Part shown: piece after piece, positions 1-64,000 of the stretch
Layout: each line of letters begins with the position of its first letter
How positions within the stretch are numbered: position 1 is the first letter of the stretch
Assembly (NCBI RefSeq): GCF_058153355.1
Contig: NZ_CM177019.1
DNA length: 64,000 nt
Direction: 5' to 3' (one strand)
Notes under the pieces: generated by a model
Databases searched by the model: none
Told to the model about the DNA's origin: nothing
What the model saw: the letters and a program-made list of their open reading frames with translations, nothing else
Position numbers and translations under genes: made by a program

Positions 1-225
1 AGGCAAAGATGTCGCGCCATTCTCTTGTAGGGCGGTACTAAAACGTGAAGATGAAAAGATACATAACTTTGGTAGGCCTGATAGCGCAGGCCAGCGAGTG
101 TAACTGACAATACCGGAAACCATCGTACGCACGTTTTTCGCAACGTCTGAAGGTTCCTGAGCGAGTATTGGTGCTCCCGTCAGGAGGAGAATCAGTAGTA
201 AGAACAGACGATGAGAAAAACGCAT
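1..225 (-). CDS. yfiR: YfiR periplasmic protein, N-terminal 75 codons only (gene continues beyond window start)
   Basis: Minus-strand ATG at 225 gives [25 protein letters not shown]..., a signal-peptide N-terminus; reading frame runs off position 1. Confidence 0.75.
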
Positions 226-375
226 TCAGGGATCCTCACCATCTTCGCTTGCAATGCATCGATAATTTTTCAGAATGCTCATTAAAATATCATTTTTTTA
301 TGCAGTCGTCATCAGAGTGGGAAATAAAAAATAATAAGTAAAATCTCATGTTTAATTTATTGTTGGGGAGGTTAA

Positions 376-741
376 TTAATTTAATCGTATTGTGCTGGCA
401 TTCTCATCAGCCCCTTTTTGCCATACTTCATGCAGTTGGCTGGCATTTTCAACATTGTTGCAGCTGGCAGGAAAGCTTTTACCGGAAAGTCCTCGGGCAT
501 AAGTAAAATCGGTCTGGCAAGTTTTCTTTTGTCCTTCGGCATATCCTTTAAGGTATAGACCGCGATCCGCCTGTGAATCGCTAAATGCATCGTCATCTTT
601 TATGGCGTTGCCCGATATCGCATCTTCCATACCAACATCATACCAGTCGGTGCTGGTCAAGGTTGGCGCGTGAGTATAAGGATCAATCTGACATCCGCTA
701 ACCAGTAAAGCCAACAAGGGGGCGATAAACTTTTTCATCAT
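376..741 (-). CDS. yfiL: Lipoprotein YfiL
   Basis: ORF 376..807 trimmed to MMKKFIAPLLALLVSGC lipobox start; AGGAGA Shine-Dalgarno upstream. Confidence 0.85.
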   Translation of the reverse strand: MMKKFIAPLLALLVSGCQIDPYTHAPTLTSTDWYDVGMEDAISGNAIKDDDAFSDSQADRGLYLKGYAEGQKKTCQTDFTYARGLSGKSFPASCNNVENASQLHEVWQKGADENASTIRLN

Positions 742-786
742 TTCTTTCTCCTTTTTCAAAGCATAGCGGATTGTTTTCAAAGGCGA

Positions 787-900
787 TGTAAATTTATTTA
801 TACACAAACAAGGGTTAAAAGCGCGAATAAATTGCTTGTGTAAAGAAAAATGTACGAAATATGGATTGAAAACTTTACTTTATGTGTTATCGTTACGTCA
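787..900 (+). promoter_or_regulatory. aroF promoter region with TyrR-box-like palindromes
   Basis: TGTAAATTTATTTATACA at 787-804 matches TGTAAA-N6-TTTACA TyrR box; further TGTA/TTTAC motifs at 851-890 upstream of aroF. Confidence 0.6.
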
Positions 901-950
901 TCCTCGCTGAGGATCAACTATCGCAAACGAGCATAAACAGGATCGCCATC

Positions 951-2021
951 ATGCAAAAAGACGCGCTGAATAACGTACATATTACCGACGAACAAGTTTT
1001 AATGACTCCGGAACAACTGAAGGCCGCTTTTCCATTAAGCCTGCAACAGGAAGCCCAGATTGCTGACTCGCGTAAAACCATTTCAGATATTATCGCCGGG
1101 CGCGATCCTCGTCTGTTGGTAGTATGTGGTCCTTGTTCCATTCATGATCCGGAAACTGCTCTGGAATATGCTCGTCGATTTAAAGCCCTTGCCGCAGAGG
1201 TCAGCGATAGCCTCTATCTGGTAATGCGCGTCTATTTTGAAAAACCCCGTACCACTGTCGGTTGGAAAGGGTTGATTAACGATCCCCATATGGATGGCTC
1301 TTTTGATGTAGAAGCCGGGCTGCAGATCGCGCGTAAATTGCTGCTTGAGCTGGTGAATATGGGACTGCCACTGGCGACGGAAGCGTTAGATCCTAATAGC
1401 CCGCAATACCTGGGCGATCTGTTTAGCTGGTCAGCAATTGGTGCTCGTACAACGGAATCGCAAACACACCGTGAAATGGCCTCCGGGCTTTCCATGCCGG
1501 TTGGTTTTAAAAACGGCACCGATGGCAGTCTGGCAACGGCAATTAACGCTATGCGCGCCGCTGCCCAGCCGCACCGTTTTGTTGGCATTAACCAGGCAGG
1601 GCAGGTTGCGTTGCTACAAACTCAGGGGAATCCGGACGGGCATGTGATCCTGCGCGGTGGTAAAGCGCCAAACTATAGCCCTGCGGATGTTGCGCAATGT
1701 GAAAAAGAGATGGAACAGGCGGGACTGCGCCCGTCTCTGATGGTAGATTGCAGCCACGGTAATTCCAATAAAGATTATCGCCGTCAGCCTGCGGTGGCAG
1801 AATCCGTGGTTGCTCAAATCAAAGATGGAAATCGCTCAATTATTGGTCTGATGATCGAAAGTAATATCCACGAGGGCAATCAGTCTTCCGAGCAACCGCG
1901 CAGTGAAATGAAATACGGTGTATCCGTAACCGATGCCTGCATTAGCTGGGAAATGACCGATGCCTTGCTGCGTGAAATTCATCAGGATCTGAACGGGCAG
2001 CTGACGGCTCGCGTGGCTTAA
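951..2021 (+). CDS. aroF: DAHP synthase, Tyr-sensitive
   Basis: ORF 882..2021 trimmed to [15 protein letters not shown] start (356 aa); sequence recognised as AroF. Confidence 0.96.
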
Positions 2022-2031
2022 GAGGTTTATT

Positions 2032-3153
2032 ATGGTTGCTGAGTTGACCGCATTACGCGATCAAATTGATGAAGTCGATAAAGCGCTGCTGAATTTATTA
2101 GCGAAGCGTCTGGAACTGGTTGCTGAAGTTGGCGAGGTGAAAAGCCGCTTTGGACTGCCTATTTATGTTCCGGAGCGCGAGGCATCTATGTTGGCCTCGC
2201 GTCGTGCAGAGGCGGAAGCTCTGGGTGTACCGCCAGATCTGATTGAGGATGTTTTGCGTCGGGTGATGCGTGAATCTTACTCCAGTGAAAACGACAAAGG
2301 ATTTAAAACACTTTGTCCGTCACTGCGTCCGGTGGTTATCGTCGGCGGTGGCGGTCAGATGGGACGCCTGTTCGAGAAGATGCTGACGCTCTCGGGTTAT
2401 CAGGTGCGGATTCTGGAGCAACATGACTGGGATCGAGCGGCTGATATTGTTGCCGATGCCGGAATGGTGATTGTTAGTGTGCCCATCCACGTTACTGAGC
2501 AAGTTATCGGCAAATTACCGCCTTTACCGAAAGATTGTATTCTGGTTGATCTGGCATCAGTGAAAAATGGACCATTACAGGCCATGCTGGCGGCGCACGA
2601 TGGCCCGGTGCTGGGGTTACACCCGATGTTCGGCCCGGACAGCGGTAGCCTGGCAAAGCAAGTTGTGGTCTGGTGTGATGGACGTAAGCCCGAAGCATAC
2701 CAATGGTTTCTGGAGCAAATTCAGGTCTGGGGCGCTCGGTTGCATCGTATTAGCGCTGTCGAGCACGATCAGAATATGGCGTTTATTCAGGCTTTGCGCC
2801 ACTTTGCTACTTTTGCTTATGGGCTGCACCTGGCAGAAGAAAATGTTCAGCTTGAGCAACTACTGGCGCTCTCTTCGCCGATTTACCGCCTTGAGCTGGC
2901 GATGGTCGGGCGACTGTTTGCTCAGGATCCGCAGCTTTATGCCGACATTATTATGTCGTCAGAGCGTAATCTGGCGTTAATCAAACGTTACTATAAGCGT
3001 TTCGGCGAGGCGATTGAGTTGCTGGAGCAGGGCGATAAGCAGGCGTTTATTGACAGTTTCCGCAAGGTGGAGCACTGGTTCGGCGATTACGCACAGCGTT
3101 TTCAGAGTGAAAGCCGCGTGTTATTGCGTCAGGCGAATGACAGTCGCCAGTAA
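2032..3153 (+). CDS. tyrA: Chorismate mutase / prephenate dehydrogenase
   Basis: 373-aa ORF; GGGGQMG NAD-binding motif; directly downstream of aroF. Confidence 0.96.
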
Positions 3154-3195
3154 TAATCCAGTGCCGGGTGGCGTGTTTCACCCGGCACGATTTCA

Positions 3196-4356
3196 TTATG
3201 CCGGATCGACTGGTACCACATTCTCGCTTGGGTAACAGCCCAGGACTTTCATCGAGCGAGTGATTTCACCTAGCTCTTTCAACGCCTGTTGCATTTCCGC
3301 TGATTCCAGATTGGCCTGAATATCCAGATAAAACATCTCTTCCCACGGGTTTCCGTGAATCGGGCGTGATTCCAGACGGGTCATAATCAGATTGTGGTTG
3401 CGCAGTACCAGCAACGCTTCAACCAGCGCACCAGCTTGTTGTCCGGTCGCCATTAACAACGTCGTTTTCGCCGGAACCTGGTCAGAAACGTTAATGGCTT
3501 TACGTGCCAACACCACAAATCGGGTGAAGTTTTGTCGCTGATTCGCTTCAATATGCTCCAGTACCTGCAAACCGTACAAAGTGCCGCCAGCTTCGCTTCC
3601 CAACGCAGCAACATGCGGTGATTTTGCCTGTGCAACCTTTTCCATTGCCGCAGACGTACTTTCGGTATATTCAATCTTCCAGTGCGGATAACGATTAAGG
3701 AATTTGCTGCATTGCTGGAATGGCTGCGGATGGCTGTAGACCGTATTAATGGTGGATAAATCAGTAGTGCCGGAGACCAACAAACAATGATCGATAGTTA
3801 ACGTCATCTCGCCAACAATCGACAAACTGGTATGTTGCAGCAGATCGTAAACGTCGTTTATGGCACCGGAGCTGGTATTTTCAATCGGTACGACGGCATA
3901 GTCGGCCTGGCCGGTTTCCACCTGATTAAAAATATCGGCAAATTTGGCGCAGCCACTTTCAATGAATTGCTCAAAGTGACGCGCAGCGTACTGACGAGCG
4001 GCAAGATGTGAATAGGAGCCTTTGGGGCCGAGAAAAGCGATGCGTGCTGAGTGCGGATTAATTTTATTGAGATGTTGCTGGAGCAGTGCCTGCTGAGTTA
4101 ATACGGAATCTTCAATGATGAGCTGGAACAGGCGAGTAATGTAATGGGCGTCCAGATGGTGCGCTTTACCGAGCGTAATTAATCTTTCCAGCAAATCGCG
4201 TTCGCGATCAATATCACGTACCGGGCGATGAGAGAGCAGTTTGGCTTTTCCCACCTCGACGGCCAGTTCGCGCCGCTCTGCCAGTAATGCTAATAATTTT
4301 TCATCCAGCGCGCTGATTTTCTCTCGCAGCGCCAGTAACGGGTTTTCCGATGTCAT
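3196..4356 (-). CDS. pheA: Chorismate mutase / prephenate dehydratase
   Basis: 386-aa ORF recognised as PheA; preceded by pheL leader and attenuator. Confidence 0.96.
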
Positions 4357-4380
4357 AGTGTTGCCTTTTTGTTATCAATA

Positions 4381-4409
4381 AAAAAGGCCCCCCGGTTTGG
4401 GAGGCCTTA
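4381..4409 (-). terminator. pheA attenuator hairpin
   Basis: Minus strand reads GGCCTCCCAAACCGGGGGGCC followed by TTTTTT, between pheL and pheA. Confidence 0.85.
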
Positions 4410-4454
4410 TTGTTCGTCTTCGCATTCTGTTTCACACGACGAAACGCCTCCCAT

Positions 4455-4502
4455 TCAGGGGAAGGTAAAAAAGAATGCGAAGAAAAACGGTGTGTGTTTC
4501 AT
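4455..4502 (-). CDS. pheL: pheA leader peptide (Phe-rich)
   Basis: 15-codon ORF MKHTPFFFAFFFTFP with seven Phe codons, upstream of the attenuator hairpin. Confidence 0.85.
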   Translation of the reverse strand: MKHTPFFFAFFFTFP

Positions 4503-4605
4503 GTTTGTTTCCTTAAGTGACTTCAGTACAGTACCCGTACTGTTTTCACGCTGTCAACAAAAAACGCGCCCGAAGGCGCGTTGGCGATACACTCAATATA
4601 AAGGA

Positions 4606-5001
<396 letters not shown>

Positions 5002-5138
5002 TCAAAATGTGTGATGGAAATCTCATAATTTTGTCACTTTTTGTCAACGAATCTTTTTTGTGAGAAATCGCAGGAAGAGGTGTTTTTTTACTTGAGGAAT
5101 ATCTCAAAGCGAGCCATATTTGATGAGATCGATAGTGA

Positions 5139-5918
5139 CTAAATCGCTTCAGTTTCACAACTAACAGAATAAAAAAACGGCAGCTCAAGGCTGTAATGCC
5201 AGTCAGTTAAGCAACTGACTGGCTCTTTTTCGGGGCTGTGGGGTATTTCCAGGGCCTCTCCTTTACCACTCTCGGGAAGGCCCTTTCCCTTCTTGTCGGT
5301 AATTTCACTGGTTGTCCCATACTTGCAAGATCGCGCATCAGCTCCGGTATACGTCCCGGTGAAGCGCATGGCGTCCGTCATCGACGTCAGCAGATGGCTG
5401 GTCAGTTCCATCTGGCAGACCATTTTGACCTGCGGGTAGAGCGCCGGGTTCTCGGCATGTGTCTGGCGGGGGAAGGCTGCATCGTTCTCTGGTGTATCCG
5501 GTGTGCGCCAGAACACACCATCGATGGCCAGCAGGGTCAGGCCGCACCAGTGCGGATGCGGCGTGGCGTTATGCCAGAGCTGCGCTGTTTTCGTGAACAC
5601 GCGGCGGACAGCCTCACTTCCCAGGCGCTGGCGGGCCTGAATAACGGCACTGGGGGCAACGAAGGGGCGATTGCCCGGCAGCATGATGTCCAGGCGATTC
5701 ACAATCTGGTGAAGAGGTTCTTTACGCTCAAGCGCCATGCCAACAATACACCAGACCATCATTTCGAGGGGAAGACGGCGCTTGCGTAGCGTTACAGTAC
5801 CTGATTCGGCAAGGCAACGAGAGATGAGTTCGGGGTCGAGGTAATCCCCCAGAGAAGTCAGTGGGTTACGCAGAGAATCGTAACGGGATACCAGATCAAG
5901 AGCCTGTCCAATGTGCAT
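5139..5918 (-). pseudogene. IS4-type DDE transposase, truncated and fused to flanking sequence
   Basis: N-terminus MHIGQALDLVSRYDSL... and AIDG motif typical of IS4 transposase; ORF runs through the right IS end into host DNA, C-terminal half missing. Confidence 0.7.
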
Positions 5919-6002
5919 AAAAAAATCCGGAAACGAGTGAGCGTTTCCGGATTCTTACACAGGCACTGGATCGGTCAACTGATCCTTAACTGATCGGCAT
6001 TA
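5194..6002. mobile_element. IS4-family insertion sequence, internally deleted derivative (809 bp)
   Basis: Imperfect terminal inverted repeats TAATGCC(A/G)...CAGTTAAG at both ends; identical 13-bp direct repeats CAGCTCAAGGCTG at 5181-5193 and 6003-6015. Confidence 0.75.
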
Positions 6003-6038
6003 CAGCTCAAGGCTGCCGTTTTGTGTTTCAGGTTTCTG

Positions 6039-6776
6039 TTATGTATTGCTGCTGTTTGCGGCGATGATTTTCGCTACTTTTTCAGCTTGCGCATTCATCT
6101 GCATCTGACGGTATGCATTTTCCATCAGCGGCAGCGCATCACGCGTAGCCTGGGTATCCGGATAGTCGCGCAACATGCCTTCTACGCGGTTAACGACAGC
6201 AACCCATGCACCACGTTCTGTATAATACTCGGCAACGGAGTATTCATATTTCGCCAGACGATCTTTCAGGAATACCAGACGTTTGGTGGCATCGGTGGTG
6301 TACTGACTGTTCGGATAGCCGCGCACCAGTTTGGAAAAGTCACTAAACGCAGCTCGTGCATGTTGAGGATCGCGATCGCTACGGTCAACGCCAAAGAACC
6401 CTTGCAGCGCACTGTCATCCAGCGCCATATTGGTCAGGCCACGCATGTACATGACATAATCGATATTCGGATGGGTCGGGTTAAGGCGAATAAAACGATC
6501 GATGGCAGCCTGTGCTAACGGCAAATCGGCGTTTTTATAGTAGGCGTAGATGAGATCCAGCTGCACCTGCTGCGAATACGGACCAAACGGATAGCGATTA
6601 TCTAACGCTTCCAGTTGCGTTATTGCCTGTCTCCAGTTACCGTCCTGCAGCTTTTGTTGTGCAGTCGCGTAAATTTCATTTGGCGGATTATCAGGTACTT
6701 CTTCCTTTGACCCCGAGCAACCCGCCAAAAACAGGCTTAGTGTGGCGGCTGCCACCAGATATTTCATGCGCGTCAT
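6039..6776 (-). CDS. bamD: Outer membrane protein assembly factor BamD (TPR lipoprotein)
   Basis: 245-aa ORF, lipobox LFLAGCSG, recognised as BamD/YfiO. Confidence 0.95.
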
Positions 6777-6910
6777 GACGTTTTGACTTTCCTCAAAATG
6801 TAATACGGGAGATTCTCTGTTCCTGCTCCCGGTTAAGACCAGCTACAATAGCACACTATATTAAACGGCAAAGCCGTAAAACCCCAACGATAAACGAAGA
6901 AGCAGTATAT

Positions 6911-7891
6911 ATGGCACAACGAGTACAGCTCACTGCAACGGTGTCCGAAAACCAACTCGGTCAACGCTTAGATCAGGCTTTGGCCGAAATGTTCCCGGAT
7001 TATTCACGTTCGCGAATAAAAGAATGGATCCTCGACCAGCGCGTGCTGGTTAACGGCAAAGTTTGTGATAAGCCGAAAGAAAAAGTATTGGGTGGCGAGC
7101 AGGTGGCCATCAACGCTGAGATTGAAGAAGAAGCGCGTTTTGAACCGCAGGATATCCCGCTGGATATCGTCTATGAAGATGAAGATATCATCGTCATTAA
7201 TAAACCACGCGACCTGGTGGTACATCCTGGCGCGGGTAACCCGGATGGCACGGTACTGAATGCGTTGCTTCATTATTATCCGCCCATTGCCGATGTACCG
7301 CGTGCGGGCATCGTCCATCGTCTGGATAAAGACACCACCGGCCTGATGGTTGTGGCAAAAACCGTTCCGGCTCAGACGCGTTTAGTCGAATCTTTGCAAC
7401 GGCGTGAAATTACTCGTGAGTATGAAGCGGTGGCAATTGGTCATATGACCGCTGGCGGTACAGTAGATGAACCAATCAGCCGCCACCCGACCAAACGTAC
7501 TCACATGGCGGTGCATCCGATGGGTAAACCGGCGGTCACTCACTATCGCATCATGGAACACTTCCGTGTGCACACGCGTCTGCGGTTGCGTCTGGAAACC
7601 GGACGTACGCACCAGATCCGCGTGCATATGGCCCATATCACTCATCCGCTCGTGGGCGATCCGGTTTATGGCGGCCGTCCGCGTCCGCCAAAAGGTGCTT
7701 CGGAAGCGTTTATCTCCACGCTGCGTAAGTTTGACCGCCAGGCGCTTCATGCAACCATGCTGCGTCTTTATCACCCGATCTCCGGCATCGAAATGGAATG
7801 GCATGCGCCTATTCCACAAGATATGGTGGAGCTGATTGAGGTGATGCGCGCCGATTTCGAAGAGCATAAGGATGAAGTGGACTGGTTATGA
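6911..7891 (+). CDS. rluD: 23S rRNA pseudouridine synthase D
   Basis: 326-aa ORF with S4 domain N-terminus and HRLDKDTTG catalytic motif. Confidence 0.95.
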   Translation: MAQRVQLTATVSENQLGQRLDQALAEMFPDYSRSRIKEWILDQRVLVNGKVCDKPKEKVLGGEQVAINAEIEEEARFEPQDIPLDIVYEDEDIIVINKPRDLVVHPGAGNPDGTVLNALLHYYPPIADVPRAGIVHRLDKDTTGLMVVAKTVPAQTRLVESLQRREITREYEAVAIGHMTAGGTVDEPISRHPTKRTHMAVHPMGKPAVTHYRIMEHFRVHTRLRLRLETGRTHQIRVHMAHITHPLVGDPVYGGRPRPPKGASEAFISTLRKFDRQALHATMLRLYHPISGIEMEWHAPIPQDMVELIEVMRADFEEHKDEVDWL

Positions 7892-8619
7892 GTAAGCTGA
7901 TTGTCCCGCAGTGGCCGCTGCCAAAAGGTGTTGCGGCCTGTAGCTCTACCCGTATCGGCGGCGTGAGCTTGCCGCCGTATGACTCGCTCAACCTCGGTGC
8001 CCATTGTGGCGATAACCCGGATCACGTCGAGGAAAATCGTAAGCGACTTTTTGCTGCGGGCAATTTGCCTTCAAAACCGGTCTGGCTTGAGCAGGTACAC
8101 GGCAAAGATGTGCTTAAGCTTACTGGCGAACCTTATGCCTCAAAACGAGCGGATGCCTCTTATAGCAATACGCCCGGCACGGTTTGCGCCGTGATGACGG
8201 CTGACTGCCTCCCTGTGCTGTTTTGCAATCGAGCGGGAACGGAAGTCGCCGCCGCTCATGCTGGCTGGCGTGGACTGTGCGCAGGCGTGCTGGAAGAGAC
8301 GGTTTCCTGTTTTGCTGATAATCCCGAAAACATTCTCGCCTGGTTAGGGCCGGCAATTGGTCCACGCGCGTTTGAAGTGGGAGCGGAGGTTCGCGAGGCG
8401 TTTATGGCAGTAGACGCCAAAGCGAGTGCAGCTTTCATTCAGCATGGAGATAAATATCTGGCGGATATTTATCAGCTTGCCCGGCAGCGTCTGGCGAACG
8501 TTGGTGTTGAGCAAATTTTCGGCGGTGATCGCTGTACATACACAGAAAATGAGACATTCTTCTCTTATCGTCGCGACAAGACCACTGGTCGTATGGCAAG
8601 TTTCATTTGGCTGATATAA
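7888..8619 (+). CDS. yfiH: YfiH/PgeF family purine nucleoside phosphorylase-like protein
   Basis: 243-aa ORF overlapping rluD stop by 4 nt (ATGA coupling); conserved position before clpB. Confidence 0.9.
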   Translation: MSKLIVPQWPLPKGVAACSSTRIGGVSLPPYDSLNLGAHCGDNPDHVEENRKRLFAAGNLPSKPVWLEQVHGKDVLKLTGEPYASKRADASYSNTPGTVCAVMTADCLPVLFCNRAGTEVAAAHAGWRGLCAGVLEETVSCFADNPENILAWLGPAIGPRAFEVGAEVREAFMAVDAKASAAFIQHGDKYLADIYQLARQRLANVGVEQIFGGDRCTYTENETFFSYRRDKTTGRMASFIWLI

Positions 8620-8681
8620 CCTAAAGAATCAAGACGATCCGGTACGCGTGATTTTCTTTTCACATTAATCTGGTCAATAAC

Positions 8682-8710
8682 CTTGAATAATTGAGGGATG
8701 ACCTCATTTA
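8682..8710 (+). promoter_or_regulatory. Sigma-32 heat-shock promoter of clpB
   Basis: CTTGAAT then 14 bp then CCTCATTTA, matching sigma-32 -35/-10 consensus, about 40 bp upstream of clpB. Confidence 0.55.
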
Positions 8711-8748
8711 ATCTCCAGTAGCAACTTTGATCCGTTATGGGAGGAGTT

Positions 8749-11322
8749 ATGCGTCTGGATCGTCTTACTAATAAATTCCAGCTTGCTCTTGCCGATGCCC
8801 AATCACTTGCACTCGGGCACGACAACCAATTCATCGAACCACTTCATTTAATGAGCGCCCTGCTGAATCAGGAAGGGGGTTCGGTTAGTCCTTTATTAAC
8901 ATCCGCCGGCATCAATGCTGGTCAGTTGCGCACAGATATCAATCAGGCATTAAATCGTTTACCGCAGGTTGAAGGCACTGGCGGTGATGTCCAGCCCTCA
9001 CAGGATCTGGTGCGCGTTCTTAATCTTTGCGACAAGCTGGCGCAAAAACGTGGTGATAACTTTATCTCGTCAGAACTGTTCGTTCTGGCGGCACTTGAGT
9101 CTCGCGGCACGCTGGCCGACATCCTGAAAGCAGCAGGGGCGACCACCGCCAACATTACTCAAGCGATTGAACAAATGCGTGGAGGTGAAAGCGTGAACGA
9201 TCAAGGAGCTGAAGACCAACGTCAGGCTTTGAAAAAATACACCATCGACCTCACCGAACGAGCCGAACAAGGCAAACTCGATCCGGTGATTGGCCGTGAT
9301 GAAGAAATTCGCCGTACCATTCAGGTACTGCAACGTCGTACTAAAAATAACCCGGTGCTGATTGGTGAACCAGGCGTTGGTAAAACAGCCATCGTTGAAG
9401 GTCTGGCTCAGCGTATTATCAATGGCGAGGTACCGGAAGGGCTGAAAGGCCGCCGCGTACTGGCGCTGGATATGGGCGCGCTGGTGGCCGGGGCGAAATA
9501 TCGCGGTGAGTTTGAAGAACGTTTAAAAGGCGTGCTTAACGATCTCGCCAAACAGGAAGGCAACGTCATCCTGTTTATCGACGAATTACATACCATGGTC
9601 GGTGCGGGTAAAGCCGATGGCGCAATGGACGCCGGCAACATGCTGAAACCGGCGCTGGCGCGTGGTGAATTGCACTGCGTAGGTGCCACGACACTGGACG
9701 AATATCGCCAGTACATCGAAAAAGATGCTGCGCTGGAACGTCGTTTCCAGAAAGTGTTTGTTGCCGAGCCAACCGTGGAAGACACCATTGCTATTCTGCG
9801 TGGCCTGAAAGAACGTTACGAGCTGCACCACCATGTGCAAATTACTGACCCGGCAATTGTTGCAGCGGCGACGTTGTCTCATCGCTACATTGCGGACCGT
9901 CAGCTGCCGGATAAAGCCATCGACCTGATCGATGAAGCAGCATCCAGCATTCGTATGCAGATTGACTCAAAACCAGAGGAACTCGATCGACTCGATCGTC
10001 GTATCATCCAGCTCAAACTGGAACAACAGGCGTTAATGAAAGAGTCTGATGAAGCCAGTAAAAAACGCCTGGATATGCTTAACGAAGAACTGAGCGACAA
10101 AGAACGTCAGTACTCCGAGTTAGAAGAAGAGTGGAAAGCAGAGAAAGCCTCGCTCTCTGGTACGCAGACCATTAAAGCGGAACTGGAACAGGCGAAAATC
10201 GCTATTGAACAGGCTCGCCGTGTGGGTGACTTGGCGCGGATGTCTGAACTGCAATACGGCAAAATCCCGGAACTGGAAAAGCAACTGGAAGCCGCAACGC
10301 AGCTCGAAGGCAAAACTATGCGTCTGTTGCGTAATAAAGTGACCGACGCCGAAATTGCTGAAGTGCTGGCGCGTTGGACGGGGATTCCGGTTTCTCGCAT
10401 GATGGAAAGCGAGCGCGAAAAACTGCTGCGTATGGAGCAAGAGCTGCACCATCGCGTTATTGGTCAGAACGAAGCGGTTGATGCGGTATCTAACGCTATT
10501 CGTCGTAGCCGTGCGGGGCTTGCTGACCCGAATCGCCCGATTGGTTCATTCCTGTTCCTCGGCCCAACGGGTGTGGGGAAAACTGAGCTTTGTAAGGCGC
10601 TGGCGAACTTTATGTTTGATAGCGACGAGGCGATGGTCCGTATCGATATGTCCGAGTTTATGGAGAAACACTCGGTGTCTCGTCTGGTTGGTGCGCCTCC
10701 GGGATATGTCGGTTATGAAGAAGGTGGCTACCTGACCGAAGCAGTGCGTCGTCGTCCGTATTCCGTCATCCTGCTGGATGAAGTGGAAAAAGCGCATCCG
10801 GATGTCTTCAACATTCTGTTGCAGGTACTGGATGATGGGCGTCTGACTGACGGGCAGGGGAGAACGGTCGACTTCCGTAATACGGTTGTCATTATGACCT
10901 CTAACCTCGGTTCCGATTTGATTCAGGAACGCTTCGGTGAACTGGATTATGCGCACATGAAAGAGCTGGTACTCGGTGTGGTAAGCCATAACTTCCGTCC
11001 GGAATTCATTAACCGTATCGATGAAGTGGTGGTCTTCCATCCGCTGGGTGAACAGCACATTGCGTCGATTGCGCAGATTCAGTTGAAACGTCTGTACAAA
11101 CGTCTGGAAGAACGTGGTTATGAAATCCACATTTCTGACGAGGCGCTGAAACTGCTGAGCGAGAACGGTTACGATCCGGTCTATGGTGCACGTCCTCTGA
11201 AACGTGCTATCCAGCAGCAGATCGAAAACCCGCTGGCACAGCAAATACTGTCTGGTGAATTGGTTCCGGGTAAAGTTATTCGCCTGGAGGTTAATGAAGA
11301 CAGGATTGTCGCCGTCCAGTAA
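8749..11322 (+). CDS. clpB: Chaperone disaggregase ClpB (AAA+)
   Basis: ORF trimmed to [10 protein letters not shown] start (857 aa); two Walker A motifs GEPGVGKT and GPTGVGKT. Confidence 0.97.
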
Positions 11323-11436
11323 TGATAAAACGAGTCCTTCGGGGCTCGTTTTTGTCTATAAATTAGACGGAAAAGACTATATTCAAGATGTTTTGCCTGA
11401 AAAATGAGCGAACGATAAAGTTTTTATATTTTTCGC

Positions 11437-11582
11437 TTGTCAGGCCGGAATAACTCCCTATAATGCGCCACCACTGACACGGAACAACGGCAAACACGCC
11501 GCCGGGTCAGCGGGGTTCTCCTGAGAATCTCGACAGAGAAAAGCAAAAAAATGCTTGACTCTGTAGCGGGAAAGCGTATTAT
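11437..11582 (+). promoter_or_regulatory. rRNA operon tandem promoters P1 and P2
   Basis: P1 TTGTCA-16bp-TATAAT (11437-11464) with AT-rich UP element; P2 TTGACT-16bp-TATTAT (11555-11582); boxA-like TGCTCTTTAACAATTTATCA downstream. Confidence 0.8.
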
Positions 11583-11763
11583 GCACACCCCGCGCCGCTG
11601 AGAAAAAGCGAAGCGGCACTGCTCTTTAACAATTTATCAGACAATCTGTGTGGGCACTCGAAGATACGGATTCTTAACGTCGCAAGACGAAAAATGAATA
11701 CCAAGTCTCAAGAGTGAACACGTAATTCATTACGAAGTTTAATTCTTTGAGCATCAAACTTTT

Positions 11764-13305
<1,542 letters not shown>

Positions 13306-13390
13306 CCTTAAAGAACTGTTCTTTGCAGTGCTCACACAGATTGTCTGATAGAAAGTGAAAAGCAAGGCGTCTTGCGAAGCAGACTGATAC

Positions 13391-13466
13391 GTCCCCTTCG
13401 TCTAGAGGCCCAGGACACCGCCCTTTCACGGCGGTAACAGGGGTTCGAATCCCCTAGGGGACGCCA
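13391..13466 (+). tRNA. gltW: tRNA-Glu (UUC) in 16S-23S spacer
   Basis: GTCCCCTTCGTCTAGAGGCCCAGGACACCGCCCTTTCACGGCGG...GACGCCA, 76 nt. Confidence 0.97.
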
Positions 13467-13660
13467 CTTGCTGGTTTGTGAGTGAAAGTCGCCGACCTTA
13501 ATATCGTTAAAGATGACTTACGAGTCATGTTTAAGATATTTGCTCTTTAAAAATCTGGATCAAGCTGAAAATTGAAACACTGAACAACGAAAGTTGTTCG
13601 TGAGTCTCTCAAATTTTCGCAACACGATGATGAATCGAAAGAAACATCTTCGGGTTGTGA

Positions 13661-16564
<2,904 letters not shown>

Positions 16565-16658
16565 TACAACGCCGAAGGTGTTTTGGCGGATTGAGAGAAG
16601 ATTTTCAGCCTGATACAGATTAAATCAGAACGCAGAAGCGGTCTGATGAAACAGAATT

Positions 16659-16778
16659 TGCCTGGCGGCCTTAGCGCGGTGGTCCCACCTGACCCCATGC
16701 CGAACTCAGAAGTGAAACGCCGTAGCGCCGATGGTAGTGTGGGGTCTCCCCATGCGAGAGTAGGGAACTGCCAGGCAT
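16659..16778 (+). rRNA. rrfG: 5S ribosomal RNA
   Basis: TGCCTGGCGGCCTTAGCGCGGTGG...GGAACTGCCAGGCAT, 120 nt. Confidence 0.97.
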
Positions 16779-16790
16779 CAAATTAAGCAG

Positions 16791-16817
16791 AAGGCCATCC
16801 GTCAGGATGGCCTTTTT
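16791..16817 (+). terminator. rRNA operon intrinsic terminator
   Basis: AAGGCCATCC-GTCAGG-ATGGCCTT followed by TTTTT. Confidence 0.85.
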
Positions 16818-17102
16818 GCGCTGGTGCGGAAAAAATGCCGGATGCGACGCTGGCTGCATCTTATCCGTCCTACGCTCCCACATAAGCCAGATTCAACAGC
16901 GAATACGGCTTCCCCAACTTGCCCACTTCTATACGTCCTCCATACCTGAATTCTATACTGAAGATCCTCAATAACTATTCCCCTGCTAACTAAATTCATG
17001 GTTAAGGTTGCATAATTACATGCAACAAATGTATAACATTTTCTTTGCTAAAAAATAACGATAACCGATAAAGCATCGGATTACGGCAGGAGACATAATG
17101 GC

Positions 17103-18401
17103 ATGGCTGAAAGTACTGTAACGGCAGACAGCAAACTGACAAGTAGTGATACTCGTCGCCGCATTTGGGCAATTGTGGGGGCCTCTTCAGGTAATTTGGT
17201 CGAGTGGTTCGATTTCTATGTCTACTCGTTCTGTTCACTCTACTTCGCCCACATCTTCTTCCCTTCCGGGAACACGACGACTCAACTACTGCAAACAGCA
17301 GGTGTTTTTGCTGCGGGATTTCTGATGCGCCCAATAGGCGGTTGGCTATTTGGCCGCATAGCCGATAAACATGGTCGCAAAAAATCGATGCTATTATCGG
17401 TGTGTATGATGTGTTTCGGCTCACTGGTTATCGCCTGTTTGCCAGGCTACGAAACAATCGGTACCTGGGCTCCGGCATTATTGCTTCTCGCTCGTTTATT
17501 CCAGGGATTATCCGTTGGCGGAGAATATGGCACCAGCGCCACCTATATGAGTGAAGTTGCCGTTGAAGGGCGCAAAGGTTTTTACGCATCATTTCAGTAT
17601 GTGACGTTGATCGGCGGGCAACTGCTAGCTCTACTGGTTGTCGTGGTTTTACAACACACCATGGAAGACGCTGCACTCAGAGAGTGGGGATGGCGTATTC
17701 CTTTCGCGTTAGGAGCTGTGTTAGCTGTTGTGGCGTTGTGGTTACGTCGTCAGTTAGATGAAACTTCACAACAAGAAACACGCGCTTTAAAAGAAGCTGG
17801 ATCTCTAAAAGGATTATGGCGCAATCGCCGTGCATTCATCATGGTTCTCGGTTTTACCGCTGCGGGCTCCCTTTGTTTCTATACCTTCACCACTTATATG
17901 CAGAAGTATCTGGTAAATACTGCGGGAATGCATGCCAACGTGGCGAGTGGCATTATGACTGCCGCATTGTTTGTATTCATGCTTATTCAACCACTTATTG
18001 GCGTGCTGTCGGATAAGATTGGTCGTCGTACCTCAATGTTATGTTTCGGTTCTCTGGCAACCATTTTTACCGTTCCTATTCTCTCAGCATTGCAGAACGT
18101 TTCTTCGCCTTATGCCGCTTTTGGTCTAGTGATGTGCGCCCTGCTGATAGTGAGTTTTTATACTTCAATCAGTGGAATACTGAAGGCTGAAATGTTCCCG
18201 GCCCAGGTTCGCGCATTAGGCGTTGGTCTGTCATATGCGGTCGCCAATGCTATATTTGGTGGTTCGGCGGAGTACGTAGCGTTGTCACTGAAATCAATAG
18301 GAATGGAAACAGCCTTCTTCTGGTATGTGACCTTGATGGCCGTGGTGGCGTTTCTGGTTTCACTAACATTGCACCGTAAAGGAAAAGGGATGCGTCTTTA
18401 G
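17103..18401 (+). CDS. kgtP: Alpha-ketoglutarate permease (MFS)
   Basis: 432-aa ORF with multiple transmembrane segments, recognised as KgtP. Confidence 0.95.
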
Positions 18402-18721
18402 TGATGCGCCAGTTGCCAGACGGTATAGCCAGTAGTTGCACCGGCGACATCCCAGGTAAAATCTTTCCAGCTCCAGCCGCTCCCCTAGGGGCGGCTATCC
18501 CAAAGTTCTTTTGACGCGCCCAGCCCAACAGAGAACATCAGCCCGAAAGTGGCACTGCGATCGCGACTCATCCCCTGATGCTGTGCATATTCATTTCCGG
18601 CGGCGGAAAGCATCGCCGAGGCGATAAAGTGTTGAGCTTTATCCTGCCCGCTCCAGCTATCGTTAGCCATATGGCTGCATCCAGAAAGTAACAATAGCGA
18701 ACAGACAAAAAGAATACGCAA
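18398..18721 (-). pseudogene. yfiM: Lipoprotein YfiM interrupted by in-frame TAG at codon 79
   Basis: [18 protein letters not shown]... stops at TAG (18485-18487); same frame stays open 28 more codons ([28 protein letters not shown]) to TAA at 18398. Confidence 0.65.
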
Positions 18722-18765
18722 AACGTGGCCTCCAAAAACAAACCCCGTACAGGACGGGGTTGTGA

Positions 18766-20121
18766 TTACAGGATGCGGCTAATTAATCGGTCGATGCGGA
18801 TACGGCGCAAACGGCGAATGAGTTTACGAACCTTCACCGGATAATCGGCAATACTTTGCAGATCGCGATAGTGCTTAACGATGGTGGTATGCTCGCGGAT
18901 CAGCTCCAGTTCTTTCTCTCGCTGTGGCGCAAGCTCCAGTTGCGGATCGTGAATCAAAATAGCGTTTTCCAGATCCAGACGCCAGGCGCGCGGGTTCAGG
19001 TTATTACCGGTGAGCAACATCCACTTATCATCAACCCACATCCCTTTCAGGTGATAGGTGTTGTCGTCATCTTTCCATAACCGAACCACTAACTGGTCAG
19101 TGTTGACGTAATACTGTAAACGGCTCAGGAAACGACGCAGATTGATCTCATAGAGATAAGGCAATGCGCCAATTATCTTGAAAGGTTCATCTTCCGGAAT
19201 GTAGAAGTCATTCGCGGTTTTATCACCAACAATAATTTCGACCTTTTTCCCTTCGCGCAGCAACTGGATGATATTGCGCACAAGGATTGCTGGCAGGTTG
19301 AAGTATGGCGTACAGATGGTTAGTTTCTGCTCGGCACAAGGCATAAGGTGGAAAATGGTCTTGTTCAACAGACTCGATTTCCCCAGACCTACCAACGGCG
19401 TTACGGAAAGCTGATCGTTGTCAGCATCGCCCTGGAAATGATAAGCGGCATCACGCAGCTCCTGGCGGAACAGACGAATATCGTTCTTGATTTCCGGGCT
19501 TTTTGGCCGATTAACATCATCCAGACGATTAACGCCGCGGCCATTCATAATATTCTGTGTAACCCATTCAAACATAATGTCTGACATCTTACGGTTACGG
19601 ATCAGATGATAACGGTCGTAGCGATATTTATCGTGCTGATGCAGGTAAACATCGTTCAGGCTGGCACCGCTATAAAGTACGCTATCGTCGATGATAAAGC
19701 CTTTAAAGTGCAGAACACCAAGGGCCTCACGGGTATTGATTGGAACGCCATAAACTGGAACATCTACGCCCGGATTTTCCTGTGCCATGCGGCAGTACCA
19801 GTCAGCGTTAGTGTTAGATGCCGCAGCGCCAATGCGTCCACGTTGTGCACGATGCCAGTCGACCAGCACCCGTACATCCAGTTCCGGACGCTGCCGTTTA
19901 GCCTCATACAACGCGTTCAGAATGCCTTTGCCACCGTCATCCTGTTCGAGATACAGGGCGACAATGCAAATGCGCTGCTTCGCGCTGGCTATTTTTTCCA
20001 GCAGCGTCTCCCGGAAGTCGGCGGGAGCGTAAAAGAAATCGACATCATCAACTGATTGAGAAATCTTGGGTAGTTGGGCAAGGTGTTGTTGATGTTTATT
20101 ACGCTTAAATTTTGACAACAT
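18766..20121 (-). CDS. pssA: CDP-diacylglycerol-serine O-phosphatidyltransferase
   Basis: ORF trimmed to [12 protein letters not shown] start (451 aa); two PLD-type HxK motifs. Confidence 0.95.
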
Positions 20122-20234
20122 CACAGTGCATTTCTTCTCTGTTCATTGAAGGGTCCTCTGTGCAATGCAGACGACATAAGCGGGCAATAATAACACCAGT
20201 CCCGATTAAGTGGTCAACATTTCCAGTACCTTAC

Positions 20235-22895
20235 TCATGATTCCTCGCGTTGGGCAAGATTTAGCGTAAGCCCAACGATCCCCTCTTCGAGCTGGATATC
20301 AACGTTAAACCCGAGCTTGCGGGCCAGCGCCACCATGCCACGATTGTTTGGCATCGTAATACCATTCAGACGTTGCAGTCCGTGATCTCGCGTATAGGTA
20401 ATCAACTTTTCCATTAAGCGTCGACCTAAGCCTAACCCTTTGAGATCCGAGCGAACCAGCACGGCAAATTCGGCATCGATGTTATCAGGATCGGAGATCG
20501 CACGCGTGACGCCGAGGATCTCTTCCGTTTGATCAATACGTCGTACCGCTACAAATGCCATTTCCCGATCGTAGTCGATCTGCGTCATGTTGGCTAAATC
20601 TTCATGGGTAAATTCGTTGATCTCGCTAAAGTAGCGGTAATAAAGATCTTCTTTGGTGACTCGCGAAATGAACTGCTGAAGTTGTGGCTCATCTTCTGGC
20701 AAAATCGGGCGGAACAAGCAGCGTTCACCGTTTTTCAATTCTACCCACTCTTCCAGCTGATGTGGATAAGGGCGCACTGCCAGCCGGCTCTCGTTATCGC
20801 CTTCAAACGGCGCGATATCCAGCGTGACATCCAGCGCGGTAAATTCACTGCCAGAAGCCAGCAAAGGATGAATATCCAGACGTTGAATCTCCGGACAATC
20901 GACAATCAAGTTAGAAACCTGCACCAGTAACTGGCTTAATCCCGCCACATCCAGCGGGCGTAGCGCACTACGCGCACGAATCTTTTTACTTTTGATCCCC
21001 TGAATGACCAGATAACGTGCCAGGTTCATGTTCAGCGGCGGTAGTGCGACGACGGCTTGATCTTCAGGACGCCACTCCACACCGCCTTCGCCCAGCATGA
21101 TCAACGGTCCGAAAACCGGATCGTGCTCAACCACTACTCGCAACTCCTGAGCGCCAGCACGGTTAGCCATACTTTGTACCAACAGGCCGTGGATACGCGC
21201 CTGCGGCCAGGCCATTTTTACGCGATCGAAAATAGCATTTGCGGCTTGCTGGACTTCATTGGCTGTACGCAAGTAGAGCATGACGCCCTGAACTTCTGAT
21301 TTATGTGGAATATCCGGCGAGCGTAATTTTAGTGCCACCGGATAACCAATCTGTTCGGCAATATGCACAGCCTCGGTGCTGTCAGTGGCAATCCAGGTGG
21401 GAAGTGTGTTCATGCCGTACGCTTGCAGGATAGGCTGAACTTCATGGGTATCGAGCGAAGTAGCCCCTTCGACAATGGCCTGTTGCAACAGAAGATGCGC
21501 TTCTGCGGTATTAGAGGTCAGATTGCTGGGCAACGCCGGCGTTTCGCGTAGTTGCTTCTGATTACGCCGGTACTCCACCATATGCATAAAAGCGGTGATG
21601 GTTCCTTCCGGGGTGCGGTAGGTCGGCAGCCCGGCTTCGCTGAATAATCGTCGTGCCTCTTGCGAGGAGTGCTCGCCACACCAGTTCGTCAGCAGAGAAA
21701 CATACTTGCTGCGGGGATGATGCTTTACCGCTTCAATTAATGCATGCGCGCTTTCTGTTGCGGGAGCAGCGGCGCTGGGCGAATGAATAACCATCAGCGC
21801 ATCAAAATCCTGACTGTGGAGCAGAATATCCAGCGTTTTAATATAATGCTCGCTGCTGGCGTCATCGCGCAGATCGAGCGGGTTAGAGATTGCTACATGT
21901 TCTGGCAGCGTATCGCGTAGCTTCTGGCAGGTTTCTTCGCTTAGCGTTGCCAGCTTGCCATTGCGTGACCATAAGGCATCCAGCGCCAGCGCGGCAGGCG
22001 CGGCACCGTTGCTGATAATCATCAGCCGATCGCCACGCAGCGGGCGCATATGGCTAAGGGTTTCCACTGCCGAAAACAGTTCGTGGGTATCCTGTACCCG
22101 CAACAAACCGGCGCGCTGAATAGCTGCATCCCAGGCAGGATCCATTCCTGCAGTGGTGTTCAGTAGTCGTTGCGCAGCCGGGCTACGTCCACTTTTAATC
22201 ACCAGAATAGGTTTATTACGTGAGGCGCTACGTGCAGCCGAAACAAAACGTCGCGCATCACTTAATTGTTCGAGGTAGAGCAGGATTGCACTGGTTTTGC
22301 TGTCGCGCGCCAGATAATCGAGCAATTCATCAACGTCGATATCCAGGCTGTCGCCGAGAGCAATAAAGTAGGAAAAGCCCATTTCCCGCTGTTGTGCCCA
22401 GTCGAGGATGGTATTGGAGACGGCGGCAGACTGCGAAATAAACGCCAGTTTGCCGCGTTTAATCGGTACAGGCGAAAAGCTGGCATTCAGGCCTTGCCAG
22501 GGGGCCAGTAATCCCAGACTGTTTGGCCCCAGCAGACGCATGTTATGGCGCAGGGCGCAGGCGCGGAGATCTTCGTGTTGCGATGCCGGGGCGGAAAGAA
22601 TAATGCAGGTTTTACAGCCTTTCTCGCCGAGCTCTTCCAGAAGCGCCAGATTGCGGCTGGCATTGGTACACAGTACAGCAAGGTCGGGTGTAAATGGCAG
22701 ACTGGCGATATCCGGCCAGGCCAACACACCCAACACCGCTTTCCAGGCTGGCGTCACCGGTAACACCGGTCCGTTAAAGCCTCCCGCCAGCAGGTTACGC
22801 ATCATCAGGTAACCAGCGCGATTAGGTTTCATCGATGCGCCAATTACCGCTATTGATTTTGGTCGCAGTAGTGCTTCCAGTCCTCGCTGACTCAT
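20235..22895 (-). CDS. patZ: Protein lysine acetyltransferase (CoA-binding + GNAT domains)
   Basis: 886-aa ORF recognised as YfiQ/Pka/PatZ. Confidence 0.93.
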   Translation of the reverse strand: MSQRGLEALLRPKSIAVIGASMKPNRAGYLMMRNLLAGGFNGPVLPVTPAWKAVLGVLAWPDIASLPFTPDLAVLCTNASRNLALLEELGEKGCKTCIILSAPASQHEDLRACALRHNMRLLGPNSLGLLAPWQGLNASFSPVPIKRGKLAFISQSAAVSNTILDWAQQREMGFSYFIALGDSLDIDVDELLDYLARDSKTSAILLYLEQLSDARRFVSAARSASRNKPILVIKSGRSPAAQRLLNTTAGMDPAWDAAIQRAGLLRVQDTHELFSAVETLSHMRPLRGDRLMIISNGAAPAALALDALWSRNGKLATLSEETCQKLRDTLPEHVAISNPLDLRDDASSEHYIKTLDILLHSQDFDALMVIHSPSAAAPATESAHALIEAVKHHPRSKYVSLLTNWCGEHSSQEARRLFSEAGLPTYRTPEGTITAFMHMVEYRRNQKQLRETPALPSNLTSNTAEAHLLLQQAIVEGATSLDTHEVQPILQAYGMNTLPTWIATDSTEAVHIAEQIGYPVALKLRSPDIPHKSEVQGVMLYLRTANEVQQAANAIFDRVKMAWPQARIHGLLVQSMANRAGAQELRVVVEHDPVFGPLIMLGEGGVEWRPEDQAVVALPPLNMNLARYLVIQGIKSKKIRARSALRPLDVAGLSQLLVQVSNLIVDCPEIQRLDIHPLLASGSEFTALDVTLDIAPFEGDNESRLAVRPYPHQLEEWVELKNGERCLFRPILPEDEPQLQQFISRVTKEDLYYRYFSEINEFTHEDLANMTQIDYDREMAFVAVRRIDQTEEILGVTRAISDPDNIDAEFAVLVRSDLKGLGLGRRLMEKLITYTRDHGLQRLNGITMPNNRGMVALARKLGFNVDIQLEEGIVGLTLNLAQREES

Positions 22896-22926
22896 ACCAG
22901 CCTCCCGCAGAAGTGACTGAATGATT

Positions 22927-23625
22927 TTAAATGCTTTCTAACTGTTCTGCTGTGATGCTACCCAGATGTTGCGTTTTTCCTGCCAGATAGCGTGTTTTAA
23001 AGCGAGTGAAATGCTCGCCTAAGCTAGCCGCAGCTCCAGTATCGCCGGCCATATCTAACAGTGCGATGGCTACCTCGGCAGTACAATATTGGCCTTCAGC
23101 CTGGGCTTCACGCAGGCGATAGGCAGAAAGCCGGGAAAGATCGACGGAAATGACGGGAAGATTATCCAGATACGGACTTTTACGAAACATCTTGCGAGCT
23201 TCAGGCCAGGTACCATCGAGCATGATAAATAGCGGAGGCTTACCGGCAGGTGGTGTGAAGATCACTTCCCGTTGCTCATCAGCATACGAGGCGGGAAAGA
23301 CCACCATTGGCTGATAGTCCGGGTTTTGTACCAGATCCAGCAAATCTAGCGAGGGTTCGGTACGCGACCATTGAAACGCAACGGTATCAGGCAAAATATC
23401 AGCAATCAGACGCCCGGTATTACTGGGCTTCATTGGCTCGGTGTCGAACATCAGCAAACAGAAGCGACTTTTTGCTTGTGCTGGGGTAATTGTCGAACAG
23501 AGACATAATTTCTCTGGTAAAAGGCAGCGTTGGCAGCGACGAACGCGATTACCGCGGGCAAGAAAAGGACGTGTTGCGCGCGCAATACGCTCGGCGCGTA
23601 ACTGGAGAACAGCGTTTTCGGTCAT
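22927..23625 (-). CDS. yfiP: DTW-domain tRNA aminocarboxypropyltransferase
   Basis: 232-aa ORF with CxxC..C cluster and DGTW motif. Confidence 0.9.
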   Translation of the reverse strand: MTENAVLQLRAERIARATRPFLARGNRVRRCQRCLLPEKLCLCSTITPAQAKSRFCLLMFDTEPMKPSNTGRLIADILPDTVAFQWSRTEPSLDLLDLVQNPDYQPMVVFPASYADEQREVIFTPPAGKPPLFIMLDGTWPEARKMFRKSPYLDNLPVISVDLSRLSAYRLREAQAEGQYCTAEVAIALLDMAGDTGAAASLGEHFTRFKTRYLAGKTQHLGSITAEQLESI

Positions 23626-23694
23626 AAGAGAGCGTCGAAAAAAACGCCATTGTCGCAGAGGAGAAAACGGGGCACAAGATGCACCCCGACAAGA

Positions 23695-24114
23695 TTAAAG
23701 CGATTCGTTCAGCCAGCTATCGAAAGGTGCTTTTGGTACTGCGCCATTAAGCATGTCGACAACCTGACCGTTTTTGAAAATCATGATTGTCGGAATGCTA
23801 CGAATACCAAAGCGGCTGCTTAATTCACGTTCAGCTTCGGTATTCACTTTCACAAAGCGCACTTTACCGCTACGCTCTTGCGCAACATCTTCAAAAATTG
23901 GTGCGAAATTACGGCAGGGGCCGCACCACGGTGCCCAGAAGTCGATCACCACAGGCAGATCATCTTTCAGCAATTTATCGAGCGTTTCACCGGTCGCATT
24001 AATCACCTCTCCGTCAAACAAGTCGTGACCGCAGCGTCCGCATTTTGCCGCATCTTCGATCCGATCGTCGGGAATGCGATTGATGGCCTGACAATGGGTA
24101 CAAACGGTATTCAT
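23695..24114 (-). CDS. trxC: Thioredoxin 2
   Basis: 139-aa ORF with N-terminal zinc-binding CxxC pairs and WCGPC active site. Confidence 0.95.
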
Positions 24115-24320
24115 AACTAACCTCGGGATGAGTAAGGAGACTTATCGGCAACGACGCCGGTATGTTTCTAATATGTTACATATTATCGGGGACATTGTTC
24201 CAGACAACAATCTGTTTTATTCAATAGGTATGATAGTCGCAGGCTTTGGTACGAAATCATGGCGAACCGCGCGCACTTCGGGTAATCTGCGCGCTTCGCG
24301 CAGCGCTGGTGGAGAAAAGC

Positions 24321-25358
24321 ATGAACGATGAGATGAAAGGTAAAAGCGGCAAGGTCAAAGTGATGTATGTCCGCAGTGATGATGATTCTGATAAACGTAC
24401 CCACAACCCGCGTACCGGGAAAGGGGGCGGGCGTCCAGGAAAATCTCGTGCTGACGGTGGCCGTCGCCCCGCCCGCGATGACAAACAAAGTCAGCCCCGT
24501 GACCGCAAGTGGGAAGAGTCTCCGTGGCGCACGGTTTCCCGCGCACCGGGTGATGAGACGCCGGAAAAGGCCGATCACGGTGGCATCAGTGGTAAAAGTT
24601 TTATTGATCCGGAAGTTTTGCGTCGTCAGCGTGCGGAAGAAACCCGCGTCTACGGCGAAAACGCCTGTCAGGCACTGTTCCAGAGCCGCCCCGAAGCGAT
24701 TGTTCGCGCCTGGTTTATTCAGAGCGTAACGCCACGTTTTAAAGAAGCATTGCGCTGGATGGCGGCAAACCGCAAAGCGTATCATGTGGTGGATGAAGCG
24801 GAACTGACCAAAGCGTCAGGCACGGAACATCACGGCGGCGTTTGCTTCCTGATCAAAAAGCGTAACGGTACAACCGTGCAGCAGTGGGTAAGTCAGGCAG
24901 GTGCGCAGGATTGTGTACTGGCACTGGAAAACGAATCTAACCCGCATAACCTGGGCGGCATGATGCGCAGTTGCGCACACTTCGGCGTGAAAGGCGTTGT
25001 GGTGCAGGATGCGGCGTTGCTGGAATCCGGTGCGGCTATCCGTACCGCAGAAGGCGGTGCAGAGCATGTCCAGCCGATTACTGGCGACAACATTGTTAAC
25101 GTGCTGGATGACTTCCGCCAGGCGGGTTACACCGTAGTGACCACCTCCAGCGAGCAGGGTAAACCGCTGTTCAAAACCAGTCTGCCAGAGAAAATGGTGC
25201 TGGTGCTGGGTCAGGAATATGAAGGGTTACCGGATGCCGCACGCGATCCGAACGATTTGCGCGTGAAGATTGACGGAACTGGGAATGTTGCCGGGCTGAA
25301 TATCTCTGTTGCAACCGGCGTTTTGCTTGGCGAATGGTGGCGTCAGAACAAAGCCTGA
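24321..25358 (+). CDS. yfiF: SpoU-family RNA methyltransferase YfiF
   Basis: ORF 24246..25358 trimmed to [12 protein letters not shown] start after GGAGAA SD (345 aa). Confidence 0.9.
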
Positions 25359-25405
25359 TAAATCAGCCGGGTGGCAATTCTGCCATCCGGCGTTTTCCCT
25401 CAAAT

Positions 25406-26095
25406 TTACTCACTCTCTGCCGGTAATACTGGCATCCAGTCAATCGGTTTCTCGCCACGTTGTTCCAGCCACTGATTTGCCAGCACAAAATGATTGCAGC
25501 CAAAGAATCCACGATGTGCAGAAAGCGGCGATGGATGCGGCGCTTTCAGTACGTGATGGCGTTGCTTATCTATAATCGCCCCTTTCTTTTGCGCATGTGA
25601 TCCCCACAACAAAAACACCACGCCTTCGCGGTGCTGGTTAATCAGGCTGATGACTTTGTCGGTGAAGGTCTCCCAACCGAGGCTGGCGTGGGAATGCGCC
25701 TGACCTGCGCGAACCGTCAAGACGGTATTGAGCAGCAAAACGCCCTGACGCGCCCAGCTCTCAAGATAACCATGACCAGGGCGGGTAAAGCCGGGAATGG
25801 TATTTTCCAACTCTTTATACATATTCAGTAATGACGGAGGAATAGCGATTCCGGGACGAACAGAAAATGCCAGACCATGCGCTTGTCCGGGGCCATGATA
25901 GGGGTCCTGACCGAGGATCACGACTTTGACATCGCCCAACTCGGTAAAGCGAAAGGCGTTAAAGACATCTTTTTGTGGTGGATAGATAGTGATGCCGGAC
26001 TGCCGCTCGCTGGCGACGGTTTGAAGGGTATTAAGGAAATAGGGTTGCTGCTTCTCTTCAGCCAGCACGTCATGCCAGGTTAATTCGTTAGCCAT
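25406..26095 (-). CDS. ung: Uracil-DNA glycosylase
   Basis: 229-aa ORF with GQDPYH active-site motif. Confidence 0.97.
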
Positions 26096-26399
26096 CTCGC
26101 TCTCCTGCGAATCTTCAATCCGCCTAGCTTAACTGCTTCTTTCTACAGAACAAAACCAGGCTCGTTTTTTAGCCAAAAACACGTGAAAAAAAATGTAAAT
26201 TGGTAAAATTTCACACCCGTATAAGTTGATGTAAAACAATAAAATCCATTTGCGACCACACTTGATGCGTGGTTTTTATTGATTTAAATCAAAGAATCAA
26301 GGGTGTTTGAGGAGTATATATACACTCAAGCAACAATGGTTTTACCAATTGGCCGCGACAGGCTAATCAAATCAAATAATTTTGCCGGGGAGGCATCAC

Positions 26400-26783
26400 A
26401 TGATTACAGGTATCCAGATTACTAAAGCTGCTAATGACGATCTGCTGAACTCTTTCTGGCTGCTGGACAGCGAAAAAGGCGAAGCGCGTTGCATCGTTGC
26501 GAAAGCAGGTTTTGCAGAAGACGAAGTGGTTGCAGTAAGCAAACTGGGTGACATTGAATACCGTGAAGTTCCAGTAGAAGTTAAACCAGAAGTTCGCGTT
26601 GAAGGTGGTCAGCACCTGAACGTAAACGTTCTGCGTCGTGAAACTCTGGAAGATGCAGTTAAGCATCCGGAAAAATATCCGCAGCTGACCATCCGTGTAT
26701 CCGGTTATGCAGTTCGCTTTAACTCTCTGACTCCGGAACAGCAGCGCGATGTTATTGCTCGTACCTTTACTGAAAGCCTGTAA
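26400..26783 (+). CDS. grcA: Autonomous glycyl radical cofactor
   Basis: ORF trimmed to [12 protein letters not shown] start (127 aa); RVSGYAV glycyl-radical motif. Confidence 0.95.
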
Positions 26784-26838
26784 GGTTTAAGTAGCAAGTT
26801 ACTAAGCGGAAGAGGGCGACCTCTTCCGCTTTTTTTCA

Positions 26839-27426
26839 TTAACAGAAAATGCGCACTGCGCAATAGACCAGCAACAACGCCAGCACGATATTTAACTGGC
26901 GACCATACTGGCGAAACAATCGCTGAAACAGATGCCCCGCCAGCGCCCAGCACACATTGCCAAAGGTCCCAATCATTGCCAGCAAAACGCTGACGCCAAT
27001 CACCCAGCTTAACGCCTGCGTTTGTGGCAGGACAAATGTCGACAGTGCTGTAATGCCGTACAAAATAATTTTGACGTTCACAAACTGCAAAGCAAAGCTG
27101 GCCCAGAAGCTGATCGGTTTGGCCTGAAGTCCGTCTTCCTTAGTTGGACTGGTAGCGATTTTCCATGCCAGCCAGACAATATATGCTGCTCCTGCCCAAC
27201 TCAAAAGGTGCACCGCTGCCGGGTCGATAACAGCCAGTGAAAATGAAATTCCTGCACACAGTAACATCACAATCAAAAATCCCAGACTCATCCCTGCCAG
27301 CACGCGGGTACTCCGACGAAATCCATGCGACGTGGCAGAGCTAAGAGCGAGTATATTGTTTGGTCCTGGCGTCAGGGCGGTAATCAGGGTGTAGGTCCAA
27401 AAAGCACTTAAAAGGGTCGGTGTCAC
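26839..27426 (-). CDS. eamB: Cysteine/O-acetylserine exporter (LysE/RhtB family)
   Basis: 195-aa hydrophobic ORF recognised as YfiK/EamB. Confidence 0.9.
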   Translation of the reverse strand: MTPTLLSAFWTYTLITALTPGPNNILALSSATSHGFRRSTRVLAGMSLGFLIVMLLCAGISFSLAVIDPAAVHLLSWAGAAYIVWLAWKIATSPTKEDGLQAKPISFWASFALQFVNVKIILYGITALSTFVLPQTQALSWVIGVSVLLAMIGTFGNVCWALAGHLFQRLFRQYGRQLNIVLALLLVYCAVRIFC

Positions 27427-27483
27427 TTGTTATCTCCTCTGTTTTGGTAGACAGTACCCGACACGAAACATTTAAAAAAATGA

Positions 27484-28410
27484 ATGTTTTCACATTCTAA
27501 ATTCGATATTTTCGATAGGTTTGGAGTTATTGATCTGCGCCGTTTTATTACGCTTAAAACCGTGGTGGAAGAGGGTTCCTTTTTGCGAGCTTCGCAAAAA
27601 TTGTGTTGCACACAATCGACGGTGACTTTTCATATTCAACAGCTTGAACAGGAGTTCTCAGTACAATTGTTTGAGAAAATTGGCCGACGGATGTGCCTCA
27701 CTCGCGAAGGCAAAAAGTTGCTGCCGCACATCTATGAACTCACCAGAGTGATGGATACGCTTCGTGAGGCTGCCAAAAAAGAGTCTGATCCGGACGGAGA
27801 ACTGCGCGTTGTTTCAGGCGAAACGCTGCTCTCTTACCGAATGCCGCAGGTGTTGCAGCGTTTTCGGCAACGTGCACCAAAAGTGCGTTTATCACTGCAG
27901 TCGCTGAACTGTTACGTGATCCGTGATGCTCTACTGAATGATGAGGCCGACGTCGGTGTTTTTTATCGCGTAGGAAATGATGATGCTCTGAATCGACGAG
28001 AATTGGGTGAACAATCGCTGGTGCTGGTGGCTTCACCGCAAATTGCAGATGTCGATTTTACCCAGCCGGGAAGACATAACGCCTGTAGTTTTATTATCAA
28101 CGAACCGCAATGTGTCTTCCGGCAGATATTTGAGAGCACGCTGCGCCAGCGGCGGATCACGGTGGAAAATACCATTGAGCTTATAAGTATCGAAAGCATA
28201 AAGCGTTGTGTCGCGGCGAATATCGGAGTTAGCTATCTGCCGCGTTTTGCGGTGGCAAAAGAGTTGGAGTGCGGAGAATTAATCGAATTGCCTTTTGGCG
28301 AACAGTCGCAGACCATTACGGCAATGTGCGCTCACCATGCCGGGAAAGCGGTTAGCCCGGCGATGCACACTTTTATTCAGTGTGTTGAAGAGTGTTTTTT
28401 GCCGGGATAA
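27484..28410 (+). CDS. yfiE: LysR-family transcriptional regulator YfiE (start codon uncertain)
   Basis: N-terminal HTH LRASQKLCCTQSTVTFHIQQLE; first ATG lacks a clear SD, so the true start may be downstream. Confidence 0.85.
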   Translation: MFSHSKFDIFDRFGVIDLRRFITLKTVVEEGSFLRASQKLCCTQSTVTFHIQQLEQEFSVQLFEKIGRRMCLTREGKKLLPHIYELTRVMDTLREAAKKESDPDGELRVVSGETLLSYRMPQVLQRFRQRAPKVRLSLQSLNCYVIRDALLNDEADVGVFYRVGNDDALNRRELGEQSLVLVASPQIADVDFTQPGRHNACSFIINEPQCVFRQIFESTLRQRRITVENTIELISIESIKRCVAANIGVSYLPRFAVAKELECGELIELPFGEQSQTITAMCAHHAGKAVSPAMHTFIQCVEECFLPG

Positions 28411-28620
28411 AAATAATGCCGGGCTTAAACCCGGCACCCAACTTGTCGACGAAGTGCGTTTTGTTCATGCCGGATGCGGCGTGAACGCCTTATCCGGCCT
28501 ACAAGATCGTGCAAATTCAATATATTGCATGAGCCATGTAGGCCTGATAAGCGTAGCGCATCAGGCAGTTTTGCGTTTGCCAGCACTTTTAATTCCGGGC
28601 TTAAACCCGGAATTAAGATC
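28411..28620. repeat. REP/BIME-type extragenic palindromes
   Basis: GCCGGATGCGGCGTGAACGCCTTATCCGGCCTAC and inverted copy, flanked by GCCGGGCTTAAACCCGGC hairpins. Confidence 0.7.
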
Positions 28621-29953
28621 ACTCTTCTGTCGTTTGCGGTGGCACGCCCGTTCCGCTTGGTTTACGGCGCTTACCAATATTTTTGGTATCGCGATGGCGT
28701 TTTTTCACCCGTGGCTTCTCTTTCTCTTTAGCCTTTTTCTTCTCGGCGCGTTTTGCCAGTACTTTCTTCGATGGCTTGCCGGTCTGCTTCTCACTTGGCG
28801 CACGCGTTTTCGGGCGTAACTCATCAATTACGCGAGCTTTAATTGGCTCTTCAATATAACGGCCTACTTTGCCCAGCAGCAGATGGTCATGAGCTTCAAC
28901 CAGTGAAATCGCGGTTCCCTTACGACCAGCGCGAGCAGTACGTCCGATACGGTGTAAATAAGTATCGCCACTGCGTGGCATATCGAAGTTAAAGACATGG
29001 CTGACATCCGGAATGTCGATACCGCGCGCGGCAACATCGGTGGCAACCAGTACGTTAACGCGACCTTCGGTCAGACGCTTGATCGCTTCGTTACGCTTGC
29101 CTTGTACCATCTCACCTTCGAGATAGCAGTTGTTGATGCCCGCTTCGCGCAGCCAGTTTGCCAGTTCATGCACACGCTCACGCTTACGCACAAATACAAT
29201 TGAGCGGGTCGCTTCCGGTTGTTTTAACAGATGCACCAGTAATGCGGTTTTATGCTCAAGATCATCAGCACGGTAATACCACTGATGAATCTTTTTGCGC
29301 TCACGGGTGGATGGATTCGCAGAAACTTCCACCGGATCTTCAAGCAGACGCTCGGCAAAATCCTGAATGGCATCGCCTTCAAGCGTTGCCGAGAAGAGCA
29401 GGGTCTGTTTACGCCAGCGCGTTTCGCCTGCAATATGTTCGATATCCTGAGCAAAACCCATATCCAGCATACGGTCTGCTTCGTCGAGGATCAGCGTTTC
29501 AACCGCGCGGCAATCGAAGTTCTCTTCTTTTATGTATTGCAGCAGACGTCCGGTCGTGGCAACCACGATATCCTGGTTTTCGCTGAATACTTCCGCGTGG
29601 TTCATATAGGCTACGCCGCCGGTGATGGTGGCGATATCCAGATGCGTATGTTTCGCCAGTTCGCGGGCATGATCGGCCACCTGCATCGCCAGTTCGCGAG
29701 TCGGGGTGAGGATCAAAATACGCGGCGGACCGGATTTCTTACGGGGGAAATCGAGCAGGTGCTGCAACGCTGGCAGCAGATACGCCGCCGTTTTACCGGT
29801 GCCTGTCGGCGCAGAACCGAGTACATCACGGCCATCGAGCGCAGGCGGAATGGCGGCAGCCTGAATGGCGGTCGGGCGAGTGAAACCTTTATCCTGGAGG
29901 GCTTCCAGCAGGCTTTCGTCGAGTTCAAGTTCGGAAAAAGTCGTTACAGTCAT
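28619..29953 (-). CDS. srmB: DEAD-box ATP-dependent RNA helicase
   Basis: 444-aa ORF with GTGKT, DEAD and lysine-rich C-terminal tail. Confidence 0.95.
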
Positions 29954-30084
29954 GTTCTACCTCTGTGTGGGGCGCTGATTATAGACGTTACGGCTGCAAT
30001 CTTCATCTGTTTGTATGGATATCGCTTCTCGGGTATTGTTCTCACCCGGTGCTATCGCCGTTTTTCCTGCAAGGTTTTATTTTC

Positions 30085-32471
<2,387 letters not shown>

Positions 32472-32725
32472 TCATGTTGTGCGATTAAACACCTGCTATT
32501 TTAATTTTTGTTACAGGGGCTAAACAGACCGAATCACGGCGACGAGAAAACGAGAAGTTACTGGCTGGCGAAGGATTAGGTGGTGAAATAAAAAGGCCGT
32601 TGGGTTACTCTTCAGGCAGTTAAATGGGCATTTCTACACAGATAATGCGATGTTCAGATTCTGTAGACTTATAATGATAGATAATGATCCGTCTACAGCA
32701 TGACAAACAAAAACAGATGCGTTAC

Positions 32726-32755
32726 GGAACTTTACAAAAACGAGACACTCTAACC
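32726..32755 (+). promoter_or_regulatory. Sigma-E dependent promoter of rpoE
   Basis: GGAACTT at 32726-32732 and TCTAA at 32749-32753 match the sigma-E -35/-10 consensus. Confidence 0.6.
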
Positions 32756-32835
32756 CTTTGCTTGCTCAAATTGCAGCTAATGGAGTGGCGTTTCGATAGC
32801 GCGTGGAAATTTGGTTTGGGGAGACTTTACCTCGG

Positions 32836-33411
32836 ATGAGCGAGCAGTTAACGGACCAGGTCCTGGTTGAACGGGTCCAGAAGGGAGATCAGAAAGCCTT
32901 TAACTTACTGGTAGTGCGCTATCAGCATAAAGTGGCGAGTCTGGTTTCCCGCTATGTGCCGTCGGGTGATGTTCCCGATGTGGTACAAGAAGCTTTTATT
33001 AAAGCCTATCGTGCGCTGGATTCGTTCCGGGGAGATAGCGCTTTTTATACATGGCTGTATCGGATTGCTGTAAATACAGCGAAAAATTACCTGGTTGCTC
33101 AGGGACGCCGTCCACCTTCCAGTGATGTGGATGCCATTGAAGCTGAAAACTTCGAAAGTGGCGGCGCGTTGAAAGAAATTTCGAACCCTGAGAACTTAAT
33201 GTTGTCAGAAGAACTGAGACAGATAGTTTTCCGAACTATTGAGTCCCTCCCGGAAGATTTACGCATGGCAATAACCTTGCGGGAGCTGGATGGCCTGAGC
33301 TATGAAGAGATAGCCGCTATCATGGATTGTCCGGTAGGTACGGTGCGTTCACGTATCTTCCGAGCGAGGGAAGCTATTGATAACAAAGTTCAACCGCTTA
33401 TCAGGCGTTGA
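32836..33411 (+). CDS. rpoE: RNA polymerase sigma-E factor
   Basis: ORF trimmed to MSEQLTDQVLVERVQKGD start (191 aa). Confidence 0.97.
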   Translation: MSEQLTDQVLVERVQKGDQKAFNLLVVRYQHKVASLVSRYVPSGDVPDVVQEAFIKAYRALDSFRGDSAFYTWLYRIAVNTAKNYLVAQGRRPPSSDVDAIEAENFESGGALKEISNPENLMLSEELRQIVFRTIESLPEDLRMAITLRELDGLSYEEIAAIMDCPVGTVRSRIFRAREAIDNKVQPLIRR

Positions 33412-33443
33412 CGATAGCGGGATACTGGATAAGGGTATTAGGC

Positions 33444-34094
33444 ATGCAGAAAGAACAACTTTCCGCTTTAATGGATGGCGAAACGCTGGATAGTGAGCTG
33501 CTTAACGAACTGGCTCATAACCCAGAAATGCAGAAAACCTGGGAAAGCTATCACTTAATCCGTGACTCAATGCGGGGTGATACTCCCGAGGTGCTCCATT
33601 TCGATATCTCTTCACGCGTAATGGCCGCCATTGAAGAAGAGCCAGTACGTCAACCGGCGACACTGATCCCAGAGGCCCAGCCTGCGCCGCATCAATGGCA
33701 GAAAATGCCATTCTGGCAGAAAGTACGTCCATGGGCAGCACAGCTTACCCAAATGGGCGTAGCAGCATGCGTATCGCTTGCAGTTATCGTTGGCGTCCAG
33801 CACTATAATGGGCAATCTGAAACGTCCCAGCAGCCCGAAACGCCAGTATTTAATACACTGCCGATGATGGGTAAAGCCAGCCCGGTTAGCCTGGGAGTAC
33901 CTTCTGAAGCGACTGCAAATAATGGTCAACAGCAGCAGGTACAGGAGCAGCGTCGTCGCATTAATGCAATGTTGCAGGATTACGAACTGCAACGTCGACT
34001 CCACTCTGAACAGCTTCAGTTTGAGCAGGCCCAAACACAGCAAGCCGCTGTACAGGTGCCAGGAATTCAAACTTTAGGAACGCAATCGCAGTAA
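33444..34094 (+). CDS. rseA: Anti-sigma-E factor RseA
   Basis: ORF trimmed to MQKEQLSALMDGE start (216 aa); single TM segment, Gln-rich C-terminus. Confidence 0.95.
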   Translation: MQKEQLSALMDGETLDSELLNELAHNPEMQKTWESYHLIRDSMRGDTPEVLHFDISSRVMAAIEEEPVRQPATLIPEAQPAPHQWQKMPFWQKVRPWAAQLTQMGVAACVSLAVIVGVQHYNGQSETSQQPETPVFNTLPMMGKASPVSLGVPSEATANNGQQQQVQEQRRRINAMLQDYELQRRLHSEQLQFEQAQTQQAAVQVPGIQTLGTQSQ

Positions 34095-35050
34095 TGAAGC
34101 AACTTTGGTTTGCCATGTCATTAGTGACAGGTAGCCTGTTATTCTCTGCTAACGCCTCGGCCACTCCCGCGTCCGGGGCGTTATTACAGCAGATGAACCT
34201 GGCCAGTCAGTCACTGAATTACGAGCTGTCATTCATCAGCATCAATAAACAGGGTGTTGAGTCTCTGCGTTATCGACATGCACGCCTCGATAACCGTCCT
34301 CTTGCACAATTGTTGCAAATGGATGGCCCGCGCCGGGAAGTGGTACAGCGCGGCAATGAAATCAGCTACTTTGAACCGGGCCTTGAACCGTTCACGCTTA
34401 ATGGCGATTACATTGTTGATTCTCTGCCATCGCTCATCTATACCGATTTCAAACGCCTTTCTCCTTACTACGATTTTATCTCCGTGGGACGCACGCGTAT
34501 TGCTGATCGTCTTTGCGAAGTCATTCGCGTGGTGGCCCGTGATGGCACACGCTATAGCTACATCGTGTGGATGGACACCGAATCGAAATTACCGATGCGG
34601 GTTGATCTCCTTGATCGCGATGGTGAAACGCTGGAACAATTTCGCGTGATTGCTTTTAACGTTAATCAGGATATCAGCAGCAGTATGCAGACGCTGGCGA
34701 AAGCAAATCTGCCGCCGCTGCTTTCTGTTCCTGTAGGTGAAAAAGCTAAATTCAGCTGGACGCCAACCTGGTTGCCACAGGGGTTTAGTGAAGTTTCCAG
34801 CAGCCGACGTCCGTTACCGACGATGGACAACATGCCTATCGAATCACGTCTCTATTCCGACGGATTATTCAGTTTCTCGGTAAACGTTAACCGCGCTACG
34901 CCATCGAGCACCGATCAGATGTTGCGCACCGGACGCAGAACCGTCAGTACAAGCGTACGTGATAACGCCGAAATCACCATTGTCGGCGAACTGCCGCCAC
35001 AAACGGCGAAACGCATTGCCGAGAATATTAAGTTTGGGGCAGCGCAATGA
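34094..35050 (+). CDS. rseB: Sigma-E regulatory protein RseB
   Basis: 318-aa ORF with signal peptide, start overlaps rseA stop. Confidence 0.95.
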   Translation: MKQLWFAMSLVTGSLLFSANASATPASGALLQQMNLASQSLNYELSFISINKQGVESLRYRHARLDNRPLAQLLQMDGPRREVVQRGNEISYFEPGLEPFTLNGDYIVDSLPSLIYTDFKRLSPYYDFISVGRTRIADRLCEVIRVVARDGTRYSYIVWMDTESKLPMRVDLLDRDGETLEQFRVIAFNVNQDISSSMQTLAKANLPPLLSVPVGEKAKFSWTPTWLPQGFSEVSSSRRPLPTMDNMPIESRLYSDGLFSFSVNVNRATPSSTDQMLRTGRRTVSTSVRDNAEITIVGELPPQTAKRIAENIKFGAAQ

Positions 35051-35526
35051 TCAAAGAGTGGGCTACTGTCGTCTCCTGGCAAAACGGGCAGGCGCTGGTC
35101 AGTTGTGATGTTAAAGCCTCATGCAGCAGCTGTGCTTCCCGTGTCGGTTGCGGTAGCCGCGTGCTGAATAAACTTGGCCCACAAACCACGCATACCATTG
35201 TCGTACCCTGTGATGAACCATTAGTGCCGGGGCAAAAAGTGGAATTAGGAATCACCGAAGGCAGCCTGCTTAGCTCCGCATTACTGGTTTATATGTCGCC
35301 GTTGGTGGGATTATTCCTCATCGCTTCGTTATTTCAGCTACTCTTTGCTTCAGATATTGCAGCATTATGCGGTGCGATTCTCGGCGGCGTTGGTGGATTC
35401 CTGATTGCACGCGGCTACTCGCGAAAGTTTGCTGCCCGGGCGGAATGGCAACCGATCATCTTAAGCGTGGCATTGCCGCCAGGCCTTGTGCGATTTGAAA
35501 CATCTTCGGAAGACGCGAGCCAGTGA
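35047..35526 (+). CDS. rseC: Sigma-E regulatory protein RseC
   Basis: 159-aa ORF overlapping rseB stop; Cys cluster and two TM helices. Confidence 0.93.
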   Translation: MIKEWATVVSWQNGQALVSCDVKASCSSCASRVGCGSRVLNKLGPQTTHTIVVPCDEPLVPGQKVELGITEGSLLSSALLVYMSPLVGLFLIASLFQLLFASDIAALCGAILGGVGGFLIARGYSRKFAARAEWQPIILSVALPPGLVRFETSSEDASQ

Positions 35527-35723
35527 TTTCACTGGCTTTGTTGCATTTTGCATAACAAATGCGAGGACGTTTCCAGATACCACAATCCATACCGTATGAA
35601 CATTTCCTCGCCTCAATGTTGTAGTGTAGAATGCGGCGTTTCTATTAATACAGACGTTAAGCTCAGAACAGCGACTTCTAAAAGCCTGGTTAACCGGGCA
35701 TTAAGGCACAATAATCATACTTT

Positions 35724-37523
<1,800 letters not shown>

Positions 37524-37538
37524 CCCTTAGGAGTTGGC

Positions 37539-38513
37539 ATGGCGAATATGTTTGCCCTGATTCTGGTGATTGCCACACTGGTGACGGGCATTTTATGGTG
37601 CGTGGATAAATTCTTTTTCGCACCTAAACGGCGGGAACGTCAGGCAGCGGCGCAGGCGGCTGCCGGTGACTCACTGGATAAAGCAACGCTGAAGAAAGTT
37701 GCGCCGAAGCCTGGCTGGCTGGAAACCGGTGCTTCTGTTTTTCCGGTGCTGGCTATCGTATTGATTGTGCGTTCGTTTATTTATGAACCGTTCCAGATCC
37801 CGTCAGGTTCGATGATGCCGACTCTGTTAATCGGTGACTTTATTCTGGTAGAAAAGTTTGCTTACGGCATTAAAGATCCTATCTACCAGAAAACGCTGAT
37901 CGAAACCGGTCATCCGAAACGTGGCGATATCGTGGTCTTTAAATACCCGGAAGATCCAAAGCTTGATTACATCAAGCGTGCGGTGGGTTTACCGGGCGAT
38001 AAAGTCACTTACGATCCGGTTTCAAAAGAGCTGACGATTCAGCCGGGATGTAGCTCCGGTCAGGCGTGTGAAAACGCGCTGCCGGTCACCTACTCAAACG
38101 TGGAACCGAGCGATTTCGTTCAGACCTTCTCACGTCGTAATGGTGGGGAAGCAACCAGCGGATTCTTTGAAGTGCCGAAAAACGAAACCAAAGAAAATGG
38201 AATTCGTCTTTCCGAGCGTAAAGAGACTCTGGGTGATGTGACGCACCGTATTCTGACAGTGCCGATTGCGCAGGATCAGGTGGGGATGTATTACCAGCAG
38301 CCAGGGCAACAACTGGCAACCTGGATTGTTCCACCGGGCCAATACTTCATGATGGGTGACAACCGTGACAACAGCGCGGACAGCCGTTACTGGGGCTTTG
38401 TGCCGGAAGCGAATCTGGTAGGTCGGGCAACGGCTATCTGGATGAGTTTCGATAAGCAAGAAGGCGAATGGCCGACTGGTGTGCGCTTAAGTCGTATTGG
38501 CGGCATCCATTAA
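37539..38513 (+). CDS. lepB: Signal peptidase I
   Basis: 324-aa ORF with catalytic SGSMMPTL motif. Confidence 0.97.
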   Translation: MANMFALILVIATLVTGILWCVDKFFFAPKRRERQAAAQAAAGDSLDKATLKKVAPKPGWLETGASVFPVLAIVLIVRSFIYEPFQIPSGSMMPTLLIGDFILVEKFAYGIKDPIYQKTLIETGHPKRGDIVVFKYPEDPKLDYIKRAVGLPGDKVTYDPVSKELTIQPGCSSGQACENALPVTYSNVEPSDFVQTFSRRNGGEATSGFFEVPKNETKENGIRLSERKETLGDVTHRILTVPIAQDQVGMYYQQPGQQLATWIVPPGQYFMMGDNRDNSADSRYWGFVPEANLVGRATAIWMSFDKQEGEWPTGVRLSRIGGIH

Positions 38514-38528
38514 TAGCTTATCTTCGTT

Positions 38529-38557
38529 CACGTTGTCGCCGTTATGGCGACAACGTG
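38529..38557 (+). promoter_or_regulatory. Perfect hairpin downstream of lepB / in rnc leader
   Basis: CACGTTGTCGCC-GTTAT-GGCGACAACGTG perfect 12-bp stem; weak T-tract, so terminator or RNase III leader element. Confidence 0.5.
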
Positions 38558-38755
38558 AATTATTTATGAGATAAATCTCCTGTGGCTAACGACATCCCCC
38601 GTCGTTGTGTATAGAATATTCCCCCGAAGTTTAAGGTTGGCATCTCCAGGTTGCCACGGCACACGAAACAGCGTTGGTCCCCATATACCGGTAAACTGAA
38701 ACTGCAGCGAAGCAGTTAGCAGAGCCATGTATATCAGGTCTGTTTCGTGTGCTGA

Positions 38756-40368
<1,613 letters not shown>

Positions 40369-40379
40369 GAGTAACTCCG

Positions 40380-41108
40380 ATGGAAGGCTGGCAGCGCGCA
40401 TTTGTCCTGCATAGTCGCCCGTGGAGCGAAACCAGCCTGATGCTGGACGTCTTCACGGAGGAATCGGGTCGCGTGCGTCTGGTTGCCAAAGGCGCACGCT
40501 CTAAACGCTCTACTCTGAAAGGTGCATTACAGCCCTTCACTCCTCTCTTGCTACGTTTTGGCGGGCGTGGCGAAGTCAAAACGCTGCGCAGTGCTGAAGC
40601 TGTCTCGCTGGCGCTGCCATTAAGCGGTATCACCCTTTACAGTGGTTTGTACATTAACGAACTTCTCTCCCGCGTGCTGGAATACGAGACGCGCTTCTCT
40701 GAACTCTTTTTCGATTACTTGCACTGCATTCAGTCTCTTGCAGGTGCCACTGGTACGCCAGAACCCGCGCTGCGCCGCTTTGAACTGGCACTGCTCGGTC
40801 ATCTGGGTTATGGCGTCAATTTTACCCATTGTGCGGGTAGCGGCGAGCCGGTAGATGACACCATGACGTATCGTTATCGCGAAGAAAAAGGGTTTATCGC
40901 AAGCGTCGTTATCGACAATAAAACGTTCACTGGAAGGCAGTTAAAAGCGTTAAACGCGCGGGAATTTCCTGACGCAGACACACTACGCGCCGCGAAACGC
41001 TTTACCCGCATGGCGCTTAAGCCGTATCTTGGCGGTAAACCATTAAAGAGCAGGGAACTGTTCCGGCAGTTTATGCCTAAGCGAACGGTGAAAACACATT
41101 ATGAATGA
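40380..41108 (+). CDS. recO: DNA repair protein RecO
   Basis: 242-aa ORF recognised as RecO, conserved position after era. Confidence 0.95.
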
Positions 41109-41119
41109 TGAGGATTGTC

Positions 41120-41851
41120 ATGGCTGAATTACTGTTAGGCGTCAACATTGACCATATTGCAACGCTGCGTAACGCACGTGGTACTGCTTACCCGGATCCG
41201 GTGCAGGCGGCGTTTATTGCTGAGCAGGCGGGGGCGGATGGCATTACCGTGCATCTACGTGAAGATCGTCGCCACATTACCGACCGCGACGTGCGCATCC
41301 TGCGTCAGACGCTGGATACCCGCATGAATCTGGAGATGGCGGTGACCGAAGAGATGCTGGCGATCGCCGTTGAAACAAAGCCGCATTTTTGCTGCCTGGT
41401 ACCTGAAAAGCGCCAGGAAGTCACAACCGAAGGTGGCCTGGACGTCGCAGGGCAGCGTGACAAAATGCGCGATGCCTGTAAACGTCTGGCGGATGCCGGG
41501 ATTCAGGTTTCTCTGTTTATCGACGCCGATGAAGAGCAGATCAAAGCCGCGGCAGAGGTTGGCGCACCGTTCATCGAGATCCACACCGGTTGCTATGCTG
41601 ATGCCAAAACTGACGCCGAACAGGCGCAAGAGCTGGCGCGTATCGCCAAAGCCGCGGCCTTTGCCGCAAGTCTCGGTCTGAAAGTTAACGCTGGTCACGG
41701 TCTGACCTATCACAACGTGAAAGCCATTGCCGCCATTCCTGAGATGCACGAACTGAATATCGGTCATGCCATTATTGGTCGTGCAGTGATGACCGGACTG
41801 AAAGATGCGGTGGCAGAAATGAAGCGTTTGATGCTGGAAGCGCGTGGCTAA
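41120..41851 (+). CDS. pdxJ: Pyridoxine 5'-phosphate synthase
   Basis: ORF trimmed to [21 protein letters not shown] start (243 aa). Confidence 0.95.
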
Positions 41852-42231
41852 TGGCAATATTAGGTTTAGGCACGGATATCGTGGAGATCGCTCGCATAGA
41901 AGCGGTGATCGCCCGATCCGGTGAGCGCCTGGCTCGCCGCGTATTAAGCGATAACGAATGGGAAATCTGGAAAACGCACCACCAGCCAGTGCGTTTTCTG
42001 GCGAAACGCTTTGCCGTAAAAGAAGCCGCAGCAAAAGCGTTTGGCACCGGGATCCGCAATGGTCTGGCGTTTAATCAGTTTGAAGTTTTCAACGATGAGC
42101 TTGGTAAACCACGGCTGCGACTGTGGGGTGAGGCATTAAAACTGGCGGAAAAACTCGGCGTTGTAAATATGCATGTAACGCTGGCAGATGAACGTCATTA
42201 TGCTTGCGCCACGGTAATTATCGAAAGTTAA
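41851..42231 (+). CDS. acpS: Holo-ACP synthase
   Basis: 126-aa [20 protein letters not shown]... Confidence 0.95.
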
Positions 42232-42650
42232 AATAATACCGTTCTCTTTAAAAAGTAAAACCCCCGAACTGGTAAGGAACGGGGGTTTTACTTTACAACT
42301 TTAATTTTGTGCAGCACGCACCCTCAATGAGAGCGATTATGGATCAGTGTGGTTATCTTTTACAAGCAACTTGCAATCTTTAGTATAAAAACTCGAGCCT
42401 TGACGAAGAAATCGATATTGATGGAAAGATTAACGTGACCACCAATTCGTAAGTACATTAAAATTGGCTTCGTTATTGGAGATTTTGCTGTGCTTTAAAC
42501 CATATCACTGAATTCCCCCATTGAAACGAGTGGTGTCGTCAAAGCTCTGGTGTGGAGTGCAGCATGCACCCTCAATAACTCGCACGTTCAGATTTGGGGA
42601 GATGTAAGGGCTAATCTTAACGGCTGCATTCCTTGTTTAAGGAAAAACGA

Positions 42651-42731
42651 ATGACTGATTGCCGATACCTGATTAAACAGGTCATTAAAGTCGTCATTGC
42701 TGTTTTACAGCTGATCCTTCTGTTCTTGTAA
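42651..42731 (+). CDS. shoB: ShoB-like type I toxin peptide (26 aa, hydrophobic)
   Basis: Unlisted short ORF MTDCRYLIKQVIKVVIAVLQLILLFL with AAGGAA SD; matches recalled ShoB. Confidence 0.8.
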   Translation: MTDCRYLIKQVIKVVIAVLQLILLFL

Positions 42732-42924
42732 CACCAGGAAACGTACTTAAGGCGCGTCAGGTTAACCAGCCAGGCGCGCCTTTAATAATTATAAATAAAT
42801 GTCTGGGCAGATATTATATAAATTCATTTGGTGAATAATTATGCTAATGTCATCAATTAAATAAATATAATGGCGTTAAGGCTTTCCTGTAAAATAATTA
42901 ATACTCTACTTCCAGAGCAGAATA

Positions 42925-43194
<270 letters not shown>

Positions 43195-43393
43195 TTACCG
43201 TTAAATCATTTTAAAATCAGTAAGTTGTATCGAGTTTGTATGCTTTACTGTCATTAACTTACTGTATGTTGATCCAGTGTATTTAACCTTGATAAACTCA
43301 GTCCAGCAACACAAAACCGCAACACATTGCATTTTGTCCCGTAGAAAAGACTTGTATGTGTGAGCTTGTTTTCTGCGCCTACGCAGATAAGGA

Positions 43394-44797
43394 TTGAGAA
43401 TGCCGCGCACTGTAACACATAATCCGGATAGCCCCAATAATGACGATGTTTTAGCCGCATCTGAAAAATGGGACGCCTGTAAACCCCCCTATACCAGCGC
43501 ACACATGAAAATCTGTGTTGCTGCCGCCAAAATCATCCTCGCTGCTTCCGGCGTGGCTCGCCGTTCCAAATACGAAAAAGAGAACTATCTCCGTATCGAT
43601 TTCAGCAAAGCCGGTAAGGTTACATTTTACGCCGAGTTTCCAAAAAAGATGGGCCTCAAGGGTAAAAAGCTCGGCGAGTGGCCGGAGCTCGCTATCCAGC
43701 TGGCGCGCGAAAAAGCGCTAGGTATGGCTGACGGTGGCTTGCGGGCAGAGTCCGTACATGCAGCGCTGGAAATGTACCGGGATGACCTCAAAGCCAAAGT
43801 CGCCCGGCAGAAGCTGAGCCTGGACAGTTTCACAACCTACGGGGTGCGTATCGACCGGATTAAAGCAACGTTCGGCGAGCGTGAGGTGTTCAGCGACGTA
43901 ACATACAATCGGCTGGTGGAAGTGCTGGACGAGTGGATCGCCACTCGCTCGAACAATAACGCCCTGGAGTTGTTTGCCGAGCTCCGTCGGTTCTGGAAGT
44001 TCTGCGCACCTACTCTTTGCAACGGCCGCAATGTTGCCGCCAGTCTGCCAGATGATTATGTTTCCTCCCGCGTACAGAAACCCACCCCCACACGGCTTTT
44101 TACCGATATTGAATCAATCGCCCGACTCTGGCTCAATGTTGCTGCCTGCACCTCTGTACACCAGAAGAATGCTGTTCGCTTCATGATCATCACTGGTGTT
44201 CGTCCGATTAATGTCCATAACCTGCGCTGGGACTACGTTTACGAGGAGGCTGGTGAAATTGTTTATCCGGAAGGGGTTATCGGCATGCGAGGGGCTATGA
44301 AAACACAAAAGGCTTTCCGCCTGCCAATAACGCCGGAGATCCGGCGGATTATCGACGAGCAGAAAGCATGGCGTGATTCAGTTCCTGAGTGCAACAGGGA
44401 TTATGTATTTTTGCAGCCGCGTGATCCAATGCAGCCATTTTCAAAACGATCACTGGATAAGCTGGTGAAAACATACAGCCCGGACGGGGCTGTAAAAGGA
44501 ATAAAACATGATGGGACTGTTAAAGGGAAAGACGGTGCATTTAATACGATGTGCCGTAAATTCCTTAAGAGCAATGTTATTGCCTTGATGAAGGAAAGAG
44601 GCTATTCCCGATCAGACCGAAGGGAAATCAGCCTCCTTTGCCTTCACCACTCCAGCAAGTCAGATGACCCGATGGCAGAACATTACGACTTTTCTGATGA
44701 GATTTTACAGGAAGAGATTGCGTTAAAGCGCGAAGCTTTCGAGGCTCACGAGCGGAGCATACTTGCGCAGGTTGCATTGCTACGGCGGCGAGGTTAA
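43394..44797 (+). CDS. int: Phage integrase (probable tyrosine recombinase, divergent)
   Basis: 467-aa ORF at prophage edge beside AlpA-like gene; C-terminal region with conserved R, H and Y residues (..AEHYDF). Confidence 0.7.
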   Translation: MRMPRTVTHNPDSPNNDDVLAASEKWDACKPPYTSAHMKICVAAAKIILAASGVARRSKYEKENYLRIDFSKAGKVTFYAEFPKKMGLKGKKLGEWPELAIQLAREKALGMADGGLRAESVHAALEMYRDDLKAKVARQKLSLDSFTTYGVRIDRIKATFGEREVFSDVTYNRLVEVLDEWIATRSNNNALELFAELRRFWKFCAPTLCNGRNVAASLPDDYVSSRVQKPTPTRLFTDIESIARLWLNVAACTSVHQKNAVRFMIITGVRPINVHNLRWDYVYEEAGEIVYPEGVIGMRGAMKTQKAFRLPITPEIRRIIDEQKAWRDSVPECNRDYVFLQPRDPMQPFSKRSLDKLVKTYSPDGAVKGIKHDGTVKGKDGAFNTMCRKFLKSNVIALMKERGYSRSDRREISLLCLHHSSKSDDPMAEHYDFSDEILQEEIALKREAFEAHERSILAQVALLRRRG

Positions 44798-44994
44798 TAC
44801 TGGCTGCGACACTTTTGAATAAAAGCGTCGACATTTCGGCGCTCATAACGAACTACTTTTGCACTGAAACGAATTGGTGCCAGGATAGCCCGATGACGAT
44901 GCTTAATATTCCACTCACATAGCGTTTTCTGTGTAATACCTAACTTTTGGCATACTTCATCTGGGGTGAGTAAATCGTCGGGTTTCTCGCTCAT
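44794..44994 (-). CDS. AlpA/excisionase-type HTH DNA-binding protein
   Basis: 66-aa ORF LLTPDEVCQKLGITQKTLCEW typical of AlpA/Xis family; stop overlaps int stop. Confidence 0.75.
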   Translation of the reverse strand: MSEKPDDLLTPDEVCQKLGITQKTLCEWNIKHRHRAILAPIRFSAKVVRYERRNVDAFIQKCRSQY

Positions 44995-46385
44995 GCTATA
45001 CCTCTCTTTTTCATGGCATCGAGCAGGATGTCCTGCACTGTTCGTTTTGAGTTGCGCCGCTCCATCACCATTTCGTCCATAGTGTCGGCCGCAATAATGT
45101 GGTGAATAAATACCGGACGATTGTGTCCGGCCTGTATCTGCCTGGTGGGGCCGATACGTTCAATAATTTGCTGATACTGCTCCAGGTCCCACCAGTGTGA
45201 GAAAAATACTAGTATGTTTCCGCCGTCCTGCATGTTCAGACCGTGGCCCGCGCTGGCTGGGTGTGCAAAGAGAACAGGAATCTTTCCGGAATTCCAGTCG
45301 CGCAGTGTCTGTGGATCTTGGTCGAGGTGACGACCGCGAGGGAATGCTTTAAGCAAGCGTTCAAGATCGTGTTTCCAGTGATAAGCAACCAGCACAGGTG
45401 CGCCAGCTGCTTCGGTCAGTATGCTGTCCAGCGCCTGCAGTTTGGTGTCATGCAGTTCTGACCAACTTCCGGTGTCGTCTGTGTATACTGCGCCACTGGC
45501 GATTTGCAGACACTTCAGTGTCTTTGCCGCGGCGTTTGGTGCTTCGATGCCTTCGCCATTCAGCTCGAGGAACATTTCCTTTTCCATTTCACGATACTGC
45601 TGACGGGCCTTCGGCGGCATATCCACGCGGATTACGTTATGGATGGGGTCTTTGATATCGAACCAGTCGGCCGCATCCAGCGAGAGGGTCACATCGGCTA
45701 ATGCTCGCTGTATTTCAGCCTGTGAGTGAGCAAACGGCTCCAGTTTGGTCCAGCTCTGCCCTGGAAACTGTATCGAGTTGAACCAGCGTGAGGTAAACGC
45801 GCCGTAAGTGCGTCCGAGACGTTGCCCCTGGTCCACAAACCACGCTTGTCCCCACAAATCTACCAGGCCGTTCGGTGCTGGCGTCCCGGTGAGATTTATC
45901 CAGCGCCGGACATACTTATGCGCCACTTTGCCCAGCGCCGCCGCGCGCTTACCACCACCTCGCAGCCGGAAGGATTTTAGCCGGGTGCTTTCATCCGGAA
46001 TGACAGTACCGAACGGCCATCGTTCTCCCAATTCTTCAACCAGCCAGACAAGGTTATCGTAGTTGATGGTGAACACGCTTGCGTTGCTGTTCGCCAGCGC
46101 CGTAGAGCGCGCTTTGGCATTACCAACAATCGGCTGCACCTCGATATTGCGTAAATGCCCCCACTTCACTGCTTCATCCGGCCAGGTGTTTGCTGCAACA
46201 CGTAGCGGTGCGAGGACCAGTGCGGGGCGTGTTTCTGCCCCTGCCATAAAGAGATCTTCCAGCGCAGTGAGCGTTGCCACGGTTTTACCCATCCCCATAC
46301 CTGCCCAGATGTTGCCGCGCATGATGTCGATTTGGTGATTGATGATCAGGTCTTGATACGGGCGGGGGGTGAAAATTTGTCCCAT
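44991..46385 (-). CDS. SNF2/DEAD-like phage helicase
   Basis: 464-aa ORF with Walker A GMGMGKT and DEST motif II. Confidence 0.8.
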   Translation of the reverse strand: MGQIFTPRPYQDLIINHQIDIMRGNIWAGMGMGKTVATLTALEDLFMAGAETRPALVLAPLRVAANTWPDEAVKWGHLRNIEVQPIVGNAKARSTALANSNASVFTINYDNLVWLVEELGERWPFGTVIPDESTRLKSFRLRGGGKRAAALGKVAHKYVRRWINLTGTPAPNGLVDLWGQAWFVDQGQRLGRTYGAFTSRWFNSIQFPGQSWTKLEPFAHSQAEIQRALADVTLSLDAADWFDIKDPIHNVIRVDMPPKARQQYREMEKEMFLELNGEGIEAPNAAAKTLKCLQIASGAVYTDDTGSWSELHDTKLQALDSILTEAAGAPVLVAYHWKHDLERLLKAFPRGRHLDQDPQTLRDWNSGKIPVLFAHPASAGHGLNMQDGGNILVFFSHWWDLEQYQQIIERIGPTRQIQAGHNRPVFIHHIIAADTMDEMVMERRNSKRTVQDILLDAMKKRGIA

Positions 46386-46428
46386 AGTGTTTTAGCCAGT
46401 AGGGCGCGGGTAATCCCGCGCAATAATG

Positions 46429-47235
46429 TCAGATTAGATCGGTGTAGTAGGTGAAGTTGCCAAACTGCGGATGTGTCCAGCGCTTGCGGTTACCTTTCGG
46501 CGGTGTCGATTCGTTTAACAGCTTTTGAGCTGCTTGTTCGATCGCTGGGAGCTTAACGAGCAATCCCCGAACACCGGTGTCTGAACGTACCGGTATCTTG
46601 GCGAAGCCGATCAATTTCCGGCATGTTGAATCAGATAAACCTGTTTTCCATGCTGCTTTGCTGACGGGGACATATTCACCGTTACTGTGTGGTTGTGACT
46701 CTCTGACTTGTTGTTTTAAGTCTTCTACCCAGTTGGTTTCATGTCCCGGAGTTGAAAGCGTTACGTTTTGAACTTGCCGGGGAGCCATCACTTCGACAAT
46801 TGCTTTCATCGTGGCGGATGCCGTAGCTTCTGCAACGACACGGGCAAACTGAACGGTGTTGTCGTTTACCTGAATTGCAGGAGCTGGCACCGGTAATGAT
46901 GCCGGACGAGGTTGCTCTAATTCAATCTTCATCGCCTGCCACTGTTCGATGAGTGCCAGCCGGCGTTTTGCGTCGTAACCGGTGACGAGAGTCATGGAAA
47001 GATTTTCATCAAGCCAAATCTCGTCGATGACATCACGTCCCTTGTATTCTTTGCGCTTGATAATAAATCCTTTAAAATCATCATCATCCAAATCTGGACT
47101 ATAGATTTGTAACTGTTCAAGCATAGCCAGAATATCCCGTACAACATGCTTATGCTGTTTTCCAGTGACTTCTGCAATTTTCCGGCTGCCCATCATTGGT
47201 TGCTTGGTATCGTTTATCAGTGTTAAAGTATTCAT
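46429..47235 (-). CDS. Rha-family phage regulatory protein / antirepressor-like
   Basis: ORF 46429..47277 trimmed to MNTLTLINDT start with GGAGAA SD; SRKIAEVTGKQHKHVVRDI matches Rha N-terminal motif. Confidence 0.7.
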   Translation of the reverse strand: MNTLTLINDTKQPMMGSRKIAEVTGKQHKHVVRDILAMLEQLQIYSPDLDDDDFKGFIIKRKEYKGRDVIDEIWLDENLSMTLVTGYDAKRRLALIEQWQAMKIELEQPRPASLPVPAPAIQVNDNTVQFARVVAEATASATMKAIVEVMAPRQVQNVTLSTPGHETNWVEDLKQQVRESQPHSNGEYVPVSKAAWKTGLSDSTCRKLIGFAKIPVRSDTGVRGLLVKLPAIEQAAQKLLNESTPPKGNRKRWTHPQFGNFTYYTDLI

Positions 47236-47294
47236 GCTGTATTCTCCATTCAGTAAAAGATGCGCTGGTAGCTGCAACTATCAGCGCGTTTTGT

Positions 47295-47471
47295 TTATTC
47301 ATCCCACGGCTTGTTTGCAGCTTCCCTTGCGGCCTGCTGCGCAAAATAAATCAATTCAAAAGCTAACTGCTCTCCTTTTTCCAGCGAACTGAGAAGTCTT
47401 GCTGTTTCCAGCATGTCCGCGATATACCCGAAAATATCTGCCTGATGTAACTGCGTGATCTGAATAGCCAT
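47295..47471 (-). CDS. Hypothetical small protein (58 aa)
   Basis: Unlisted ORF MAIQITQLHQADIFGYIADMLETARLL... directly upstream of Rha gene, divergent from RHH gene. Confidence 0.35.
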   Translation of the reverse strand: MAIQITQLHQADIFGYIADMLETARLLSSLEKGEQLAFELIYFAQQAAREAANKPWDE

Positions 47472-47489
47472 AGCTTTAGCCTTGTTTTG

Positions 47490-47569
47490 TACTCATTGTG
47501 AGGACTTTATTTATTAGTACTCACAATGAGGCTTGAAGTCAACATGTTTGTGAGGCATGTTGTCCTCAC
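47490..47569. promoter_or_regulatory. Operator-like palindromes in divergent promoter region
   Basis: TACTCATTGTGAGGA (47490-47504) and its inverse TACTCACAATGAGGC (47518-47532), plus GTGAGG-N8-CCTCAC (47550-47569). Confidence 0.6.
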
Positions 47570-47587
47570 ACTTTCAAGGGATCATAT

Positions 47588-47917
47588 ATGAGCAAAAGAG
47601 ACGACCCGCAGTTGAGGGTACGCATACCAGAATTGCTAAAAGAGGCTTTGGAGAAGAAAGCACGGGCTAATAAGAGAACACTGACCTCTGAGATCGTTAG
47701 CCGGTTGGAATCTACTATTCTTCAGGACAAATTACTTCATACATCTAGGGGGTTTGAGGAAGCTGCTGATGAGATTCTCATACTCAGGGATCTTCTCGAG
47801 AAACTTAAAACAACGTACCATCGAGAGTATCAGGCCGAATGGGTTTATGAAAACAAATACGAGCTTATTGAAGCGATGGAAAAACTTAAGAAGTTGCTAA
47901 ATCCTGAGAATGAATAG
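47588..47917 (+). CDS. Arc/MetJ-type ribbon-helix-helix DNA-binding protein
   Basis: 109-aa ORF; N-terminal SKRDDPQLRVRIPELLKEALEKKARANKRTLTSEIVSRL is Arc-like RHH. Confidence 0.7.
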   Translation: MSKRDDPQLRVRIPELLKEALEKKARANKRTLTSEIVSRLESTILQDKLLHTSRGFEEAADEILILRDLLEKLKTTYHREYQAEWVYENKYELIEAMEKLKKLLNPENE

Positions 47918-48062
47918 TGGATTCATCCTCTAAACTTTTACGTAACCGCCGGGTGATTTCGGCGGTTAGTGTTCTGTCGTTTTCTCTGGAAATTTTTTCC
48001 AGTGCGTCTTTCAAGTCTTGCGGGATGCGTACCCGCAATTGTGGGTCATCACGTTTACTCAC
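47886..48062 (-). CDS. Second Arc-like RHH protein (paralog, GTG start)
   Basis: Unlisted 58-codon ORF VSKRDDPQLRVRIPQDLKDALEKISRENDRTLTAEITRRL; GGAGG SD; GTG overlaps VRR-NUC stop; 3' end antisense to 47588..47917. Confidence 0.5.
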   Translation of the reverse strand: MSKRDDPQLRVRIPQDLKDALEKISRENDRTLTAEITRRLRKSLEDESTIHSQDLATS

Positions 48063-48355
48063 AATATCCCCTCCAGATTTTTGCTATCTAATACCACCAC
48101 GCTAAAGCCCAGCTCGCGCAGCCGCTCGTGCTCGCGCAACTGGTCGGCGCGTGGTGCTTTGCCGGGTGCTTTGCATTCAACGAAAACAAGACGGCCGCCG
48201 GGTAGCAGAACAATGCGATCCGGTACCGAGCGGCGACCGGGAGATACGAACTTAAAGGCCACACCGCCAGCCTTTTTCACTTCAGCGACGAGGTGCTTTT
48301 CGATAAGGCTTTCACGTTCATAGGCCATCTGAATCCCACTCTTCAAAAAGCACAT
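48059..48355 (-). CDS. VRR-NUC domain nuclease
   Basis: 98-aa ORF with VAFKFVSPGRRSVPDRIVLLPGGRLVFVECKAPGK core typical of VRR-NUC. Confidence 0.75.
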   Translation of the reverse strand: MCFLKSGIQMAYERESLIEKHLVAEVKKAGGVAFKFVSPGRRSVPDRIVLLPGGRLVFVECKAPGKAPRADQLREHERLRELGFSVVVLDSKNLEGIL

Positions 48356-48617
48356 TCAATTCCAGTTTCTCTGCCAACGCGTTTTCTGCACGTGCGCCAG
48401 CAGAGTACTCCCACTCTTTGAGCATATAAATCGTATCGGCACAGCGAAGCATTGCGAGGCAGATGTCCATATACTGAGCCTGTGTCAAACCATTGGGTAA
48501 AGTTGCGGGGTTAAGCACAACATATCCCTTGTCCGTTAGCCTCTTTGCTGCGGAATGAAAAGCCGGGCGGTTAAATTGCTCGTAACCGCTCATCGGCCCG
48601 GCAACGTAAACGATCAT
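48318..48617 (-). CDS. DUF4406 / nucleoside 2-deoxyribosyltransferase-like protein
   Basis: 99-aa ORF MIVYVAGPMSGYEQFNRPAF..., resembling the deoxyribosyltransferase-like fold family. Confidence 0.55.
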   Translation of the reverse strand: MIVYVAGPMSGYEQFNRPAFHSAAKRLTDKGYVVLNPATLPNGLTQAQYMDICLAMLRCADTIYMLKEWEYSAGARAENALAEKLELNVLFEEWDSDGL

Positions 48618-48829
48618 TCTTCGACCGCCTTACGCTTTTCACGCATATTCTGCATCAGGCAAAAATCAGATCTGCGTTCACTCCATTCCTGATTCAGTTC
48701 GTGATGTGATTCGCGGTTGGCTTTTGCCCAGACCTTCGCTGCCCGGTCATATTCGCCGGATTGTTCAAGTCGCAAAGCCTCCCTTGCAGCCCTGTAATAA
48801 AGTGGATTGTCCCGGTATTTAAATGACAT
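48614..48829 (-). CDS. Hypothetical phage protein
   Basis: 71-aa ORF in operon between polymerase and DUF4406 gene; no recognisable motif. Confidence 0.4.
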   Translation of the reverse strand: MSFKYRDNPLYYRAAREALRLEQSGEYDRAAKVWAKANRESHHELNQEWSERRSDFCLMQNMREKRKAVEE

Positions 48830-48834
48830 AGGAG

Positions 48835-51762
48835 TTAATCCTTACGGTAGTGGTACGCCTCAAAACCGCCAGCGTTCAGTGGGATATCGGGCGCCCATTC
48901 GGGGTTAGTGGAGAGAAGCGCGGAAAGCGCTTTATCGTTGAAATCTTCTGTGTCAGGTGCTTCGGTGATCACCTCGTCGTGTACCGTCAGCACAATGCTG
49001 TAACCGGCATCTTCGATAAGCGGCATGTTTCCGGCCAGAACGTCGCGGGCGGCCGCCTGGGTGACGTTCTCTACCAGCTTTCCGCCGTAGGTTTTGAGTC
49101 GTTGCCATTTACGCGAATAAGAGTTAACACCCATGTAGGTGATATTCCCTTTTTCGATAACCGGAGACGGGTAGCATACAGCGCGTCCGGATGGTAGCTG
49201 TATGCGCAGCCACGCGCCATCGCGGCGGATTTTAAGATAACCGCAATACAATGTTTTTTGCGGTGTGGCGATTGCAGTGCGGATGGTGCGCTCCAGTTCG
49301 TACCAGAAATCGCAGGTCGCCGGGTGCGCCCTGCGCCAGAGACGTTTAAGTGAGTCGCAGGCGATAAATACCCGTTCAGAAAGGCCGTAGGTTGACTTAC
49401 GTTTAACCGATTCGTAGTACCAGCTTTTCGCCTCGCGGATAACATCGCGGGGAATGTTTGGCAGTGCGGCGTTCGCCAGCTCGTCGAGATCGAGACTGTA
49501 AACCAGTGCAAAAGTGATGAAGGCCGACACACCACCACCGTACCCGCAGTTGTGAACGATTAAATGTCCTGAGTCGGTTTTAATCGTGAATCTGTTTCGA
49601 GGCCCCGCATGTGCAATGTCGTAAACATCGCTCCAGCTCGTCGATACGTTTTTGCAGGTCTGCGATTTTTCTTCTGTTGCGGTTATTGTCTGCTTTGGAG
49701 ACGAACTGGATATTACCCGGTTCGTAGCCTTTGTTATTGTCGATGCGATCCATTTCCAACTTTGGGTCATTAAACCCTTTGATTTCCCTGACGTGTAGCA
49801 AAAAAGCTCTTTTATCTTCCTGCCATAGCTGACAAACGTAGATCCCCCGACCGCCGTAGTTGTGAAACAACCTGTTGGTGGGTTTATGGCAACGGCTGAT
49901 TGCGGCAGACAATCGGTTAAGTAGCCTGCGACGGGTTTCGTCATCTGCAATAGCATCCGCATAGCATAAGAATTTTTTACGATACTCGTTATGCTTTTTC
50001 TTTGCGCAAATGTTACATCGGGTACTTTTTCCTTTAAGGAGATTGCTGATTGTTGCGGTGTGAGGCATTGCACCACATTTGCATTTGACAAGTATCCTTC
50101 GGTCTTTTCCGGGTACTTTTTCCAGTTCTTTGATAACGGTAAGTTCTCCGAAGCAAGTTCCAGGCTTTGGTGAAGCGTATTTTTGTTTAAAGCGATAAGG
50201 TTTGCCAGCTTCCATCCAGTAGGGGTTAGCACCTGGTGATCCGGGGTCATTTTTGCTCCGTCCAGTGATATTAAGGCTTTGTACCCCCTGTAAATCAGTC
50301 CTTCGTGTTTTACCCATTCTTCTCCGTCCCATAACAAATCCGCGCCCGAAATACTAACAAGCGGCTTATAGCCTTTATCGGTGAGCACTAAAGTATCCGG
50401 AGCTATGCAAGCCAATTCCAGCACTTTACCTATCTGGCGCTGGTCTTTGGTGACGCGCTCAACTTCAATTCCGTAAGCTTTTGCATACGCCAGTTTATAT
50501 AAGTCCGGACCCGTTCCGGCGTCGTACTCTCTGAATGCATTCAGTTTCCATTCTTCTCCCGCCAGCCATGCCAGCATACGGCCTTCAATGTTCGACAAGT
50601 CACTTACCACCAGTTTTTTACCTGTTGGCGCGATAATGCAGCCACGTAACGCTGAACTGGTTAGTTCCATGATATTGTCAAACAGCAGGTCTGCACATCC
50701 GGCTTTCAGTGCTTCGATGCCTTCGTCTATTTGTTCCTGTTTTAGTGAAGGGCGGGGAAGATTCTGGGGCTGGAATAGCCGTCCGGCCCAGCGCCCGGTA
50801 CGTGACGCCCCGCAGAACTGTAGCGTACCGCGTAAGCGCCCGTCGTGGCTTACGCCTTTCATCAGTGCCTTGTATTTACTGGTGCTGGTAGTACTGGCTT
50901 GCTGGCGGATAGCCAGCAGTTCTTTCACGGCAGATGGTAAATCGGGGTCGGCTATACGACGTTCCAGGGTACTGCGTTGCATGTCTGGTAGCTCCACACC
51001 GTAGGATTCAACGATGTGCTTAATCAACGCGTCCCGTTGTGTGGCTGCCTGCACTTCGCCATCAGTCATTTCCTGTGTACGCTTTGCCAGGCGTTTTTGC
51101 TCCTGGTCTACCGCTTCGATCGCAGCGCGCGCGAGTTGAATGTCCATGCAGACGCCCCGGTCGTTGATCTGCTGATCACGATGCCAGAGCGCCAGTTCTG
51201 TCCCCTGATAATTCCACTTCGGCAGACGTTTATAGACTTCGCGCATTGCCTCGATATCCAGCCCGGCGTAAGCAACAAAGCGCCGCCATTCTTCCGGGTG
51301 GGTTTTACTGGTGGCCCGACGCAGTTTGCTGTTTTTCGGGCGTGGCTTACAGAACAGCTGGATCAGCGCTTTACCTTCTTTGTCCTTCGCTTTGTCTTGC
51401 GGGACGCCGAGTATTTCGCAGAGTTCCCCCAGAGACCCCGGGAGGCCGTGCGCCAGCGCCTGCACCATTGTGTCGCGCCAACGTTCGACTGGCGGTGCCA
51501 GTCGCGGCATTGCATAACGCAGGACGGTGCGGTCGAAGTGAGAGTTATGAAAATAAAGCAGGGTCTCAGGGGCTGCGATTGCTTCGTATAAGCCGTGTGG
51601 AATACCACCACCGGCAGTGATATCCCACACGTTTACGGGCCCGTCGTTGATAGCCCATGCGAACAGCATCACTTCAACGCCTTCGGCATACGCATGGGTA
51701 CCGTTCGTAATAGGGATTTCGCAATAGGTTTCCAGGTCGCCCCATAGAATGTTTTCAGACAA
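48835..51762 (-). CDS. Family-A DNA polymerase with 3'-5' exonuclease domain, interrupted by an in-frame intein
   Basis: 975-aa ORF; motif B reads [10 protein letters not shown][intein][10 protein letters not shown]; motif C VHDEV; N-terminal exonuclease domain. Confidence 0.85.
49549..50409 (-). other. Intein (287 codons) within polymerase motif B
   Basis: Starts [10 protein letters not shown], block [10 protein letters not shown], ends HLIVHN followed by Cys; central ~185 residues lack any endonuclease motif in frame. Confidence 0.75.
49580..50332 (-). CDS. HNH/His-Me finger-like endonuclease ORF in alternative frame inside the intein
   Basis: 250-codon ORF offset from polymerase frame; CKCG...CNIC zinc-finger pair and [27 protein letters not shown] resembling HNH motif. 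Confidence 0.45.
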
Positions 51763-51828
51763 GACAGGGTCCTCCGTGGACTAAACGGTGACAAAAAGCC
51801 CCTGGCTGAGCAGGGGCGGATTGAATGA

Positions 51829-52620
51829 TTAACGAGGTAAAGTGGGTGGAATATATCTGCCGATGCGGTCTTCTATGGTCGGCAGAGCACACATGCTGTC
51901 GCTGAAGCAATCATGCAACTGGTAAACCAGTTTCGAATCCATTTTTTCGAGGGCAGGCATTAACTGCGAGCGCCAGATTTCATTGATGCGCCGGAAGTTA
52001 TGACAGATGGCGCGGAGATTGTTGATGAACATTTCCTTCTCTGCGTCATTGATTGCTGTCTGCACTTTCTGAATACGCTTTGTGCTGCCGTTCCGGTAAA
52101 AGTCCTTCTGCGCAGCGACAGCCTCATCCACGGTCGGATAGCACCCTAAGTAAACGCTTTTCTCTCCGTCCCATGCATAAGCCCTGTACGGATTGTATTT
52201 GCTCCGGTGATGATAAACCATTTTCGGCAGACACTCCCTGTGCGGCGCCAGTATCGTGGAAGACTGCGGAACAGCGGTTTCTTTCTCGATAAGGTCAAGC
52301 ACCCAGCGACGAAATTCTTTTGCTACAGGAGTACTGGCAAGCATGGCGACTAGATGCGCGCCACGAAGGGAGAAAATGCGCGCTTTTGTACGAAGATTGC
52401 TGTAACCTTTTGATATTCCCGAGCACCTCAAATTGAGGTTCTCGGCGATTACAACCATCTCTGAAGAAAACTCGTCAGCGTTGCGGTTATAAATCTGGGT
52501 TATTTTATCTCCGCGTGAATATTCCAGCGCAGTAGCTAAAGTCGCAGCTGTGAACCACAACTTACCATTGTGTTCGACTGTTTCGAGAACGTGGGATTTG
52601 AAAGTGAGTTGAGAGCTCAT
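51829..52620 (-). CDS. Bro-N domain protein with C-terminal AP2-like domain
   Basis: ORF trimmed to MSSQLTFKSHVLE start; KLWFTAATLATALEY is Bro-N; YAWDGEKSVYLGCYPTVDEAVAAQKDF is AP2-like. Confidence 0.65.
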   Translation of the reverse strand: MSSQLTFKSHVLETVEHNGKLWFTAATLATALEYSRGDKITQIYNRNADEFSSEMVVIAENLNLRCSGISKGYSNLRTKARIFSLRGAHLVAMLASTPVAKEFRRWVLDLIEKETAVPQSSTILAPHRECLPKMVYHHRSKYNPYRAYAWDGEKSVYLGCYPTVDEAVAAQKDFYRNGSTKRIQKVQTAINDAEKEMFINNLRAICHNFRRINEIWRSQLMPALEKMDSKLVYQLHDCFSDSMCALPTIEDRIGRYIPPTLPR

Positions 52621-52946
52621 AGTTTTATGTCCTGGTAGATATTTTGAATTTACCCTTTTTGAGAGGGTGGCCGGGCGCTCAAAACCGCTACCAGTCGGCG
52701 GGCGTATTTCCCTTCGGAAGGGTATTGTATTAGCCGCACGCCCGACCATTGAATTCTCAATATCGTGGACATAAAAAATCCGCATGACTGACGGGCGCGG
52801 TTTCCGCTGGTAATAAAGGTGTTTTGAGCACCATGAAGCGGAATATACCCATTGGTTATCGCGGATGTCAATGTATGCTTTTGCAAAAGGTTGTCATCCC
52901 CTTTGCAAAAACACCCGGCGTGCAACCGGGCGTCTGTGAAGGCGGG

Positions 52947-53495
52947 TTAAATCAGTGCTTCAGCATCAGCACCTTCGCTGATATCGTCGAAATCGTCAGC
53001 GCTTGCCACTCCGCCGCCAGCGAATGCATCGCCGTCTCGCAGGAACTGGACTCCGCCGAGTGAGGCATTAATGCGTTTACCGAAATTATTGTCCTGTGCC
53101 CAGATATCGATAACGGCGTTTACATAGCACCCTGCATAGGGACGTCCGTCAGCCTGAATAAGTGGCGAACGATCGCGATCAAGAACAGCTGGGCGCGCTT
53201 TGTTAGCAGCATTCAGGAAGAAATTACCGGGGAAGCCTTCATACTCTGCTTTTTCATCACCATCATGCAGGCACAGATTGAGTTTTTTCTCCAGCTGGTT
53301 ATAAATGGGCTCCCACTTCTCTCCCCATTTTTCCTTCGCTACCTGCTTCATAGCTTTACGGATTTCTTCCAGTTGTGGGTGTTTGGGTGACATTAAAAAT
53401 ACTGCGGAGAAACGTGGATCGCCTTCGCCGTTTACAGTTTTAGCTTCAAACAGAGCAGGAAAAGCTAATCTCACGTTATTTAATTTAATCTTCAT
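52947..53495 (-). CDS. DUF2815-like putative ssDNA-binding protein
   Basis: 182-aa ORF MKIKLNNVRLAFPALFEAK... with acidic C-terminal tail, adjacent to DUF2800 and polymerase. Confidence 0.6.
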   Translation of the reverse strand: MKIKLNNVRLAFPALFEAKTVNGEGDPRFSAVFLMSPKHPQLEEIRKAMKQVAKEKWGEKWEPIYNQLEKKLNLCLHDGDEKAEYEGFPGNFFLNAANKARPAVLDRDRSPLIQADGRPYAGCYVNAVIDIWAQDNNFGKRINASLGGVQFLRDGDAFAGGGVASADDFDDISEGADAEALI

Positions 53496-54007
53496 TTCAA
53501 AACTCCTATAAATTCTATGGATTCTTTTTCCGCTGCTTTACGCGCAATTACAGCTTCCGCTACGGAATTAAATAGACCTAAATGTTTTTCTTTGCCGTGC
53601 AGCTTTATATAAGCTCTCCACTTATTACGGTGACGGCAAACCCCAACGGCACCGCTTTTATTATCAGAGCGTAAGGATTGGTTAATGTTATTTTCGGTAG
53701 AGGTTACAAGTCGTAGATTAGAAAGGGTGTAATTGCTCCGATTTTTGTCTATGTGATCTACCTCTAATCCCGAGGGGATACTACCGTTATGCATAACCCA
53801 GACGATGCGATGTAACAACATTTTCCGACCGTTTACACTTACGTGATAATACCCGTCCGGCCTTATATGTCCCGCTTGCTTATCTGCATATTTAGCATTC
53901 CAGGACAAATAGTCTCGCCGGGTTTTAAAATGGGTGAGCGGACGATATTTCCATATTAAAACGCCATTGTGATACCGGAAGCATTCATTTAAATATTCTT
54001 GATCCAA
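53492..54007 (-). CDS. HNH-AP2 free-standing homing endonuclease
   Basis: 171-aa ORF with LEVDHIDKNRSNYTLSNLRLVTSTEN HNH motif followed by AP2-type domain. Confidence 0.8.
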   Translation of the reverse strand: MDQEYLNECFRYHNGVLIWKYRPLTHFKTRRDYLSWNAKYADKQAGHIRPDGYYHVSVNGRKMLLHRIVWVMHNGSIPSGLEVDHIDKNRSNYTLSNLRLVTSTENNINQSLRSDNKSGAVGVCRHRNKWRAYIKLHGKEKHLGLFNSVAEAVIARKAAEKESIEFIGVLK

Positions 54008-54021
54008 ATAACCTCCTTAAA

Positions 54022-55331
54022 TCAGATGAGGTCTGCGGTTAGCGTATCGTCGGATACGTCGTCGAAATCATTTATAGGGTTGATATTGAGTGCGGGGCGT
54101 GGGTCTGACTCGGGAACGACGGTGGGTTTACCATCAGCTCGTGTTATCAGTGCCTCGACTTTTGACCAACGGCGCGGACTGGCCTTTTTGATAAGTTTTT
54201 CGGCTTTTGTGGGGCTAATAAGTTTAAAGTCGAATACTTCTTCAGTTTTGTACCTGAACTGGTCCTTCAGAAGTGCGCGAGCTGCCTCTTCATCACTCCA
54301 GGCCCGGTTACCTTGTTTTCCTGTTACCAGTTTAAACCCCGGTACCGGATGTCCGGCATTGAGTTCATTGTGAACCCGGTCCCGTACTGCCTTTAGCCAG
54401 GATTCAATAAAGTCGGCCTGACTATAGATCTCCGCAAGCTGCTCAATGGTTAACAGAGGTACACGTGCGCTGGCATTGGTGATTATTTCGCTGACAGGCT
54501 TTGTCAGATCTTCAAAGTCGCTGGCCGCTGTTTGTAAATGCTGCATTTTCTGGGCAGTGCAAATAGCTTTTGCTTTACAGAAGCGGCACTGTTTTTCTCC
54601 AGGTATGAAGTTTTCCAGCGGTAGTGTCTCAATGCCTTCGCATTCAGCAATATTGAGAACAAGGATCGCACTGGTTGCGGCCTCCTGTGCCCGTTCACCG
54701 AAAGACTGAAGTTCCTGTACGGTTAACGACCATTCTGAAACGTGGTTGAGCCTTGGCTGGTGAATAAATAATCTTACAGTCTCAAAGTCATACAGCATGC
54801 TGAATTGTTCGAGCGCACCCAGAGCATACAGTTGTAGTTGCTCATTTTGTTCTGCATCAATGCGGACGCCTTTGCCATATTTCAGGTCGTGGATTTGTAA
54901 TTCGTTACCAGCGATGATTATGCCGTCGGCAGTTCCGAAAGATTCTTCCACCCCCGTTATATGTGAGAAATCAACACGTTGTTCAACCAATAGTTCATTA
55001 TTCTGTGCAAGAGTCCAGACCGTATCAACATACCGGCCAACGGCTTCGACCATTTCATCATCCACCTGTGGGCCAGATGTATCATCAGGATTTTCGCGAA
55101 GGGGGTATGAGCCGAGAAACATAGAAACATAGAAACATTGCATCCGGCGTAGTGTTCCGGGTGGCTTTGCCTGTTTCGTAGAACTTTTTCAGCAAGCGCG
55201 TGCGCTGCAGTGCCCTCGATTGCAAAAGTTGTTTCTTTATCCGGTTGTGTGGCCTCCAGCGCCAGACTTCCTGGGCAGCGCATCCATCGATGCGCTGATG
55301 ATGGAGAAAGTTGTGCGTGAACGTCTGGCAT
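54022..55331 (-). pseudogene. DUF2800-like PD-(D/E)XK nuclease (Cas4-like), frameshifted
   Basis: N-terminal part (from 55331) [15 protein letters not shown] and body (to 54022) with DLKYGKG and C-terminal Cys cluster lie in different frames, switching at the 8-mer repeat. Confidence 0.7.
55115..55138. repeat. Tandem repeat (AGAAACAT)x3
   Basis: Three perfect head-to-tail 8-bp copies at the frame switch in the DUF2800-like gene. Confidence 0.9.
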
Positions 55332-55333
55332 GA

Positions 55334-56236
55334 TTAACCCTCCAGTGCTTTTTCAGCCAGGGTGATTACTTCAGCGAGATTTTCATCCGTTACTTCACCA
55401 AGTTTCCTGGCTCCCTGTTTTTCCAGAATTGCAATAGCTTCTGCCCGGTAGCCCCCTTTTGCTAACTGGAGGATCAACCCTTCAGCTTGTTTGCGTAGTG
55501 CCGCGAAATCAATTGTATGGTCATCTTTGGCGTCATTATTCTGGCTGGAATTTGCTGCGTCTCTGCGTGCAAATTCTTCCTGCAGCTGAAGGTACTCAAC
55601 ACGGTTGATCTCGATATGGCCTTTTTTAAGCATCTCGTTCAACTTGCGTAAGGTGTGGAGTTCACTGGCTGCTGTGCCGGATACATTTTTGACGTAAAAC
55701 GGCCCCGTGCGTTCTCCATCTTTGTTACTGGCCTTTTTCGGCTTAACTTCATCACGCCCATCTGCAGGTGCATCAAGTAGCTGCTCGGCAAAAGCACGTC
55801 GCTCGCCGATGGTTGGCAGGTCGTCCCAGAACTTAAGGATGTTACGGGACAGGTCCAGGAGAGCAGGTTTAAGCAGCGCCCTGGCTCGTTTGACGCCCTG
55901 CAATGCGCTGTCGAGAGCATCAATCTGAACTACTCGTTTATCGCCTTCAGCATCACGGTAGGCAACAGCACGTTGCAGCATGTCTTCTGTGATAGGGGTG
56001 GCTACCGGGTAGAAACCAGCCAGTGCGATAACATCGCTGAACTCCAGATCATCCAGTGTCATTGCCGCTGACATGTTTTCAGCTTCAGTTGCTGTATCCC
56101 GACATTCCTGCACTCGTGAAATCGTGTCAGGATGCATAACAATACCTGATGCCATTGTGCGGATAAGACGTTCAAGCAGCGCATTATGTTGTGCCAGAAG
56201 TTGATTATTAAGTTCTAGACTGGTTTCTAAACTCAT
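55334..56236 (-). CDS. Hypothetical phage early protein
   Basis: 300-aa ORF, helical and acidic, no recognised motif; start overlaps upstream small ORF stop. Confidence 0.5.
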
Positions 56237-56382
56237 ACTGTGGTCCTCGCTACAAGGAGAATGAAAGTGATGATCAGACCGAGCGCAGTGGCAACGGCCA
56301 GACCGGTCATCAAATCGAAGTTTTTACGGCGATAACGGAGAACATCGCGCCCCGTCAGTCGATGGATGTGTTCAGGTTTCAT
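56233..56382 (-). CDS. Hypothetical small membrane protein (49 aa)
   Basis: Unlisted [60 protein letters not shown]; single TM helix; ATGA overlap with next gene. Confidence 0.4.
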   Translation of the reverse strand: MKPEHIHRLTGRDVLRYRRKNFDLMTGLAVATALGLIITFILLVARTTV

Positions 56383-56498
56383 CGGTTGTATTCCTTTTTT
56401 CATATCGGGGAGCGCGCTGTTGCGAGTGCGCTTTCAGACATAAAAAAGCCCGTCACTTGCGGCGGGCAAAGACTACACACAGCAATTACATGGATGAT

Positions 56499-56693
56499 TC
56501 AGTTGGTATTGTGCGTACGTGGTACCACAAGGTTGAAGCGGACACGCCAGTGCGTTGCAATGGTATGCAGGAAAGCACCACATCCAGGGCAGTGCTCATA
56601 ACATTCGTTGATTTGGTATCGTTTTGGCTTTGGTGTCTGAAGCTGTGTTTGGCAAGCAGGGCATTCACCTTTGAGCGGTTTATACGTTTTCAC
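56499..56693 (-). CDS. Hypothetical zinc-ribbon protein
   Basis: 64-aa ORF with CPAC...CPGC pairs; GAGGAAA SD; first gene of leftward early operon. Confidence 0.45.
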   Translation of the reverse strand: MKTYKPLKGECPACQTQLQTPKPKRYQINECYEHCPGCGAFLHTIATHWRVRFNLVVPRTHNTN

Positions 56694-56859
56694 GCCGTTT
56701 CCTCATTCAGTTCACTTTGGTGGTTCGGCGGCTTCGACTTGTATCAGTAGACAGTGCTTCGCCGCACCCCAAAGGGAACTTACTGACCCGTATTGCCGAC
56801 ATCCTGTCCCGCCACGGTCCCGACGCATGGTTTAGAGTCGCGCCGTTCGACTTGTGGTT

Positions 56860-56940
56860 TAAATATCTGTGTATAGATATCTTAACCTAACGCATATAGT
56901 TAAGACCTCTAAACTCACAAAGTCAAGTGTTGTAGTTAAG
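56860..56940. promoter_or_regulatory. Putative left operator/promoter region
   Basis: CTTAAC-N12-GTTAAG inverted repeat (56871-56894) and further GTTAAG at 56935; same half-site as in the cI-cro intergenic region. Confidence 0.4.
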
Positions 56941-56963
56941 AAAAGTGAACTTTTTCGGATAGG

Positions 56964-56991
56964 TAAAGAAAAGCCCGCTTAGGAAGCGGGC
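56964..56991 (-). terminator. Intrinsic terminator downstream of repressor gene
   Basis: Minus strand GCCCGCTTCC-TAAG-CGGGC followed by TTTTCTTT, immediately after cI stop. Confidence 0.7.
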
Positions 56992-57015
56992 ATGTGGTAT
57001 AGAGTGAATTTACGC

Positions 57016-57708
57016 TCAGAGCAGAACGGAGTACCAAAATACTTGGCCTATAATCCTGATTTTATTAGCCTCTTGATTAAAATACTCTTCGTCTGCGTAT
57101 TCATCCCTATTGAAAGAGCGTATCCGGAGTCCGCTTGGGAGACGGTACAATAGTTTGACACGAAGTAATCCGTCTTGGTCTATAGCGTACATTTGACCAT
57201 CTTTTACACCTGTTTTTGATGTATCTATGCCGACGACAGCGCCATCCGGTAATACCGGTTCCATGCTGTTGCCGTGGATGCTGACACAAGCCGCACAATT
57301 TACGTCAACACCTGCTTTGCGCAACGTTGAACGGGCGAATCTTAACTTACATCCCATTCGATCTATATCAACATAAGTACCATTACCGGCAGATAGTTCA
57401 ATTTCCTGATAGAACGGTATTTCCACTTCATCATCCTCTAATGGCGTTGATGAGTCCCATACAGAAAACCCCCCTTCAACTTGTGCATTAGAATGTATTT
57501 CTTTGGTATCGCTTGTTTTGCCTGAAAGTAGCCACTCTGGAGAAACGTTCAATGCTTCGGCCAGATTTATAAGATTTTTCCCGTTAGGTGTAGTGTTTCC
57601 GGATTCCCATTGTGAAATCGTGGCTTTAGTTAGACCAATACGTTTAGCAAGCGCATCCTGCGTTAGGTGGACATTGCGACGAGCCTCGCGAATACGATCA
57701 TTAATCAT
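57016..57708 (-). CDS. cI: CI-type phage repressor (HTH + S24 LexA-like peptidase)
   Basis: 230-aa ORF; N-terminal LTQDALAKRIGLTKATISQWESG HTH; C-terminal S24 autopeptidase-like domain. Confidence 0.85.
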   Translation of the reverse strand: MINDRIREARRNVHLTQDALAKRIGLTKATISQWESGNTTPNGKNLINLAEALNVSPEWLLSGKTSDTKEIHSNAQVEGGFSVWDSSTPLEDDEVEIPFYQEIELSAGNGTYVDIDRMGCKLRFARSTLRKAGVDVNCAACVSIHGNSMEPVLPDGAVVGIDTSKTGVKDGQMYAIDQDGLLRVKLLYRLPSGLRIRSFNRDEYADEEYFNQEANKIRIIGQVFWYSVLL

Positions 57709-57821
57709 GGTTTTACCCTCATATAGTTTAGTTAGCTTAACTTAATCAGGGTATCGCTTTCTTGACTTATTGGTTTAGCTTTCTTAACCTCATATAACCA
57801 TATATTTCCTGGGTAACGGTT
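57709..57821. promoter_or_regulatory. Divergent promoter/operator region between cI and cro
   Basis: Rightward TTGACT (57772-57777) and TATAAC (57793-57798); repeated CTTAAC(C) half-sites at 57736 and 57783. Confidence 0.55.
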
Positions 57822-58004
57822 ATGAAAAAAGCAGAAGCAATTGAGCTTGCAGGAAGTAAAGCGAAACTAGCGAGACTATTGAAGGTTTCCAAAGGAGCCG
57901 TATCTCAATGGGGGGAGGAAATTCCAGAGCTAAGAGCTCTTCAACTTGAAAAGATTTTGGAGCAAAAAAATGTAGTCAAACAAAAAGGCGTAACCCATGT
58001 CTGA
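57822..58004 (+). CDS. cro: Cro-like HTH regulator
   Basis: 60-aa ORF with LAGSKAKLARLLKVSKGAVSQW HTH, divergent from cI. Confidence 0.65.
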   Translation: MKKAEAIELAGSKAKLARLLKVSKGAVSQWGEEIPELRALQLEKILEQKNVVKQKGVTHV

Positions 58005-60261
58005 TAACAAACCATGGGGAGCTACGCCCGATGAGTGGTTCCACTTCGATCTGGTGTTGGGGATGACAGACAGGCTTTTACCTGTGGTGTCCAATCCCTG
58101 TGCAGAACTGTCGCCTAATAGCAAGCTGTCTCATAATTTCGGCAAAACTCCCTGTTGCTACAATGGTCAACGTAAGGTTGTTGGTATCCCCGACTGGGCT
58201 AACTATGTTGTTACGGAAAACGATTTTGCCCGGTGGTCGAACGAACCCGATTACGGTATTTGCGTTCGTACTGGCGACGGGGTGGTGGCTCTGGACTGCG
58301 ATATCAATGACGCCGGGATGCAGGAGATCGTACGCAATATTATCCTGTCATGCCTGGGGGAACTTCCGCCACGTCGCTGGCGGGCTGACAGTCATAAATG
58401 CCTGTACCTGATTGCTGTTGATGGCGACTACCGTAAACGTGGTCACCGCCTGGAAGGCGAAAATAAACAAATAGAGCTGCTCGCTAAGGGCCAGCAGTTT
58501 GTGGCTTGTGGTACCCATCCGGCAGGCGAACGTATTCAGTGGGACTGCGGTTTGCCCGGCGAACCTCTGAAAATTACATCTGAACAGCTCGAAAGCCTGT
58601 GGCAGCGCCTGGCGGATAACTTACCCGTGAAAGACAGCTATACCGCAGGTGCGGGACGTCAGCGTGACCTTTCCTGTGTCGATCCTTCCGCGACAGATGA
58701 TGTCGCCGACTGGCTTGACGCGAACGGGTGGACTCTGTCGGTCAGCTCTGATGGTTCCCGCAATCTGAAACCGTTTCGGGATGAGTCAGAATACAGCAAC
58801 GGTTGCAGCGAAACATCCATTAAGTATTTCCCAAAAGGGACGGGGGGATTTGAACAGGGACATTTTAAAAGCATGCACAACACCGATGCGGGGCTTACTG
58901 ATGCCGACTGGCTGGAAGGCTACGGCTATACGCAATCTCTGTTCGAAGATCTCACGGTGGCTGAAGATGGCGATAAGCCTGAATTTACCGATATTAATAC
59001 AGATATGACAGCCCATTTTCTGGAACGCTTTATCTACGTCATCGAGGGTGACCAGGTATGTGATCTTAGCCGACCGCCATATCAGTGCATGATGGATATG
59101 AAGTCGTTCAAAAACCTGATGGCGCCTTACCAGTTCCCGCCAGAAGGGAAAGGGCAACCAGTCCCCGCAACCAAACGGTGGATAGAGCATCGGCATAAGA
59201 AGATTGCTGAGACGACAGGCTATAAGCCCGGTGCGGGACGTATTATCGAGCGTTTCGACGGGCGGTTTGAAATAAACGAATTTTATATGCCTGAACATCC
59301 ACGTACAGCGGATACAAGTAAGGTGTCCACGTTCCTTAATCATATGGCGTATCTGGTACCTGATGCCTGGCAGCGCGAGTTTTTCATCGCCCGTCTGGGA
59401 TGGATGGTTCAGCGTCCGGAGCGTCGATGCCCGATTTCTATTCTGCATGTGGCTACCGCACATGGTACGGGCAGAGGATGGGTCAGCCAGTTAATGGAGC
59501 GTGTGCTTGGTCCGTGGAACTGTGCTCGTACTCGCATGAAGATCCTGTGCGATAACCAGTTCCATGACTATCTGTACAATACGCTTCTATGCACCATTGA
59601 CGAGGTGCGCGAAAACGATAAGCGGTATGAGGTGAACGATAAGATCCGTGACGTGCTGACAGAACCACGGTTTGAAGTGAACCGCAAATATGGCAGCAAA
59701 AAAACGATGGATATATACACTGGCTTTCTGTTCTACACCAACCACTTTGATGCGCTGGCGCTGCCAGAGGAAGACAGACGTATCGCTGTGCTGGGGGGGC
59801 CTGACTTCGCCGCAACTGAAGAGCATTACGCCAGCCTGTACGGTGCGCTAAGCGACAGCGACTTTATCGCCCAGGTGTACTGGTATCTGATGGGTGTTGA
59901 CCTGTCTCGCTTTAACTGGCAGCGCGCCCCCGAGACGAAAGAACGCTTTCTGATGATTGAAAGCAATAAGAGCGATGTGGAGGCTGCTCTTATTGAAATC
60001 CTGGATAATCCGCCTGTGCCAGCAATGACTTATCAACAAATTGTTAACGCAATACTGGCAGAAGCAGGAATGGATGTAGAAATTAACCAGAAGCACATAA
60101 CAAAGCTATTGCGAGAAAAAACAAAAAGACAGCCAACAGATTTAGTAAAAATTGACGGAATGGGTTATCGCTTCTGGATACTTGCAAAAAATTGCGACTT
60201 CAATAATGAGGAATTGCGCGAAATATATAAAACTTGCGAAATTTTGCAATCTGGATTGTAA
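57997..60261 (+). CDS. Bifunctional primase-polymerase (PrimPol) fused to C-terminal NTPase/helicase-like domain
   Basis: 754-aa ORF; N-terminal PrimPol-like region; Walker B-like LLCTIDEV; start overlaps cro stop. Confidence 0.75.
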   Translation: MSDNKPWGATPDEWFHFDLVLGMTDRLLPVVSNPCAELSPNSKLSHNFGKTPCCYNGQRKVVGIPDWANYVVTENDFARWSNEPDYGICVRTGDGVVALDCDINDAGMQEIVRNIILSCLGELPPRRWRADSHKCLYLIAVDGDYRKRGHRLEGENKQIELLAKGQQFVACGTHPAGERIQWDCGLPGEPLKITSEQLESLWQRLADNLPVKDSYTAGAGRQRDLSCVDPSATDDVADWLDANGWTLSVSSDGSRNLKPFRDESEYSNGCSETSIKYFPKGTGGFEQGHFKSMHNTDAGLTDADWLEGYGYTQSLFEDLTVAEDGDKPEFTDINTDMTAHFLERFIYVIEGDQVCDLSRPPYQCMMDMKSFKNLMAPYQFPPEGKGQPVPATKRWIEHRHKKIAETTGYKPGAGRIIERFDGRFEINEFYMPEHPRTADTSKVSTFLNHMAYLVPDAWQREFFIARLGWMVQRPERRCPISILHVATAHGTGRGWVSQLMERVLGPWNCARTRMKILCDNQFHDYLYNTLLCTIDEVRENDKRYEVNDKIRDVLTEPRFEVNRKYGSKKTMDIYTGFLFYTNHFDALALPEEDRRIAVLGGPDFAATEEHYASLYGALSDSDFIAQVYWYLMGVDLSRFNWQRAPETKERFLMIESNKSDVEAALIEILDNPPVPAMTYQQIVNAILAEAGMDVEINQKHITKLLREKTKRQPTDLVKIDGMGYRFWILAKNCDFNNEELREIYKTCEILQSGL

Positions 60262-60530
60262 AAAGGTAACAGTAAGGTAACAGTAAAACGACTAACTGTT
60301 ACCTTGAAAATATCAATAAATTCACATGGATAGCTAAAAAAGGTAACAGGTAACAGTAGTATTTAGTTTATATACGCGAGACTTTATATTATACGTGCTA
60401 TACCTGCACATACGTATATAGAACTAAAAGCAACTGTTACCTGTTACCCAAAACGGGGTTAAGCCTTATGTGGCACGCCCTACAGGAGGTAACAGTTAGC
60501 TATTTATCTGTTACCTTACTGTTACCTCAA
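60262..60530. repeat. Iteron array, putative phage origin of replication
   Basis: Ten copies of GGTAACAG (five per orientation, several as tandem pairs) flanking an AT-rich core at 60361-60420. Confidence 0.75.
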
Positions 60531-60577
60531 CAATAAACTTGCAGAAAACTGCAAATAGCTAAGTGGAGTAAACAAAC

Positions 60578-60997
60578 ATGCAAAAAATACAAGTTTCAAA
60601 AATGATAGAAAATGAAACAGCGGAACCGGGAGAAGCATCCACGGCCATACGTTCAGTGGAAGCCGAGACAACCCGAAGGTTTTGGGTCGTAGAGCCCATT
60701 ATTGACAGGGATCAGACTCCCGCAGGTGAGGTTTTTTGGTTCCGCAGGGTGATTGCCTGGGCTGTTGTTCTTGAGCAACTGGAGGGTTTCTCACCGGTTT
60801 CTGCGGTACGTCCGCTTGCTCTGGATAGCGATCTGGGTCAACTGGAGGTTTCCCACGGCAACGTTGTTGAGCTGGAAGATATTCCAAAGGGCGCGACACA
60901 CACTTCCCCGGAGAAAATAGCATCTCGCAAACTGCCTGATGGGTTAGAGATGTCGTTAGACCTTGCGGTAAACGAGTTCTTCTTCCCTGTTGGGTGA
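60578..60997 (+). CDS. Hypothetical phage protein
   Basis: 139-aa ORF between origin and Q gene; no recognised motif. Confidence 0.4.
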   Translation: MQKIQVSKMIENETAEPGEASTAIRSVEAETTRRFWVVEPIIDRDQTPAGEVFWFRRVIAWAVVLEQLEGFSPVSAVRPLALDSDLGQLEVSHGNVVELEDIPKGATHTSPEKIASRKLPDGLEMSLDLAVNEFFFPVG

Positions 60998-61045
60998 TAA
61001 TCTTAGAAAAGTTTTTCCGTAACAAAACGTAGAGAGCAGATAACT

Positions 61046-61468
61046 ATGCGCAGAGATATGCAACTTGTTCTGGAGCGGTGGGGGCGATGGGCCGCGAGCG
61101 AGGAATACTGTTCAATGGTTGACTGGCCTTCGATGTCGGTGATGCCTCAACGCGTAACCGCCAGTGGCAAACCCGGTTGCTCCGACGAGGACGGAGCCGC
61201 AATTGACACCTGCATCGCCCACATGAGCATGGTGTGTCCGCATGACGACTTGCTGGTTCTTGGCCTACGTTTCATCGGCGGCTTTTCTACGCGCTCAATC
61301 GCTGAATCTGTGAATCGTAGCCACCTTAGCGTCAGAACATCGCTTAGAGCGTCAGAGGCATTTCTTGAGGGAGCGCTGGTGCTCCAGGGAATTCGACTGG
61401 ATATGGACCCTGAAGTTGCTTTACCTGAAAAGGTTGTGTGCGCACAAAAACATGTGCTATGGTTGTAG
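61046..61468 (+). CDS. Q-like late-gene antiterminator
   Basis: 140-aa ORF MRRDMQLVLERWGRWAA... resembling prophage Q N-termini; located just before lysis cassette. Confidence 0.65.
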   Translation: MRRDMQLVLERWGRWAASEEYCSMVDWPSMSVMPQRVTASGKPGCSDEDGAAIDTCIAHMSMVCPHDDLLVLGLRFIGGFSTRSIAESVNRSHLSVRTSLRASEAFLEGALVLQGIRLDMDPEVALPEKVVCAQKHVLWL

Positions 61469-61497
61469 CATCTAGAATTGTATTCTACGTTCTGAAA

Positions 61498-61521
61498 GGC
61501 TCCCGCAAGGGGGCCTTTTTT
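61498..61521 (+). terminator. Intrinsic terminator after Q gene
   Basis: GGCTCCC-GCAA-GGGGGCC followed by TTTTTT. Confidence 0.7.
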
Positions 61522-61751
61522 AATGCTCTATTCTCAGTAAAAGTTAATAAAACAGGGTTTTCGTCGCGAAAAAACGCTATGCATTTTTTGCCCTTTTTTA
61601 TGCACCTTTTATTCACTCGAATTTCGTCATTCTGGACCACTTAAGTTGATTAAATAGGCCTTTCATCGCAAATCTATTGCGAGCGGTGATCGTGTGGTTC
61701 CTATAACGTACATTATGTTAAATAACTTCCTTTTTTTAACAAATTTAACAA

Positions 61752-61775
61752 GGTTCGCTATGGCGAACTTTTTTT
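61752..61775 (+). terminator. Intrinsic terminator upstream of lysis genes (tR'-like)
   Basis: GGTTCGC-TATG-GCGAAC followed by TTTTTTT. Confidence 0.7.
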
Positions 61776-61876
61776 GTATTCAGGGCCCACCGAAGGACGG
61801 CTCATAACCCAATCCTACGGGCGTATACGCAGGGCCCGCCTTTCAACAACACCCCGTAATGGCGGAGGTGGGAAGT

Positions 61877-62218
61877 ATGAAAATGCACAATGCTCCTCAT
61901 TCCTGGCCTGGCTTACTGGAACTCTTACAAAGTTGGTGGCGTGGAGATACGCCGTTGGGCGCAGTGGTTATGTCAATTGTTATGGCTGGTTTGCGCATCG
62001 CCTATTTTGGCGGTGGCGGCGGCTGGAAACGAAAAACGCTCGAGATTTTGCTCTGTGGCGCTCTGACGCTGACTTTTGCATCCGCTCTTGAGTATGTCGG
62101 ATGGCCTAAATCACTTTCTGTTGCCATTGGTGGTGGTGTTGGGCTGATCGGTGTCGATGCTATTCGTGGGGCTGCAATGCGAGTAATCGGTAACAAGTTT
62201 GGTGGCTCTAAGGAGTAA
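61877..62218 (+). CDS. Putative holin (three TM segments, MKM dual-start motif)
   Basis: ORF 61859..62218 trimmed to MKMHN after GGAGG SD; three hydrophobic segments; directly upstream of endolysin. Confidence 0.55.
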   Translation: MKMHNAPHSWPGLLELLQSWWRGDTPLGAVVMSIVMAGLRIAYFGGGGGWKRKTLEILLCGALTLTFASALEYVGWPKSLSVAIGGGVGLIGVDAIRGAAMRVIGNKFGGSKE

Positions 62219-62221
62219 TTC

Positions 62222-62698
62222 ATGCAGACACTAAATTCCCAACGTAAAGCTTTCCTGGATATGGTGGCCTGGTCAGAAGGAACGGATAACGGGCGACAAC
62301 CGACACGTAATCACGGTTATGACGTTATCGTCGGAGGTGAGTTGTTCACTGATTACTCCGATCACCCTCGCAAACTTGTCACGCTAAACCCGAAGCTTAA
62401 ATCAACAGCCGCAGGCCGGTATCAGCTTCTTTCACGCTGGTGGGATGCCTACCGCAAGCAGCTTGGCCTGAAAGATTTTTCGCCAGAAAGTCAGGACGCT
62501 GTGGCGCTGCAGCAGATTAAAGAGCGTGGCGCTTTACCGATGATTGACCGTGGCGATATTCGTCAGGCAATCGACCGTTGCAGCAATATCTGGGCGTCGT
62601 TACCTGGTGCAGGTTACGGTCAGTATGAACATAAAATCGGTGACCTGATTTCCAGGTTTAAAGATGCTGGTGGGGTGGTAAATGAAGCTGACTTATAA
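62222..62698 (+). CDS. R: Lambda R-type endolysin (lytic transglycosylase)
   Basis: 158-aa ORF; QRKAFLDMVAWSEGTDNGRQPTRNHGYDVIVGGELFTDYSDHP is near-identical to recalled lambda R. Confidence 0.92.
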   Translation: MQTLNSQRKAFLDMVAWSEGTDNGRQPTRNHGYDVIVGGELFTDYSDHPRKLVTLNPKLKSTAAGRYQLLSRWWDAYRKQLGLKDFSPESQDAVALQQIKERGALPMIDRGDIRQAIDRCSNIWASLPGAGYGQYEHKIGDLISRFKDAGGVVNEADL

Positions 62699-63206
62699 GA
62701 TTGTCATCGCGGCATTTTTCTTCTCTGTCTTTGGGGCGCTCGTCTGGTCTGCAAACCATTACCACAGCAAGTATCAGGCAGAAAAGTTGCGGGCTGATAA
62801 AGCGGAAGGTGAAGCTGAATATCAAGGGAAAGTGATAGCTAATCAGGCATTAAACTTCAATCGTTTTAACCAGATAGCAGAAAACGCAAGCCGATTAAAT
62901 TCTCTGGTCGACATCGGTCACGAGAAGACAGTCATCAAATACCGTGAGGTTTTGCTCCGTGAAAAGAACTGTGATTTCCCTGTTCCTGTTGATATTGCTG
63001 TCGGGTTGCTCAACTACGCGAACCGTTTACGCGCCAGCGCATTGCACTCCGATTCCGGGGACATTGACTCAGCCGGTGATCGTGCCACTACCACCAGAAC
63101 GTTGACATATTGCCAGGCTGTTCTGTGGATTAACCCACTGTTGGCAGCCATCGAGAAGGCGAATAACCAGTTGGCTGGTGTCCGACAAATAGAACAGTCC
63201 CGGTAA
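62682..63206 (+). CDS. Rz: Rz-like i-spanin
   Basis: 174-aa ORF with N-terminal TM helix and coiled-coil body, overlapping end of R. Confidence 0.7.
   Translation: MKLTYKIVIAAFFFSVFGALVWSANHYHSKYQAEKLRADKAEGEAEYQGKVIANQALNFNRFNQIAENASRLNSLVDIGHEKTVIKYREVLLREKNCDFPVPVDIAVGLLNYANRLRASALHSDSGDIDSAGDRATTTRTLTYCQAVLWINPLLAAIEKANNQLAGVRQIEQSR
62959..63105 (+). CDS. Rz1: Rz1-like o-spanin lipoprotein embedded in +1 frame of Rz
   Basis: Unlisted 48-codon ORF (GTG start, GAGG SD): KRTVISLFLLILLSGC lipobox then Pro-rich STTRTVYAPAHCTPIPGTLTQPVIVPLPPER. Confidence 0.65.
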   Translation: MKRTVISLFLLILLSGCSTTRTVYAPAHCTPIPGTLTQPVIVPLPPER

Positions 63207-63267
63207 TAGCATTACAGAAGCTCTTCCTGGAGGGGCTTCGATAATGACCTGATAACTGGAAAATAAA

Positions 63268-63840
63268 ATGACTAAGAAGCTGAAAGCAAAACACGAGGTG
63301 TTTTGTCGCGAGTTTCTTGTCGATCTGAATGCTACACAAGCAGCTATTCGCGCAGGCTACGCCTCCAGGCGAGCACATGTTACGGGGGCTGAACTATACG
63401 GTAAACCTGAGATACGCGCCCGTATTAACGAGCTAAAGCAGGAGCGTATTGATCAACTGGGCATTGATGCGAATTATATGCTGATGCGACTGGTTGAGAT
63501 CGACAGGCTCGATGTGGCTGACATCCTGGAGGACGATTTAAGTATTAAGCCTCTGTCTGCGTGGCCGGAATCGTGGCGTCGGTACCTGAGTGGATTTAAC
63601 CTCGCTGAAATGTTTGAGGGGCGAGGAGATGACAGAGAAATGGTCGGGATCCTTAAAAAGATTAAGTGGCCTGATAAGGTTAAAAACCTTGAGTTGCTTG
63701 GGCGTCATGTTTCTGTTCAGGCGTTTAAAGACAACGTCAAAAATGAAGTGACTGGCGCTGATGGAGGACCAGTCAGAACAGAAATTACCAACTTAACGCC
63801 GGAGCAGGCTGCAGAGGCGTATAGAAAAATGATGGGCTAA
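63268..63840 (+). CDS. Terminase small subunit
   Basis: 190-aa [27 protein letters not shown] matches terminase small-subunit N-terminal motif. Confidence 0.75.
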
Positions 63841-63842
63841 GT

Positions 63843-64000
63843 ATGCCGTTACCATTCCCCTTCGATTTTAAACATCCTGATTACCAGATGGTTTTTGAAT
63901 GGCGGATGGAACGCCTACAGCGCATTCGCCAGAATCCTGAAATATTGCCTGCACTAAAACAGTTTTACCGTACCAACCCGGCTCAGTTCATTATCGACTG
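63843..64000 (+). CDS. Terminase large subunit, N-terminal fragment (continues beyond window)
   Basis: ATG at 63843 right after small subunit; open to window end. Confidence 0.55.

What the first reader, a model, noticed from the sequence alone, without database searches (positions are those of the whole stretch)
5181..6015. Internally deleted IS4 copy with intact 13-bp target-site duplication between raiA and bamD
An 809-bp element bounded by IS4-like inverted ends (TAATGCC...CAGTTAAG) is flanked by identical 13-bp direct repeats CAGCTCAAGGCTG, indicating a genuine transposition event. The transposase ORF is truncated and runs out through the element end, and a full IS4 is about 1.4 kb, consistent with an internal deletion. 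It is a non-autonomous remnant that could still be mobilised in trans and may affect raiA/bamD expression.
Basis: partly seen in the sequence, partly recalled or inferred. Interest (0 to 1): 0.45.

Follow-up and report, generated by a model that had tools for sequence, protein, structure and literature searches.

The report
Decayed IS4 relic in bamD terminator
This is an ordinary dead copy of the well-known E. coli insertion sequence IS4, sitting in the transcription terminator between bamD and raiA; two internal deletions have disabled it, and it appears to be an old inherited marker of Escherichia cryptic clade I rather than a mobile element.

Summary
An 809-bp element (window 5194-6002) has both 18-bp IS4 ends and is flanked by a perfect 13-bp duplication (5181-5193, 6003-6015). 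That 13-mer occurs once in unoccupied sites.

It is IS4 (98.9-99.5% identical to the K-12 copy) with two internal deletions, not one.
- The first removes 336 bp between the longest exact direct repeat in IS4 (14 bp).
- The second removes 281 bp between an imperfect 12-bp repeat.
- Each removes one catalytic residue (D209, E314). What remains is the N-terminal domain followed by a frameshifted tail that runs out of the element.

The target is the bamD intrinsic terminator hairpin. This site is an IS4 hot spot: about 401 of 5,426 complete E. coli genomes are occupied, in both orientations and on two target alleles.

The doubly deleted form is in exactly 18 genomes. These are the window's 18 nearest relatives (cryptic clade I). 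Each has a single copy at this locus and no other IS4 on the chromosome. A form carrying only the 336-bp deletion sits at the same site in EPEC E2348/69 and 12 other genomes.

I found no sign of mobilisation in trans or of domestication. Verdict: a known element and an ordinary fossil.

The parts
5181..5193 (.). Target-site duplication, raiA-proximal copy (CAGCTCAAGGCTG). It is followed on the - strand by CCG plus the U7 tract of the original bamD terminator.
6003..6015 (.). Target-site duplication, bamD-proximal copy.
5194..6002 (-). Defective IS4, 809 bp. It consists of IS4 nt 1-618, 955-978 and 1260-1426.
   Evidence: 99.5%, 97.7% and 98.9% identity to K-12 IS4 over the three segments.
5985..6002 (-). 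IS4 left inverted repeat (IRL), identical to the K-12 copy.
5194..5211 (+). IS4 right inverted repeat (IRR), identical to the K-12 copy. It forms part of the 11-bp end hairpin at 5198-5223.
5385..5398 (-). Junction of deletion 1 (336 bp, in frame). This is the single surviving copy of the 14-bp direct repeat GCCATCTGCTGACG (IS4 605-618 / 941-954).
   Evidence: It is the longest exact direct repeat in IS4.
5361..5367 (-). Junction of deletion 2 (281 bp, frameshifting). The crossover lies within GCGCTTC of the imperfect repeat GCGCTTC(C/A)CCGG (IS4 972-983 / 1253-1264).
   Evidence: family D11
5139..5918 (-). Truncated transposase ORF, 259 aa. It holds IS4 residues 1-178, then 8 residues from the middle segment, then a frameshifted tail that reads out of the element.
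   Evidence: Nterm_IS4 E=2.8e-33, DDE_Tnp_1 only profile positions 3-52 of 200. NF033592 positions 3-154 of 332.
5921..5956 (-). IS4 internal hairpin (15 predicted pairs) followed by U7, just upstream of the transposase ATG. It points in the bamD direction and probably acts as the substitute terminator for bamD transcripts.
   Evidence: inverted repeat I3.: -21.2 kcal/mol, z = -5.7. Its role as a terminator is inferred.
5951..5978 (-). Promoter-like site (TTGACC, 16-nt spacer, AAGAAT) near IRL, probably the transposase promoter. It is a consensus match only.
4606..4947 (-). raiA, the downstream neighbour. Its 246-bp upstream region (4948-5193) is intact.
6039..6776 (-). bamD, the upstream neighbour. 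The insertion split its intrinsic terminator.

Best explanation
An IS4 element transposed into the hairpin of the bamD intrinsic terminator and duplicated the 13-bp core of that hairpin. The copy then decayed in place. Recombination or replication slippage between short direct repeats inside IS4 removed first 336 bp and then 281 bp. These deletions took out the second Asp (D209) and the Glu/YREK motif (E314) of the DDE active site and shifted the reading frame. The resulting 809-bp element cannot make transposase. It has been inherited vertically as a single-copy fossil in the lineage the window comes from (Escherichia cryptic clade I), collecting point mutations and, in some strains, a nested IS200. 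It has no function of its own. bamD transcripts probably now end at the IS4 internal hairpin plus U-tract; that step is inferred. The raiA promoter region is undisturbed.
For: Identity and anatomy.
- The three segments are collinear with K-12 IS4 at 97.7-99.5% identity, and both 18-bp ends are intact.
- The deletion junctions lie exactly at direct repeats: the 14-bp repeat, which is the longest exact repeat in IS4, and an 11/12 repeat spaced 281 bp apart.
- Pfam keeps Nterm_IS4 but only positions 3-52 of 200 of DDE_Tnp_1. The intact protein matches 3-200.
- D209 and E314 map inside the deleted segments.

Genuine insertion.
- The reconstructed empty site exists as a natural allele.
- It folds as a hairpin of -17.7 kcal/mol followed by U7.

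Decay in place.
- Full-length IS4 sits at the same site with the same duplication and orientation in SCU-116.
- A 1089-bp form with deletion 1 only has the same duplication and orientation in E2348/69 and 12 other genomes.
- That form shares the variant bases 68C, 89T, 102C, 109T, 1310C and 1311A with most of the clade copies examined.

Age and vertical descent.
- The double junction is in exactly 18 of 5,426 genomes. All 12 checked individually lie next to raiA.
- Those 18 are exactly the 18 best matches to the window in nadB-rpoE, 25 kb away (98.0-99.0% identity, next best 96.3%).
- Two of them are named cryptic clade I strains in PMC10100065.
- The copies differ from the window's by 5-11 positions in 809.

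No selection on the ORF.
- The retained ORF shows 8 nonsynonymous against 5 synonymous polymorphisms.
- One strain has an early frameshift, and at least three have an IS200 nested next to the start codon.
Against: - The order 'insertion, then deletion 1, then deletion 2, all at this site' is inferred from living intermediates, not shown. Deletion 2 recurs independently elsewhere, so deletion 1 could also be recurrent. In that case the E2348/69 form would be a parallel case rather than an ancestor.
- The E2348/69 form has the variable dinucleotide of the two inverted repeats swapped relative to the window's copy.
- The window's copy carries the canonical bases 89A, 102T and 109C, unlike every other relic examined. 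This needs gene conversion or recombination and is not explained.
- Termination of bamD transcripts at the IS4 hairpin is a folding prediction. The simple terminator scan did not list this hairpin on the - strand.
Confidence: 0.9

Rival explanations
1. It is a non-autonomous but still mobile element (MITE-like) that a full-length IS4 moves around in trans.
For: Both 18-bp inverted repeats are identical to functional IS4. The last 115 nt and the first 39 nt are unchanged.
Against: - The junction-spanning 76-nt query finds the double-deleted form in only 18 of 5,426 genomes, one place each. All 12 checked individually lie next to raiA.
- None of those 18 chromosomes has any other IS4 sequence (places_in_record = 1).
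- The copies have diverged from one another by 0.6-1.4%. That fits old vertical descent, not recent copying.
- There is no other IS4 DNA in the window.
Confidence: 0.04
2. The truncated ORF is a domesticated protein: the IS4 N-terminal DNA-binding domain kept as an inhibitor of IS4 transposition or as a regulator.
For: The Nterm_IS4 domain is intact (E=2.8e-33). The promoter-like site and start codon are retained. The ORF is open for 259 codons in the window.
Against: - Eight nonsynonymous against 5 synonymous polymorphisms within residues 1-178.
- A 1-bp deletion gives a 41-codon ORF in strain 2017-02-2CC.
- An IS200 is inserted between the promoter region and the start codon in Z0117EC0005, E200086 and AST85.
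- The C-terminal 73 residues are out-of-frame read-through into flanking DNA.
- The carrier chromosomes have no IS4 to inhibit.
Confidence: 0.03
3. The element was already deleted when it arrived: a defective IS4 was mobilised into this site rather than decaying in place.
For: IS4 hits this site repeatedly, so a separate arrival is conceivable. Deletion 2 also exists at another locus (tdk-adhE).
Against: - The tdk-adhE copy has a different crossover point in the same repeat (GCGCTTC-C-CCGGG against GCGCTTC-A-CCGGG) and is only about 97% identical to the window's copy. It is not the donor.
- The deletion-1-only form at this very site has the same duplication and orientation and shares variant bases. 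This supports stepwise decay in place.
- No other copy of either deleted form was found elsewhere.
Confidence: 0.04

Closest known systems
IS4 (insG element of E. coli K-12; IS4 subgroup of the IS4 family)
   Same: The 18-bp inverted repeats are identical, and all retained DNA is 97.7-99.5% identical. The 13-bp target duplication falls within the 10-13 bp given for the subgroup (PMC2266710). The target is a palindromic hairpin flanked by A-rich and T-rich runs, like the other IS4 sites examined here.
   Different: It lacks 617 of 1426 bp (nt 619-954 and 979-1259). It retains D133 but lacks D209 and the Y-R-E-K block with E314. It cannot encode a transposase.
IS4 relic of EPEC E2348/69 at raiA-bamD (1089 bp, annotated as a frameshifted IS4 family transposase)
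   Same: Same locus, same 13-bp duplication, same orientation and same 336-bp deletion junction. It shares the variant bases 68C, 1310C and 1311A with the window's copy, and also 89T, 102C and 109T with the other clade copies.
   Different: It still has the 281-bp segment. Its inverted-repeat positions 8-9 and 1418-1419 are swapped relative to the window's copy. It sits in strains outside the window's clade: none of them is among the 18 nearest genomes.
IS4 relic between tdk and adhE (1145 bp; this type of junction is present in about 1,000 E. coli genomes)
   Same: It lost the same 281-bp segment between the same imperfect repeat. It also lies in a terminator-like hairpin and shares the old-variant bases 68C and 1311A with the window's copy.
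   Different: It is at a different locus and keeps the 336-bp segment. The crossover point within the repeat differs, so it is an independent event. It is about 97% identical to the window's copy. Only one such copy was examined in detail.
MITEs and other non-autonomous IS derivatives
   Same: Intact ends with no working transposase.
   Different: It is single-copy, occupies one locus, shows no evidence of spread, and has no helper element in the related chromosomes.

Membership tests
IS4 (defective derivative of the K-12-type element) | Terminal inverted repeats of IS4 (18 bp, TAATGCC..TCAGTTAAG) at both ends. | tested here: met
   Both are identical to the K-12 copy.
IS4 (defective derivative of the K-12-type element) | Internal DNA collinear with, and nearly identical to, reference IS4. 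| tested here: met
   Three collinear segments at 99.5%, 97.7% and 98.9% identity, with nothing foreign between them.
IS4 (defective derivative of the K-12-type element) | Target-site duplication of about 10-13 bp. | tested here: met
   13 bp. The range comes from PMC2266710. The single-copy empty site was verified.
Autonomous IS4-family element | A single ORF encoding a transposase with a complete D..D..E triad and the Y(2)R(3)E(6)K motif. | tested here: not met
   Only D133 remains. D209 and E314/YREK lie in the deleted segments, and the DDE_Tnp_1 match falls from positions 3-200 to positions 3-52.
Mobilisable non-autonomous element (MITE-like) | Several copies at different loci, each with its own target duplication. 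| tested here: not met
   There are 18 occurrences in 5,426 genomes, one per genome. All 12 checked individually lie next to raiA.
Mobilisable non-autonomous element (MITE-like) | A helper element supplying transposase in the same genome. | tested here: inconclusive
   None on the chromosomes of the 18 related genomes and none in the 64-kb window. The rest of the source genome and its plasmids cannot be seen.
Intrinsic (rho-independent) terminator as the target (bamD terminator) | A G+C-rich hairpin followed by a U-tract downstream of the gene. | tested here: met
   The reconstructed site folds at -17.7 kcal/mol (z = -4.7) and is followed by U7. Termination itself was not measured.

The most novel reading that the evidence does not exclude
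IS4 may be in effect a terminator-hairpin-specific insertion sequence. In 8 of the 9 reconstructed target sites examined, covering 8 distinct loci, the 11-14-bp duplication is centred on the loop of a G+C-rich hairpin, usually with A-rich and T-rich flanks. The bamD terminator alone has been hit at least three separate times and is occupied in about 7% of complete E. coli genomes. Dead copies also follow a reproducible decay path, because the same two short repeats inside IS4 delete repeatedly and independently. The 809-bp end product is fixed in all 18 sampled complete genomes of the window's clade (cryptic clade I) and could serve as a simple diagnostic marker for that hard-to-recognise clade.
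Probability: 0.5. Interest if true: 0.3.

Novelty: already known. Interest (0 to 1): 0.15.

Why it matters
It matters little for function, because this is a dead copy of one of the first insertion sequences ever described. NCBI's pipeline already labels the same relic 'IS4 family transposase, frameshifted' in related genomes.

Three side results have modest value.
1. The 809-bp relic is present in all 18 nearest complete genomes and in none of the other 5,408. Its double junction is therefore a candidate PCR or in-silico marker for Escherichia cryptic clade I, which a 2023 study describes as hard to tell from E. coli proper (PMC10100065).
2. The bamD terminator is a recurrent IS4 landing site. 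This illustrates how the element's preference for terminator hairpins keeps insertions out of genes.
3. The same microhomology-mediated deletions recur, giving a small natural example of predictable IS decay.

Tried and rejected
- A 72-nt query across junction 1 gave no usable count. The tool joined the two halves found in full-length IS4, so nearly every IS4 carrier scored 100%. A 47-nt query solved this.
- I used window 45000-49000 to place the strain, but that stretch is prophage DNA and carries no lineage signal. The nadB-rpoE stretch worked.
- Literature searches for IS4 at raiA/bamD or in terminators found nothing specific. Only the general statements on duplication length and target specificity in PMC2266710 were usable. 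My recollection that the 1980s IS4 papers proposed an AAA-N20-TTT target rule could not be checked. The pattern fits 5 of the 9 reconstructed sites.
- The consensus terminator scan did not list the IS4 internal hairpin on the - strand, although folding shows a strong hairpin followed by U7. I therefore treat its terminator role as inferred.
- Rejected: a single deletion (one search shows three segments).
- Rejected: the 13-mer as part of a native repeat.
- Rejected: an assembly artefact, since the same structure is in 18 independent complete genomes.
- Rejected: the tdk-adhE relic as donor of deletion 2, because the crossover point differs and identity is about 97%.
- No structure prediction or large protein-database search was run, because DNA identity to IS4 settles what the element is.

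Full report
**1. The observation**

- Two perfect copies of CAGCTCAAGGCTG lie at 5181-5193 and 6003-6015. There is no further exact copy in the window, and 0 of 100 shuffles gave as many matches.
- Immediately inside them are the only two IS4-type ends in the window. TAATGCCAGTCAGTTAAG lies at 5194-5211 (+) and TAATGCCGATCAGTTAAG at 5985-6002 (-).
- The element is 809 bp.
- The neighbours are RaiA (4606-4947, -) and BamD (6039-6776, -). Both score far above the curated NCBIfam cut-offs.
- The gene order pheA-pheL-raiA-[IS4]-bamD-rluD matches annotated relatives.

**2. What the element is**

Against the 1426-bp IS4 of K-12 (L004:301-1726), the element aligns in three collinear pieces:

| Element nt | IS4 nt | Identity |
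|---|---|---|
| 1-618 | 1-618 | 99.5% |
| 605-647 | 941-983 | 97.7% |
| 636-809 | 1253-1426 | 98.9% |

The overlaps are the junction repeats. The missing 617 bp are therefore two deletions, not one.

- Deletion 1 removes 336 bp between two copies of GCCATCTGCTGACG (IS4 605-618 and 941-954) and stays in frame. This is the longest exact direct repeat in IS4; the next longest is 10 bp.
- Deletion 2 removes 281 bp between GCGCTTCCCCGG and GCGCTTCACCGG (IS4 972-983 and 1253-1264). The crossover lies inside GCGCTTC, and the deletion shifts the frame.
- In window coordinates, the surviving repeat copies are at 5385-5398 and 5361-5367.

The intact 442-aa transposase matches Nterm_IS4 and the whole DDE_Tnp_1 profile (positions 3-200). 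The window's 259-aa ORF keeps Nterm_IS4 (E=2.8e-33) but only profile positions 3-52 of DDE_Tnp_1.

By motif, D133 is retained. D209 lies in deletion 1, and the Y-x2-R-x3-E314-x6-K block lies in deletion 2. The residue spacing agrees with the family signature in PMC2266710. The element cannot make an active transposase. The ORF tail is out of frame and reads through the element end to 5139.

**3. The target and the duplication**

Removing the element and one repeat copy gives AAAACGGCAGCCTTGAGCTGCCGTTTTTTT on the bamD strand. This is a hairpin of -17.7 kcal/mol followed by U7, which is the bamD intrinsic terminator. The reconstructed 64-mer occurs at 100% identity with a single copy of the 13-mer in genomes such as ATCC 11775 and Nissle 1917. 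The duplication is therefore genuine.

I reconstructed nine IS4 target sites, covering eight loci: two alleles of raiA-bamD, eno-ygcG, tdk-adhE, galP-metK, a prophage tail region, gspK-glcA, a plasmid site and the K-12 site. Eight of the nine are G+C-rich hairpins, with the 11-14-bp duplication centred on the loop. This agrees with the 'spectacular apparent insertion specificity' reported for the IS4 subgroup (PMC2266710).

**4. A hot spot**

- The site is occupied in the window's orientation in 331 of 5,426 complete genomes.
- It is occupied in the opposite orientation in 70 more.
- On the allele with an extra G in the loop, both repeat copies are 14 bp (L008, L012). On the window's allele they are 13 bp.
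- There were therefore at least three independent insertions.

**5. Distribution and age of the 809-bp form**

- A 76-nt query spanning both junctions finds 18 genomes, one place each.
- All 12 checked individually lie next to raiA.
- A 4-kb stretch of nadB-rpoE, 25 kb away, has exactly those 18 genomes as its best matches (98.0-99.0% identity). All the rest start at 96.3%.
- Two of the 18, EC42405 and 2013C-4282, are listed as cryptic clade I strains in PMC10100065.
- The relic is thus present in every sampled complete genome of the window's clade and in none outside it.
- The copies differ from the window's by 5-11 positions in 809.
- Those 18 chromosomes carry no other IS4 sequence, and neither does the window.

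**6. Intermediates and recurrence**

A 47-nt query across junction 1 finds 13 further genomes, including EPEC E2348/69. Three were fetched, and each carries a 1089-bp form with deletion 1 only. It lies at the same site with the same 13-bp duplication and the same orientation. It shares 68C, 89T, 102C, 109T, 1310C and 1311A with most of the clade copies examined. The simplest reading is stepwise decay in place, from 1426 to 1089 to 809 bp.

This reading is not proven. About a thousand genomes carry a junction of the deletion-2 type. The copy I examined lies between tdk and adhE and has a different crossover point (GCGCTTC-C-CCGGG), so that deletion arose independently. Deletion 1 might be recurrent in the same way.

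**7. No sign of function**

- Within retained codons 1-178 the copies show 8 nonsynonymous and 5 synonymous polymorphisms.
- One strain has an early frameshift.
- At least three strains have an IS200-family element nested beside the start codon.

This is pseudogene behaviour.

For the neighbours, the native bamD hairpin is lost at the bamD-proximal junction. About 50-80 nt further on the same strand, IS4's own hairpin (15 pairs, -21.2 kcal/mol) is followed by U7. It probably ends bamD transcripts, but that is an inference. The 246-bp raiA upstream region is intact and nearly invariant across carriers and non-carriers.

**8. Verdict**

The element is a known insertion sequence in a decayed state, already annotated as a frameshifted IS4 transposase in related genomes. 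Interest is low. The clade-marker property, the terminator hot spot and the repeatable deletions are useful side notes.

Noticed in passing
window 30000-34000 (nadB-trmN-rpoE-rseA): The window comes from a divergent lineage. The best match in 5,426 complete E. coli genomes is only 99.0%, the next 17 are 98.0-98.3%, and then there is a sharp drop to 96.3%. Two of the top 18 are published cryptic clade I strains.
   Followed up: yes
window 45000-49000: Prophage DNA (SNF2-related protein, Rha and Arc regulators, VRR-NUC/PDDEXK nuclease, DUF4406). It is found in only 158 of 5,426 genomes. The best matches, at 97.8%, include isolates from cattle and bovine faeces.
   Followed up: no
window 5894-5914 (IS4 nt 89-109): The window's relic has the canonical IS4 bases 89A, 102T and 109C. 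Every other relic copy examined (clade I, E2348/69 type, tdk-adhE) has T, C and T. Three clustered reversions suggest a gene-conversion patch from a canonical IS4 that is not visible in the window.
   Followed up: partly
L014, L015, L018 (Z0117EC0005, E200086, AST85), locus ~1290-1984: An IS200/IS605-family element is nested in the left end of the IS4 relic, at the hairpin just before the transposase ATG. In E200086 the DNA to the left is rpoS instead of bamD, which implies a rearrangement at this IS.
   Followed up: partly
L019-L021 (E2348/69 type), element ends; also L006 and L008: The variable dinucleotide of the IS4 inverted repeats (positions 8-9 and 1418-1419) occurs in all four combinations among copies. 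Canonical IS4 has GA at the left end and AG at the right. The E2348/69 relic has them swapped, the tdk-adhE relic has AG at both ends, and RM14723 has GA at both ends. No explanation was tested.
   Followed up: no
L016, L017 (EC42405, MFDS1022581), locus ~3458-5076: In these clade relatives, P2-like prophage genes (Com, Ogr/Delta-like, DNA methyltransferase, Hok/Gef) directly follow raiA in place of pheL-pheA. The window has pheA there.
   Followed up: no
window 3600-4356 (pheA) compared with L002 and L003: pheA differs at 39 of 663 positions from clade relatives 2013C-4282 and WL297, but at only 1-3 of 757 from R32_14_1F and Z0117EC0005. This suggests a recombined pheA segment within the clade.
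   Followed up: no
L012 (LR-62-2), bamD: A full-length IS4 at the same site sits next to a very divergent bamD allele (32 of 462 differences from the window) and a different sequence downstream of the terminator.
   Followed up: no

Follow-up and report, generated by a model that had tools for sequence, protein, structure and literature searches.

What does an amber codon mean when it stands in the middle of a frame that remains open on both sides of it: a gene broken recently by mutation, a stop that the cell still decodes, a base wrongly called, or the side effect of a palindrome in whose centre it lies? The question is raised by yfiM, located on the minus strand (18721-18398) of the 64,000-nucleotide stretch of DNA analysed here (the window), where 78 sense codons are followed by a TAG, 28 open codons and a TAA. 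An earlier note had placed the TAG at 18485-18487, followed by 28 further codons and a TAA, inside a palindrome at 18482-18491, and all these positions proved correct when checked in the window sequence. Very probably, yfiM carries a recent, lineage-private single-base nonsense mutation (Glu79 amber). The features of the interrupted gene are the following.

18398-18721, minus strand: full ancestral extent of yfiM, 107 codons plus TAA, very probably a pseudogene, interrupted at codon 79; in other strains RefSeq annotates a CDS of equal 324-nt extent.
18485-18721, minus strand: translatable remainder of yfiM, from the TTG start over 78 codons to the premature TAG, with the lipobox L-S-G-C located at residues 12-15.
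18485-18487, minus strand: premature amber TAG, codon 79 of yfiM, located by alignments with intact alleles and base-by-base comparison.
18398-18484, minus strand: 3′ part of yfiM, now presumably untranslated, 28 codons and the TAA, in which the GSGWSWKD block and the last predicted helix are encoded; identical to the intact allele of contig L006.

The gene starts with the TTG at 18721-18719, the same start that RefSeq annotates in other strains, and its two stops are seen on the plus strand as CTA at 18485-18487 (TAG) and TTA at 18398-18400 (TAA). When the TAG is read through, yfiM has 107 sense-equivalent codons, which is the length of every annotated YfiM inspected. The earlier note had taken orthologues ending at the position of the TAG as what would speak against an interruption; the opposite is seen, since the orthologues run to 107 amino acids. 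The surrounding DNA is the Escherichia coli kgtP-yfiM-pssA-patZ-tapT-trxC neighbourhood, and yfiM lies between convergent kgtP and co-directional pssA both in the window and in each of the annotated E. coli records examined.

17103-18401, plus strand: kgtP, the convergent neighbour, with its TAG stop at 18399-18401; intact against the reference.
18741-18761, minus strand: terminator-like hairpin between pssA and yfiM, found by scan and unchanged by the mutation.

The kgtP TAG (18399-18401) overlaps the yfiM TAA (18398-18400) by 2 bases, the annotated extents of the two genes sharing 4 bases. Since kgtP converges on yfiM and no gene follows in the direction of yfiM, the premature stop would be without polar effect. 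At the other end, the T-rich tail of the hairpin runs into the Shine-Dalgarno sequence GGAGG of yfiM (18719-18735 region). Because the TTG start and the GGAGG come right after this tail, yfiM would have to be expressed by read-through of the terminator or from a promoter within pssA. Between strains the hairpin segment differs only in how many Ts the run contains; in strain 042, an additional T opens an upstream-extended frame of 114 amino acids in some annotations.

The origin of the stop can be traced to one base. By exact protein look-up of the repaired 107-residue protein one contig encoding it, L006 (GCA_028669485.1), was reached, and its yfiM equals that of the window at 323 of 324 bases, the sole difference being G>T at nucleotide 235. 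On the plus strand the mutated base is 18487, A in the window and C in the intact alleles (C>A, that is, G>T on the coding strand). Across 18387-18852 the two sequences are identical except at 18487, while overall they are about 1.2% divergent (98.8% identity over 11.9 kb). In alignments, the four nearest complete-genome alleles have GAG at codon 79, as does the ST95 allele (where it is preceded by CCT), and the K-12 and O157 alleles have GAA; the codon encodes Glu in every E. coli allele class examined. A G>T transversion in the first position of this codon would thus have turned GAG (Glu) into TAG on an allele that elsewhere still circulates intact. The recent single-base nonsense mutation proposed in the earlier note is therefore strongly supported, both by an intact L006 allele that differs in one base and by a sense codon in all relatives, and the comparison with yfiM alleles of other strains that it had recommended returned GAG or GAA at codon 79 throughout. 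Its example of a CAG to TAG change must be corrected, the ancestral codon being GAG and the change a G>T transversion.

An origin by Dcm deamination (CCAGG>CTAGG) was also considered, as it would explain the amber and the palindrome together, and it was rejected. A hotspot of this kind starts from CCAGG and proceeds by a C>T transition; the ancestral sequence here is CCGAGG, with codon GAG, which does not match CCWGG; as the change is moreover a transversion, deamination cannot account for the amber. G:C>T:A changes are of the class typical of 8-oxoguanine mispairing, and one single event is not attributable to a cause.

The distribution of the TAG allele was studied with a query of 31 nucleotides centred on the mutated base, such that every 28-base megablast word spans it. 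Among 5,426 complete E. coli genomes, the TAG 31-mer was found in none; as a positive control, the intact GAG 31-mer was found in 651 of them, and the intact GAA 31-mer in 3,490 complete E. coli genomes. This design sees the change only on alleles with identical 28-mers, so the reach of the search is that of the backgrounds queried: K-12-type and ST95-type backgrounds were added, and on both of them a nonsense codon 79 was found in no complete E. coli genome. An exact 32-mer scan gave no match to the TAG allele in 100,044 GTDB species-representative genomes, and an exact-pattern scan of JGI metagenome contigs gave none either. At the protein level, exact look-up in a collection of 15 billion proteins found no copy of the 78-residue product, and the repaired 107-residue protein (Glu79) is present in the same collection, in public E. 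coli records. As far as the collections searched go, the TAG allele appears to be private to the source of the window.

Few complete genomes seem to exist for the E. coli lineage from which the window comes, which may be a Shigella or a cryptic-clade strain. The closest complete genome reaches 98.3% identity over 20 kb, a stretch that includes the highly conserved rRNA operon; as no near-clonal relative was found (98.3% for the best complete genome, 98.8% for L006), the mutation is not datable against a sister strain. The yfiM allele of the window is 92.9% identical to that of K-12. In E. coli, yfiM alleles fall in two classes: the first 135 nucleotides are identical in all five alleles aligned, and over the 3′ two-thirds the class of the window (about 650 genomes) and the K-12/O157 class (about 3,500) are roughly 10% apart. 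In the adjoining gene, a tight cluster of 11 differences from L006 is found in the last 40 nucleotides of kgtP (18362-18386). The allele pattern around the convergent ends of yfiM and kgtP looks like a recombination mosaic.

Of the other explanations, the one that survives best is a sequencing or assembly error, in which the genome really has GAG and the A at plus-strand position 18487 was miscalled. We regard it as unlikely, although a wrong call would look just like what is seen, a TAG allele that is a singleton, absent from every collection searched and exactly one base away from an intact public allele, at a base flanked by a C4 run and a G4 run. The quality of the surrounding sequence points the other way. 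When the 53 annotated proteins of the corresponding region of strain 2013C-4282 were mapped to the window, 38 matched, all within 1-43,200, and the 38 genes are of full length, without gaps or frameshifts, with an internal stop in yfiM only; the interruption, unlike the palindrome, is thus not a matter of chance occurrence. A noisy assembly, unlikely with 37 other mapped genes free of stops, gaps and frameshifts in 43 kb, would be expected to show homopolymer indels first, whereas the change is a substitution. Dam and Dcm motifs are the kind that gives systematic nanopore errors, and the sequence of the site contains neither. For the same reason, that the 37 other mapped genes are intact, genome decay of the Shigella type and a poor assembly were rejected as general causes. 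The remaining 15 of the 53 reference proteins, from yfhH onward, have no match in the window because synteny ends after yfhL, at a prophage-like insertion.

Several features of the rest of the window deserve description. Synteny with the reference E. coli ends just after yfhL, and a prophage-like element occupies 43190-64000, up to the window end. Its genes include a tyrosine integrase (43394-44797), an SNF2 helicase, Rha and Bro-N regulators, a family-A DNA polymerase, a DUF2800/PD-(D/E)XK nuclease and a primase-polymerase/DUF5906 protein; no tRNA is found at its junction. At least 80% of the element is covered in only one of the 5,426 complete E. coli genomes, that of VL40 (82% covered, 96.9% identity). 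Next to it, the shoB-yfhL segment (42578-43175) has 88% identity to a reference that matches the rest at about 98% and is, judged from these identities, a locally divergent or recombined patch. The raiA-bamD spacer of about 1.1 kb (4949-6039) is 99.5% identical to a stretch of 2013C-4282 annotated in RefSeq as a frameshifted IS4-family transposase remnant.

A stop that is both real and biologically meaningful, either because loss of YfiM has been selected in the lineage or because a natural amber suppressor restores full-length YfiM, is considered very unlikely. Were selected loss true, an example of its benefit would be an envelope change reducing phage infection, as the K-12 yfiM deletion gives small lambda plaques. 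Slightly less credit still is given to decoding of the TAG as such, by an amber suppressor tRNA or by substantial read-through, with full-length YfiM still being made. The frame past the TAG is fully open, and position 79 tolerates many residues in orthologues, so that YfiM would probably be functional with Gln, Tyr, Ser or Leu inserted there. The open frame is fully explained by recency, however, since there is no other change from the intact allele: the 28 codons past the TAG would remain open merely for want of time for further mutation. The stop is found in no relative (GAG or GAA everywhere, no genome with a stop on three backgrounds), and hence the conservation among orthologues expected of programmed read-through is not seen, nor does anything else point to a programmed event. 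A single tRNA is found in the window; it lies in the rRNA spacer and is a normal tRNA-Glu with anticodon UUC. TAG terminates raiA and kgtP at their usual positions. Suppressors belong to laboratory K-12 derivatives, and the divergence from the K-12 allele given above sets the yfiM of the window apart from them. The base that follows the TAG is G, and a G in this place reportedly makes for comparatively efficient termination (Poole, Brown and Tate 1995). The suppressor-dependent gene that the earlier note had offered as its second option thus finds no support, the stop being unconserved and the only tRNA of the window being tRNA-Glu(UUC).

The palindrome around the stop, to which the earlier note had pointed, is an accidental by-product of the G>T change.

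18482-18491, without strand: perfect 10-bp palindrome CCCCTAGGGG, a new CCTAGG site and a by-product of the mutation.

The CTAG core is exactly central in CCCCTAGGGG, the TAG taking positions 5-7 of the decamer on the coding strand. Four of the five base pairs were present already in the ancestral decamer CCCCGAGGGG, since this sequence encodes the conserved Pro78 (CCC) and Gly80 (GGG). In this setting the G>T change would complete the palindrome, as TAG after a C makes CTAG, between the pre-existing CCC and GGG. In the whole window 60 perfect 10-bp palindromes were counted; a uniform model predicts 62, and first-order Markov simulations give 72 ± 7. With counts at the chance rate and four pairs present beforehand, the central position of the TAG has no significance. 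Base composition would predict about 249 copies of CTAG in the window, whereas 24 are present; of CCTAGG there are three copies, the new one in yfiM, one inside the 16S rRNA gene and one inside tRNA-Glu. That the palindrome was itself selected, as a protein-binding site, a restriction/modification target or a hairpin, with the stop as side effect, can practically be discarded, for its perfection over 10 bp, its tenfold under-represented CTAG and its being one of only three CCTAGG sites are outweighed by the chance-rate count, by the coding origin of four of its five pairs, by its presence in no other genome (complete E. coli, species representatives, JGI metagenomes) and, for the hairpin, by the fact that a five-pair stem without loop cannot be stable. 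As a curiosity, CTAGG is the context of Vsr, and T>C on either strand gives CAG (Gln) or TGG (Trp), both sense; Vsr-biased T>C correction might hence revert a CCTAGG amber to sense at an elevated rate.

Returning to the recent nonsense mutation, its consequences for the protein can be outlined from family profiles, conservation and a structural model. With NCBIfam NF008028 'YfiM family lipoprotein' (equivalog, cut-off 117) the repaired YfiM obtains 193.3 bits, over profile positions 1-105 of 106; the 78-residue remnant scores 135.7 bits, but covers just positions 1-78 of 106. Against Pfam DUF2279 (PF10043, gathering threshold 28.6) the repaired protein reaches 40.3 bits over residues 24-100, and the truncated one, with 20 bits, falls under the threshold. 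Eighteen orthologues were aligned, from Escherichia, Shigella, Salmonella, Citrobacter, Enterobacter, Klebsiella, Cronobacter, Kosakonia and other genera. In them G14 and C15 of the L-S-G-C lipobox, read from the translation at residues 12-15 and pointing to a predicted lipoprotein signal, are invariant, whereas position 79 is variable across genera (E/A/G/K/S/N), directly before the most conserved block of YfiM. The stop removes 13 of the 44 invariant residues of this alignment, the GSGWSWKD block included; those lost are G80, G82, W83, S84, W85, K86, D87, D91, A93, G94, A95, G98 and W102. An AlphaFold model based on this alignment, with a mean pLDDT of 77, shows helices at 2-18, 24-48, 53-75 and 85-105, and the stop falls in the 76-84 loop, ahead of the last predicted helix. 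A Foldseek comparison of the model with the PDB yielded generic helical-bundle noise only, all E-values being 2 or higher.

At codon 79, translation would end by normal RF1 termination, yielding a precursor of 78 residues that is devoid of helix 85-105 and of the most conserved motif. As no in-frame ATG, GTG or TTG for re-initiation is present among the codons downstream of the TAG, the C-terminal helix of YfiM cannot be made separately. A C-terminal Pro is said to slow termination and to provoke SsrA tagging (Hayes, Bose and Sauer 2002); the fragment ends ...D-S-R-P, in Pro, and may also be unstable.

YfiM has been placed in the Lipocone superfamily, a four-helix domain whose ancestor is inferred to have had a His on H2, a Glu on H3, an Asp on H4, an acidic residue ending H3 and an H4-capping Gly (Burroughs, Nicastro and Aravind 2025, bioRxiv 10.1101/2025.01.14.632903). 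If the four predicted helices correspond to H1 to H4, a mapping we infer, the invariant H31, E72, D75, D87/D91 and G98 fit this pattern. Helix 85-105 would then be H4, the predicted carrier of the catalytic Asp and the capping Gly, and would be lost by truncation. Given this loss, and going by conservation and a medium-confidence model, the truncated YfiM is most likely inactive. Loss of yfiM is tolerable, since its deletion in K-12 (Keio) is viable, the only effect being small lambda plaques (PMC2900299). All in all, the 78-residue reading frame is in all likelihood an ordinary, very recent strain-specific pseudogene of a small, dispensable envelope gene.

A five-gene neighbourhood has been described for YfiM-1, consisting of a thioredoxin, a DTW enzyme, an acyl-CoA-ligase/GNAT/ATP-grasp protein, PssA and YfiM-1 itself, with the predicted role of modifying a phosphatidylserine-derived head group (10.1101/2025.01.14.632903), and trxC-tapT-patZ-pssA-yfiM of the window is exactly this neighbourhood. 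In annotation, the appropriate label for the locus is a yfiM pseudogene with an internal stop, and neither a 78-residue lipoprotein nor a read-through gene. Beyond correct annotation the yfiM amber matters very little; it would provide a natural YfiM-null strain, or one without the last helix, on a wild background, of minor use for testing the predicted lipid-head-group role of the neighbourhood. Moreover, it illustrates how mutation can, as a mere by-product, leave a striking palindrome around a stop codon.

The kind of event described here is fully known, and only this particular allele is unrecorded in the collections searched. The gene resembles the YfiM clade of the Lipocone superfamily, of which it is a putative member, in that its repaired product passes both NF008028 and DUF2279; it departs from the clade in that the last predicted helix is missing and the four-helix core presumably could not form, the enzymatic role of the family being itself a prediction. 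With the suppressor-dependent ambers of laboratory strains and phages (supE and supF hosts) it shares an in-frame TAG, an intact downstream frame and a substitution-tolerant residue; it differs from them in having no suppressor in evidence in the window, in belonging to a non-K-12 natural lineage and in a stop that is not conserved. Amber hotspots at Dcm sites, CCAGG to CTAGG, are reportedly known from the lacI system of Coulondre and Miller and from Lieb's work on very-short-patch repair, and there too the amber is embedded in CTAGG/CCTAGG; those hotspots, however, arise from CCAGG by deamination of 5-methylcytosine, whereas the ancestor in yfiM is GAG. The closest likeness is to the strain-specific nonsense pseudogenes of non-essential E. 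coli and Shigella genes: as in these, a single substitution creates a premature stop in a gene that is otherwise intact, syntenic and conserved, whose downstream frame has not yet decayed and which is dispensable in the laboratory. In Shigella, pseudogenes form part of a genome-wide decay; the yfiM lesion is instead isolated, one broken gene of 38.

What the first reader, a model, noticed from the sequence alone, without database searches (positions are those of the whole stretch)
42300..42740. shoB toxin locus with duplicated 19-20-bp motif in its upstream region
The 26-aa ShoB-like peptide gene is preceded by two copies of TGCAGCA(C/T)GCACCCTCAAT (about 42308 and 42555), roughly 245 bp apart. 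These may mark the antitoxin sRNA (ohsC-type) and the toxin mRNA 5' region of a type I toxin-antitoxin pair; the sRNA boundaries cannot be set from sequence alone.
Basis: partly seen in the sequence, partly recalled or inferred. Interest (0 to 1): 0.3.

Follow-up and report, generated by a model that had tools for sequence, protein, structure and literature searches.

The report
Known shoB–ohsC toxin–antitoxin locus
The repeated 20-base motif is the known pairing site between the small antitoxin RNA OhsC and the leader of the shoB toxin mRNA in an Escherichia coli chromosome, so the finding is correct but ordinary.

Summary
GTGCAGCA(C/T)GCACCCTCAAT occurs exactly twice in the window, at 42309-42328 and 42557-42576, 248 bp apart.

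Copy 1 is the first 20 nt of the ohsC antitoxin sRNA gene, read on the minus strand (42250-42328). Rfam RF02495 matches it full length at 104.8 bits against a cut-off of 50. Copy 2 lies in the shoB 5' UTR, ending 75 nt upstream of the ATG of the 26-codon shoB gene (42651-42731).

Because the two genes are transcribed divergently, the direct DNA repeat gives a 20-bp RNA duplex. The single C/T difference becomes a G·U wobble.

Synteny (acpS-ohsC-shoB-yfhL), both published promoters and the leader elements match E. coli K-12. Across about 75 Escherichia loci the two copies change together: 6 of 20 pairs are compensatory, and no locus sampled mixes the two alleles.

This is the published 19-nt OhsC/shoB complementarity (Fozo 2008, as cited in PMC3919570).

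OhsC does not overlap the shoB transcript; the 5' ends are 142 nt apart, and it acts in trans.

How it represses remains unproven. Folding favours the dinQ-like structural switch already proposed in PMC5066626.

Novelty: already known. Interest: low.

The parts
42250..42328 (-). ohsC antitoxin sRNA gene (79 nt by the K-12 annotation; Rfam hit 42252-42328)
   Evidence: RF02495 104.8 bits, full length. K-12 ncRNA ohsC b4608 maps here through alignment A1.
42309..42328 (-). Repeat copy 1, which is OhsC nt 1-20 (5'-AUUGAGGGUGCGUGCUGCAC), the pairing region of the antitoxin
   Evidence: The 5' end of OhsC is reported to pair with shoB (PMC3919570).
42252..42294 (-). OhsC terminator hairpin: 15-bp perfect stem, 13-nt loop, nearly palindromic
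   Evidence: Inverted repeat I1. Rfam consensus structure, plus a sub-threshold hit on the + strand. Helix 2 is 98.7% paired in A2.
42336..42365 (-). ohsC promoter: -35 TTGTAA (42365-42360), 18-nt spacer, -10 CATAAT (42341-42336)
   Evidence: Promoter scan. The hexamers are the same as those given for E. coli in PMC11264685 Table 2.
42435..42464 (+). shoB promoter: -35 GTGACC, 18-nt spacer, -10 TAAAAT
   Evidence: Promoter scan. The hexamers are the same as in PMC11264685 Table 2.
42471..42792 (+). Predicted full-length shoB mRNA, about 322 nt. The start is inferred from the -10 (±2 nt) and the end from the terminator hairpin.
   Evidence: Inference. The length agrees with the reported ~320-nt transcript (PMC5397157, PMC5668327).
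42472..42497 (+). Leader element 1 (GUUAUUGG...UGCUGUGCUUUA). It is predicted to mask both ends of the OhsC target in the full-length, untranslatable mRNA. The reported second 5' end (+42, about 42512) would remove it.
   Evidence: RNAalifold consensus, duplex -22.5 kcal/mol, pair counts. A four-element model for shoB was proposed in PMC5066626. Inferred, not shown.
42557..42576 (+). Repeat copy 2, the OhsC target in the shoB 5' UTR (mRNA +87 to +106, ending 75 nt before the ATG)
   Evidence: An RNase III cleavage site in the shoB/OhsC duplex region was detected in vivo in K-12 (PMC6212723).
42623..42634 (+). Leader element 3 (GCUGCAUUCCUU). It contains the anti-SD UUCCUU and can pair either with 42554-42563 or with the SD.
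   Evidence: Invariant in all haplotypes, so there is no covariation to test.
42639..42644 (+). shoB Shine-Dalgarno AAGGAA, predicted to sit in a 6-bp hairpin with 42629-42634
   Evidence: The RBS AAGGAA is 100% conserved in E. coli (PMC11264685).
42651..42731 (+). shoB CDS, 26 aa, MTDCRYLIKQVIKVVIAVLQLILLFL
   Evidence: 23 of 26 residues are identical to K-12 ShoB. The exact sequence is on record as 'small toxic protein shoB [Escherichia coli]'.
42749..42782 (+). shoB terminator hairpin (AAGGCGCGUC.GGUU....AACC.GGCGCGCCUU)
   Evidence: Inverted repeat I2 and the MFE structure. The tail is poor in U and the simple terminator scan missed it.

Best explanation
This is the chromosomal shoB-ohsC type I toxin-antitoxin locus of an Escherichia coli-like genome, sitting between acpS and yfhL. 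shoB encodes a 26-aa hydrophobic membrane toxin on an mRNA of about 320 nt with a 180-nt leader. ohsC is transcribed divergently from a promoter 142 bp upstream of the shoB start. It gives a 79-nt sRNA whose first 20 nt are the reverse complement of leader positions +87 to +106. OhsC pairs in trans with the leader (20 bp here: 19 Watson-Crick pairs and one G·U) and blocks ShoB synthesis. The most likely route is inferred, not shown. In the full-length mRNA a 5' element masks the target and the SD sits in an anti-SD hairpin. Removing about 41 nt from the 5' end lets the target's conserved half (GGAGUGCAGC) pair with the anti-SD segment and free the SD. OhsC binding takes the target away again, the SD hairpin re-forms, and the duplex becomes an RNase III substrate.
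For: Identity of the locus: RF02495 matches full length at 104.8 bits. Synteny and the alignment to K-12 match the annotated shoB (b4687) and ohsC (b4608). ShoB is 23/26 identical to K-12, and the exact peptide is named ShoB in NCBI. Both published promoters are present (PMC11264685). Pairing: the 20-nt repeat. The cognate duplex is -39.4 kcal/mol, against -17 to -21 for non-cognate allele combinations. In 10 distinct haplotypes the intermolecular helix is 98% paired, and 6 of 20 pairs are changed on both sides. Every wobble pair is G in OhsC opposite U in the mRNA, the only direction of a C/T difference that keeps pairing. No mixed alleles appear among 69 complete loci plus 4 further genomes sampled. 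Inside the two transcripts, the only polymorphic clusters are the seed (42317-42324) and the target (42565-42572). Literature: 19-nt complementarity of the OhsC 5' end to the shoB 5' UTR, and repression of toxicity (PMC3919570, PMC5668327, citing Fozo 2008); RNase III cleavage in the duplex region in vivo (PMC6212723). Switch: RNAalifold pairs the 5' element with both flanks of the target and puts the SD in a hairpin. Whole-mRNA partition functions give an SD hairpin probability of 0.59 for full length, 0.03 for the +42 form and 0.82 for +42 with the target blocked; the SD is unpaired with probability 0.34, 0.78 and 0.14 respectively. This agrees with the reports that only the form shortened by 41 nt is translated, and with the four-element proposal for shoB (PMC5066626, PMC5397157).
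Against: Nothing contradicts the identity of the locus. The mechanistic steps are weaker. The leader is about 98% invariant, so the intramolecular helices show no compensatory changes. The predicted switch depends on the 3' boundary used: with the RNA cut at 42670 the +42 form keeps the SD hairpin (0.84). Opening energies of the target are similar (9-12 kcal/mol) for all 5' truncations. The six compensatory pairs essentially reflect one allele replacement, and the two sites are only 248 bp apart, so linkage inflates the count. Transcript ends in this strain are inferred, not measured. No Pfam or NCBIfam HMM covers the 26-aa peptide. The O157-type allele carries one U·U mismatch in the duplex.
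Confidence: 0.93

Rival explanations
1. Same locus, different mechanism. OhsC represses by occupying a single-stranded ribosome standby site in the leader, as IstR-1 does on tisB and OrzO on zorO, rather than by triggering refolding of an anti-SD element.
For: The target lies 75 nt upstream of a structured RBS. The gene arrangement is the same as for tisB-istR-1 and zorO-orzO. This possibility is raised explicitly for shoB in PMC5397157 and PMC4147584. The variable core of the target (42565-42571) is an internal loop in the consensus fold. With a short 3' boundary the SD hairpin persists in the +42 form, so something else would then be needed for initiation.
Against: In the whole-mRNA model the target is mostly paired (mean unpaired probability 0.31) in both the +1 and +42 forms. 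The 10-bp alternative pairing with the anti-SD segment is invariant and strong (-19.3 kcal/mol). The two mechanisms do not exclude each other.
Confidence: 0.3
2. Sok/mok-like control. OhsC blocks translation of an upstream reading frame (GTG 42550 to TGA 42652-42654) whose stop overlaps the shoB ATG (ATGA), and shoB is translated only by coupling to it.
For: A 34-codon frame starts 7 nt before the target, covers it, and ends in an ATGA overlap with shoB. The frame stays open in the type-B allele and in the other haplotypes read by eye. One metagenome haplotype has ATG instead of GTG at 42550. PMC4147584 mentions a Sok-like option in general terms.
Against: There is no Shine-Dalgarno-like sequence before GTG 42550 (AAAGCUCUG). 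The peptide sequence is not conserved across alleles (AACTLN versus AALDSN). The nucleotide conservation is explained by RNA structure. No report of such a leader peptide was found in the papers read.
Confidence: 0.05
3. A cis-encoded antisense RNA overlapping the shoB leader, as in hok/sok, ldr/rdl or ibs/sib, is the antitoxin. The reader's refutation test implies this.
For: Most classical type I systems work this way.
Against: The OhsC gene ends at 42328 and runs away from shoB. The shoB promoter is at 42435-42464. No promoter-like site on the minus strand lies opposite the leader, and no Rfam family matches there. The literature describes the pair as divergent and non-overlapping (PMC3919570, PMC2887945).
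Confidence: 0.02
4. The repeat is a chance duplication or a pair of DNA sites for a regulatory protein, such as a looping transcription factor, and not an RNA-RNA pairing element.
For: The copies are direct repeats in DNA that flank both promoters. CpxR is reported to bind two boxes in this intergenic region (PMC9600279, PMC11264685).
Against: Both copies lie inside transcripts, and copy 1 starts exactly at OhsC +1. The block of seven positions differs between alleles yet is matched within each genome. Differences within a genome are C in copy 1 and T in copy 2, which is G·U compatible, with one exception. The reported CpxR boxes lie elsewhere (one overlaps the ohsC -35 per PMC11264685). The chance expectation is about 0.03 or less.
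Confidence: 0.01

Closest known systems
shoB-ohsC (ryfB-ryfC) of E. coli K-12 MG1655: b4687 / b4608, Rfam RF02495
   Same: Same chromosomal position (acpS-ohsC-shoB-yfhL). Same divergent arrangement, promoters, 79-nt sRNA with the same terminator, same 180-nt leader, SD and 26-codon ORF. The pairing register between OhsC nt 1-20 and the leader is also the same.
   Different: ShoB carries R10Q, I14V and I15V, a rare variant seen on 2 contigs in the 15-billion-protein collection. OhsC starts with A instead of G, so pair 1 is A-U rather than G·U. OhsC has G instead of A at nt 12, so pair 12 is G·U rather than A-U. The best identity of the intergenic region to any of 5,426 complete E. coli genomes is 95.1%, while the flanking genes reach 98.8%.
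O157:H7-type allele of shoB-ohsC (about one third of E. coli genomes)
   Same: Same locus and architecture. The conserved half of the repeat, GTGCAGCA, is identical.
   Different: Seven of 19 positions of the seed and of the target are replaced together (CACACGATTCCAAC / CACTCGATTCCAAT). The predicted cross-allele duplexes are about 12-22 kcal/mol weaker. The window belongs to the K-12-type class.
dinQ-agrB (E. coli)
   Same: Divergent sRNA pairing to a long 5' UTR far from the RBS. The primary transcript is inactive and 5' processing (+44 in dinQ, +42 in shoB) activates it. Four leader elements have mutually exclusive pairings, and sRNA binding restores the closed SD hairpin (PMC5066626). The window's leader reproduces this pattern in silico.
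   Different: There is no sequence homology. The shoB switch has not been tested experimentally, the sRNA pairing region is shorter (20 versus 34 nt), and shoB is not LexA-regulated as far as the papers read say.
tisB-istR-1 and zorO-orzO (E. coli)
   Same: Divergent, non-overlapping type I pairs with 18-21 nt of complementarity at the sRNA 5' end, a target in the 5' UTR about 100 nt upstream of the RBS, activation by processing, and RNase III cleavage of the duplex (PMC3919570, PMC5397157, PMC7708055).
   Different: In those systems competition for a standby site is demonstrated. For shoB it is only hypothesised. OrzO-P (RF02083) scores only 24.6 bits here against a gathering score of 60, so ohsC is not a member of that RNA family.

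Membership tests
shoB-ohsC type I toxin-antitoxin system | sRNA matching the ohsC covariance model (Rfam RF02495) above its gathering score | tested here: met
   104.8 bits against 50, model 1-77/77, 42252-42328 minus strand
shoB-ohsC type I toxin-antitoxin system | 26-aa hydrophobic ShoB ORF homologous to K-12 ShoB | tested here: met
   MTDCRYLIKQVIKVVIAVLQLILLFL is 23/26 identical to K-12. The exact sequence is named shoB in NCBI. No HMM exists in Pfam or NCBIfam, so there is no profile test.
shoB-ohsC type I toxin-antitoxin system | Divergent, non-overlapping genes between acpS and yfhL | tested here: met
   Annotation of K-12, O157 and strain 18KM2445 plus the alignment. There are 142 nt between the OhsC 5' end and the inferred shoB start.
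shoB-ohsC type I toxin-antitoxin system | About 19 nt of complementarity between the OhsC 5' end and the shoB 5' UTR | tested here: met
   20 bp (19 Watson-Crick and 1 G·U), -39.4 kcal/mol. Covariation across haplotypes.
shoB-ohsC type I toxin-antitoxin system | Both genes expressed: promoters, terminators, and transcripts of ~80 nt and ~320/280 nt | tested here: inconclusive
   The published promoter hexamers and both terminator hairpins are present. Transcripts cannot be measured with these tools.
shoB-ohsC type I toxin-antitoxin system | ShoB overproduction is toxic (membrane depolarisation) and OhsC relieves it | not testable with these tools
   Shown for K-12 (Fozo 2008, as cited in PMC5668327 and PMC8309996). 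The effect of R10Q/I14V/I15V is unknown.
cis-encoded overlapping antisense type I systems (hok/sok, ldr/rdl, ibs/sib) | Antitoxin transcribed from the strand opposite the toxin mRNA and overlapping it | tested here: not met
   ohsC lies entirely upstream of the shoB promoter (42250-42328 versus 42435-42464). No minus-strand promoter-like site or RNA family lies opposite the leader.
dinQ-like four-element leader switch (works-like, not homology) | Mutually exclusive pairings 1:2, 2:3 and 3:4, with 5' processing between elements 1 and 2 and the sRNA target overlapping element 2 | tested here: inconclusive
   All three helices are possible and conserved: -22.5, -19.3 and -6.9 kcal/mol, 99-100% paired. 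The whole-mRNA ensemble behaves as the model predicts. There is no compensatory variation, and the result changes with the 3' boundary.
standby-site systems (tisB-istR-1, zorO-orzO) | Single-stranded 30S loading site at the sRNA target, upstream of a sequestered RBS | tested here: inconclusive
   The RBS is sequestered in some models. The target is only 31-45% unpaired on average. 30S binding cannot be tested here.

The most novel reading that the evidence does not exclude
E. coli carries at least two mutually incompatible specificity classes of the OhsC seed and its shoB target. The K-12 type includes this window's rare sub-allele; the O157 type is the other. A block of seven positions was replaced in both copies, so each antitoxin would control only its own allele. 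Complementarity may be maintained by gene conversion between the two direct DNA repeats as well as by selection. PMC11264685 (2024) noted the variability of the pairing regions but stated that pairing potential had not been validated for shoB-ohsC. The counts here supply that validation in silico. The window adds only one more compatible variant.
Probability: 0.5. Interest if true: 0.3.

Novelty: already known. Interest (0 to 1): 0.1.

Why it matters
For the window it matters little. It is a correct annotation of a well-described type I toxin-antitoxin pair that most pipelines annotate only in part: RefSeq records list shoB but usually not ohsC. The broader points are modest. First, a short direct repeat flanking divergent promoters is a usable sequence signature for trans-acting 'divergent' type I antitoxins, a class said to be hard to predict (PMC2887945). 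Second, the seed and target co-vary as a block between E. coli lineages. This is in-silico support for the pairing in vivo and suggests allele-specific antitoxin control, which would be worth a simple cross-rescue experiment.

Tried and rejected
- **Protein homology search:** Pfam and NCBIfam have no ShoB model. Membership on the protein side therefore rests on direct identity and the exact-sequence look-up.
- **Fozo 2008 (PMC2597788):** not held. Its results are cited second-hand from papers that were read.
- **Terminator scan:** found nothing in 42200-42950. The OhsC hairpin has a 13-nt loop and the shoB hairpin has a U-poor tail, so the hairpins were taken from the repeat and folding results instead.
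- **Does removing the 5' end expose the target?** Opening energies gave no clear trend, 9-12 kcal/mol for all truncations.
- **Third co-varying partner:** positions 42479/42481 of the mRNA 5' element against 42572/42570. 42479-42572 always pairs (G·U, A-U or G-C) with no two-sided change. 42481-42570 fails in E. whittamii. This was rejected as evidence.
- **Counting exact type-B copies in 5,426 genomes:** 1693 for copy 1 and 1597 for copy 2. The counts are not equal, so they cannot prove that mixed haplotypes are absent. Three type-B-like genomes sampled at 98-99% identity carried both type-B copies. A band of 23 genomes at 90-95% identity was not inspected.
- **GTDB species scan for the ShoB N-terminus:** found only Escherichia, plus one chance hit in a Ruminococcaceae MAG that does not encode a ShoB-like peptide.

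Full report
**Observation.** The sequence GTGCAGCA(C/T)GCACCCTCAAT is present twice on the plus strand, at 42309-42328 and 42557-42576. The copies are 248 bp apart and 19 of 20 positions are identical. Nothing else in the 64-kb window matches on either strand, even with three mismatches; shuffled sequence gives a mean of 0.03 matches. Only five local direct repeats of 18 nt or more exist in the whole window. A 26-codon ORF (42651-42731, MTDCRYLIKQVIKVVIAVLQLILLFL) follows copy 2.

**What the two copies are.**
- A scan of the window against Rfam finds ohsC_RNA (RF02495) at 42252-42328 on the minus strand. The match is full length, 104.8 bits against a gathering score of 50.
- The 5' end of that RNA is position 42328, so copy 1 read on the minus strand is OhsC nt 1-20 (AUUGAGGGUGCGUGCUGCAC).
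- The region lies between acpS (41851-42231) and yfhL (42925-43185, minus strand), as in E. coli K-12. There shoB (b4687) and ohsC (b4608, 79 nt) are annotated in the same order and orientation.
- Alignment with K-12, O157:H7 and another E. coli strain places OhsC at 42250-42328 and shows a nearly invariant shoB leader and coding region.
- The promoter hexamers published for E. coli are both found by the consensus scan. They are shoB -35 GTGACC / -10 TAAAAT at 42435-42464 (plus strand) and ohsC -35 TTGTAA / -10 CATAAT at 42365-42336 (minus strand) (PMC11264685, Table 2).
- The ohsC -10 puts its start at 42328. The shoB -10 puts its start near 42471.
- With the terminator hairpin at 42749-42782, the shoB mRNA would be about 322 nt. 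This agrees with the reported ~320-nt transcript (PMC5397157, PMC5668327).
- Copy 2 is therefore +87 to +106 of the shoB leader and ends 75 nt before the ATG.

**Why a direct repeat.** The two genes are transcribed divergently, from starts 142 nt apart, and do not overlap. A sequence repeated in the same orientation in the DNA therefore appears in sense in the mRNA and in antisense in the sRNA. The repeat is the DNA footprint of a 20-bp intermolecular duplex. The one C/T difference between the copies gives G (OhsC nt 12) opposite U, a wobble pair. The predicted duplex energy is -39.4 kcal/mol. This is the known '19 nt of complementarity' between the OhsC 5' end and the shoB 5' UTR (PMC3919570, citing Fozo et al. 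2008). RNase III cleavage in this duplex region has been detected in vivo in K-12 (PMC6212723).

**Evidence from relatives.**
- A scan of one genome per GTDB species for the ShoB N-terminus found the gene only in Escherichia: E. coli, E. albertii, E. whittamii and unnamed species. This matches the narrow distribution reported in PMC2887945.
- A metagenome scan with the shoB promoter gave 71 more loci.
- Two allele classes of the repeat exist. The K-12 type is TGCAGCA(T/C)G(C/T)ACCCTCAA(C/T), and the window belongs to it. The O157 type is TGCAGCACACGATTCCAAC in ohsC and TGCAGCACTCGATTCCAAT in the leader.
- In every locus where both copies could be read, both were of the same class.
- Within the two transcripts, the seed (42317-42324) and the target (42565-42572) are the only polymorphic clusters.
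- Counted on 10 distinct haplotypes, the intermolecular helix is 98% paired and 6 of 20 pairs are changed on both sides. The register is unique: sliding the partner by 1-3 columns drops whole-structure pairing from 98.3% to 33-53%.
- All wobble pairs have G in OhsC and U in the mRNA.
- Cross-class duplexes are predicted at -17 to -21 kcal/mol, against -33 to -40 for cognate ones.
- Caveats: the six compensatory pairs stem essentially from one allele replacement, the sites are tightly linked, and gene conversion between the repeats could contribute.
- Counts of exact type-B copies in 5,426 complete genomes (1693 for copy 1, 1597 for copy 2) do not by themselves exclude rare mixed haplotypes.
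- PMC11264685 noted the variability of these regions and said pairing potential had not yet been validated for shoB-ohsC. The analysis here fills that gap computationally.

**Mechanism: shown versus inferred.** Shown in K-12, as cited in the papers read:
- ShoB overproduction depolarises the membrane and kills.
- OhsC abolishes the toxicity.
- A fusion with the longest 5' end gives no reporter activity, whereas a 5' end 41 nt downstream does (PMC5066626, PMC5397157, PMC5668327, PMC8309996).

How binding 75 nt upstream of the ATG represses translation has not been shown. Kristiansen et al. proposed that shoB has four leader elements that could fold like those of dinQ (PMC5066626). In the window these elements are all present:
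- Element 1: 42472-42479 and 42486-42497.
- Element 2: 42553-42579, which contains the OhsC target.
- Element 3: 42623-42634, which contains the anti-SD UUCCUU.
- Element 4: the SD AAGGAA at 42639-42644.

RNAalifold on 12 Escherichia leaders pairs element 1 with both flanks of the target and closes the SD hairpin. Partition functions over the whole mRNA give the following:

| RNA form | P(SD hairpin) | P(SD unpaired) |
|---|---|---|
| Full length | 0.59 | 0.34 |
| +42 form | 0.03 | 0.78 |
| +42 with target blocked, as by OhsC | 0.82 | 0.14 |

In the +42 form the 2:3 helix has probability 0.96. This fits the published behaviour, but it is only a thermodynamic model. The helices are invariant, so covariation is uninformative. 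The outcome also changes if the RNA is truncated at 42670. A standby-site mechanism like that of tisB or zorO remains a serious alternative and is not exclusive. A mok-like upstream frame (42550-42654, ATGA overlap with shoB) is open in all haplotypes but lacks an SD and has no peptide conservation, so I rate it unlikely.

It is supported. The locus is shoB, copy 1 marks the ohsC sRNA and copy 2 marks the toxin leader.

**What is particular to this window.**
- The flanking genes are up to 98.8% identical to E. coli. The acpS-yfhL intergenic region is at best 95.1% identical to any of 5,426 complete genomes.
- The ShoB variant (Q10, V14, V15) is rare but already deposited as E. coli ShoB.
- OhsC begins with A, so the terminal pair is A-U instead of the K-12 G·U.
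- None of this changes the architecture.

**Verdict.** This is a real feature, correctly read, and already known. Interest is low.

Noticed in passing
window 43394-64000: Directly after yfhL the K-12 neighbour yfhH is replaced by a prophage-like element. It starts with a tyrosine integrase ORF (43394-44797) and runs to the end of the window. Related E. coli genomes carry it at the same site, with SNF2, Rha, Ant, family-A DNA polymerase, DUF2800/DUF2815, LexA-like repressor, DUF5906 primase, antiterminator Q, holin, lysozyme and terminase genes. Only 1 of 5,426 genomes covers at least 80% of it.
   Followed up: partly
window 42248-42294: The OhsC terminator hairpin is almost palindromic and also scores on the plus strand (37.6 bits, below threshold). 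It sits 21 nt after the acpS stop, so it probably serves as a bidirectional terminator for the era-recO-pdxJ-acpS transcript and for ohsC.
   Followed up: partly
window 42550-42654: A 34-codon frame starts at a GTG and covers the OhsC target. Its TGA overlaps the shoB ATG (ATGA). It is open in all haplotypes seen, and one metagenome haplotype (L040) has ATG at the start. There is no SD in front of it.
   Followed up: partly
window 42592 (column 122 of alignment A3): This single position in the otherwise ~98% invariant shoB leader carries all four nucleotides among Escherichia haplotypes (A in the window, T in K-12, G in L005, C in E. whittamii). It falls in a predicted unpaired bulge.
   Followed up: no
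L003, L013 and other O157-type loci (seed/target pair 11): The O157-type allele has a U·U mismatch in the middle of the OhsC-shoB duplex (A in the ohsC copy, T in the leader copy). Its cognate duplex is predicted about 7 kcal/mol weaker than the K-12 type.
   Followed up: partly
L036 (metagenome contig QZLQ01000519.1) and L087 (E. coli NCTC122, NZ_LT906474.1): These are disrupted versions of the locus. In L036, ohsC and the shoB promoter are followed directly by the sequence downstream of shoB, which looks like an antitoxin-only deletion. In L087, an IS3-family element (ISSen4) sits immediately upstream of the shoB -10, and the ohsC copy of the repeat is absent from the 1.3 kb fetched around shoB.
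   Followed up: no
window 28414-28434 and 28590-28610: A 21-nt direct repeat TAAT(G/T)CCGGGCTTAAACCCGG, 95% identical and 176 bp apart, flanks the Rfam ES036 (CssrF) sRNA hit at 28503-28545. Each copy contains a small CCGGG...CCCGG hairpin.
   Followed up: no
window 11675-11692 and 11943-11960: An 18-nt sequence in the rRNA operon leader (TAACGTCGCAAGACGAAA) recurs with one mismatch inside the 16S rRNA gene, 268 bp downstream.
   Followed up: no
window 52661-52747 (minus strand): An Rfam sRNA-Xcc1 hit (68.2 bits against a gathering score of 53) lies inside the prophage-like element.
   Followed up: no
window 42232-42924 versus flanks: Divergence is locally elevated. The acpS-yfhL intergenic region is at best 95.1% identical to any complete E. 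coli genome, while the adjacent 3.2 kb of housekeeping genes reach 98.8%. This suggests an old or imported haplotype at this locus.
   Followed up: partly

What the first reader, a model, noticed from the sequence alone, without database searches (positions are those of the whole stretch)
47295..48062. Second regulatory locus: two paralogous Arc-like RHH genes converging and overlapping, with palindromic operators and an Rha/antirepressor-like gene
A 109-aa RHH protein (47588..47917, +) and a 58-aa RHH paralog (47886..48062, -, GTG start coupled to the VRR-NUC gene) share the N-terminal SKRDDPQLRVRIP motif and are convergent, with about 30 nt of antisense overlap at their 3' ends. Upstream of the plus-strand gene lies a divergent promoter region with three operator-like inverted repeats (47490-47569), and on the other side a small ORF and an Rha-family gene. 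The arrangement resembles an immI-like (arc/ant) secondary immunity region, but with an unusual antisense-overlapping paralog pair.
Basis: partly seen in the sequence, partly recalled or inferred. Interest (0 to 1): 0.6.

Follow-up and report, generated by a model that had tools for sequence, protein, structure and literature searches.

The report
Prophage Arc-pair switch guarding antirepressor-like gene
This is a real, swappable control cassette in an E. coli prophage: two related small DNA-binding proteins on opposite strands appear to share three operator sites next to an antirepressor-type gene, which makes it a rearranged cousin of phage P22's second immunity region rather than a new kind of system.

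Summary
arcL (47588-47917, +, 109 aa) and arcS (47886-48062, -, 58 aa) are genuine Arc/Mnt-type ribbon-helix-helix genes. They are 60% identical, share the same first 14 residues, and converge with a 32-nt overlap. arcS overlaps the VRR-NUC stop codon (GTGA).

The window is E. coli chromosome carrying a prophage, and the locus lies at the far end of the prophage's early-left operon. Relatives show a cassette (operators, arcL, arcS) exchanged as a unit between conserved flanks. I found three specificity classes. In each class both proteins carry the same DNA-facing strand residues, and all three operators change together with them. The promoter and operator skeleton is conserved.

The regulated operon usually starts with a conserved 58-aa gene. 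It then carries an Ant-class gene whose type varies: Rha-N here, and Rha+ANT, Bro-N, KilA-N+ANT or KilA-N elsewhere. I also found a probable roughly 60-nt antisense RNA over the rha ribosome-binding site, placed exactly like P22 sar.

Best reading: an immI-like secondary control module in which arcL plays the Mnt role and arcS the Arc role. Unlike P22, the two share one specificity, arcS sits in the lytic operon, and the pair converges. DNA binding, transcription and antirepressor activity are all untested. Verdict: new variant of a known kind, moderate interest.

The parts
47588..47917 (+). arcL: 109-aa Mnt-like repressor, with an N-terminal ribbon-helix-helix domain and a long C-terminal helix
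   Evidence: ORF. Pfam Arc PF03869, E 6e-9, residues 4-47. A profile of the long forms hits AmrZ, Arc and Mnt structures over residues 1-54. The AF2 model shows residues 53-104 as one helix with pLDDT 80-88. Annotated by PGAP.
47886..48062 (-). arcS: 58-aa Arc-like repressor and last gene of the early-left operon. Its GTG start overlaps the VRR-NUC stop (GTGA).
   Evidence: dN/dS 0.07-0.33 against diverged alleles where dS was not saturated. Homologues carry precomputed PF03869. In 6 of 7 alleles the start overlaps the stop of the upstream gene by 4 nt, whichever gene that is.
47886..47917 (.). 32-nt overlap of the 3' ends of the convergent arcL and arcS genes
   Evidence: The overlap is present in every allele examined but its length varies: 4, 8, 9, 11, 23 or 32 nt.
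47489..47505 (.). O1 operator, GTACTCATTGTGAGGAC, downstream of the predicted start of the leftward promoter
   Evidence: The equivalent palindrome sits at the same place in all alleles and changes with the specificity class.
47517..47533 (.). O2 operator, GTACTCACAATGAGGCT, in the spacer and -10 region of the leftward promoter
47550..47569 (.). O3, degenerate in this allele: half-sites GTGAGG and CCTCAC flank and overlap the -10 of the arcL promoter
   Evidence: In other alleles O3 is a full palindrome (for example CTCACCGTGAG or CACCACCGTGGTG) abutting CATAAT.
47533..47542 (.). Back-to-back -35 hexamers TTGAAGTCAA: TTGAAG for rightward P(+) and TTGACT for leftward P(-)
   Evidence: TTGnnGTCAA is conserved in 9 of the 10 aligned alleles; the most distant, L060, has CTTGTCAAG. 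In allele 2 the scan tool calls TTGATG-17-CATAAT as a promoter, 9 of 12 matches.
47556..47561 (+). Predicted -10 of the arcL promoter P(+): CATGTT, 17-nt spacer, weaker than the CATAAT of other alleles
   Evidence: Read. The consensus scan does not call it in the window.
47514..47519 (-). Predicted -10 of leftward promoter P(-): TACTAA on the minus strand, 17-nt spacer from TTGACT
   Evidence: Read. Inference only.
47295..47471 (-). hyp58: conserved 58-aa first gene of the regulated operon, function unknown, predicted helical hairpin
   Evidence: 20 homologues in E. coli, Shigella, Salmonella and Serratia, none with a Pfam domain. Alignment. AF2 predicts two helices. No informative PDB match.
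47262..47299 (+). Conserved 10-bp hairpin (47262-47287) plus a T-tract on the + strand (47289-47299). It looks like an intrinsic terminator for a rightward transcript and may work in both directions.
   Evidence: Called by the terminator scan in the window, L076 and L034. 97% of cells paired, 4 of 10 pairs with compensatory changes, 1 of 500 shuffles as good. Consensus fold.
47200..47229 (+). Putative promoter of an antisense RNA inside the first 12 codons of rha: -35 TTGCTT (47200-05), extended -10 TGtTAAAGT (47221-29)
   Evidence: Conserved in 9 diverged rha alleles. Codons under the hexamers are frozen (ACT 8/8, TTA 8/9, ACA 6/6, AAG 8/8, CAA 9/9), while conserved residues further downstream use mixed codons.
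47236..47299 (+). Putative sar-like antisense RNA of about 60 nt that fills the hyp58-rha spacer and covers the rha Shine-Dalgarno (47242-47247) and start codon
   Evidence: Fold energy -23.5 kcal/mol, z = -4.65. Same geometry as P22 sar, which spans exactly the arc-ant spacer. No Rfam match, so it would be an analogue, not a homologue. Not shown to be transcribed.
46429..47235 (-). Rha-family cargo gene (268 aa): N-terminal Phage_pRha domain, C-terminal part unassigned
   Evidence: Pfam PF09669, E 4e-10, residues 15-103. The PHROG 'anti-repressor' hits cover the N-terminal domain only. No similarity to P22 Ant.
47943..47968 (+). Terminator-like hairpin downstream of the arcL stop, inside arcS
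   Evidence: Only partly conserved: strong in L021, L031 and L033, broken in L032 and L034 by synonymous codon choice. Weak evidence.
48059..48328 (-). VRR-NUC nuclease gene, the upstream partner to which arcS is translationally coupled

Best explanation
The locus is an immI-like secondary control cassette of a temperate prophage. Its primary switch, cI/cro, lies about 10 kb away at 57.0-57.9 kb.

**Proposed mechanism**
- Two paralogous ribbon-helix-helix repressors read the same set of three operators, O1 to O3. The operators are laid over a pair of back-to-back promoters.
- Leftward P(-) drives hyp58, then the antirepressor-class gene rha, then SNF2 and a xis-like gene. O2 lies in its spacer and O1 just downstream of its start.
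- Rightward P(+) drives arcL. O3 lies on its -10.
- arcL has an RHH domain plus a roughly 50-residue C-terminal helix, probably for oligomerisation as in Mnt. It would be the maintenance repressor made in the lysogen. It keeps P(-) shut and regulates itself.
- arcS has the RHH domain only, like Arc. It is made by translational coupling at the end of the CI-controlled early-left operon, so it appears only on infection or induction. It then occupies the same operators.
- Early-left transcription must run antisense through arcL into P(+), so the two repressors are likely expressed in mutually exclusive states.
- A short antisense RNA over the rha ribosome-binding site, and a hairpin after hyp58, would damp rha further.
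- Exchange of the whole operator/arcL/arcS unit between specificity classes would give hetero-immunity at this locus.

**Shown here:** the genes, their homology, purifying selection, the operators, joint change of strand residues and operators, the conserved skeleton, the conserved hairpin, and frozen codons under the antisense promoter.

**Inferred:** DNA binding, promoter activity, timing of expression, transcriptional interference, and the antirepressor activity of the cargo.
For: **Identity of the genes**
- RHH identity is supported.
- Both genes are real and constrained.

**Cassette swap with conserved flanks**
- Allele 1 and allele 2 sit between an identical hyp58 and a conserved VRR-NUC.

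**Three specificity classes**
- Strand residues Q,R,R go with operators CTCAnnnTGAG.
- Q,K,R go with CCACnGTGG.
- P,G,R go with ACACGGTGT.
- In every cassette arcL and arcS share those residues, and only one palindrome type is present, in three copies.
- arcS is closer to its own arcL (42-68% identity over the RHH domain) than to arcS of other classes (34-42%).

**Conserved skeleton**
- The order O1, -10, O2, TTGnnGTCAA, O3, CATAAT holds in 9 of the 10 aligned alleles; L060 has the same layout with CTTGTCAAG.
- P(+) is called by the scan tool in allele 2.

**Match to P22 geometry**
- O2 sits where Oarc sits, inside the Pant spacer.
- O1 sits where Omnt sits, just after the -10.
- Allele-2 operators share the CCACGGTGG core with Omnt.

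**Cargo is always Ant-class**
- Rha-N in the window.
- Rha-N + ANT in L032 and L034.
- A Bro-N-type protein in L031 that hits the PHROG that best matches P22 Ant.
- KilA-N + ANT in Serratia.
- KilA-N in the distant L060.

**Other points**
- arcS is always the last gene of the upstream operon and is usually stop/start coupled, whether the preceding gene is VRR-NUC, SNF2 or an exonuclease.
- P22 immI functions are taken from PMC11016777 and PMC2629481.
Against: - No experimental data exist. No transcripts, binding or phenotypes are available for this cassette, and no isolated phage in the INPHARED collection carries it.
- The consensus scan finds no promoter in the window allele. Its P(+) -10 is poor (CATGTT) and its O3 is degenerate.
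- The window's Rha protein has no detectable similarity to P22 Ant, and its C-terminal domain is unassigned. Antirepressor activity has been shown for few Rha proteins, if any.
- CI has an S24-like C-terminal region, so SOS induction needs no antirepressor.
- Shared strand residues do not prove shared specificity. P22 Arc and Mnt differ at only one of the three facing positions yet bind different operators.
- Because arcS resembles its own arcL, shared residues could reflect recent duplication or gene conversion rather than selection.
- The overlap length, the tail sequences and the hairpin inside arcS are not conserved.
Confidence: 0.6

Rival explanations
1. The convergent overlap is only genome compaction. 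The two repressors work purely as proteins, and antisense transcription or polymerase collision has no regulatory role.
For: The overlap varies from 4 to 32 nt and the overlapping tails are not conserved. The terminator-like hairpin inside arcS is broken in L032 and L034 by synonymous changes. Short 3' overlaps are common in phage genomes (general knowledge).
Against: The convergent, abutting topology with no intergenic terminator is kept in every allele. This includes the distant L060 and cases where the gene upstream of arcS differs. Early-left transcripts must cross arcL and P(+) to reach hyp58, rha, SNF2 and xis.
Confidence: 0.35
2. arcS antagonises arcL rather than acting as a second repressor. 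It forms heterodimers that lack the C-terminal helix, or it competes as a weakly binding dimer. Either way it breaks cooperative repression and opens P(-) during lytic growth.
For: The two share the same dimer-forming fold at 60% identity. arcS lacks the C-terminal helix. arcS is made only from the lytic operon. arcS co-evolves with its own arcL.
Against: The P22 precedent is that the short protein, Arc, is a repressor (PMC11016777). A pure titrating antagonist would not need to keep the DNA-reading residues, yet they are conserved in all three classes. Nothing was tested directly.
Confidence: 0.15
3. The cassette mainly gates transcription into the distal early-left genes (xis-like HTH, SNF2). 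In this reading it controls excision or acts as an insulator, and does not control an antirepressor.
For: A xis-like HTH gene and the integrase follow the cargo in the window, L057, L103 and L104. The HTH protein shows a weak excisionase-domain hit. The cassette always lies at the distal end of the early-left operon.
Against: The gene class kept next to the operators is Ant-like, not xis. L105 has a PyocinActivator-family gene there instead, and L060 has SSB downstream with no integrase nearby. SNF2 lies upstream of the cassette in several alleles.
Confidence: 0.15
4. The RHH genes belong to a toxin-antitoxin, partition or anti-phage defence module.
For: RHH proteins are common antitoxins and ParG-type partition proteins. 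The top PHROG hits are labelled 'partition protein ATPase'.
Against: There is no co-directional toxin and no ParA neighbour. There were no meaningful PADLOC hits. The locus is chromosomal, in an integrated prophage. The PHROG label does not fit a 58-109 aa RHH protein.
Confidence: 0.02

Closest known systems
Salmonella phage P22 immI region (mnt, Pmnt/Pant, arc, sar, ant)
   Same: - Both are a second regulatory region separate from the cI/cro-type switch.
- Both have a long RHH repressor with a C-terminal extension (Mnt, arcL) transcribed away from an operon that carries an Ant-class gene.
- Both have a short RHH paralogue (Arc, arcS).
- Operators sit inside the spacer of the ant-operon promoter and just after its -10.
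- A small first gene is followed by a roughly 60-nt spacer.
- In P22 an antisense RNA spans that spacer. Here one is predicted: it would start inside the cargo gene and end at a hairpin beside the first gene's stop.
- Both are embedded in a longer operon whose read-through crosses the region.
- The allele-2 operator core CCACGGTGG equals the Omnt core.
- Basis: PMC2629481; PMC11016777.
   Different: - The short repressor is not the first gene of the ant operon. It is the last gene of the upstream lytic operon and converges on arcL with overlapping 3' ends.
- The first gene of the regulated operon is instead an unrelated 58-aa helical protein.
- Both repressors appear to read one operator type present in three copies, not two operators with two specificities.
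- The promoters are back-to-back at their -35 hexamers rather than fully overlapping.
- The cargo here is Rha-N, with no similarity to P22 Ant.
- The antisense element has no sequence or structure homology to sar.
- The region lies in the early-left operon next to xis and int, not in the late operon before the tailspike gene.
Arc / Mnt / AmrZ family of ribbon-helix-helix DNA-binding proteins (Pfam PF03869)
   Same: - The domain match is significant.
- The pattern of an N-terminal arm, a strand ending in R-x-P, and two helices aligns with Arc, Mnt and AmrZ.
- arcL has a helical C-terminal extension, as Mnt does.
   Different: - The C-terminal helix of arcL has no detectable sequence similarity to the Mnt tetramerisation domain. 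The PDB profile hit to 1mnt covers residues 3-48 only.
- The oligomeric state is unknown.
Phage P1/P7 immI (c4 antisense RNA, icd, ant) and LexA-controlled antirepressor modules (Gifsy phages, N15 antC, 186 tum). These are recalled from my own knowledge and were not tested here.
   Same: A secondary locus controls an antirepressor-type gene, with RNA-level or extra transcriptional control layered on a primary repressor.
   Different: - Here control is by a pair of RHH proteins.
- No LexA box lies in the cassette.
- No c4-like RNA family was found.

Membership tests
Arc/MetJ-type ribbon-helix-helix repressors (Pfam Arc PF03869) | Significant match to the Arc domain profile | tested here: met
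   arcL matches at E 6.2e-9 over residues 4-47. Both proteins hit Arc-like PHROGs. arcS homologues carry precomputed PF03869. A profile of the long forms hits AmrZ (5e-11), Mnt (3e-7) and Arc (5e-6) structures.
Arc/MetJ-type ribbon-helix-helix repressors (Pfam Arc PF03869) | Dimer with an antiparallel two-stranded sheet that reads the major groove of a palindromic operator | not testable with these tools
   The monomer AF2 model shows helices only, as expected for a fold that forms on dimerisation. Palindromic operators are present. Binding was not tested.
P22-type immI secondary immunity region | Two paralogous RHH repressors, one long and one short | tested here: met
P22-type immI secondary immunity region | Long repressor transcribed away from the ant operon, with operators over the ant-operon promoter | tested here: met
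   Operator and promoter layout is conserved in 10 aligned alleles and compared with P22. Promoters are predicted, not mapped.
P22-type immI secondary immunity region | Short repressor (arc) is the first gene of the ant operon | tested here: not met
   The first gene is hyp58. arcS lies on the other side of arcL, at the end of the upstream operon.
P22-type immI secondary immunity region | The two repressors have different operators (Oarc, Omnt) | tested here: not met
   Each allele has only one palindrome type, in three copies, and both proteins share the strand residues. This was judged in silico only.
P22-type immI secondary immunity region | Cargo is homologous to P22 Ant | tested here: not met
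   The window's Rha protein against P22 Ant gives no similarity, E 8.8, and they share no PHROG. Other alleles carry ANT, Bro-N or KilA-N domains, and L031's cargo shares phrog_245 with P22 Ant.
P22-type immI secondary immunity region | sar antisense RNA across the spacer upstream of ant | tested here: inconclusive
   Rfam sar does not match the window. A non-homologous element with the same geometry is predicted, based on a conserved promoter, frozen codons and a covarying terminator hairpin. Transcription is not shown.
P22-type immI secondary immunity region | Cargo protein inactivates the primary repressor; the long repressor confers immunity | not testable with these tools
   This needs genetics or biochemistry.
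Type II toxin-antitoxin module with an RHH antitoxin | Co-directional adjacent toxin gene in one operon | tested here: not met
   The neighbours are VRR-NUC, hyp58 and Rha. arcL stands alone on its strand. There were no meaningful PADLOC hits.
ParG/ParA-type partition system | Adjacent ParA ATPase and centromere repeats on a plasmid or plasmid-prophage | tested here: not met
   There is no ATPase neighbour. All 121 places found in E. coli genomes are chromosomal and none is on a plasmid.

The most novel reading that the evidence does not exclude
The cassette could be a hand-over switch. Two paralogous repressors with the same DNA specificity are wired to opposite transcription states. arcS is made only when the CI-controlled lytic operon fires, and that same transcription runs head-on into the arcL gene and promoter and silences it. 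arcL is made only when that operon is off. Operator occupancy would then pass between a dimer-only form and an oligomerising form without ever being released. A convergently evolved, non-homologous sar-like antisense RNA would add a third layer over the antirepressor-class gene. Exchangeable specificity classes would set up a second, independent immunity system among these prophages.
Probability: 0.3. Interest if true: 0.6.

Novelty: new variant of a known kind. Interest (0 to 1): 0.45.

Why it matters
P22 immI is the textbook second immunity region and the source of the Arc and Mnt model proteins.

This cassette shows the same logic rebuilt with different wiring. It has one operator specificity shared by a long and a short paralogue. 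The short one has moved into the lytic operon and converges on the long one. An unrelated small gene takes arc's place. A probable antisense RNA has the same geometry as sar but no homology to it.

The cassette offers natural sets of matched repressor pairs and operators in three specificity classes, useful for studying how RHH proteins recognise DNA. It is also a test case for transcriptional interference between convergent regulator genes.

In practice it marks an unstudied prophage lineage in Shiga-toxin-producing (STEC, including O121) and other E. coli, Salmonella and Serratia. Its induction and cross-talk with other prophages may depend on this locus.

Tried and rejected
- **Isolated phages.** Megablast of the locus against isolated phages found nothing. 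tblastn of hyp58 and of allele-2 arcL against phages also found nothing. tblastn of arcL gave only distant (33-51%) Arc/Mnt-like hits. No characterised phage carries the cassette.
- **Known RNA families.** An Rfam scan of 44500-49000 at E <= 1 gave only a spurious lncRNA hit, so no known sar- or c4-type RNA is present.
- **SOS control.** A LexA-box search found no site in the cassette. Direct SOS control is rejected.
- **Defence systems.** The PADLOC scan gave no defence-system match.
- **Terminator inside arcS.** I tested the hairpin at 47943-47968 as a conserved arcL terminator. It is strong in some alleles but broken in L032 and L034, and it partly results from the codons for the TAEITRR motif. 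I kept it only as weak evidence.
- **First stem of the antisense RNA.** A 5' stem-loop in the putative antisense RNA, like the first hairpin of sar, is not conserved. Only the terminator hairpin and the single-stranded anti-Shine-Dalgarno stretch are.
- **Fold searches.** Searches with the hyp58 and arcL models returned nothing useful.
- **Strand of the hyp58-rha hairpin.** Counting G-U against A-C pairs gave 3 versus 4 mismatched cells, so this cannot be decided. The strand assignment rests on the T-tract and the promoter.
- **Literature.** Searches for the protein accessions and for a similar arrangement found nothing specific.
Full report
**Context**

The window is E. coli chromosome (rpoE, lepA, rnc, acpS, yfhL side) followed by a prophage that starts with an integrase at 43394-44797 (+). 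The 2-kb region around the finding is 97.9% identical to chromosomal prophages in seven complete E. coli genomes and matches 120 genomes in part. The annotated copy in strain 2014C-3061 shows the layout. A cI-like XRE repressor and cro sit about 10 kb to the right (window 57016-57708). A long leftward early operon runs DUF2800, DUF2815, DNA polymerase, ANR, DUF4406, VRR-NUC, then the finding, then Rha, SNF2 and a xis-like HTH, ending next to the integrase. The finding is therefore a second regulatory locus at the far end of the early-left operon.

**Observation**

All elements are present as described.
- arcL is 47588-47917 (+, 109 aa). arcS is 47886-48062 (-, 58 aa, GTG). They overlap by 32 nt.
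- The arcS start overlaps the VRR-NUC stop as GTGA.
- The proteins are 60% identical over 52 residues, with identical first 14 residues.
- arcL matches Pfam Arc at 6e-9. Both hit the same Arc-like PHROGs. A profile of the long forms finds AmrZ, Mnt and Arc structures.
- Rha is confirmed by Pfam at 4e-10, N-terminal domain only.
- The 116-nt spacer holds the reported inverted repeats.
- CTCAnnnTGAG occurs twice there and once elsewhere in 64 kb, against 0.71 expected.
- Both genes are annotated by PGAP.
- arcS shows pS far above pN against diverged alleles, with dN/dS 0.07-0.33 in the pairs where dS was not saturated. arcL has saturated synonymous sites with pN 0.2-0.4. Neither is a chance ORF.

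**The locus is an exchangeable specificity cassette**

Other E. coli prophages have the same flanks, an identical hyp58 on the left and VRR-NUC on the right. Between them sits a different block: arcL of 114 aa, arcS of 45 aa, only 4 nt of overlap, and different palindromes.

Searching viral contigs with hyp58 and with an RHH alignment, and looking up hyp58 homologues in assemblies, gave further alleles from E. coli, Salmonella, Serratia and an unrelated AT-rich phage.

Three classes emerge, defined by the three DNA-facing positions before the conserved proline:
- Q,R,R with operators CTCAnnnTGAG
- Q,K,R with CCACnGTGG
- P,G,R with ACACGGTGT

In every cassette arcL and arcS share these residues, and the spacer holds three copies of a single palindrome type. 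Over the RHH domain, arcS is closer to its own arcL (42-68%) than to arcS of other classes (34-42%). The pair therefore evolves in concert. I read this as both proteins binding the same operators. It is an inference, and P22 Arc and Mnt warn that small differences can change specificity.

**Conserved regulatory skeleton**

I anchored the spacers on the motif TTGnnGTCAA, which is present in 9 of the 10 aligned alleles; the distant L060 has CTTGTCAAG. All ten then show the same order: O1, an A/T-rich stretch with a -10-like TAC(T/A)nn on the minus strand, O2, the back-to-back -35 hexamers, then O3 abutting CATAAT.
- The leftward promoter P(-) has a consensus or near-consensus -35 (TTGACA; TTGACT in the window). 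O2 lies in its spacer and O1 just after its start.
- The rightward promoter P(+) has a weak -35 and a good -10, with O3 on top. The scan tool calls it in allele 2.
- In the window allele O3 has decayed to two inverted half-sites (47550-47569) and the -10 is CATGTT. The scan tool finds no promoter there.

The record for P22 immI shows Oarc inside the Pant spacer and Omnt just after its -10. These are the positions of O2 and O1. The allele-2 operators share the CCACGGTGG core of Omnt.

**The cargo**

The first gene after the operators is almost always hyp58. It is a 58-aa protein found only in Enterobacterales, with no Pfam domain and a predicted helical hairpin.

The next gene varies, but it always belongs to the domain-shuffled antirepressor class:
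- Rha-N plus an unassigned C-terminus in the window
- Rha-N plus ANT in L032 and L034
- a Bro-N-type protein in L031 that hits the PHROG that best matches P22 Ant
- KilA-N plus ANT in Serratia
- KilA-N in L060, which lacks hyp58

The window's Rha itself shows no similarity to P22 Ant. arcS is always the last gene of the upstream operon and usually overlaps its stop, whether that gene is VRR-NUC, SNF2 or an exonuclease.

**A sar-like element**

The 59-nt hyp58-rha spacer contains a 10-bp hairpin.
- The hairpin is conserved with compensatory changes: 97% of cells paired, 4 of 10 pairs changed on both sides, 1 of 500 shuffles as good (consensus fold).
- The conserved T-tract lies on the + strand. 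The scan tool calls a + strand terminator there in three alleles.
- Upstream on the + strand, inside the first codons of rha, TTGCTT-18-TGnTAAAGT is conserved in nine rha alleles.
- The codons beneath these hexamers are frozen (ACT 8/8, TTA 8/9, ACA 6/6, AAG 8/8, CAA 9/9). Conserved residues further into the gene use mixed synonymous codons.

The predicted roughly 60-nt RNA starts next to the rha ATG, carries a single-stranded anti-Shine-Dalgarno stretch, and ends at the hairpin beside the hyp58 stop (z = -4.65). P22 sar occupies exactly the arc-ant spacer in the same way. Rfam finds no sar homologue here, so this would be an analogue. The hairpin could also act as a partial terminator for P(-) transcripts. 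Pairing counts do not identify the strand.

**Mechanism proposed**

- arcL is the Mnt analogue. It has an RHH domain plus a roughly 50-residue helix and would be made from P(+) in the lysogen. It would repress P(-) at O1 and O2 and regulate itself at O3. Because the two -35 hexamers overlap, closing P(-) may also favour P(+).
- arcS is the Arc analogue. It would be made only when the CI-controlled early-left operon is on, and would bind the same operators.
- That operon's transcripts must cross arcL in antisense and run into P(+), which probably makes the two repressors mutually exclusive.
- rha would be damped further by the antisense RNA and the hairpin.
- Cassette exchange between classes suggests selection for distinct immunity specificities.

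None of the binding, transcription or antirepressor steps has been shown.

**Rivals**

- The overlap may be incidental. Its length varies (4-32 nt), the tails are not conserved, and the hairpin inside arcS is not conserved.
- arcS may antagonise arcL through heterodimers.
- The cassette may chiefly gate xis.
- Toxin-antitoxin, partition and defence readings are rejected: there is no toxin or ParA neighbour, all copies are chromosomal, and PADLOC gave nothing meaningful.
- There is no LexA box.

**Novelty**

The cassette is rare. Allele 1 is in 12 and allele 2 in 6 of 5426 complete E. coli genomes. It is absent from isolated phages in the collection searched. I found no paper on it.

It works like P22 immI but fails several membership features:
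- arc is not in the ant operon.
- There is one operator specificity, not two.
- The cargo is not homologous to Ant.
- The genomic position differs.
- There is no sar homologue.

I classify it as a new variant of a known kind, of moderate interest.

Noticed in passing
window 47200-47299 (+): Probable sar-like antisense RNA over the rha ribosome-binding site. It has a conserved promoter inside rha codons 1-14 with frozen synonymous codons, a covarying terminator hairpin, and the same geometry as P22 sar, but no homology to it.
   Followed up: yes
window 48835-51762 (-), inner ORF 49580-50332 (-): The DNA polymerase ORF is 975 aa here against 687 aa in a close relative (L001). The insertion has intein-like ends (CIAPDT... 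to ...LIVHN followed by C). An HNH endonuclease ORF (PHROG 374, E 5e-37) lies inside it in a different reading frame, and both frames are open.
   Followed up: partly
L006 (E. coli LH50-c) 2523-3076: A decayed copy of the cassette: arcL is a pseudogene, O1 is deleted and hyp58 is extended at its N-terminus, while arcS is intact. A TIR-domain gene and a BRO-N gene lie nearby.
   Followed up: partly
window 47506-47513 and L002/L009-L014: A 4-bp indel (TTTA) between O1 and the -10 of the leftward promoter among otherwise near-identical allele-1 copies. The O1-O2 spacing is therefore 28 or 24 bp and helical phasing is not kept.
   Followed up: no
L037-L052, L054, L056, L062 and others (viral contigs): Many other phage loci carry a short and a long RHH gene in divergent (P22 mnt/arc-like) rather than convergent arrangement. 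The convergent form was seen in the hyp58-associated lineage and in L060.
   Followed up: no
L033, L057, L061, L103-L105: In Salmonella and some E. coli relatives, SNF2 lies upstream of arcS rather than downstream of rha. The cassette, not its neighbours, is the conserved unit. In L105 a PyocinActivator-family gene follows rha.
   Followed up: partly
window 57016-57708 (-): The primary repressor is an XRE-type HTH protein with a C-terminal region that weakly matches an S24-peptidase regulator model. This suggests RecA-dependent self-cleavage, so an antirepressor would not be needed for SOS induction.
   Followed up: no

What the first reader, a model, noticed from the sequence alone, without database searches (positions are those of the whole stretch)
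48059..48617. Deoxyribosyltransferase-like DUF4406 gene coupled to VRR-NUC in the replication operon
A small protein with a nucleoside 2-deoxyribosyltransferase-like N-terminus (MIVYVAGPMSGYEQFNRPAF) is overlapped by and co-transcribed with a VRR-NUC nuclease next to the polymerase. This could indicate nucleotide salvage or DNA base modification linked to phage replication or anti-restriction.
Basis: inference. Interest (0 to 1): 0.3.

Follow-up and report, generated by a model that had tools for sequence, protein, structure and literature searches.

The report
Prophage DUF4406 gene beside VRR-NUC nuclease
A small phage gene of untested function (DUF4406, a stripped-down relative of nucleoside deoxyribosyltransferases) lies packed against a junction-cutting nuclease in an E. 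coli prophage; it is real and was recognised correctly, but it is already annotated and ordinary, and nothing ties it to the nuclease or to DNA modification.

Summary
On the minus strand, 48318-48617 encodes a 99-aa DUF4406 protein (Pfam E=6e-34). 48059-48328 encodes an 89-aa VRR-NUC/PD-(D/E)XK nuclease (E=3e-14 to solved VRR-NUC 4QBO). The two overlap by 11 nt, in a run of four genes with overlapping start and stop codons just downstream of a family-A DNA polymerase.

A confident AlphaFold model (pLDDT 94.5) has the deoxyribosyltransferase-like fold. The nucleophile Glu78 and Tyr4 are conserved. The canonical Asp/Asn of the triad is Cys53. Ser72 sits where nucleoside-specific transferases have Asp and dNMP hydrolases have Ser.

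The link to VRR-NUC is positional only. Seventy-four other phage loci with 60-70% identical DUF4406 have no VRR-NUC or polymerase nearby. Sister prophages keep VRR-NUC without DUF4406. The two genes also have different histories (100% versus 87-89% DNA identity to the same relatives).

Some phages fuse DUF4406 to dNTP pyrophosphohydrolases. The most likely role is therefore an accessory N-glycosidase acting on 5'-phosphorylated (deoxy)nucleotides. I found no support for DNA base modification or anti-restriction.

RefSeq already annotates the same arrangement in E. coli genomes. Interest is low.

The more unusual feature nearby is an intein in the polymerase whose HNH endonuclease is read in a different frame.

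The parts
48318..48617 (-). DUF4406 gene (99 aa): a minimal enzyme with the N-deoxyribosyltransferase-like fold. Key residues are Tyr4, Ser10, Cys53, Ser72 and Glu78.
48059..48328 (-). VRR-NUC / PD-(D/E)XK nuclease gene (89 aa from Met10; an upstream ATG at 48355 would give 98 aa). The motif is PD...E-C-K.
   Evidence: Matches solved VRR-NUC 4QBO at E=2.8e-14 and 4QBN at 2.6e-10. PHROG 93 at 3.8e-31. Pfam VRR_NUC is sub-threshold. RefSeq start in relatives.
48318..48328 (-). 11-nt overlap (ATGGCCTATGA) between the DUF4406 stop and the VRR-NUC start.
   Evidence: Read directly from the sequence.
48614..48829 (-). 71-aa ANR / PerC-like small regulator gene. Its stop overlaps the DUF4406 start (ATGA).
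   Evidence: NCBIfam NF033650 ANR_neg_reg at 9.4e-20. Pfam PerC at 0.0012, below its cut-off. Junction sequence.
47886..48062 (-). 58-aa Arc-like DNA-binding protein gene. Its GTG start overlaps the VRR-NUC stop (GTGA) and follows GGAGGGG.
   Evidence: Pfam Arc at 1.4e-09. Junction sequence.
48835..51762 (-). Family-A DNA polymerase gene (975 codons, including a 288-codon intein). It ends 5 nt upstream of the ANR start.
   Evidence: Pfam DNA_pol_A. 96% and 88% identity to an intein-less 687-aa homologue.
49546..50409 (-). Intein inside the polymerase motif ...GKVLELA|C...HN|CGYGGG.
49580..50332 (-). HNH endonuclease ORF nested in the intein, on the same strand but in the +2 frame.
   Evidence: PHROG 374 at 4.7e-37. 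The same arrangement is conserved in L096 and L097.
44991..46385 (-). SNF2-family helicase gene at the distal end of the same leftward gene block.
   Evidence: Pfam SNF2-rel_dom at 1.8e-12. RefSeq annotation of relatives.

Best explanation
The 99-aa gene is an ordinary member of the very large DUF4406 family. This family is a minimal branch of the N-(deoxy)ribosyltransferase superfamily, carried as a small exchangeable accessory gene in the early or DNA-metabolism region of many temperate and lytic phages.

Shown:
- It is a real, conserved gene.
- Its predicted fold is NDT-like.
- It keeps the nucleophile Glu (Glu78) and the Tyr that orients it (Tyr4).
- It lies in a run of four genes with overlapping start and stop codons (ANR, DUF4406, VRR-NUC, Arc) just after the prophage DNA polymerase.
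- The pairing with VRR-NUC is confined to this prophage lineage.

Inferred:
- It is an N-glycosidase, possibly with some deoxyribose-5-phosphate transfer activity, acting on a 5'-phosphorylated (deoxy)nucleotide rather than on nucleosides or DNA.
- It would cleave the base from a (d)NMP through a covalent Glu78-sugar intermediate.
- This would trim or clean the nucleotide pool when phage DNA synthesis starts, a role comparable to DNPH1/Rcl or the phage enzyme DmtZ.
- VRR-NUC next door most likely works independently, as the phage's branched-DNA / Holliday-junction resolvase.
For: Family and fold:
- Pfam DUF4406 at E=6e-34.
- 9,898 50%-identity cluster representatives with E<=1e-3.
- AlphaFold model with pLDDT 94.5.
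- Foldseek best matches are T. brucei and Chroococcidiopsis NDTs, human DNPH1, and MilB/BcmB CMP N-glycosidases, with TM about 0.7.
- A profile of 71 homologues hits NDT 2A0K at E=7e-4. It aligns YIAGP with YIAGP, and the G-A-x-A-E motif with the G-T-A-F-E nucleophile motif.

Active-site conservation in 71 diverse members:
- Tyr4 64/71, Ser/Thr10 66/71, Ser72 70/71, Gly74 69/71, Glu78 67/71.

Phosphate-type substrate:
- Ser72 lies six residues before the nucleophile. TbNDT has Asp there and DNPH1 has Ser98.
- The DmtZ paper states that NDTs use Asp/Asn there to hold the 5'-OH, while the dNMP hydrolases have small uncharged residues (PMC12884076).

Fusions pointing to nucleotides:
- Mycobacteriophage Halley gp165 is DUF4406 plus a MazG/PRA-PH pyrophosphohydrolase domain.
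- PHROG 12019 'MazG-like pyrophosphatase' contains the domain.
- BFVD structural neighbours include proteins named 'dATP/dGTP diphosphohydrolase N-terminal domain-containing'.
- This parallels the DutZ-DmtZ fusion, in which dNTP goes to dNMP and then to base plus dR5P (PMC12884076).

Accessory nature and independence from VRR-NUC:
- 74 viral loci with 60-70% identical DUF4406 have no VRR-NUC or PolA within 6 kb.
- Their neighbours are DnaB, DnaC, O-like initiators, Dam, DUF977, NinX, DUF551 and DUF4752. In Rac-SA53 they are ydaU/V/W.
- Sister prophages carry PolA-TIR-(frameshifted ANR)-64-aa gene-VRR-NUC instead.
- DUF4406 is 97.7-100% identical in DNA to relatives whose VRR-NUC is only 87-89% identical.
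- The few DUF4406 differences are mostly synonymous.
Against: - No member of DUF4406 has been assayed. The literature search found no functional paper.
- The canonical third triad residue (Asp/Asn) is not conserved. Both independent alignments place Cys53 there. Family-wide that column is Cys 43, Asp 10, Ser 6, Gly 4, Thr 4 of 71. Chemistry or substrate may therefore differ from DNPH1/NDT. One possibility is a substrate whose leaving group needs no protonation, such as a nicotinamide nucleotide.
- A Pro conserved in transferases aligns with Pro37 (69/71), so transfer rather than hydrolysis cannot be excluded.
- The protein lacks the C-terminal segment that completes the neighbouring active site in NDT and DNPH1 dimers.
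- Residue equivalences rest on sequence-profile alignments at under 25% identity. I had no access to model coordinates, so they are not from a superposition.
- The fusion evidence comes from distant homologues (about 35% identity).
Confidence: 0.5

Rival explanations
1. DUF4406 would be a base-exchanging deoxyribosyltransferase that makes a non-canonical (deoxy)nucleotide for incorporation by the phage polymerase. The prophage DNA would then be modified and protected from restriction.
For: - The fold and nucleophile are those of base-exchange enzymes.
- A transferase-type Pro aligns with Pro37.
- The phage NDT-like enzyme DmtZ does transfer dR5P to 2-aminoadenine (PMC12884076).
- One sister prophage has Nmad5 and a Dcm methyltransferase in the same block.
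- DNA methyltransferases are sometimes adjacent in other phages.
Against: - The window has no gene for making an unusual base, no dNMP kinase and no PurZ-like enzyme next to the gene.
- NCBIfam's DpoZ model gives only 16.8 bits against a cut-off of 500 for the polymerase.
- The same gene family sits in lambdoid and Rac prophages that replicate with host polymerase.
- Nmad5 and Dcm are absent from this window, and they vary independently of DUF4406 among the prophages examined.
- Dam is near the gene in only 10 of 61 loci.
Confidence: 0.07
2. Anti-defence enzyme. DUF4406 would destroy a nucleotide that host immunity needs. This could be a signal (cyclic or ADPR-derived nucleotides) or a precursor such as dAMP, which feeds dITP signalling in the Kongming system.
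For: - Depleting dAMP is a proven anti-defence strategy (T5 Dmp against Kongming, bioRxiv 10.1101/2024.12.20.629578).
- The fold is shared with TIR and with NAD-cleaving retron effectors.
- The missing general-acid residue would suit substrates with good leaving groups.
- The gene is an exchangeable accessory cassette, and the neighbouring slot holds a candidate defence gene (PDC-S35 TIR) in sister prophages.
Against: - There is no experimental or genomic link to any defence system.
- PADLOC has no match.
- This prophage block shows no dNMP kinase that would trigger Kongming.
- The family is extremely widespread and is conserved as a housekeeping-like small gene.
Confidence: 0.15
3. DUF4406 and VRR-NUC would form a functional pair acting on DNA. 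For example, a glycosylase-like step that creates abasic sites could be followed by nuclease cleavage, for repair or for attacking foreign DNA.
For: - The 11-nt overlap and apparent translational coupling.
- The pairing is conserved in the roughly 66-120 E. coli genomes that carry this cassette.
Against: - The pairing is absent from 74 other DUF4406 loci and from phages of other hosts.
- VRR-NUC persists without DUF4406.
- A recombination breakpoint lies between the two genes.
- Solved close homologues of the nuclease are stand-alone enzymes.
- No NDT-fold enzyme is known to me to act on polymeric DNA (my own knowledge).
Confidence: 0.05
4. The protein would be a non-catalytic nucleotide-binding or regulatory module, or a NAD/NMN-cleaving toxin used for superinfection exclusion.
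For: - The triad is incomplete (Cys53).
- It is very small (99 aa).
Against: - Near-invariance of Glu78, Ser72, Gly74 and Tyr4 argues for catalysis.
- There is no immunity partner gene.
- Its position inside a lytic-type replication block, and its fusions to pyrophosphohydrolases, fit metabolism better than toxicity.
Confidence: 0.1

Closest known systems
Pfam DUF4406 (PF14359), clan of N-(deoxy)ribosyltransferase-like proteins
   Same: Full-length match well above the curated cut-off. RefSeq proteins from relatives (for example WP_000637724.1) carry this name, and the gene in that locus is 100% identical in DNA to the window gene.
   Different: Nothing. This is a typical member. The family itself has no tested function.
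DNPH1 / Rcl (2'-deoxynucleoside 5'-phosphate N-hydrolase; PDB 8QHR, 4P5E, 2KHZ)
   Same: Same fold. Tyr, Ser (six residues before the nucleophile) and Glu nucleophile all align. This is the best functional analogue.
   Different: Under 25% identity. The triad Asp80 position is Cys53. The protein is 99 aa, against 131-163 residues for the DNPH1/Rcl chains listed, so the C-terminal part is missing. Pro37 is present, which per the DmtZ paper is a transferase feature.
DmtZ of Z-genome phages (Gordonia phage Ghobes, Arthrobacter phage Wayne; NAR 2026, PMC12884076)
   Same: A phage-encoded NDT-superfamily enzyme acting on dNMP. It has a phosphate-accepting pocket plus the transferase Pro, and is often fused or adjacent to a dNTP pyrophosphohydrolase. 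DUF4406 shows analogous fusions.
   Different: DmtZ is about 145 aa with a Tyr6/Asn77/Glu103 triad. The authors found no Pfam model for it, so it is a different family. It works with PurZ0/DpoZ, which are absent here.
Nucleoside 2-deoxyribosyltransferases (PF05014; PDB 2A0K, 8PQT, 6QAI, 1F8X)
   Same: Best structural and profile matches. The YxAGP and GxxxE motifs align.
   Different: Pfam PF05014 does not match this protein even at E<=10. Ser replaces the Asp that binds the 5'-OH. The triad Asp/Asn is missing. The protein is about 55 residues shorter.
MilB / BcmB / BlsM CMP N-glycosidases (PDB 4JEL, 4JEN, 5VTO)
   Different: Only marginal sequence-profile signal (E 0.4-0.7). They belong to antibiotic-biosynthesis clusters.
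1T1J (uncharacterised structural-genomics protein APC5043)
   Different: 17% identity, and its function is unknown, so it gives no functional information.
Stand-alone VRR-NUC nucleases (PDB 4QBO, 4QBN)
   Same: The neighbouring 89-aa protein aligns over its whole length. The motif VPDRIV...FVE(C/V)KAPG is shared.
   Different: It scores below the Pfam VRR_NUC gathering threshold. The Holliday-junction resolvase activity of the solved phage and bacterial proteins is from my own knowledge of the 2014 FAN1/VRR-NUC study and was not tested here.

Membership tests
DUF4406 (PF14359) | Match to the family HMM above the curated gathering score. | tested here: met
   116.7 bits against a cut-off of 22, E=6.3e-34, profile positions 1-90 of 91.
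N-(deoxy)ribosyltransferase superfamily | Flavodoxin-like alpha/beta fold shared by NDT, DNPH1 and MilB. | tested here: met
N-(deoxy)ribosyltransferase superfamily | Catalytic Glu nucleophile in a G-x-x-x-E motif after strand 3. | tested here: met
   Glu78 aligns with the Glu of TbNDT and with Glu104 of DNPH1. It is conserved in 67 of 71 homologues.
N-(deoxy)ribosyltransferase superfamily | Tyr on strand 1 that orients the nucleophile. | tested here: met
   Tyr4 aligns with the Tyr of YIAGP in TbNDT and with Tyr24 of DNPH1. Column counts are 64 Tyr and 5 Phe of 71.
N-(deoxy)ribosyltransferase superfamily | Third triad residue Asp (or Asn) on the helix before strand 3. | tested here: not met
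   Both alignments place Cys53 at that position. Family-wide the column is Cys 43, Asp 10, Ser 6, Gly 4, Thr 4 of 71. The nearby Asp51 is only 35 of 71.
Nucleoside 2-deoxyribosyltransferase (PF05014, EC 2.4.2.6) | Match to the family HMM. | tested here: not met
   PF05014 is not listed for this protein even at E<=10.
Nucleoside 2-deoxyribosyltransferase (PF05014, EC 2.4.2.6) | Asp or Asn that holds the 5'-OH of a nucleoside (six residues before the nucleophile). | tested here: not met
   Ser72 (70 of 71) sits where TbNDT has Asp. The rule is taken from PMC12884076.
Nucleoside 2-deoxyribosyltransferase (PF05014, EC 2.4.2.6) | Base exchange between deoxynucleosides. | not testable with these tools
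   Needs an enzyme assay.
DNPH1-like dNMP N-hydrolases | Small uncharged residue (Ser) at the 5'-phosphate pocket. | tested here: met
   Ser72 aligns with Ser98 of DNPH1. This is a low-confidence hhalign alignment against a single sequence.
DNPH1-like dNMP N-hydrolases | Hydrolysis of dNMP to base plus deoxyribose 5-phosphate. | not testable with these tools
   Needs an enzyme assay.
VRR-NUC (PF08774) | Match to the family HMM above the gathering score. | tested here: not met
   15.2 bits against 23.8, E=0.023.
VRR-NUC (PF08774) | Significant similarity to solved VRR-NUC proteins, and the PD...(D/E)xK catalytic motif. | tested here: met
   4QBO at E=2.8e-14 and 4QBN at 2.6e-10. The motif PDRIV...VECK aligns with PDRIV...VEVK.
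Single transcription unit (operon) with polymerase and VRR-NUC | Same strand, overlapping or abutting start and stop codons, no internal terminator or promoter. | tested here: inconclusive
   Overlaps of 4, 11 and 4 nt and a 5-nt gap. The scan gives only one weak terminator-like site on this strand, inside VRR-NUC, and no promoter-like site. A strong terminator-like hairpin lies just upstream of the polymerase (51817-51798). No RNA data are available.
DNA hypermodification / anti-restriction system | Companion genes for an unusual base or nucleotide, or a modified-base-specific polymerase. | tested here: not met
   None in the window block. The DpoZ model scores 16.8 bits against a cut-off of 500. 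Nmad5 and Dcm are present only in a sister prophage.

The most novel reading that the evidence does not exclude
DUF4406 would be a very large, untested family (about 10,000 clusters at 50% identity) of minimal NDT-fold enzymes with a non-canonical active site: Tyr and Glu are retained, but the usual Asp/Asn is replaced, mostly by Cys. Its real job would be to destroy a specific nucleotide in phage-host conflict. Candidates are dAMP or dIMP-type precursors, or a nicotinamide/ADPR-derived immune signal. On this reading it is a widespread, overlooked counter-defence enzyme rather than a housekeeping pool cleaner.
Probability: 0.12. Interest if true: 0.6.

Novelty: already known. Interest (0 to 1): 0.2.

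Why it matters
For this locus, little changes. The gene in RefSeq-annotated relatives (WP_000637724.1 in the first locus I fetched) is 100% identical in DNA. The same ANR-DUF4406-VRR-NUC-polymerase arrangement is annotated in dozens of E. coli genomes.

The family as a whole is worth a biochemist's afternoon. It is one of the commonest small phage genes with an enzyme-like active site and no assigned reaction. Its active site departs from the textbook triad. Related folds (DmtZ, retron effectors, TIR) have recently turned out to matter in nucleotide-level phage-host conflict.

Knowing its substrate would let hundreds of conflicting annotations be corrected. I saw 'nucleoside deoxyribosyltransferase', 'hydrolase' and 'deoxycytidylate deaminase' all applied to single-domain DUF4406 proteins.

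Tried and rejected
- Single-sequence search of the PDB gave nothing. Only the 71-sequence profile reached NDTs.
- Twenty long homologues (194-358 aa) were scanned for second domains as functional clues. Pfam found nothing beyond DUF4406 and its weak clan relatives, so those extensions are uninformative or are gene-calling artefacts.
- Genes named 'hydrolase' or 'deoxycytidylate deaminase' in actinobacteriophages turned out to be plain 124-128-aa single-domain DUF4406 proteins, not fusions.
- Literature searches for DUF4406 and PF14359 gave no functional study. 'Deoxyribosyltransferase + VRR-NUC' led only to DpdA, an unrelated TGT-family enzyme. 'Deoxyribosyltransferase-like + phage' led to retron effectors.
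- The PADLOC defence models did not match DUF4406, VRR-NUC or ANR.
The 80 loci returned are therefore biased to enterobacterial relatives of at least 60% identity. More distant contexts were sampled by hand.
- The paper that defines the Asp-to-Ser rule for phosphate acceptance (Kaminski and Labesse 2013) is not held. I relied on its restatement in PMC12884076.
- I considered a link to DNA methyltransferases because they recur nearby. I rejected it as weak: 10 of 61 loci, and both gene types simply live in the same accessory region.
- I could not superpose the model on solved structures because coordinates are not exposed. Residue equivalences therefore come from sequence alignments.
Full report
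**What is there**

The stretch 48059-48617 holds two minus-strand genes.

It matches Pfam DUF4406 over its whole length (E=6.3e-34, 116.7 bits against a cut-off of 22). It also matches PHROG 355, labelled nucleoside 2-deoxyribosyltransferase.
- The second encodes a small PD-(D/E)XK nuclease. Pfam's VRR_NUC model scores it below threshold. It aligns end to end with two solved stand-alone VRR-NUC nucleases, 4QBO (E=2.8e-14) and 4QBN (E=2.6e-10), sharing the PDRIV...VE(C/V)K motif.
- The nuclease most likely starts at Met10 (48328), not at the first ATG (48355). That start gives 89 aa, like the solved proteins. It is the start RefSeq uses in relatives, and a GAGTGGGA sequence precedes it. The overlap with DUF4406 is then 11 nt.

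Four genes are packed together with overlapping or nearly abutting start and stop codons:

- The polymerase stop lies 5 nt before the ANR start.
- ANR and DUF4406 share ATGA.
- DUF4406 and VRR-NUC share 11 nt.
- VRR-NUC and Arc share GTGA, behind a GGAGGGG ribosome-binding site.

The pattern scan found no credible promoter or terminator inside this run. Co-transcription is therefore a reasonable inference, but it is not shown.

**Setting**

The window is E. coli chromosome with a prophage integrated next to yfhL. A relative 96.5% identical over the finding region is annotated by RefSeq as integrase, HTH, SNF2 helicase, Rha, two Arc proteins, VRR-NUC, DUF4406, ANR regulator, DNA polymerase, DUF2815, DUF2800, cI/Cro, VapE primase-helicase, Q, lysis and packaging genes.

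The finding region occurs in 120 of 5,426 complete E. coli genomes. The polymerase occurs in 158. The observation therefore repeats existing annotation.

**Fold and active site**

- A full scan of 1.84 billion cluster representatives found 9,898 relatives at E<=1e-3.
- With 71 of them as the alignment, AlphaFold gave a very confident model (pLDDT 94.5).
- Foldseek's best PDB matches are nucleoside 2-deoxyribosyltransferases, human DNPH1, and the CMP N-glycosidases MilB and BcmB.
- The 71-sequence profile reaches T. brucei NDT at E=7e-4.

The details matter, however.

- Retained: the nucleophile Glu78 (67/71) and Tyr4 (64/71).
- Missing: the third residue of the superfamily triad, normally Asp or Asn. 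An HMMER alignment to TbNDT and an hhalign alignment to DNPH1 both put Cys53 there. Across the family that column is Cys 43, Asp 10, Ser 6, Gly 4, Thr 4.
- Six residues before the nucleophile, nucleoside-specific NDTs use Asp to hold the 5'-OH, and dNMP hydrolases have a small residue. DUF4406 has a nearly invariant Ser72 (70/71). It aligns with Asp in TbNDT and with Ser98 in DNPH1. The rule is stated in PMC12884076.
- Pro37 (69/71) aligns with a Pro of TbNDT. This may be the Pro that the same paper calls conserved in transferases.
- The protein is about 55 residues shorter than NDTs and lacks their C-terminal part.

It is therefore a member of the superfamily and of DUF4406. It is not a member of the classical NDT family: PF05014 does not match it at all.

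**Is it tied to VRR-NUC?** No.

- I fetched 80 viral loci encoding relatives. The six from this prophage lineage have the ANR-DUF4406-VRR-NUC-polymerase arrangement. The other 74 (60-71% identical proteins) have no VRR-NUC, ANR, polymerase or SNF2 within 6 kb.
- Their neighbours are replication initiators, DnaB and DnaC homologues, Dam methylase, DUF977, NinX, DUF551 and DUF4752. This is the accessory region that follows the replication genes of lambdoid and Rac-type prophages.
- In Aeromonas, Shewanella, Vibrio, Gordonia and mycobacterial phages the gene again sits among small early or DNA-metabolism genes, with no constant partner.
- Within the lineage, some prophages and the phage vB_EcoM-689R2 keep VRR-NUC but carry a different 64-aa gene in place of DUF4406. 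They also have a TIR-domain gene and a frameshifted ANR remnant. Another strain has an antirepressor gene inserted after the polymerase.
- DUF4406 in the window is 97.7-100% identical in DNA to copies whose VRR-NUC is only 87-89% identical. A recombination boundary therefore lies between the two genes.
- The few substitutions in DUF4406 are mostly synonymous, so the gene is maintained.

**What it most likely does**

No paper in the library reports an assay of DUF4406. The closest precedent is DmtZ, a phage NDT-like enzyme that hydrolyses dAMP and can transfer deoxyribose 5-phosphate. DmtZ is usually fused to a dNTP pyrophosphohydrolase (PMC12884076).

DUF4406 shows the same kind of association in distant relatives:

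- Mycobacteriophage Halley gp165 is DUF4406 plus a MazG/PRA-PH domain.
- A whole PHROG labelled MazG-like pyrophosphatase contains the domain.
- Viral structural neighbours include proteins named after a dATP/dGTP diphosphohydrolase domain.

Together with Ser72, this points to a 5'-phosphorylated (deoxy)nucleotide as substrate, and to an N-glycosidase reaction through Glu78. I put about 0.5 on this.

The missing acid residue keeps other substrates open. These include nicotinamide-type nucleotides and immune signals. An anti-defence role by precursor depletion has a precedent in T5 Dmp, but nothing here links the gene to a defence system, and PADLOC has no match.

DNA base modification or anti-restriction has no support. 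The window has no companion genes for it. The polymerase is not DpoZ-like. The family is common in prophages that rely on host replication.

**Verdict**

The feature is already annotated and ordinary. Interest is low.

**Side observations**

*Intein in the polymerase.*

- The polymerase carries a 288-codon intein (49546-50409), inserted in the motif ...GKVLELA|C...HN|CGYGGG.
- Inside it, on the same strand but in the +2 frame, lies a 250-codon HNH endonuclease ORF (PHROG 374, E=4.7e-37).
- Two metagenomic inteins only about 34% identical, one of them in a family-A polymerase at the same site, have the same nested ORF in the same relative frame.
- In all three, frame 0 has no stop codon, against 22-39 stops in the +1 frame.
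- Over the central 160 codons the HNH frame is conserved (38-45% identity, alignment scores 237-317). Frame 0 over the same nucleotides is not (26-27%, scores 0-18). The intein ends are conserved in frame 0.
- This architecture was described very recently for actinobacteriophages (bioRxiv 10.1101/2025.01.02.630785; related element in PMC11855218). This would be an enterobacterial example.

*Other items.*

- A free-standing HNH_3 gene lies at 53492-54007.
- The DUF2800 gene is frameshifted.
- A Bro-N gene has its own promoter-like and terminator-like sites and an sRNA-Xcc1 Rfam match at 52661-52747.

Noticed in passing
window 49546-50409 (intein) and 49580-50332 (nested ORF), minus strand; L096 and L097: The polymerase carries a 288-codon intein (Cys1, TPDH motif, HN|C end) in a conserved polymerase motif. 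Its HNH homing endonuclease is encoded on the same strand in the +2 frame. Two inteins only about 34% identical keep the same nested ORF in the same frame. Frame 0 has 0 stops against 22-39 in the +1 frame. In the centre only the HNH frame is conserved. RefSeq mis-calls the same polymerase in strain VL40 as two pseudogene fragments. The architecture was first reported in 2025 for actinobacteriophages.
   Followed up: yes
L001 3105-3866; L090 3663-4424; L091 3663-4424: In sister prophages and in phage vB_EcoM-689R2, a 253-aa TIR-domain protein lies directly after the polymerase. It matches Pfam CAP12/Pycsar-effector TIR and gives a full-length match to PADLOC candidate system PDC-S35 (E=1e-108). 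A frameshifted ANR remnant and a 64-aa PHROG 2358 gene follow, in place of DUF4406. This junction is a hotspot for exchangeable cargo.
   Followed up: partly
window 54022-55331, minus strand: The DUF2800 (Cas4-like PD-(D/E)XK) gene is split by a frameshift. Codons 1-70 are in ORF 54957-55331 and codons 66-433 are in ORF 54022-55143, with both pieces reading VSMFL. The span is 8 nt longer than the intact 1302-nt gene of relatives. The prophage may be defective, or this may be a sequencing error.
   Followed up: partly
window 53492-54007, minus strand: A free-standing HNH_3 homing-type endonuclease gene (171 aa, Pfam E=3e-19, GC 41%) is inserted between DUF2815 and DUF2800. It is absent from the relatives examined.
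   Followed up: no
window 51798-52871, minus strand: A Bro-N domain gene (51829-52785) looks like a self-contained insert. It has a near-consensus promoter-like site (52871-52842, 11 of 12 matches) and a strong terminator-like hairpin (51817-51798) just upstream of the polymerase start. An Rfam sRNA-Xcc1 match (68 bits, gathering score 53) lies at 52661-52747 over its 5' end.
   Followed up: no
window 48614-48829, minus strand: The gene fused by ATGA to DUF4406 encodes a 71-aa ANR-family / PerC-like small regulator. Members of these families modulate AraC-type virulence regulators in pathogenic E. coli (my own knowledge). Its role inside a replication block is unexplained.
   Followed up: no
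window 47588-48062: Two Arc-family genes converge and overlap by 32 nt: 47588-47917 on the plus strand and 47886-48062 on the minus strand. A hairpin at 47943-47968 lies inside the minus-strand gene. Followed by a Rha gene, this resembles an antirepressor control module.
   Followed up: no
L003 4990-6003 and 9584-10225: One sister prophage has a Dcm-type cytosine methyltransferase directly after VRR-NUC, and an Nmad5 'nucleotide modification associated' gene upstream of the polymerase. Neither is present in the window.
   Followed up: no
L084 1480-2226 (mycobacteriophage Halley gp165); L085, L093, L094: Database names for DUF4406 proteins are inconsistent. Single-domain proteins of 124-128 aa are called deoxycytidylate deaminase, hydrolase or nucleoside deoxyribosyltransferase. 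Halley gp165 is a genuine DUF4406 plus MazG/PRA-PH fusion.
   Followed up: partly
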